A stretch of DNA of 62,517 nucleotides, counting the filler, from Collodictyon triciliatum (lineage: Eukaryota): NCBI GenBank assembly GCA_043381765.1. It is 40 parts of 40 records of this genome, joined end to end, with 100 filler letters (N's around TTAATTAATTAA, not from the genome) between each part and the next. Parts side by side here need not be neighbours in the genome. Positions count along the whole stretch, not along the records: positions 14,133 to 15,601 come from JBHJMP010010997.1; positions 15,702 to 17,170 come from JBHJMP010010998.1; positions 17,271 to 18,738 come from JBHJMP010010999.1; 37 more parts are not named here. One strand, 5' to 3'. Shown here piece by piece: positions 1 through 62,517 of the stretch. The position numbers and the translations under genes are program-made. The first letter of the stretch is position 1; the number at the start of each line of letters is the position of its first letter. The notes under the pieces were generated by a model. That model saw only the letters and a program-made list of their open reading frames with translations. It did no database searches and was not told where the DNA came from.

Positions 1-12463: not shown

Positions 12464-13883
12464 NNNNNNNNNNNNNNNNNNNNNNNNNNNNNNNNNNNNN
12501 NNNNNNNTTAATTAATTAANNNNNNNNNNNNNNNNNNNNNNNNNNNNNNNNNNNNNNNNNNNNAGAAACAAAGAAACAAAGAAACAAAGAAACAAAGAAA
12601 CAAAGAAACAAAGAAACAAAGAAACAAAGAAACAAAGAAACAAAGAAACAAAGAAACAAAGAAACAAAGAATTACCTTAACAAAGAGCAGAGGAAACCAT
12701 GTCTGATTAGAGCTGAGTCCTATCGCCCCGAAAAAAAAAATTAGATTGTTACGCGTCATGGTTGCTCGAAATTATTTAACTCTCTGGCGATATGAACGCC
12801 TCCATTATAAATTCAGTTTAAATAAATTAAATCTATACCGTTCCAATCTTGCCTTGATTTACAATACAAAAAGGATGAGGTGACAACAGATTCTACACAA
12901 TACACATTTTCCAAAATAATACAAAACGTGGTATTAAAAACCCAAACAATATTTCCCTCATAGGTCTAGTATCTTTTCACAGCGCTTTATCATAAACATT
13001 TAAATATACCTTACATTAATTTTATGTCACATATTTCAAATGTAGGATATAGTTGATATTAATTCAATATTTTCTTAATATTAATATCACAATGATGAGA
13101 TATACAGTATTTTAAAAATCTCACTAGATATCATATGCGAAGCAATAAAGGCTATTGAAACACTATCTTTTCCTATTTTAATTGAGATTTTAAAAGAAAC
13201 GGGATTAAAAAAAAACTACAGTGATTCAGTTATTAGATACCATCTATTTGAATAATACAATTGGTTGCATGTTTGAAATATAAATCAATATTTTCATCAC
13301 TCTTGGATTTCGTCATATTTTGTGTTCGGTTAAGATTGAACTCATATTACAGATATGATATTTTCTCTAAAATTGTCTTTATTGACATTTTTTGGTATTC
13401 ATTTTTTTTTAAAAAAAAAACAACCTATATAAATAGAAAGAGCTTATAAGTAAAAAAAAAAAATAAAAATTGAAAGCTGTCGTACCATAACTCGGGCCAT
13501 GGATAACTTGCCATTTTATATTTTTTTCCTCCTCACTAATAACATTTTTAACATTTTTAACATTAAAAGTAGAGTATGACATATGATAAGAATTTAAAGG
13601 ATTCACACTACGATTAGGCAATAAAGCCTTTACCATTAAAGCCTACCTTGGAAAACAAATGTAATATCATGACTAAAGAGTAAGTTTAGATGTTCATGTC
13701 ACCTCCTGGCAGAATGTTCCAAGTCAGTTGCGTACGAATGCCATAGGTTCTGAGACAAGTCGAGACCGTTCAAAACAGAGACCCTGAGCATCTTCCATTG
13801 CCCTTGCAATAGTGCGGTTGGATTCATCCCTACCAGATCTTGCCAGTCTATCATGGAGCAGTCAAATAAAAGCTCAACACAAA

Positions 13884-13935
<52 letters not shown>

Positions 13936-13947
13936 AAATCGAATAAA

Positions 13948-13989
<42 letters not shown>

Positions 13990-14132
13990 AAAAAACAAAA
14001 AACAAAAAACAAAAAACAAAAAAAAACAAAAANNNNNNNNNNNNNNNNNNNNNNNNNNNNNNNNNNNNNNNNNNNNTTAATTAATTAANNNNNNNNNNNN
14101 NNNNNNNNNNNNNNNNNNNNNNNNNNNNNNNN

Positions 14133-14173
14133 AATTTTATTTCATTAAATAAATCTTTATTATCAACATTCAT
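14133..14173 (-). CDS. Start of next co-oriented ORF (MNVDNKDLFNEIK...), cut by contig end
   Basis: ATG 36 bp after the polymerase stop, preceded by the same 13-bp motif as the polymerase. Confidence 0.5.
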
Positions 14174-14208
14174 AATAAATATATATACTATTATATATAT
14201 TTATTTCT

Positions 14209-15447
14209 TTAAGTTAATTTAATATTAACGAACTTTTCCCCTTCATATTTAAAATCTCCTATGTTGTCACTTATTGATAAATAATCATCTAATGGAAATT
14301 TTGAATATAAACTGTCAGTATGAACATATACTATATTATTAATTATAGGGTTTAATATTTCTGTAAAATGTTTTCTTGAAGAACTATATAAAAAAGGTTT
14401 CATTCTTGGCAATGCTCCTTTATAAAAAAAAGACTTATTATATAATGTTATTTCATAGCCCCCACTATTCATCGGTTCTATTTTAAAATCTTTATTATCA
14501 TATATTATAAATTCATCATCGCTTTTTATTTTTTTAACTACTTTATCAGATTCAACTAAAGCACCAAATAATATATTTAATAGATCTTTTATAATATATT
14601 TTTGTTTTATGTTTTTCTTTTTTAAATCGTATAAATAAGTTACGTATTCGTTGAATATATCATTGCTATTAATACAATCTTTATTATCATATATCAAAGC
14701 ATTATATTCTTCATCCATATCTAAAACAATATTAAACCCTAGCTTATGAGCTTCCAATATATCAATATGTGTATATGTATTATTTTTATTTTGTTTAAAT
14801 ATTCCTGATTTATAATTACTAATAGAACATTTATAAATACCAATATTTATATTATTATAATCTATATCATTTAATTTATAAAATTTACCTTCTTTAATTG
14901 GTATTTTAACATTTATATGTGATAATACAAAAGGATAAAAGCTGTTTATATCATATGTATAAACTTTTCCTGAATATTCTTTTTTATGTTGAATGGCGCC
15001 TGTCACTGAATCTTCTAAAAAATTTGTTTCTAGTTCTGATTTAACCGGTGATATTATTTTATGTAGATCTTTATTAAAATCAAAAAATAATTTAATAGCC
15101 ATATTCTTAACTGAAGGATTAATAAATAAATTAATCGTTTCTTTAGTAATTTTTTTTAATTCTATGGCATCATTATAAAGTTGTTTATGACAATCAATAA
15201 TATTAATATGTTTATCCTCTTCTTTACAATATGAACAATATGAACATTTATTAACAATGTTATATTGTGTTTTTCCTGCCATTGAATCTTTTATTAGTTT
15301 ACGTCCTTTTATTAAATCTTCTTCGACTATAAACTTTTTATTACTTACTAAAAATAATACTTTATTATCTACAAATTCATAAAATAATATTTCTTTCTCT
15401 TTATATAAGTTAATGCCATATAAATAAATGTTTGTTTGACAATCCAT
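14209..15447 (-). CDS. Protein-primed family B DNA polymerase-like protein (Polinton/PLV/virophage type), 412 aa
   Basis: Motif A YDINSFYP, motif B KDLLNILFGAL, motif C VYVHTDSLY, C-terminal IGDFKYE. Intronless and extremely AT-rich. Confidence 0.88.
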   Translation of the reverse strand: MDCQTNIYLYGINLYKEKEILFYEFVDNKVLFLVSNKKFIVEEDLIKGRKLIKDSMAGKTQYNIVNKCSYCSYCKEEDKHINIIDCHKQLYNDAIELKKITKETINLFINPSVKNMAIKLFFDFNKDLHKIISPVKSELETNFLEDSVTGAIQHKKEYSGKVYTYDINSFYPFVLSHINVKIPIKEGKFYKLNDIDYNNINIGIYKCSISNYKSGIFKQNKNNTYTHIDILEAHKLGFNIVLDMDEEYNALIYDNKDCINSNDIFNEYVTYLYDLKKKNIKQKYIIKDLLNILFGALVESDKVVKKIKSDDEFIIYDNKDFKIEPMNSGGYEITLYNKSFFYKGALPRMKPFLYSSSRKHFTEILNPIINNIVYVHTDSLYSKFPLDDYLSISDNIGDFKYEGEKFVNIKLT

Positions 15448-15469
15448 AATATATAATAAAATATAAAAA

Positions 15470-15482
15470 TATTTCTTTAAGT
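15470..15482 (-). promoter_or_regulatory. Putative viral promoter motif ACTTAAAGAAATA (second copy at 14202-14214)
   Basis: Identical 13-mer 22 nt upstream of the polymerase ATG and 28 nt upstream of the next ATG. Confidence 0.6.
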
Positions 15483-17470
15483 CATTTTAATTTATTATTT
15501 TAAATTTATATTTTAAAATCGCCCCTTCCTTCCCTCCATTATTTAAACCAACCGACCGACCAACAAAAATATATTTTAGGGAAAAATGGGGGGATTTTTC
15601 CNNNNNNNNNNNNNNNNNNNNNNNNNNNNNNNNNNNNNNNNNNNNTTAATTAATTAANNNNNNNNNNNNNNNNNNNNNNNNNNNNNNNNNNNNNNNNNNN
15701 NTCACTCACTCACTCACTCACTCACTCACTCACTCACTCACTCACTCACTCACTCACTCACTCACTCACTCACTCACAGAAGTAAAAGATTCATTTTGCC
15801 CCATTCTGTTTGGCGCTTATTCGTAACGTGTCTTTGTGAAAATCGAAAATAATCCAAAAAATTTCACCTTTCAAAATGATATCGTTTTATTCGGTTTGAA
15901 TTTAAGATATATTTAGAATTGTACATCCTTTGAATCGAATATTTACTTTTTTTTTTTTTTTTAGCATTACTCGAAGTATAAAGATATTGAAATAATGAAA
16001 CTTTATCACTCTGATTTTCTTCTATGACTTCCTGTATAAAGGTTTCCACTAGATACAGATTTCATGATTCAACATCAATCTAAGCTAGGATAGACTAATC
16101 AAGATTATGATTTTCTAAATCTTGAAAATTTGATTGCAATAATATAGTAATTCATGAGATCTCACATCTAAGAGATCATGAAACGAAGAGGTGAGATACA
16201 TCAAATTAAAGCACCGTCAGAGAAACCACCTTAGTAGTCTTTGTAGTTGTGTCGCGAGATTAGCATGCATTATTCCCTTTAAATTTGTACAAGATTAGAG
16301 GGTCTGAACCCAGTTTGCTGATCTTCCTTTGCATGGAGCTACCTCGATTAGTTAGTGAATTATTTCTATAAATAGTAAAAGCCAAATGTCATTTAATCAA
16401 CAATATAAATATATAGATTAAAGACAAAATTAAATATATATCTGGTGTCAATTAAAAAATCAATAAAAGATTAGAATATACATAACAATTATTAAATATT
16501 ACGAGGTCAAGAAGTATCTATGAAAAAAAGACTCTGAAAGGATGCCGGATCGATTTTTAACATAAATAGTTCAGGATTATGGTTAATTGCATGACCAAAT
16601 ACTATATTTTCTTAATTGCTTTGCGTACATGCCCAACAATATATTCATGTTTCTACTAATCACTTATAAACTATTATGTAAATAATGGAAGGGATTCAAT
16701 CTATGTAATATTTCATCTGAAGGTAGACTTAAGCTAAAATAATTAACCTTTTATAGTTTTATATGCATGGTACCAACAATTCCAGAGTGTGAATAGCAAG
16801 CCATATGGAATGTTACACACGCAACGTCTTAAAAATCCTTGAAATTATCTAAATTAAGAATCAATGTGTTATTGAAACATCGAATGGCCATGAATCATGC
16901 TTTGTATTTGCTGTCCAAAACAAAACAAAAAAAGAAACTGTATAAAGTGAAGCGTCAATGACAAGAATCATCAAAATTCCAAATACTTTCAAACCTCAAT
17001 ATTGCAACTTGCAATTTATTTTGCCATGTGTCGAATCAAGATTCATTTTTAATCTATCGTAAATTAGCAATATGTAAAAACTGCTTGAAAATTACGATGC
17101 CATATTGAATTATTTTAATGGATTAATTTTAAACACTCAGTTATGAGCACAAAAAAAAAACAAAACAAAANNNNNNNNNNNNNNNNNNNNNNNNNNNNNN
17201 NNNNNNNNNNNNNNTTAATTAATTAANNNNNNNNNNNNNNNNNNNNNNNNNNNNNNNNNNNNNNNNNNNNACATAAAACAACATAAAACAACATAAAACA
17301 ACATAAAACAACATAAAACAACATAAAACAACATAAAACAACATAAAACAACATAAAACAACATAAAACAACAAAAGAAACAAAAGAAAACACTTTTTTC
17401 TTATTATGAATACATATCTTAATGATTGAATTCCATCTGATAAACACAAAGCCCCATCGGCGTCAACAAT

Positions 17471-18494
17471 GTGGAAAGAGAAGAAACACCCGAAGCTCAA
17501 CCAGAGACCTTGTCTGGTACGGAACTACAAAGAAATTTAAACACTGTATCCCGAGACTGGGGGCTTAGCGAAGCTAGAAGCTATAGCGACTCATCCATAA
17601 AACCGGGTCTATATTCAGACCCTATCGATGATTCACAAAGCCAAGTTGGGGAGAACGAAAGAAAGTATCCGCGAAAATATTTATACATCAATTATATCTA
17701 TGAGTTTTTAAGTCGAGCTAATTAATACTGCTAGATGATATTTATCTTATTCGAACCAGATTCCTGGTCTTTACCAAATTTACATATTTCTCCTAGACTA
17801 TCTACAGAAACAAGAGTTGGGATAGAACCGATAGCAAAACTAAAGAAGGTAATATGAGTAACACTTTTTCATTGACAAGGATGAAAGATGTCTCATTATT
17901 TGACTCCTTTTATCAGGATTAAATGGAATTAAAACTCAATATATTCATTCACTAAACGGCACTCGGACATATCTAGTGTCCACATACAAAAACGATGAGC
18001 TTAATTTCTTTTCGTATGATTGGTATCATACAAGTAAATTATTCAACATTTGTATGCCATTCAGCTACTCAGAGCGCCAGATCTGACGCTTGCTTCAGTG
18101 ATATGTATGTCGCTACATGAAGAGGAGCCTGAAGATGTCCATTTAATATGCAAGCACTTGATAGTATCTCTTTATCCCTCAAGAGCATATCCTTTTCTGA
18201 GGCTAATTGTAGCCAGAGAAGTTTATCGAACAGGTTTATACGTTAGTCTTATCCTCAAAAAAGCCTTGGGCCGGTGATACCTGTTTAAGAAAATGACAAT
18301 TTTAATAAAACTACAATCTAATGATAATGTATCATTATAAATTTTAAGGTCTTGCTGCCAATTTGTTTGGGGAAAAGTCCATAGGACTTCATCTACTATC
18401 ATGCTATGGCCACCTTGTTGCAAGAAGTTCTTTGATTGAGTATCTAGGACCGACGATAATTAAAATATGTCGCTATGACCCTAGTATATTGGAT
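17471..18494 (+). CDS. RasGAP-domain-like protein, multi-exon fragment
   Basis: Exons ..AYPFLRLIVAREVYRT and LAANLFGEKSIGLHLLSCYGHLVARSSLIEYLGPTIIKIC resemble the RasGAP start (EV..T..TLFRGNS.ATK....Y...VG..YL...L.P.I..I). Confidence 0.6.
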
Positions 18495-19686
18495 GTAAGT
18501 TGCATACCCTCTGATATAAATATGAGATTATAGGTCTATATAAGGGTATTATCATATTAGGTAAAGACGATTTTTTTTAATTGTTTCCTTCAATGTATGT
18601 AATACAAGAGTCTGACTGCGATTCACTAACTTTCGATAAAATAAAGTGAAATAAAATAAAGTGAAATAAAATAAAGTGAAATAAAATAAAGTGAAATAAA
18701 ATAAAGTGAAATAAAATAAAGTGAAATAAAATAAAGTGNNNNNNNNNNNNNNNNNNNNNNNNNNNNNNNNNNNNNNNNNNNNTTAATTAATTAANNNNNN
18801 NNNNNNNNNNNNNNNNNNNNNNNNNNNNNNNNNNNNNNCTTGTATCTCTTATGCAAGCACAAGACCCAGGCTACAGGCCAAACCGCAGGATGCAATTCCT
18901 GATTACCGACTACTTCTCCGCCACCCGGCCACCAAGTGGCACCCATGCAAACGATGGCTAGCGAACCAAAGCCAACATCTTCACCATCCTGCACAAAATT
19001 GAAAGGAAGAATAAAAAAAAAAAATGATGCTAAACAATATTAAAAATATAAATATAATATCACACTTTTTATTATTTAATGAAAATGCATCATATATCTT
19101 CGTATAAGTGAAACGGTGTAGATGAAACGAGAAGGTGGGAACCTGCTGAAGCGGGATATGTGGGAACTTGGGAATCCACGGTCGACGAATGCTATGGCGA
19201 TTTGTCCCATGACTTCCACAATCAGAAAATCCATCTACAAAGCAAATTTTTTTTCTTCCCATTCCCAAAGCAAGAGTCAATTCAAACAACCGCAGCCAAA
19301 GCGGAATCAAATCGACACGCAACACAAAACAAACGACCACCCAATCAGAAGCAGAAAGCCAGAAGCCAGAAGCAGAAAGCCAGAAGCCAGAAAGCAGAGA
19401 CCCGTGAGGCAACCACGGCCTGCGAGCGTAACTTAAGGACAAAGCCCTCATCTTAAGCAAGGAGAGCTTGGAGAGTGAGAGAGTGAGAGGGTGAAGAAAG
19501 GAAAACAAAAATACACGAAGCCAAAAAGGAATCTGCTTTCAGAAGCGCTCTACCTATACGCGAAAGAGAACATACTCACACGCCCGCTTCTGAAACACTC
19601 AGCGCAACAGAACTCAAAGCACAGCAAAGCAACCACACACCCTCCCTGAAACACTGAAAAGCCCGCCAACCGCAGCGGCCGCCACG

Positions 19687-20196
19687 ATGAACCCGACTCA
19701 AATCGCAGCGCGAAATCTGCACCTGAATCTCAACCTAGGGCTCACTCTCGGCAGCACCCTGACCAACACCCTCGTTGATGAGGAGGCTGCAGCGCCATTG
19801 CCACCCGTATGTTTGCTCTGCACAAACAAGAAGAAACAAGAAGAAACAAGAAGAAACAAGAAGAAACAAGAAGAAACAATACTATACAATACATTATGAT
19901 AACAATATAAACCGATTTTAAATTAAATTAAAAGAAAAAACTCCCACGACAGAACGAGTATGACCAGGCCGGGACTGTGTCGACATTTGTGACGATCAGC
20001 TCGCTGGCGTTTGTGCTTTACAGTCAGTTTGTGGACTTTTCGCTGGGTGCGTGGCTGGTCTTTTTCGGGACGCAGGGACTTCTTGTGGCCCGCTTCCGCC
20101 TGCTGGATAAGTCTGCAGCCCACACACTGCTTCCAACCAGAGTCGATCCCGTCCACCTGCGCCTCATGTTGCACGACAGAGACTTTGACGGACGCG
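19687..20196 (+). CDS. Membrane-anchored RING-H2 E3 ligase-like (SDIR1-like) protein, 5' exons
   Basis: Exons 19687-19806 and 19953-20196 in phase. Two hydrophobic segments followed by LRLMLHDRDFD. The RING domain itself is not seen. Confidence 0.5.
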
Positions 20197-20406
20197 GTAC
20201 ACAAACAAAACAAAAACAAACAAAAACAAACAAAAACAAACAAAAACAAACAAAAACAAACAAAAACAAACAAAAACAAACAAAAACAAACAAAAACAAA
20301 CAAAAANNNNNNNNNNNNNNNNNNNNNNNNNNNNNNNNNNNNNNNNNNNNTTAATTAATTAANNNNNNNNNNNNNNNNNNNNNNNNNNNNNNNNNNNNNN
20401 NNNNNN

Positions 20407-20504
20407 GGTTATAATGGTTATAATGGTTATAATGGTTATAATGGTTATAATGGTTATAATGGTTATAATGGTTATAATGGTTATAATGGTTATAATGGTT
20501 ATAA
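20407..20504 (+). repeat. (GGTTATAAT)n microsatellite
   Basis: About 11 perfect units at the contig start. Confidence 0.95.
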
Positions 20505-20561
20505 TTGAAACTATGATATTAAAGTTAGACCTGTAGATTGTAATAAAAAAATCGCACAAAC

Positions 20562-21766
20562 CGTTCGTTCTCCGTTGATTTCAATTTGCAGGTGACTAAG
20601 CTCAGTCAAGTTTACAATAAAATCTGGTAACTCATATATCTAAGGTACCGTGGGTAAATGTTGTTATATTTGATTCGCAGAACTATAATAACATGTCTCT
20701 GTTTATTCCTTCTTTTTTTTTTTTGAGGTAATCGAATAGCATAGTTCAACAGTGAGTTACAGCAGCATTTCTCCGATTGAAGGAGCTATGAAAAAATTTA
20801 TGATTGGAATTCCTACAAACCATACTTACTGGATTTTTGTGGATGAGAAGCATCTTTAGACGAGTAAATTTCCGAATGACATTGGGTAGGACCTCAAACT
20901 ATTGAAAGAAAAATTAGATTTAGCCATATGCTTATCTGCATATTATCTGCGAATCAGGTGAACACGAAAGACCAACTAGATGATATGAAAATGATCCTCC
21001 AGATTATTTTTTTCCTTTGTTCAATTCAAAAATCCTCCAGATTATTTATTTATCTATCTGAGCTATCTTATTTGTTGTAATTGGGATTTAAGAAATATTT
21101 GAACATATTCGATCACAAAATGACTGCTTTGTTATGGCAGATATCAAAAAAAAAATTGATAAATCACTGAAAAAAATTATGACCATAGCTGTAGAATGGT
21201 GTGTCACTAATAAACCAAAAAAGGGGAGAAAGGAGGAAAGGGGAAAAGGGGAAAAGGGGAAAGGGGAAAAGGGGAAAAGGGGAAAAGGAGGAAAGGGGAA
21301 AAGGGGAAAAGGGGAAAAGGGGAAAAGGGGAAAAGGGGAAAAGGGGAAAAGGGGAAAAGGGGGAAAGGGGGAAAGGGGGAAAGGGGAAAAGAGAAAGAAT
21401 AATAGAATATAAAGATATGTGGGCGCATAATATACACCTTGTTTGTGTCGATATCGAGTCTCGTGATGCTACTCAAGACACCAAGGGACTCCGGCAGGGT
21501 GAATAACTCATTATTTGAGAGTCGTAGCCATTTAATACCGAGAAGCCTGGACAATGAGTCTGGTATGTCGATGATCCTCTTGTTTTCAAGCCACAACGTA
21601 TCTGCGTCTTCCAGCTCTCCATGCGGCCAGAAGTCCGGCCGAAGCAAGACCAACGCATCCTTGAGCCTCTCGTTGCTCATCATTTGGAAACTATCTTTCG
21701 GGAAGATTTTGACAGGAATATGGTTAGAGGCTAGATTGTCCTTCTTCCCATGAGACAATATATGTT
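20562..21766 (-). CDS. Leucine-rich repeat protein, multi-exon fragment
   Basis: LWLENKRIIDIPDSLSRLLGIKWLRLSNNELFTLPESLGVLSSITRLDIDTNK; further exons FEVLPNVIRKFTRLKML and ELPDFIVNLTELSHL. Confidence 0.85.
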
Positions 21767-21974
21767 CTGTAGTTGTATTTGTATTTGTATTTGTATTTGT
21801 ATTTGTATTTGTATTTGTATTTGTATTTGTATTTGTATTTGTATTTGTATTTGTATTTGTATTTGTATTTGTATNNNNNNNNNNNNNNNNNNNNNNNNNN
21901 NNNNNNNNNNNNNNNNNNTTAATTAATTAANNNNNNNNNNNNNNNNNNNNNNNNNNNNNNNNNNNNNNNNNNNN

Positions 21975-22630
21975 AGCCCGTCGCACCGAGAACCAAGGAG
22001 CAAGAGCAAACAGCACAAGTCGAATCCAAGCTTGGAACTTCACACACCAAAGACAGTCCGAGCAAGCAGGAGCGTATATTTCTAAAACCACAAACGCGTA
22101 TCCATACTCCGGTTAAGCAAAGTCCACTGCCGGCTACGCATCGTCCCGAAACCAGGGGACGGTCAAGCACCACTTCCGTTACTACCAGACAAACAACGAT
22201 GTAACGCTTTTTGTCTGAGTCGCCCAGCAAGAAACGCAACGAAATTGACCTGTTGTCTCCTCAAAAGACTCATCCTGTGGAATGAAATAGGATGTAAACC
22301 TTGTCTGAGATAGACGAATGAAAGGACTCGTCGGAATCGATTTGAGAAGTAACTGCCATGTGCGTATTTTCATCCACCCGACAACTTTATCCAATTTTCT
22401 TTCAGTCTCGAACACAACCAGAAATCGCGTTGGAGCTTAGCCACTTCAAGTAGAATAGTCTGTGTGTGAAAATCCTTTCTCTCCTGTTTTTTTTCTTTTT
22501 CTTTCCACCCAAAACACAAAACCTCCAACCACACAATCCGGGGTTTTCCACTGTCTTGTCCACAGCTCATTTTTGTCCTAGAGGCGAAGGCGGTTTCCTC
22601 AATAAACTGTTGAAAAGAAACCAAAAAAAT
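21975..22630. repeat. Unidentified dispersed repeat family, copy B
   Basis: Matches 5385-5890 directly and 34100-34413 in inverted orientation (TTTTGTCCTAGAGGCGAAGGCGGTTTCCTC; AATAAACTGTTGAAAAG). Confidence 0.92.
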
Positions 22631-23542
22631 AATGACAGTCCAACAAATATTTATTTAGTAGATATTCACAAAATGTATACTGTTACAAGAACAAATATAT
22701 TTATAGTTTAATTTATTTTAATCCACACTTTTTTACATGCAGAACAGCACAACATAAAATGGAAGAGATATTCAATTTTTATATATCTTTTCATTTTATC
22801 ACCAATTAAACCTCATTCCGGTTGTATTTCGCGTTTTGTATCGGCTACAAAAAAACCCAAAACTTCCTGTCTCTCACACGCGTATGGAAGAGTAAAAATT
22901 ATGTTGTGCATCTTATCAAGTTTTTATTATTCGTCAATATGAATTTTTTGCGCTATTTATTTTATATGTGCACTCAGAGCCGGATTGTGCGTAATAATGC
23001 CATGCAATCATGGCAAAGTCTTGAATAAATGGAAATATAATCATGGCTAAGACCATTTGTAGGCGTTTTAATCATTATATTTATTGCTCCGGATGCTGCA
23101 CTTTTGCATTTATAATATTATCAGAATTAATACCCATGCTTCACAACGAGCGTTTAAACTTCCACTTAAGATAAAGAAAATGTAAAACGCTGTCCATATA
23201 TTATACAAATCAACATGAAATTCTACATATCACATATTTTGTAAAAACAGAAGCTTGTATTTTTTGAAAACATTTTAATTTTATTGTTTATATTTTATCT
23301 TATTTTTTGTTTGTTGTTGGATGTATCCATTAACATTAACATTATCATTAACATTATCATTATCATTATCATTATCATTATCATTATCATTATCATTATC
23401 ATTATCATTATCATTATCATTATCATTATCATTATCATTATCNNNNNNNNNNNNNNNNNNNNNNNNNNNNNNNNNNNNNNNNNNNNTTAATTAATTAANN
23501 NNNNNNNNNNNNNNNNNNNNNNNNNNNNNNNNNNNNNNNNNN

Positions 23543-23944
23543 GCACTTGCACCTCCCCAGCTTACAGGTCCTTTTGAGGTGCTCATACGTGTCCAAACGG
23601 AGGAATCTATGGTTATCCATACACCAACGAAAGATTAAATTCAATTTGAATTTTGATTTTTAAATAAAGTTATTATAACTATACGATAACAATAACTATC
23701 GATTTTTTTTTAAAAAAAAAAATACATACTGGAATTGAAAGTCCAAAGATCATGGAATATGGTTAAAGGGCCAAGTCCACCATAAATAGCGAGTTTTCCA
23801 TCCATGTTGAAGCAGTATGGAAATCTCCTGCCTTTAGGTTTTGTAGTCTGTATTGTTGGGTACAAACTCCACGATAAAGTTTTCAAGTTAAGTGACGATA
23901 CATCAGATATGAATGTTTCTGTCAAACCGCCAAAGACAAATGCC
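23543..23944 (-). CDS. Kelch-repeat protein fragment
   Basis: AFVFGGL..ISDVSSLNLKTLSW..PKGR..KLAIYGGLGPLTIFHDLWTFN, the GG...W Kelch signature. Confidence 0.85.
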
Positions 23945-25551
23945 TGTAAGATTCAAAGACATAAAAAATTAAAAATTGCACTAAATTGAGCCTTAGTTCA
24001 GATAAATTAATCTATCAAGGTAGTCAGCGACCTTCGAAGGTTTTATCACACGGGGTGACGTAAGAAATTGTCTTTGCAATCGATACCTCATTACCCAACA
24101 ACGCGCTGCAATAATCATCACGAACTATTGGGGCGTCCCCTTTTGTCATTTGAAATTTCCACAAAAAATTGTCTATTTATTTTTATTTTGTTTATATTTG
24201 TTTACTACCTATTTATATTCTTGTATGATTTGTAAGGTATAATTATTTTTTGAAAATATCGGAAAATAAATTAGAAAATTATAAGGACGAAAAAAAAAAG
24301 AAATAAGAAAGAGGTAAAAGGAATAGAGCGATTTTGGCTGCCATCAACACTCAACAATTAACATTTTTTTTACCAATATCGTAGAGGGTATAAATATGAT
24401 CCATTAATCGTTGTTCTGAATCCCAGTCATTCACATTTCTGTTGGCGACATCCAAATTAATAGTCATCGCTTGAACTTTATGAGCTGAACAAAATACATG
24501 TGCTTGAAAGAATCATACGAAAGCAAGAGAATGAGCTAAAAACGGATACACAATCCTTTAAGAGTAATAGGTATATATAAAATATTAAATGAATCTAACA
24601 CCAATCTTGTATAACGCAAACCCTTCAGGAAACAAAAAAACCGCAGATTCAAAAGATATGGAGCTTTTTGTAGTAAATCCAGGAGGATAATCAGATAATA
24701 ATGCCCATTCGTTGACTTGGCCTTCATGGATTGATCAATTAATGATTATTAGTGAATTTAGACAGAATTATTTAATGTATTATTTACTTATTAAATCTGA
24801 ATGGACATTTCAACTACCAACGGAAATTTTTCGAAGATAAAAAAAAAATGGCCTATAAGCTTTTTTTTGACTTCGAATGGTGGCTAACTAGGTTTGATGT
24901 ACTGATACGGGAAAAAAAAAGAAGTAATACCTTGTATGTTGAGGAAAAAAATATGAAATAGTAATGTAAACAGTGTTTGAGCCCGCAGCACATTCAAATG
25001 GAGGCATTTCNNNNNNNNNNNNNNNNNNNNNNNNNNNNNNNNNNNNNNNNNNNNTTAATTAATTAANNNNNNNNNNNNNNNNNNNNNNNNNNNNNNNNNN
25101 NNNNNNNNNNTTTCTTTTCTTTTCTTTTCTTTTCTTTTCTTTCCTTTTCTTTCCTTTCCTCTCCTTTCCTTTTCTTTTCTTTTCTTTTCCTTTCCTTTTC
25201 TTTTCTTTTCTTTTCTTTTCTTTTCTTTTCTTTTCTTTCCTTTTCTTTCCTTTCCTCTCCTTTCCTTTTCTTTTCTTTTCTTTTCCTCTCCTTTTCCTTT
25301 CTTTTCTTTTCTTTTCTTTTCTTTTCTTTTCTTTTCTTTTCTTTTCTTTTCTTTTCTTCTTCCTCTCCTTTCCTTTTCTTTTCTTTTCTTTTCCTCTCCT
25401 TTTCCTTTCTTTTCTTCTTTTTCTTTTCTTTTCCTCTCCTTTTCCTTTCTTTTCTTCTTTTTCTTTTCTTTCCTCTCCTTTTCTTTTCTTTTCTTTTCTT
25501 TTCTTTTTCTTTCCTTTTTCCTTTTTCCTTTTCTTTTTCTTTTCTTTTTTC

Positions 25552-25585
<34 letters not shown>

Positions 25586-25623
25586 CTTTTCTTTTTTTCT
25601 TTTCTTTTTTCTTTTCTTTTTTC

Positions 25624-25654
<31 letters not shown>

Positions 25655-39204: not shown

Positions 39205-40371
39205 GGAGCAGACTTCGTCGACGTTCAGCATAGTGGAGAGCCTTTGCGGGTCTTGTGTGAAGCAGACGTCGTCGACGTTCGGCATAGTGCACAGCCTTTG
39301 CGGGTCTTGCGTGAAGCAGACTTCGTCGACGTTCGGCATAGTGCACAGCCTTCGCGGGTCTTGTGTGAGGCAGACTTCGTCGACGTCCGGCATAGTGGAG
39401 AGCCTTTGCGGGTCTTGCGTGAAGCAGACTTCGTCGTGTTCGGGCATAATGGAGAGCCTTTGCGGGTCTAGTGTGAGGCAGACTGCGTCGTCGACGTTCG
39501 GCATAGTGGGAGCCTTTGTGGGTCTTGTGTGAAGCAGACTTCGTCGTGTTCGGGCATAATGGAGAGCCTTTGCGGGTCTTGTGTGGAGCAGACTTCGTCG
39601 TGTTCGGGCATAATGGAGAGCCTTTGCGGGTCTTGCGTGAAGCAGACTTCGTCGACGTTCGGCATAATGGAGAGCCTTTGCGGGTCTTGTGTGAAGCAGA
39701 CTTGGTCGTATTCCGGCATAGTGGAGATCCTTTGTGGGTCTTGTGTGAGGCAGACTTCGTCATATTCCGGCATAGTGGAGAGCCTTTGCGGGTCTTGTGT
39801 GAAGCAGACTTCGTCACATTCTGGCATAGTGGAGCCTTTGCGGGTCTTGCGTGAAGCAGACTGCGTCGTATTCCAGCATAGTGCAGATCCTTTGCGGGTC
39901 TTGTGTGAGGCAGACTGCGTCGTATTCCGGCATAGTGGAGAGCCTTTGCGGGTCTTGTGTGGAGCAGACTTCGTCGTGTTCGGGCATAGTGGAGAACCTT
40001 TGCGGGTCTTGTGTGAGGCAGATTTCGTCGCAGTCCGGCATAGTGGAGAGCCTTCGAGGATTGTGTGGAGCAGACTGTGCCGACGTTCGGCATAGTGGAG
40101 AGCCTTTGCGGGTCTTGCGTGTGAAGCAGACTTCGTCGACGTTCGGCATAGTGGAGAGCCTTTGCGGGTCTTGTGTGGAGCAGACTGTGCCGACGTTCGG
40201 CATAGTGGAGAGCCTTTGCGGGTCTTGCGTGTGTGGCAGACTTCGTCAGCGTCCGGCATAGCGGAGAGCCTTTGCGGGTCTTGTGTGGAGCAGACTGTGC
40301 CGATGTTCGGCATAGAGGGGAGCCTTCGTGGGTCTTGTGTGAGGCAGACTTCGTCGACGTTCGGCATAGTG
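39205..40371 (-). repeat. Same 54-bp tandem array, about 21 units (copy 2, inverted), sharing a ~95-bp unique leader with copy 1
   Basis: Reverse complement matches the copy-1 unit. 40387-40479 is the near-identical reverse complement of 1-93 (peptide SSRPATVVCNTQPLAQATQRGLTSTPA in both ORFs). Confidence 0.97.
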
Positions 40372-40804
40372 TGAGCGCGCTCGTGCGTGCAGGTGTGCTC
40401 GTGAGTCCACGTTGCGTTGCTTGTGCGAGTGGTTGCGTGTTACAGACGACAGTTGCAGGTCGACTCGACTCGAGACTCGATACTGCTTGGCGACCGACCG
40501 GCTGTGGCAAAAAAATTGTGTCGTGCATGCGAGGCGAGCGGTTGCCGAAGCCGCCCGCCTTTAATAAGGACGGAAAGAAAGGGTACGAAACTTGAATAAA
40601 CGGATAACCCTGATCTCCCAGGCTTAGCGTTACCGAAGTTTGCATACAACCTTATCCCGGCACTTANNNNNNNNNNNNNNNNNNNNNNNNNNNNNNNNNN
40701 NNNNNNNNNNTTAATTAATTAANNNNNNNNNNNNNNNNNNNNNNNNNNNNNNNNNNNNNNNNNNNNAAAAAGAGTCGCCTGAAAAAAAAAAAAAAAAAAA
40801 AGGG

Positions 40805-41165
40805 AAACCGAACTAGCAAATATGCAGGTTTACGACAGGCAAAGAAAGCAAAAGGAGACACTGCAGCAAATAGATGAATGGCTTGATGACCAAGCAATCC
40901 GCACAATCAATCAAAGAGAACAGGAAATACTGATGAAAGGGCTGAAAGACATCAAGTTCAAGCCATCAACTCGCAATGAATCGAAGAGAATAAGAAAGGC
41001 CTGATGAAAGGGTTAGTAAGCTTCATGTTCTAGCCATCAAGTCACAAAGAGCAACATAATTATGAATATAGTGCTCAGTATTAATTGTATGGTTCGTTTA
41101 TCCGTTTATATGTTTTCTTTTTTGTTTTCACCCATTCCGAGGCGAAGCACGGGTACCGAAGCTAG
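40805..41165 (+). mobile_element. Helitron relic: N-terminal charged repeats joined to a canonical 3' end
   Basis: Imperfect hairpin CCGAGGCGAAGCACGGG (41137-41153), 8 nt, then CTAG|T (41162-41166). Upstream decayed repeats KETLQQIDEWLDDQAIR and TDERAERHQVQAI resemble RepHel N-terminal repeats. Confidence 0.65.
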
Positions 41166-41789
41166 TATCAATATCAATATCAATATCATTTTTATTTTTA
41201 TTTTCTTCACTACCCGAGCCATACAGGGCTGAGGGTGAATACCAGACCTTAATTTGTTAAGAAATCATCACATCCACTTAATCATACACCCACAGAGCAC
41301 TTTGTCTCCTTTCAGCCATACTATACCCCAGAGAGCACAGACCGGAACATATATTTGTATTGGTATCGATAACAGGGCAGGAGGAGGAAGAATAGAATAG
41401 AAGACCTCACCACTTTTGCGACTTTAGGCCTAGCAAAGAATCATTGATTGGGACGGATAGCTGCGCACTGCTGCAGACGTCCTGAAGGAGATAAGTAGGA
41501 GCGCCGTGGGCACAAGCGTGCCTGTCCGTGGGGGCTAATGCGACGGCAAAGAGCGCCCACAAGATGCCGACGAGGCCGATGCAAAGGTTGGGCAGGAAAG
41601 GGAGGCGTAAAGCCAGGAGCGCCGTCAGAGATATGGCGACGAGCGAGTAGCCGAGAAGATACCAGACAGTAACCAGACAGTGACGGCCCAGACCGCGATG
41701 CCTTGCAGCCTGTCAGCAATGTGGAAGAGGGCGCCGACTGGGATGAGGGCAGCCGCACGTCGCTGGTGAAGGCCGCAGGTACATAGGCA

Positions 41790-42228
41790 CGCGCAAGATG
41801 GATTAGGGTCGCAACGAAGGGCAGCAGCACAAGTCCGACAAGGACAGCCACGCAGATGGCCAGCGCCACGTAGAGCAGGATTCAGACGGTCAGGAGGATG
41901 ACGTGGGCATCCAGTGCAACAATGCCACCCGCTGCCTCGGCCAGAACCGCGACTCCTTGGAAGCTCGAGACCTCCAGCGCAGCCATGACTCAGCTGCTGC
42001 CTCGCATCATACGTCCATCTGTCACAACCACCAGGCAAAGCCCGCTATGAGCATCGTGCGCATCAGAGACGTCGCCATGGCTGCGCCTGTGAGCCCGAGT
42101 TCCGCAGTGCAGATGAGCGCATAGTTTGCTAGGATGTTGAAGAGGTTGGCAGCAAGGCCCAGGCCAGACACGGAACCATACGGCCTTGCGCCTGCTGGTG
42201 CTTCTGCAGGACCGTGGACACAACGAGA
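41790..42228 (-). pseudogene. MATE family efflux transporter pseudogene, GC-rich, no introns seen
   Basis: LQKHQQAQGRMVP / AANLFNILANYALI..LGLTGAAMATSL / ALEVSSFQ..ALDAHVILL, with a frameshift, stops and apparent deletions. Confidence 0.75.
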
Positions 42229-43890
42229 NNNNNNNNNNNNNNNNNNNNNNNNNNNNNNNNNNNNNNNNNNNNTTAATTAATTAANNNNNNNNNNNNNNNN
42301 NNNNNNNNNNNNNNNNNNNNNNNNNNNNCATACATACATACATACATACATACATACATACATACATACATACATACATACATACATACATACATACATA
42401 CATACATACATACATACATACATACATACATACATACATACATACCCATTTACATAATAGCAAGAAGAATGACAATCAGATATTTAACCAACCATCAACA
42501 GGGATCGGGACCGACGCAGCGTCGCTGTTGAAGTTTGGGAGAAATGTGGAGGGTTGTGTGCCGCTTGAGGAGGAAAACGTTGGTGTGGGTGAGTCAGGGA
42601 TGCGATTCGGGAGGTTTTGAAGATAGGCTCCTTCGTTGGCTGCGAGGACGGCGGGGCTGCGCTGTGTAGGTGTGTATCTGCTGCTGGGAGCCTGGCTGCT
42701 GCCCGAGTCCTTGCGGCCTGTTTGCCCAATGACCCCCACAGTGTTCATAGCTGAGCCTCCGCAAGCGGGATTTCAACCGGCCCGTTCGACAAAGCGTTTT
42801 GTGGCTAGAGAGAATACAGGGATGTGGTGAGAAAATACTGTGCANNNNNNNNNNNNNNNNNNNNNNNNNNNNNNNNNNNNNNNNNNNNNNNNNNNNNNNN
42901 NNNNNNNNNNNNNNNNNNNNNNNNNNNNNNNNNNNNNNNNNNNNNNNNNNNNNNNNNNNNNNNNNNNNNNNNNNNNNNNNNNNNNNNNNNNNNNNNNNNN
43001 NNNNNNNNNNNNNNNNNNNNNNNNNNNNNNNNNNNNNNNNNNNNNNNNNNNNNNNNNNNNNNNNNNNNNNNNNNNNNNNNNNNNNNNNNNNNNNNNNNNN
43101 NNNNNNNNNNNNNNNNNNNNNNNNNNNNNNNNNNNNNNNNNNNNNNNNNNNNNNNNNNNNNNNNNNNNNNNNNNNNNNNNNNNNNNNNNNNNNNNNNNNN
43201 NNNNNNNNNNNNNNNNNNNNNNNNNNNNNNNNNNNNNNNNNNNNNNNNNNNNNNNNNNTTTCCGGCCGACTCCTGCCACAAAGGTGGCGTTGATCGATAC
43301 TGCGCGCACGACAGATTGGATTCTTTTGGTTCGTGGCCTTTCAGAAGCCAAAAAAAATGTGCAACTTTGTCGTCCAATGTTCAAATTGGTACCCGATTAT
43401 CAATCACATGATGTTATCATTTTCTTAATTAAGATGTATTATCTATACATGGAATTTATATACTAATGTTACCGAATACCATGATATAGTCTTCCAAGCG
43501 AAAATTAATAGATTATAATATGTGAATGCATTGAATGATATATTATATATTTTGATGAAGTCATGGGAAGTCTTTTGTTCATCGATGTGAAGCAATAGCG
43601 CAAATGATGACATTACGCACATTCCAGAAAAGGGTTCTTCTTTCGCCTTGGATCGCAAACTCTTACAAAACCAGAAAGAATAAAAACAAAAAAAACAAAA
43701 AAACAAAAAAACAAAAAAACAAAAAAACAAAAAAAACAAAAAAACATGAAAACAAAAAAACAAAACCAGAAAGAAAGAATAAAAACAAAANNNNNNNNNN
43801 NNNNNNNNNNNNNNNNNNNNNNNNNNNNNNNNNNTTAATTAATTAANNNNNNNNNNNNNNNNNNNNNNNNNNNNNNNNNNNNNNNNNNNN

Positions 43891-44212
43891 ATTAAAAAAA
43901 CATATTAAAAAAACATATTAAAAAAACATATTAAAAAAACATATTAAAAAAACATATTAAAAAAACATATTAAAAAAACATATTAAAAAAACATATTAAA
44001 AAAACATATAAAAAAAACATATTAAAAAAACATATTAAAAAAACATATTAAAAAAACATATTAAAAAAACATATTAAAAAAACATATTAAAAAAACATAT
44101 TAAAAAAACATATTAAAAAACATATTAAAAAAACATATTAAAAAACATATTAAAAAAACATATTAAAAAACATATTAAAAAAACATATTAAAAAACATGT
44201 TAAAAAACATAT
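43891..44212 (+). repeat. 13-bp minisatellite (ATTAAAAAAACAT)n
   Basis: About 25 near-identical units at the contig start. Confidence 0.95.
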
Positions 44213-44482
44213 AAAATAAAACCATCCATCATTCTTTAGAGCACTAAGGGTTCCCCCTACAAATGTCCTCTGTTCCATCTACTCCGGTCCGAACTGTAAA
44301 AGCAACCAGCCAAAGCTCTCCTGATCACTTCTCTCCAGGTTTACCACAGGGAATAAAAAAAAAACTCTTCACATTTATATACTTCCTTTCTTTCCTTCTT
44401 TCCCCCTACAATTATGAATTAATACGAACTTGACGATATAACTGATGTATGAAATATATCACGCTGTTACCAAACCTCACAG

Positions 44483-45122
44483 GTGGCGGGGAAGTGGTCG
44501 ACATCACTCCCCAAGGGTTAGTGGCAAAGGTGGTCATGTTGGGGGATTCCGGTATTTATTTATTATTGCTATAAAATTCCCTGCCGAAATCGACCATAAT
44601 CATGGTTATGATATCCTCAAACATAATTGCGCAAAGAAAATAATTCACTGTTCACCATTCTCAAATGCCCTTCTATTTATGCCCAATTTACTGAGTACTA
44701 CTGACACACTTTTCTGACTTAAATCTTTAAGGTGTTGGAAAGACAAGTATTGTAATGAGATACGTTGATGCTAGTTTCTCTGACTCTGTAAAAACCACCA
44801 TAGGTGCATCCTTCTTTACGAAGAAATTGTAAGGCAACACATTTTTTTTAAACTTAAATACAATGATCAAATTTATATCAACGACTTAATACCTAATTTA
44901 TGATGTGCCTTTAGTAACATCGACGGAGTTAAGATTAAACTTCAGCTATGGGATACTGCCGGACAAGAAAGGTTTGCTAGAGTACATTTTTATAATCTTA
45001 TCAGCTCAGTTTGCTGGTTATAATGATATATGTTCCAATTTTTACAACAATGTGTGCAATATATATTAAAAGCAAATTTTTCTCCTCACGGGAAATCATG
45101 GATTTTTAGATTTCGCTCCTTG
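44483..45122 (+). CDS. Rab GTPase (Rab5/21/22 group), multi-exon 5' part
   Basis: KVVMLGDS|GVGKTSIVMRYV..TTIGASFFTKK|..LQLWDTAGQER|FRSL, with GT..AG introns. Confidence 0.93.
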
Positions 45123-45230
45123 GTAAGTCTGACTGAACTAATTTAAATATTCCGTATCAAAGTTTAAAATATATGGCCCATTATGTGAATCTAAGGAAAA
45201 ACTACATAAGCATTTTTTTGTATATATTTA

Positions 45231-45351
<121 letters not shown>

Positions 45352-45451
45352 NNNNNNNNNNNNNNNNNNNNNNNNNNNNNNNNNNNNNNNNNNNNTTAAT
45401 TAATTAANNNNNNNNNNNNNNNNNNNNNNNNNNNNNNNNNNNNNNNNNNNN

Positions 45452-45876
<425 letters not shown>

Positions 45877-47014
45877 ACACAAAACCAAAGACTCGTCGTT
45901 CTGAGAAAGATGGGACTGATTTATATTTTTTTTAATCATACGGTATCCAATTTATATGCAATATTGCTTTTTTACGTGTTTTGTTGACAATTATAGCAAA
46001 AAATAATCATTCTTATATATTCCACACTTGTAGTTCTGTTAGTCTTTCACAGAAGGAAATCCAAAAAAGGGCAATTGGCAATCACAAACAATCAAAGCTT
46101 GCCGCTTTCCCACCCGCCGATTTTGTGATGAGGTGTATGTAAGCGTCCTCATTTATATCTGGTATTACTTTGCACACCCCAAGTAATGTTTAATTACACC
46201 AAATACAATAGTAAAATACATTATAATTAAGTCAACAAACAAAAATCACTTTTCTCTGCGCCGACTATCCGAAACGAGTCCCATCGCACGGAATGCATCC
46301 CATAAGTAAAAAAAAAAAAAAATAATGATAAGTTTGCCTATTGGAAACAATAATCAGGATTAAATGTTGATGTGTATATTCCTTTCCTTTAAAGTATGGA
46401 TTATATGAGATTTCCGTTCTGCAGTTGATGGTCATTCAGTTTGCAAACATTCTTGTCATGGTCTAAAATTAGAGAATCTGGATTACAAAGTGTGATGGAT
46501 GTTTCCTCTCATTCCACACAAAAGTGATGAGCTCTACCATCATGATGGAGCTTCAATTTTCACGAATTCTTTTATTTTTCTAAAATCACAATCATGGGTG
46601 GAATATATGATAATTGGGTATTCGTAATGGTGTACATCATTTGTGCAACATGTTCATGTTGGTTATAAAAAATATATGGTCTCCCGTGAAGCAACACAGG
46701 GCTGGCATTACGGCATTTCCTTCTATGATGAAGATGATTGAATCAACTTGAATAAAATTGCGGGATACGACGTCGCAGCGAACAAACGAAATGTCCAACA
46801 TTTAGAGTGCAAGTAAATGGGCATTATGATTCGGGGTTGGGTTGCTGTATTGGGGTTGCTATCGAAGAAAAAATTGGGGCTCTTGATGTTTTCATATCCA
46901 ATTAAAAAATTANNNNNNNNNNNNNNNNNNNNNNNNNNNNNNNNNNNNNNNNNNNNTTAATTAATTAANNNNNNNNNNNNNNNNNNNNNNNNNNNNNNNN
47001 NNNNNNNNNNNNTT

Positions 47015-47106
<92 letters not shown>

Positions 47107-47172
47107 TTCCCAGATACCAACACCTTTCTTTGCATTCTCTTAAAATATTATGCTTTATTTATTTTTTTAAGG

Positions 47173-48293
47173 ATGATTCAAGAATACGAAGAAGAGAAAA
47201 TTCGATGGCAACGAAGGAGACAGGAAAGCAGCACCACAAGATGCGTGATTTGTAAACGTGATGTCGAACTCAAAGAGGCAATTTACATACAGGCGAGAAC
47301 ATATAAGCTGAAAAGGATTTTATTTAATTATGTTCTCTCTTTTAATTTTCTTTTCCTCTCTATTTTCTCTCTTTTTTCCTCGCTTTTTATTTCAAAGTAT
47401 TTTAAATCGTGTCAATATTGTTGGAATAGTGTTCTATTTCACTTAAACTATCCGCTCTAATGATTGTTCTGGTTTGTATTCCGTGGTGATGTACTTAACA
47501 GGCATGTTTGCATCTGATTTGTCGCGAATGTCTCTGTCATCATGTAGAAATGTCGGTTGAGAGGAATCCAGAATGTGACATCACGTGCCCTGTTGAAAAA
47601 TGTGATGAAAAACTGGAGAAATCAGAGTGTCTGGTATTTTTTTTTTAAAAAAAAAAAATAATTGAGATTGAAATTGAAAAATTGAGAATACATTATATGG
47701 TCTCCTAACACTCCTTTATTTGTTGACCAGTTTATTTTCTAGTTTTTGAAGTATAGGATCTAATCATTTATATTTTAATTGGTGCATCTCTAGGAGGTCG
47801 TGTCTGCACAAATGTATGAAGAATATTTATCTTCAAGATCGATGGTAGCTATCATGCAGAAGGATATTATTCAATGTCCTCGCAAAGAGTGCGGTGCTTC
47901 CTTTGAGCGTGTTGCGAATACAAATATACTTCCTTTCAAAAGCATAGAAAGGGTACTTAACCCTAAATAATCCCCTAGATTTATATCTTATATGTTCATC
48001 ATATTTCTTAGTGAGATTGTTTAAATGCTTTTTTTGTTTCCGGTTCGATAATATATGTTTTAAGGATGAGAAAGGCTCCTTGTTGACTGAAGTTGCCTAC
48101 ATCCACCGTGAAACATGTCGATTTCGGTGTATGTTTTGTTTCTCGAACTCAAGTTAGGATTAAGGAATCACAACCTGAATATTAGAAGATAGCCGATAAA
48201 ATTCCAATCGTGTGAATAGGTCCAGAATGTCAAATGGATTTTTGCAGCATCTGTTCTGCTTATCCTTACCACCTGGGATTCACTTGTGACGAG
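47173..48293 (+). CDS. RBR (RING-IBR) E3 ubiquitin ligase fragment, multi-exon
   Basis: CVIC..CLHLICRECL..CPVEKC; IIQCPRKECG; RFRCPECQMDFCSICSAYPYHLGFTC. Confidence 0.88.
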
Positions 48294-48376
48294 GTTTGAT
48301 ATGCGCATGTACTTCTCATGAAGCACCAGTCGAACAGCTTTTTTTTAAAAAAAAAAAAAAATATGTGAAAATTTCG

Positions 48377-48458
<82 letters not shown>

Positions 48459-50639
48459 CTTTTAATTTTTTCTNNNNNNNNNNNNNNNNNNNNNNNNNNN
48501 NNNNNNNNNNNNNNNNNTTAATTAATTAANNNNNNNNNNNNNNNNNNNNNNNNNNNNNNNNNNNNNNNNNNNNAAAAAAATTTTTTTCCCTGGGCCCCCC
48601 CCCCCCCCAAAAAAAAAAAAAAAAAAGTAATCAGAAAGTAAAAAGTCAGACATACAATCTCCAAGCCCCTCGATATTCTGCCGCTCATGTAAACTAGATC
48701 GACTAACAGCGAGCCCGGCATTCAAAAAAATAAAAATAAAAATGAAATAAAGATAAACTCAATGCAAAGTTCTGTCACATGTGATAAATCATTCATATAT
48801 ATATATATTTTAATCGATAAGTGTTTTTCTCAACCACCCAAACATCGCCATGCAGATGAGGCGGTAGATTAGGGTGTTTGACGACGGGGTGAACTCCTGT
48901 GACTGCTTCTGGACGTAAAAATACTTGCCTTTCACCAAACCTCCATTTCATATTATCGTGCTCACTGGTATCTTTCTCACAACACATACACCTGGGGTCA
49001 GCGGCGCAATCATGAAATATATAACCAAGGAATGACACCATTCGATGTTGTGTACCCGTTCGTTTTGATATCTGCACTGCTTTGCCCATTCAACCCGATT
49101 TATGGGCCTGGTTGTGGCGGGCCAAGGAGTGGGCGTTGCGTTTGCAGCTCGACCCCCTCCAAGATAAGCACATGGCCATCCTCCACCCTTGGCCATTTTC
49201 CAGAATCGGAATCTGTCAAACCTTGCGCCATTTCTAGATTTTCACCTACACCATTCGGTGCTGTTTAACTGCTGCGCAGCCTGGACACTCTCGAAGGCCG
49301 TGGTTTTTGAATTGGCGATGTTTGTTCGAACTCACCCTTTCACTTGCCCTTTTTCTTTCTCTTTCTCTTTCTCTTTCTGTTTCTGTTTCTGTTTCTGTTT
49401 CTGTTTCTGTTTCTCTTTCTGTTTCTCTTTCTGTTTCTCTTTCTCTTTCTCTTTCTGTTTCTCTTTCTCTTTCTCTTTTCTCTCTTTTCTAAACGGTCCA
49501 AAGGAGGTTGTCTGTTCGAACCGATTGCACGCCATTCTCGATCACCTGAAAATAAAAAGAAAAAATTTTTTTTTTCAATCTAATTATCGTGGTTGTAATC
49601 GTAAGGAGCACATGCTATCCTCACAGGCTGCGTGCGCATCTTATCCTTATCTCTTCCTAAAGACATTTGTACAAGGGGCCTTTGCGGTTTCCTCTATTTT
49701 TCTTTTGCTTTGCTTATGGGTCTAGCTTCTCGACTTGTGTACACCTTATTCTTTCTCAAAGTCTTTGTGTTTGATTTTAGGTTTGTCTTTTCGTAGTCGT
49801 TTCCTTTTCCTTGGGCCTTCTCTTTTTAGCTTTTAAAGCTGCAGCTTCGTTCTTTTATTAACCAGAATGTACCCCAAGACAGATAAACGCTACATGGAAG
49901 ACATTCAACCTTTATCCGAGGTTCAAAAAAGTAAGATCCAGATTGCATCTTCCTCGTCTCTTTGCAGTCATATGCGCCGATACATTCATTTACTTTTTTT
50001 TTATTCCCTCAATCTATCCATTAAATTGGCCTTNNNNNNNNNNNNNNNNNNNNNNNNNNNNNNNNNNNNNNNNNNNNTTAATTAATTAANNNNNNNNNNN
50101 NNNNNNNNNNNNNNNNNNNNNNNNNNNNNNNNNGTCCAATGTTCCGTTGCTAACACAGCAGGAGACTGTTAGGTTACTGCCTATTGTACGTGGCTTAACT
50201 ATGATGTACACAAATATCACCTGTCATAGTAAATTTGGCACTATAAAAAAAAAGACATGCACATCGGTTTCTACATTCATAGAAATTCACGAAGTCTTAG
50301 CTTTCATGTATCGCCCCATCTGGATGCCCATAAGTTAGTCCCAAAAATTTAAGACGATGTTGCACATATCGCGTTGTTCGGTAGGATGTTCGTTAGGATT
50401 GTCCTTGCAGAAAATTTATCTAAATACCGAAACCCAGCCTAATATTTCAGGCGATATTGGCTTCAAAATGCTTCATTTGCCTCTTTCTTGTCCTTTTTTT
50501 TTCGAGAATGGAGGGGTCTTAATTTCACCAAAATGTGAAGAATTAGGTTACACTCGAAAAAAAAGTGCAGTAAAATGATTTGAATTCCGTTTCATATGGT
50601 ATAGTTCATGAAGTGCAATGATTATCATGTTTTAAGAAC

Positions 50640-50900
50640 CTCTTTATTGAAAGTGTCCGACATATGTGTTGCGATGTTCTGCTCGCCCTCTGAGTACACA
50701 GAAATATATGGCAAGGATTTAATTCTGGAGCCATATATACAAATATAGTGCTAGTGGAGCAAGAGTTGTAAAAATGTAACGATTGCTGTATGGTGGAGGT
50801 AGTGTGGTTTTTAACGTATGAGCGGGTCAAACCTTTCCGTTGGCGTCTGGTGTCCTCAGATTCTTTCGTTCCTTGTTTATCTCATTAGGGTACGGGTGCG
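50640..50900 (-). mobile_element. Possible highly decayed Tc1/pogo-type DDE transposase relic
   Basis: KNHTTSTIQQSL..YMAPELNPC resembles the DN..H...[ST]PELNP/LQPLD block. No continuous ORF. Confidence 0.25.
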
Positions 50901-51693
50901 CAAACGAAAACACGTATTAGACGTGTAATTTCCTCGATGTGTTTAGTCAACCGAAAGATGAATGAAAAAAAATTACAAGTGGTAGAAGAAATAGACGTCC
51001 AAGTTGCTTGGGCAAAGTTGATATCACGTGAGGAGGAGTGGTTGTACTGGCATGGGTGACTAATGTTTCCTGCTTCCTCTTGTCTCTAGGCTTTAGAATC
51101 ATCAACGTCCACACTTTGGGAACATACCGGGCAGTGAAGCAAGAATATAATTACAGGCCTTGTGCAACATGGTACCCGAACACGCAGCTGATACTGTTGG
51201 CAGCGAGAACCTGCGGCATTATTTAGACATTAAAGAAGGGATATCGGAATATAAACCCGATGATACAATCGGGAAATTACTGGATTTTTCGAATGATTCC
51301 AAAGAATAAATCGTCTTGCGTGGAAGCGCAGCAAGTTAATGTTCGATTTTCTCGAGTTCTGTTAGTAGTTTGCGCCAGTATATGTGAACAAAAAAACCAA
51401 CAAACAGACCACAGTTATCCTGAAATTAAGTAGAAATTGTACGATTACAGAATTTTCAATTGAATATATGACTTAATCATCTCTGTTTGTATAATTTTGT
51501 TCTTTTGGTGCCGGAAACGGATGTGCAGGATTTTATACAATTTCGTACAGATTCTAGATATAGACCACAGATTTAATTTGGTATGATTAGTATNNNNNNN
51601 NNNNNNNNNNNNNNNNNNNNNNNNNNNNNNNNNNNNNTTAATTAATTAANNNNNNNNNNNNNNNNNNNNNNNNNNNNNNNNNNNNNNNNNNNN

Positions 51694-51794
<101 letters not shown>

Positions 51795-62517: not shown

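Follow-up and report, generated by a model that had tools for sequence, protein, structure and literature searches.

What kind of enzyme is encoded by a short, AT-rich contig of the Collodictyon triciliatum assembly GCA_043381765.1, can it still function, and what sort of element would it replicate? The stretch of DNA analyzed here (the window, 62,517 nucleotides) consists of 40 short contigs of 1457-1473 bp each, separated by N44-TTAATTAATTAA-N44 spacers. The interval singled out by a sequence-only reading, 14133-15601, coincides exactly with one whole, unplaced contig of 1469 bp, which lies between two assembly spacers. As that reading had held, the contig is compositionally AT-rich; with a GC content of 20.6% it ranks below every other contig in the window, for which the values run from 28.0 to 56.2%. 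A blastn comparison with the window returned only the self-match.

Three minus-strand reading frames, separated by gaps of 35 and 39 nt, are present on the contig. The central one (14209-15447) encodes a protein-primed family B polymerase (pPolB) of 412 residues, an assignment based on the Pfam family PF03175, an AlphaFold2 model, and matches to the phi29 and mavirus polymerases. It is preceded by the final 37 codons and TAA of a frame that stays open to the contig end (15487-15600) and followed by an ORF consisting of an ATG and 12 further codons (14133-14173), which runs off the contig. The upstream frame may represent the C terminus of an upstream gene, and its 37 codons showed no match to the terminal-protein (TP) profile. 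Besides the polymerase and these two gene stubs, no capsid, helicase, integrase, TP, or terminal repeat was seen on the 1469 bp. An inverted repeat at the contig end was considered as a terminal hairpin and rejected (z = 1.16; 179 of 200 shuffles fold equally well or better). The polymerase ORF itself is intact from its ATG to its TAA, with an in-frame TAA 13 codons 5' of the ATG; it is free of microsatellites and encodes no tryptophan. The earlier description of an uninterrupted 412-aa frame lacking microsatellites therefore holds.

Fold and family of the polymerase

The protein matches PF03175 with an E-value of 3.8e-10 and a score of 39.7 bits against a curated cut-off of 25.8, with residues 18-302 aligned to positions 83-391 of the 468-position profile and no second Pfam domain. 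Family searches collected 1265 representative proteins (clusters) at E <= 1e-3 and 909 at E <= 1e-10. Because the Pfam score exceeds the cut-off and the family includes these 909 proteins, the match lies far above chance. By comparison, a related locus (L034) encodes a pPolB of 1392 aa that covers the whole Pfam profile (E = 9.5e-86).

The AlphaFold2 model (pLDDT 90.7) was compared with solved structures. In the PDB, the nine best chains found by Foldseek were all phi29 polymerase (E = 3.4e-10 to 9.4e-9), followed by other family B polymerases from 5.9e-4. VIA-align gave Z scores of 17.9-19.6 over 342-346 aligned residues for phi29 and no more than 9.5 for all other polymerases; in the best alignment (Z = 19.6, 344 residues), residues 16-412 of the model lie on residues 4-499 of the phi29 chain at 13-14% identity. 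Phi29 polymerase (PDB 2pyj, 1xhx, 2ex3) is thus the best solved-structure match, and motifs A, B, and C of the two proteins also align in a profile search against the PDB. The pattern specific to pPolBs, TPR1/TPR2 insertions and a better fit to phi29 than to RNA/DNA-primed family B polymerases, was found at the level of the whole fold rather than of delineated TPR residues. A cytochrome c3 chain returned by a single-sequence PDB search was discarded as a chance match (E = 0.37). No PHROGs family was found for the protein, tblastn against a phage collection gave no match, and IMG/VR scans with the single protein and with an alignment of its nine-sequence subclade recovered no relative. These data, which include a structure search of the kind that the initial reading had named as a check, establish that the ORF is a protein-primed family B polymerase with a phi29-type fold and a variant HTDS motif.

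Among viral structures in BFVD, two entries were effectively tied at the top: a 339-aa polymerase of Harvfovirus sp., from a giant-virus bin (E = 4.1e-23), and the 617-aa mavirus polymerase (E = 4.5e-23, TMq 0.75, 20% identity in the structural alignment). The third entry followed at 5.3e-13, about ten orders of magnitude behind. The nearest ESM Atlas cluster is labeled 73% viruses, most commonly Preplasmiviricota. The very low GC content and the name of PF03175, "organellar and viral," could suggest instead that the protein replicates a linear plasmid, mitochondrial or cytoplasmic. We regard this as barely credible, since in linear-plasmid polymerases, as described in PMC11161782, a TP is fused and the exonuclease domain is complete, whereas the ORF has neither feature; moreover, the mavirus and giant-virus-bin entries lead the viral structural matches by the distance just given, and relatives of the protein adjoin genes for an integrase, an S3H helicase, and a packaging ATPase. 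In general, the pPolBs of Polintons, adenovirids, and linear plasmids are proteins of ~900-1400 aa with a full exonuclease and a TP and/or an OTU protease (vOTU) domain, features that the 412-aa ORF does not show.

Catalytic motifs and reduced domains

Motif A, read from the sequence as YDINSFYP (residues 165-172; 14932-14955, minus strand), contains the catalytic Asp166, which is aligned to phi29 motif A by the profile search and is invariant in an alignment with 30 compact relatives. Motif B, KDLLNILFG (residues 287-295; 14563-14589, minus strand), includes the NILFG string noted at first sight and contributes Lys287, Asn291, and Gly295; its Phe occupies the position of a phi29 Tyr, where most relatives have Trp. 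Motif C, HTDS (residues 376-379; 14311-14322, minus strand), was read from the sequence and the profile alignment, which places His376 at phi29 Asp456, the first motif C Asp, and retains the second Asp as Asp378. The usual pPolB palm motifs read DxxSLYP (A), KxxxNSxYG (B), and DTDS (C). Asp166, Lys287/Asn291/Gly295, and Thr377/Asp378 are invariant or nearly so among relatives, with no exception at Asp166, Lys287, or Asp378 in the alignment of 30 compact relatives. Only 33 residues follow HTDS before the ORF ends.

The HTDS motif had been flagged as an oddity of this locus. The motif is present, but it is not peculiar to the ORF. In 178 family proteins, motif C was HTDG in 114, HTDS in 42, QTDG in 7, and another non-Asp form in 11; it was not found in the remaining 4, and DTD occurred in none. 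The trait has also been published: according to PMC11161782, the mavirus polymerase and others without the first motif C Asp are "nevertheless catalytically active," although an earlier paper from the same group, as recounted there, took the change as inactivating.

The N-terminal part tells a similar story. The structural alignment with phi29 polymerase, which begins at chain residue 4, pairs approximately 125 residues with its N-terminal region and outlines a reduced 3'-5' exonuclease fold at residues ~16-140 (15028-15402, minus strand). Before residue 140, only Asn106 and Gly111 are conserved at >=90% in the alignment of 30 compact relatives, and no acidic residue ahead of Glu140 reaches that level in these sequences, so active Exo I-III motifs were not recovered. 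Judged by its residues, the remnant at 15028-15402 is apparently inactive. It also contains a Cys/His cluster (Cys68, Cys71, Cys74, His80, and Cys86; nt 15187-15246, minus strand), whose CxxC..H..C pattern is retained in eight of nine subclade sequences, with Cys86 invariant. The initial reading, which saw no exonuclease motifs, was therefore right about the catalytic residues, yet a remnant of the domain persists, and its decay is a family-wide condition already published for mavirus-type pPolBs, in which the exonuclease is reduced to a remnant (PMC11161782). Since HTD and a vestigial exonuclease are published hallmarks of the "palm-retaining truncated" pPolBs of the mavirus type, the main surprises of the locus are traits of its family. 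At the C terminus, the model stops near phi29 residue 499 (of 575), leaving nothing for a thumb. Phi29 polymerase, by contrast, has an active exonuclease, DTD, and a thumb.

A His in place of the first motif C Asp, together with the missing exonuclease and thumb, might be expected of a catalytically dead or decaying relic, all the more as the motif C change was once read as inactivating by the same group (PMC11161782). This explanation appears very unlikely. A non-Asp motif C is fixed through a huge conserved family (DTD in 0 of 178), and Asp166, Lys287, and Asp378 never vary in the 30 compact relatives aligned. Seven close relatives with 90.6-96.9% identity are all intact at 412-414 aa, and their 50 variable sites include none of the 31 family-conserved sites. 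The literature now regards HTD-type enzymes as active, a statement in PMC11161782 that concerns other proteins.

Relatives and the type of element

The gene neighborhoods available come from relatives with 25-39% identity to the window polymerase. A DUF5906/D5 S3H helicase adjoins pPolB in five of these loci (L001, L012, L025, L026, and L028), an rve integrase and/or chromodomain in four (L002, L009, L026, and L033), and a GIY-YIG domain in two (L001 and L029). L001, the one long relative locus, also carries an A32-like packaging ATPase and DUF5901 beside large ORFs, a virion-type module. The first three kinds of partner are the marks of group 1 of the elements named "pMVRE" by Wei et al. 2026 (DUF5906 S3H, rve, chromodomain, and GIY-YIG; PMC13215967), which are reported to be commonest in freshwater and whose polymerase type is described as a "palm-retaining truncated pPolB." In its traits, the window protein resembles the polymerases of pMVRE groups 1-4, which retain the palm and its TPR1/TPR2 but not the exonuclease.

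Among the closest named systems is the pPolB of Cafeteriavirus-dependent mavirus (UniProt A0A1L4BK92, 617 aa), for which Krupovic et al. 2024 (PMC11161782) give the architecture TP-vOTU-PALM. Both proteins have an exonuclease remnant and lack the first motif C Asp, and the S3H helicase and rve integrase that mavirus encodes separately also accompany relatives of the window polymerase. However, the window ORF is only 412 aa long, lacks the fused TP and vOTU, and is 20% identical. The pPolB-S1H ("Tlr1-like helicase") proteins of PLVs and transpovirons are likewise described as TP-vOTU-PALM derivatives without an exonuclease or the first motif C Asp (PMC11161782), but they carry a C-terminal superfamily 1 helicase, for which the window ORF, stopping so soon after HTDS, has no counterpart. 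We conclude that the ORF very probably encodes the catalytic subunit of a replicase that works by protein priming and serves a small linear dsDNA element from the mavirus/virophage-PLV assemblage. The original suggestion of a minimal replicase from a PLV, virophage, or linear-plasmid-like element is thereby supported by the fold, the mavirus match, the neighborhoods of relatives, and the exonuclease remnant.

Whether such an element forms virions bears on a rival in which the same polymerase serves a capsid-less, plasmid-like or transpoviron-like replicon. Complete pMVREs do not all encode structural proteins; transpovirons do not, and a group 1 fungal lineage is described as "likely to be plasmids" (PMC13215967). 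The contig has no capsid gene, nor did the other 39 contigs yield one: nine of their ORFs contained no capsid family by Pfam, and 300 ORFs from related loci gave zero matches to them. One ORF (11403-11951), looked up in the ESM Atlas as a capsid candidate, reached a recognition value of 2053, under the 2300 mark, and the MCP contig of the initial reading was not recognized by these searches. The absence of a capsid gene from a 1.5-kb contig is, however, uninformative, and the virion-type module of L001, with its A32-type packaging ATPase and DUF5901, and the ESM Atlas neighbors, mostly labeled viruses, argue against this rival, which we consider rather unlikely.

A separate question, compatible with assignment to the mavirus/virophage-PLV assemblage, is whether the contig lies outside the chromosomes, coming either from a virus-like element that is free or episomal or from a co-sequenced organism. 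No host-like sequence flanks it, and at 20.6% GC it falls below all other contigs (28-56%). Several studies, covering aquatic, freshwater, and other metagenomes, contain nearly identical DNA or protein. At least half of the contig's sampled words are present in three runs, which belong to three different aquatic or freshwater metagenome studies; runs sharing under half of the words were left out of account. The gene is found at >=90% identity on longer public contigs of 14.3 kb (ENA), 9.3 and 5.1 kb (Logan), and 3.0 kb (NCBI/JGI). No RNA data set was among the listed runs sharing contig words. On the other hand, mavirus-like elements integrate while keeping a GC content far from that of the host (Hackl et al. 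2021, PMC8547959), pMVREs were reported in 97 of 7041 eukaryote genomes by Wei et al. (PMC13215967), and a short, repeat-derived contig from an integrated element would look identical. We judge an extrachromosomal origin to be nearly, but not quite, an even call.

A compact class and a gene-start motif

The window polymerase belongs to a class of ~400 aa without fused TP or vOTU domains. As its ORF begins at the exonuclease remnant and is preceded by an in-frame stop 13 codons upstream, the ~200-aa TP and vOTU domains are not fused to it. Directly upstream of the polymerase, a small TP-like gene was found in five of the six compact relatives that have enough upstream DNA, and relatives with a separate candidate TP gene adjoining the polymerase comprise L006, L012, L014, L001/L028, and L033. 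The vOTU profile had no match in L001, L006, L012, or L014. L033 alone shows an adenovirid-like split, with a separate TP and a vOTU still on the polymerase. A separate TP gene is also known from the adenovirids, with pPolB and pTP, and from the Stylophora polinton (Krupovic et al. 2024, PMC11161782); unlike in the compact class, however, a vOTU, whether active or not, persists on those pPolBs alongside a complete exonuclease domain.

The fused form was seen in long relatives, where 65 of 73 have the Cys motif and neither the Cys nor the His varies among 40 sequences. In a wide VIA search, the modeled N terminus of one long relative matched OTU domains at Z = 6.0-6.6 and Y-family little-finger domains at Z = 5.2-5.4, and its matches include several of the PDB entries given for mavirus in SI Table S1 of PMC11161782. 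The OTU domain of the long relatives had no Pfam match, and its Foldseek rows were weak (E = 0.02-0.16). On a tree of metagenomic relatives only, without mavirus, PLV, or Polinton references, compact and long forms are mixed together, and the compact form may have had several independent origins.

A promoter-like 13-mer, ACTTAAAGAAATA, ends 22 nt 5' of the polymerase ATG (15470-15482, minus strand), and a second exact copy (14202-14214, minus strand) overlaps the polymerase stop and ends 28 nt 5' of the ATG of the next ORF. The 11-nt motif TTAAAGAAATA is common to the window element and three distant relatives, ~16-30 nt 5' of start codons, across polymerases that are 25-33% identical. Among the 10 listed of 19 papers with the 11-nt string, none deals with viruses of this kind, and a literature search recovered no link of a mavirus late promoter with TCTA. 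The sharing of TTAAAGAAATA would suggest a low-GC freshwater guild whose genes are read by one transcription machinery, which helper giant viruses of a common type may provide.

In the mechanism that we propose, the pPolB gene would be transcribed from the short upstream motif TTAAAGAAATA, 22-28 nt 5' of the ATG; by analogy with virophages, a helper giant virus may supply the transcription machinery that reads this motif. The hydroxyl from which DNA synthesis starts would belong to a separately encoded TP, which in relatives is the product of the small gene directly upstream and which would stay attached to the linear genome at its 5' ends. The pPolB would then copy the DNA without proofreading, with unwinding probably performed by a separately encoded S3H helicase.

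We tentatively propose a ~400-aa palm-only class, in which the TP is a separate upstream gene and the OTU protease has been lost, possibly repeatedly, combined with a common TTAAAGAAATA gene-start motif and one transcription machinery for a low-GC freshwater guild; as a whole, this proposal seems to us somewhat more likely to fail than to hold. The compact class, the upstream TP-like gene, and the common motif go beyond the available text of PMC11161782 and PMC13215967. The latter, in the portions available, does not mention TP, vOTU, or a class without both, with zero occurrences of vOTU/OTU.

As for HTDS and the loss of the exonuclease, these constitute the published mavirus-type signature, and the contribution here is one more eukaryote assembly with such an element. 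The compact class is of more interest, as it lends itself to testing the published proposal that the OTU protease serves to free the TP from the polymerase. A TP encoded by its own gene should make the protease dispensable, and in the compact class the OTU domain is apparently gone. With 412 aa and neither a proofreading domain nor a thumb, this would be a very small protein-primed polymerase of possible interest to enzymologists, and the common start motif could tie such elements to helper viruses in freshwater data.

Contig and fold of the polymerase

Forty unplaced contigs, each 1457–1473 bp long and roughly length-sorted, make up the window; N44-TTAATTAATTAA-N44 spacers join them, so features adjacent in it are not genomic neighbours. 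The polymerase contig spans exactly 14133–15601 (1469 bp) and has the lowest GC content of the 40 (20.6%); the other contigs range from 28.0 to 56.2%, and eukaryotic features, including ubiquitin, a protein-kinase start, LRRs, and microsatellites, occur among them. Two of them, at 1–1473 and 39205–40666, have 53–56% GC, long tandem repeats, and several frames open on both strands; these are repeats, not genes.

The intact 412-aa ORF claimed by the sequence-only reading is indeed present at 14209–15447 on the minus strand, running from ATG to TAA, with an in-frame TAA 13 codons 5′ of the ATG. It encodes motif A (YDINSFYP) as well as motif B (KDLLNILFG) and motif C (HTDS), the last two as originally read (NILFG and HTDS). 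The protein contains no tryptophan and has Phe at the motif B site where most relatives have Trp.

The protein matches the Pfam family DNA_pol_B_2 (PF03175) with an E-value of 3.8e-10; the score of 39.7 bits exceeds the 25.8 cut-off, and residues 18–302 lie on profile positions 83–391 of 468. An AlphaFold2 model built from 30 relatives was confident (mean pLDDT 90.7, pTM 0.87). The structure search that had been proposed as a check recovered a phi29-type family B DNA polymerase of the protein-primed kind (pPolB): phi29 DNA polymerase accounted for all nine of the top chains that Foldseek found in the PDB (E 3.4e-10 to 9.4e-9; next 5.9e-4), and VIA-align gave Z values of 17.9–19.6 to phi29 over 342–346 aligned residues, compared with 9.5 or less to every RNA/DNA-primed PolB. 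This alignment spans model residues 16–412 and phi29 residues 4–499 of 575, and therefore a shortened N-terminal exonuclease fold is retained while nothing is left for the last palm part and the thumb. When the 30 relatives are combined into a profile, motifs A, B, and C line up with their phi29 counterparts, the His of HTDS falls on phi29 Asp456, and the second Asp is kept. Asp166, Lys287, Gly295, Thr377, and Asp378 are invariant in the 30 sequences. Before position 140, only Asn106 and Gly111 are at least 90% conserved, and the exonuclease part is thus a remnant without a conserved catalytic set, in agreement with the earlier failure to see 3′–5′ exonuclease motifs. The remnant also contains a Cys/His cluster (Cys68, Cys71, Cys74, His80, and Cys86; residues 68–87, window 15187–15246, minus strand) that may be a zinc site; its CxxC..H..C pattern is kept in eight of nine subclade sequences, and Cys86 is invariant.

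Mavirus-type family and domain architecture

Among viral predicted structures, two matches led the remainder by about ten orders of magnitude (third, E 5.3e-13): an entry for a 339-aa Harvfovirus sp. polymerase (E 4.1e-23) and the polymerase, 617 aa long, of the virophage mavirus (E 4.5e-23, TMq 0.75). With its pPolB fold and the mavirus enzyme among its top two viral matches, the ORF had been interpreted correctly in kind. When 1.84 billion representatives were searched exhaustively with HMMER, 1265 relatives emerged at E ≤ 1e-3, of which 909 reached ≤ 1e-10 and 172 reached ≤ 1e-30. In a motif C census of 178 family proteins, including the query and near-identical cluster members, we counted HTDG 114 times, HTDS 42 times, QTDG seven times, and other non-Asp forms 11 times, with no match in four; DTD was found in none of the 178, and HTD is therefore a family trait rather than a peculiarity of this ORF. 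HTD-type motif C has already been published as a family trait (Krupovic et al., PMC11161782), and Wei et al. (2026, PMC13215967) use the name "palm-retaining truncated pPolBs" for enzymes of this sort and report mavirus-related elements (pMVREs) in 97 of 7041 eukaryote genomes and 49.5% of freshwater metagenomes. Since the features that made it stand out are the published mavirus-type signature, the window polymerase is in that respect a further member of a known and very large family. A useful contrast is offered by a metagenomic locus, L034, where a weak relative (E 3e-4) at 1257–5432 is a canonical, Polinton-size pPolB of 1392 aa that covers the whole Pfam profile (E 9.5e-86).

The lengths of the sampled family proteins are bimodal. 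Classified by the position of motif A, 73 are long (about 600–740 aa; motif A within residues 341–480) and 50 are compact (about 400–440 aa; residues 133–191). The long forms have about 200 additional N-terminal residues, with a conserved Cys motif in 65 of 73; across an alignment of 40 sequences, a single Cys and a single His are invariant. In a comparison with 48,161 chains, independent of Foldseek, residues 115–218 of one modelled long-form N terminus (pLDDT 89.6) resembled OTU deubiquitinases, which made up seven of the eight best rows (Z 6.0–6.6), and residues 20–114 resembled the little-finger domains of Y-family polymerases (Z 5.2–5.4); both sets of Z values are middling. The match list includes 4ir1 and 1unn, mavirus terminal protein (TP) domain entries in SI Table S1 of Krupovic et al. 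(PMC11161782), the mavirus OTU-protease (vOTU) entry 6ks5, and the vOTU domain entries 7y5m, 6dwx, and 4bop from the same table. These matches and their overlap with the published table indicate that the long forms are TP–vOTU–PALM, whereas the window ORF is the palm part (PALM) alone. Long relatives align to it from their residue ~200–227 onward, and its N terminus is common to other compact proteins. In a quick tree built from 121 palm regions, leaving out 51 fragmentary rows and six near-duplicates, compact and long forms are intermixed; parsimony counts 13 changes, of which well-supported branches force at least three, many forks being unresolved.

Putative terminal-protein genes and other neighbours in relatives

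Because the window contig carries nothing further identifiable, we examined the loci of relatives 25–39% identical to its polymerase, one from IMG/VR and 33 from JGI metagenomes, one of the latter being the same contig as the IMG/VR locus. Neighbouring genes include DUF5906/D5-type S3H helicases (L001, L012, L025, L026, and L028), rve integrase and/or chromodomain ORFs (L002, L009, L026, and L033), and GIY-YIG nucleases (L001 and L029). The L001 contig, 18.3 kb long, additionally encodes an A32-type packaging ATPase and a DUF5901 protein. Wei et al. (2026, PMC13215967) list the same gene set for pMVREs and give DUF5906 as specific to the mavirus group. Most loci have a GC content of 0.19–0.31, low as in the window contig, and low-GC endogenous mavirus-like elements carry a mavirus-type helicase and pPolB (Hackl et al. 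2021, PMC8547959).

A profile built from the TP region of 65 long forms matches a small ORF immediately 5′ of the polymerase in several loci. First-pass E-values were 1.4e-7, 2.8e-4, and 1.5e-3 for the compact loci L012, L006, and L014, and were not significant alone for the compact L001 and L028 (0.61 and 1.6); the small ORFs of L001 and L014 are 38% identical (E 9e-31). A TP-like gene thus lies upstream in five of the six compact loci with sufficient upstream DNA, the exception being L010, and the vOTU profile had no matches in L001, L006, L012, or L014. The five small TP-like proteins share an invariant Tyr about 13–19 residues from the C terminus, a candidate priming residue analogous to PRD1 Tyr190 as placed by Krupovic et al. 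(PMC11161782). In the window, the TP profile did not recognise the frame upstream of the polymerase, just 37 codons of which are on the contig. We did not find a palm-only class with a separate TP described in the literature searched.

At L033 (484–3162), an rve-chromodomain integrase is followed by a 201-aa stand-alone TP-like ORF (first-pass profile E 5.4e-14) and by a polymerase ORF with the vOTU domain still at its start (E 1.6e-13). This arrangement is a split of the adenovirid-like kind within a mavirus-like element. A further set of related elements (L017, L020, L022, L023, L024, and L025, also L021 and L032; GC 0.35–0.44) yields a 613–614-aa long-form polymerase with motif C NTDG only when seven to nine in-frame TAG codons are read through, as at L020 3060–4901. 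With TAG as sense, L020 has 15 ORFs of at least 150 aa, up to 613 aa, compared with none above 283 aa under table 11. The TAG sites are Arg, Lys, Gln, or Glu in most relatives, and the pattern suggests that TAG is reassigned in the host or the element.

Start motif and conservation of the gene

The best direct repeat in the window contig sits in its only two intergenic gaps. One exact copy of the 13-mer ACTTAAAGAAATA (15470–15482, minus strand) ends 22 nt before the polymerase ATG; the other (14202–14214, minus strand) overlaps the polymerase stop codon and ends 28 nt before the ATG of the next ORF, which runs off the contig. Allowing up to one mismatch, the 13-mer matches the window three times (two of the matches being exact), a number reached by none of 100 shuffles. 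The 11-mer core of this repeat, TTAAAGAAATA, has seven exact copies in the contig and 33 loci (254,034 positions, both strands), six of which end 10–35 nt upstream of a same-strand ORF start (binomial p 1.3e-9 against all positions, 7.7e-8 against non-coding positions). Leaving out the two copies from the window, where the motif was discovered, four of five remain (~2.5e-5, our own arithmetic from the same background). The core precedes both the TP-like gene and the polymerase in L006 (543–553 and 940–950), the polymerase in L007 (195–205), and the TP-like gene in L012 (1273–1283); counting the window copies too, its distance to the start codon is 16–30 nt. All four carriers, the window contig included, have compact polymerases, mutually only 25–33% identical. 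We read TTAAAGAAATA as a promoter element. In virophages, as in endogenous elements of the mavirus-like type, promoter motifs point to the giant viruses associated with them (Hackl et al. 2021, PMC8547959), and by analogy we infer that TTAAAGAAATA may act as the signal of a helper virus.

The closest relative belongs to a 90% cluster whose seven members, drawn from Logan, ENA, and NCBI/JGI, lie on contigs up to 14.3 kb; each is 412–414 aa long and 90.6–96.9% identical to the window protein. Within this set, 50 of 412 positions are variable; all 31 family-conserved positions are unchanged. At least half of the contig's sampled 31-mers are present in three runs from three studies of aquatic/freshwater metagenomes. 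Together, the intact near-identical cluster, the unvaried conserved sites, and the metagenome runs favour a gene that circulates under selection over a decaying relic.

Overall, the polymerase finding is real, and its HTD motif and missing exonuclease are the published mavirus-type signature. To this known family our analysis makes modest additions that we did not find in print, namely a compact architecture that lacks TP and vOTU, a separate gene for the TP in relatives, and the shared start motif.
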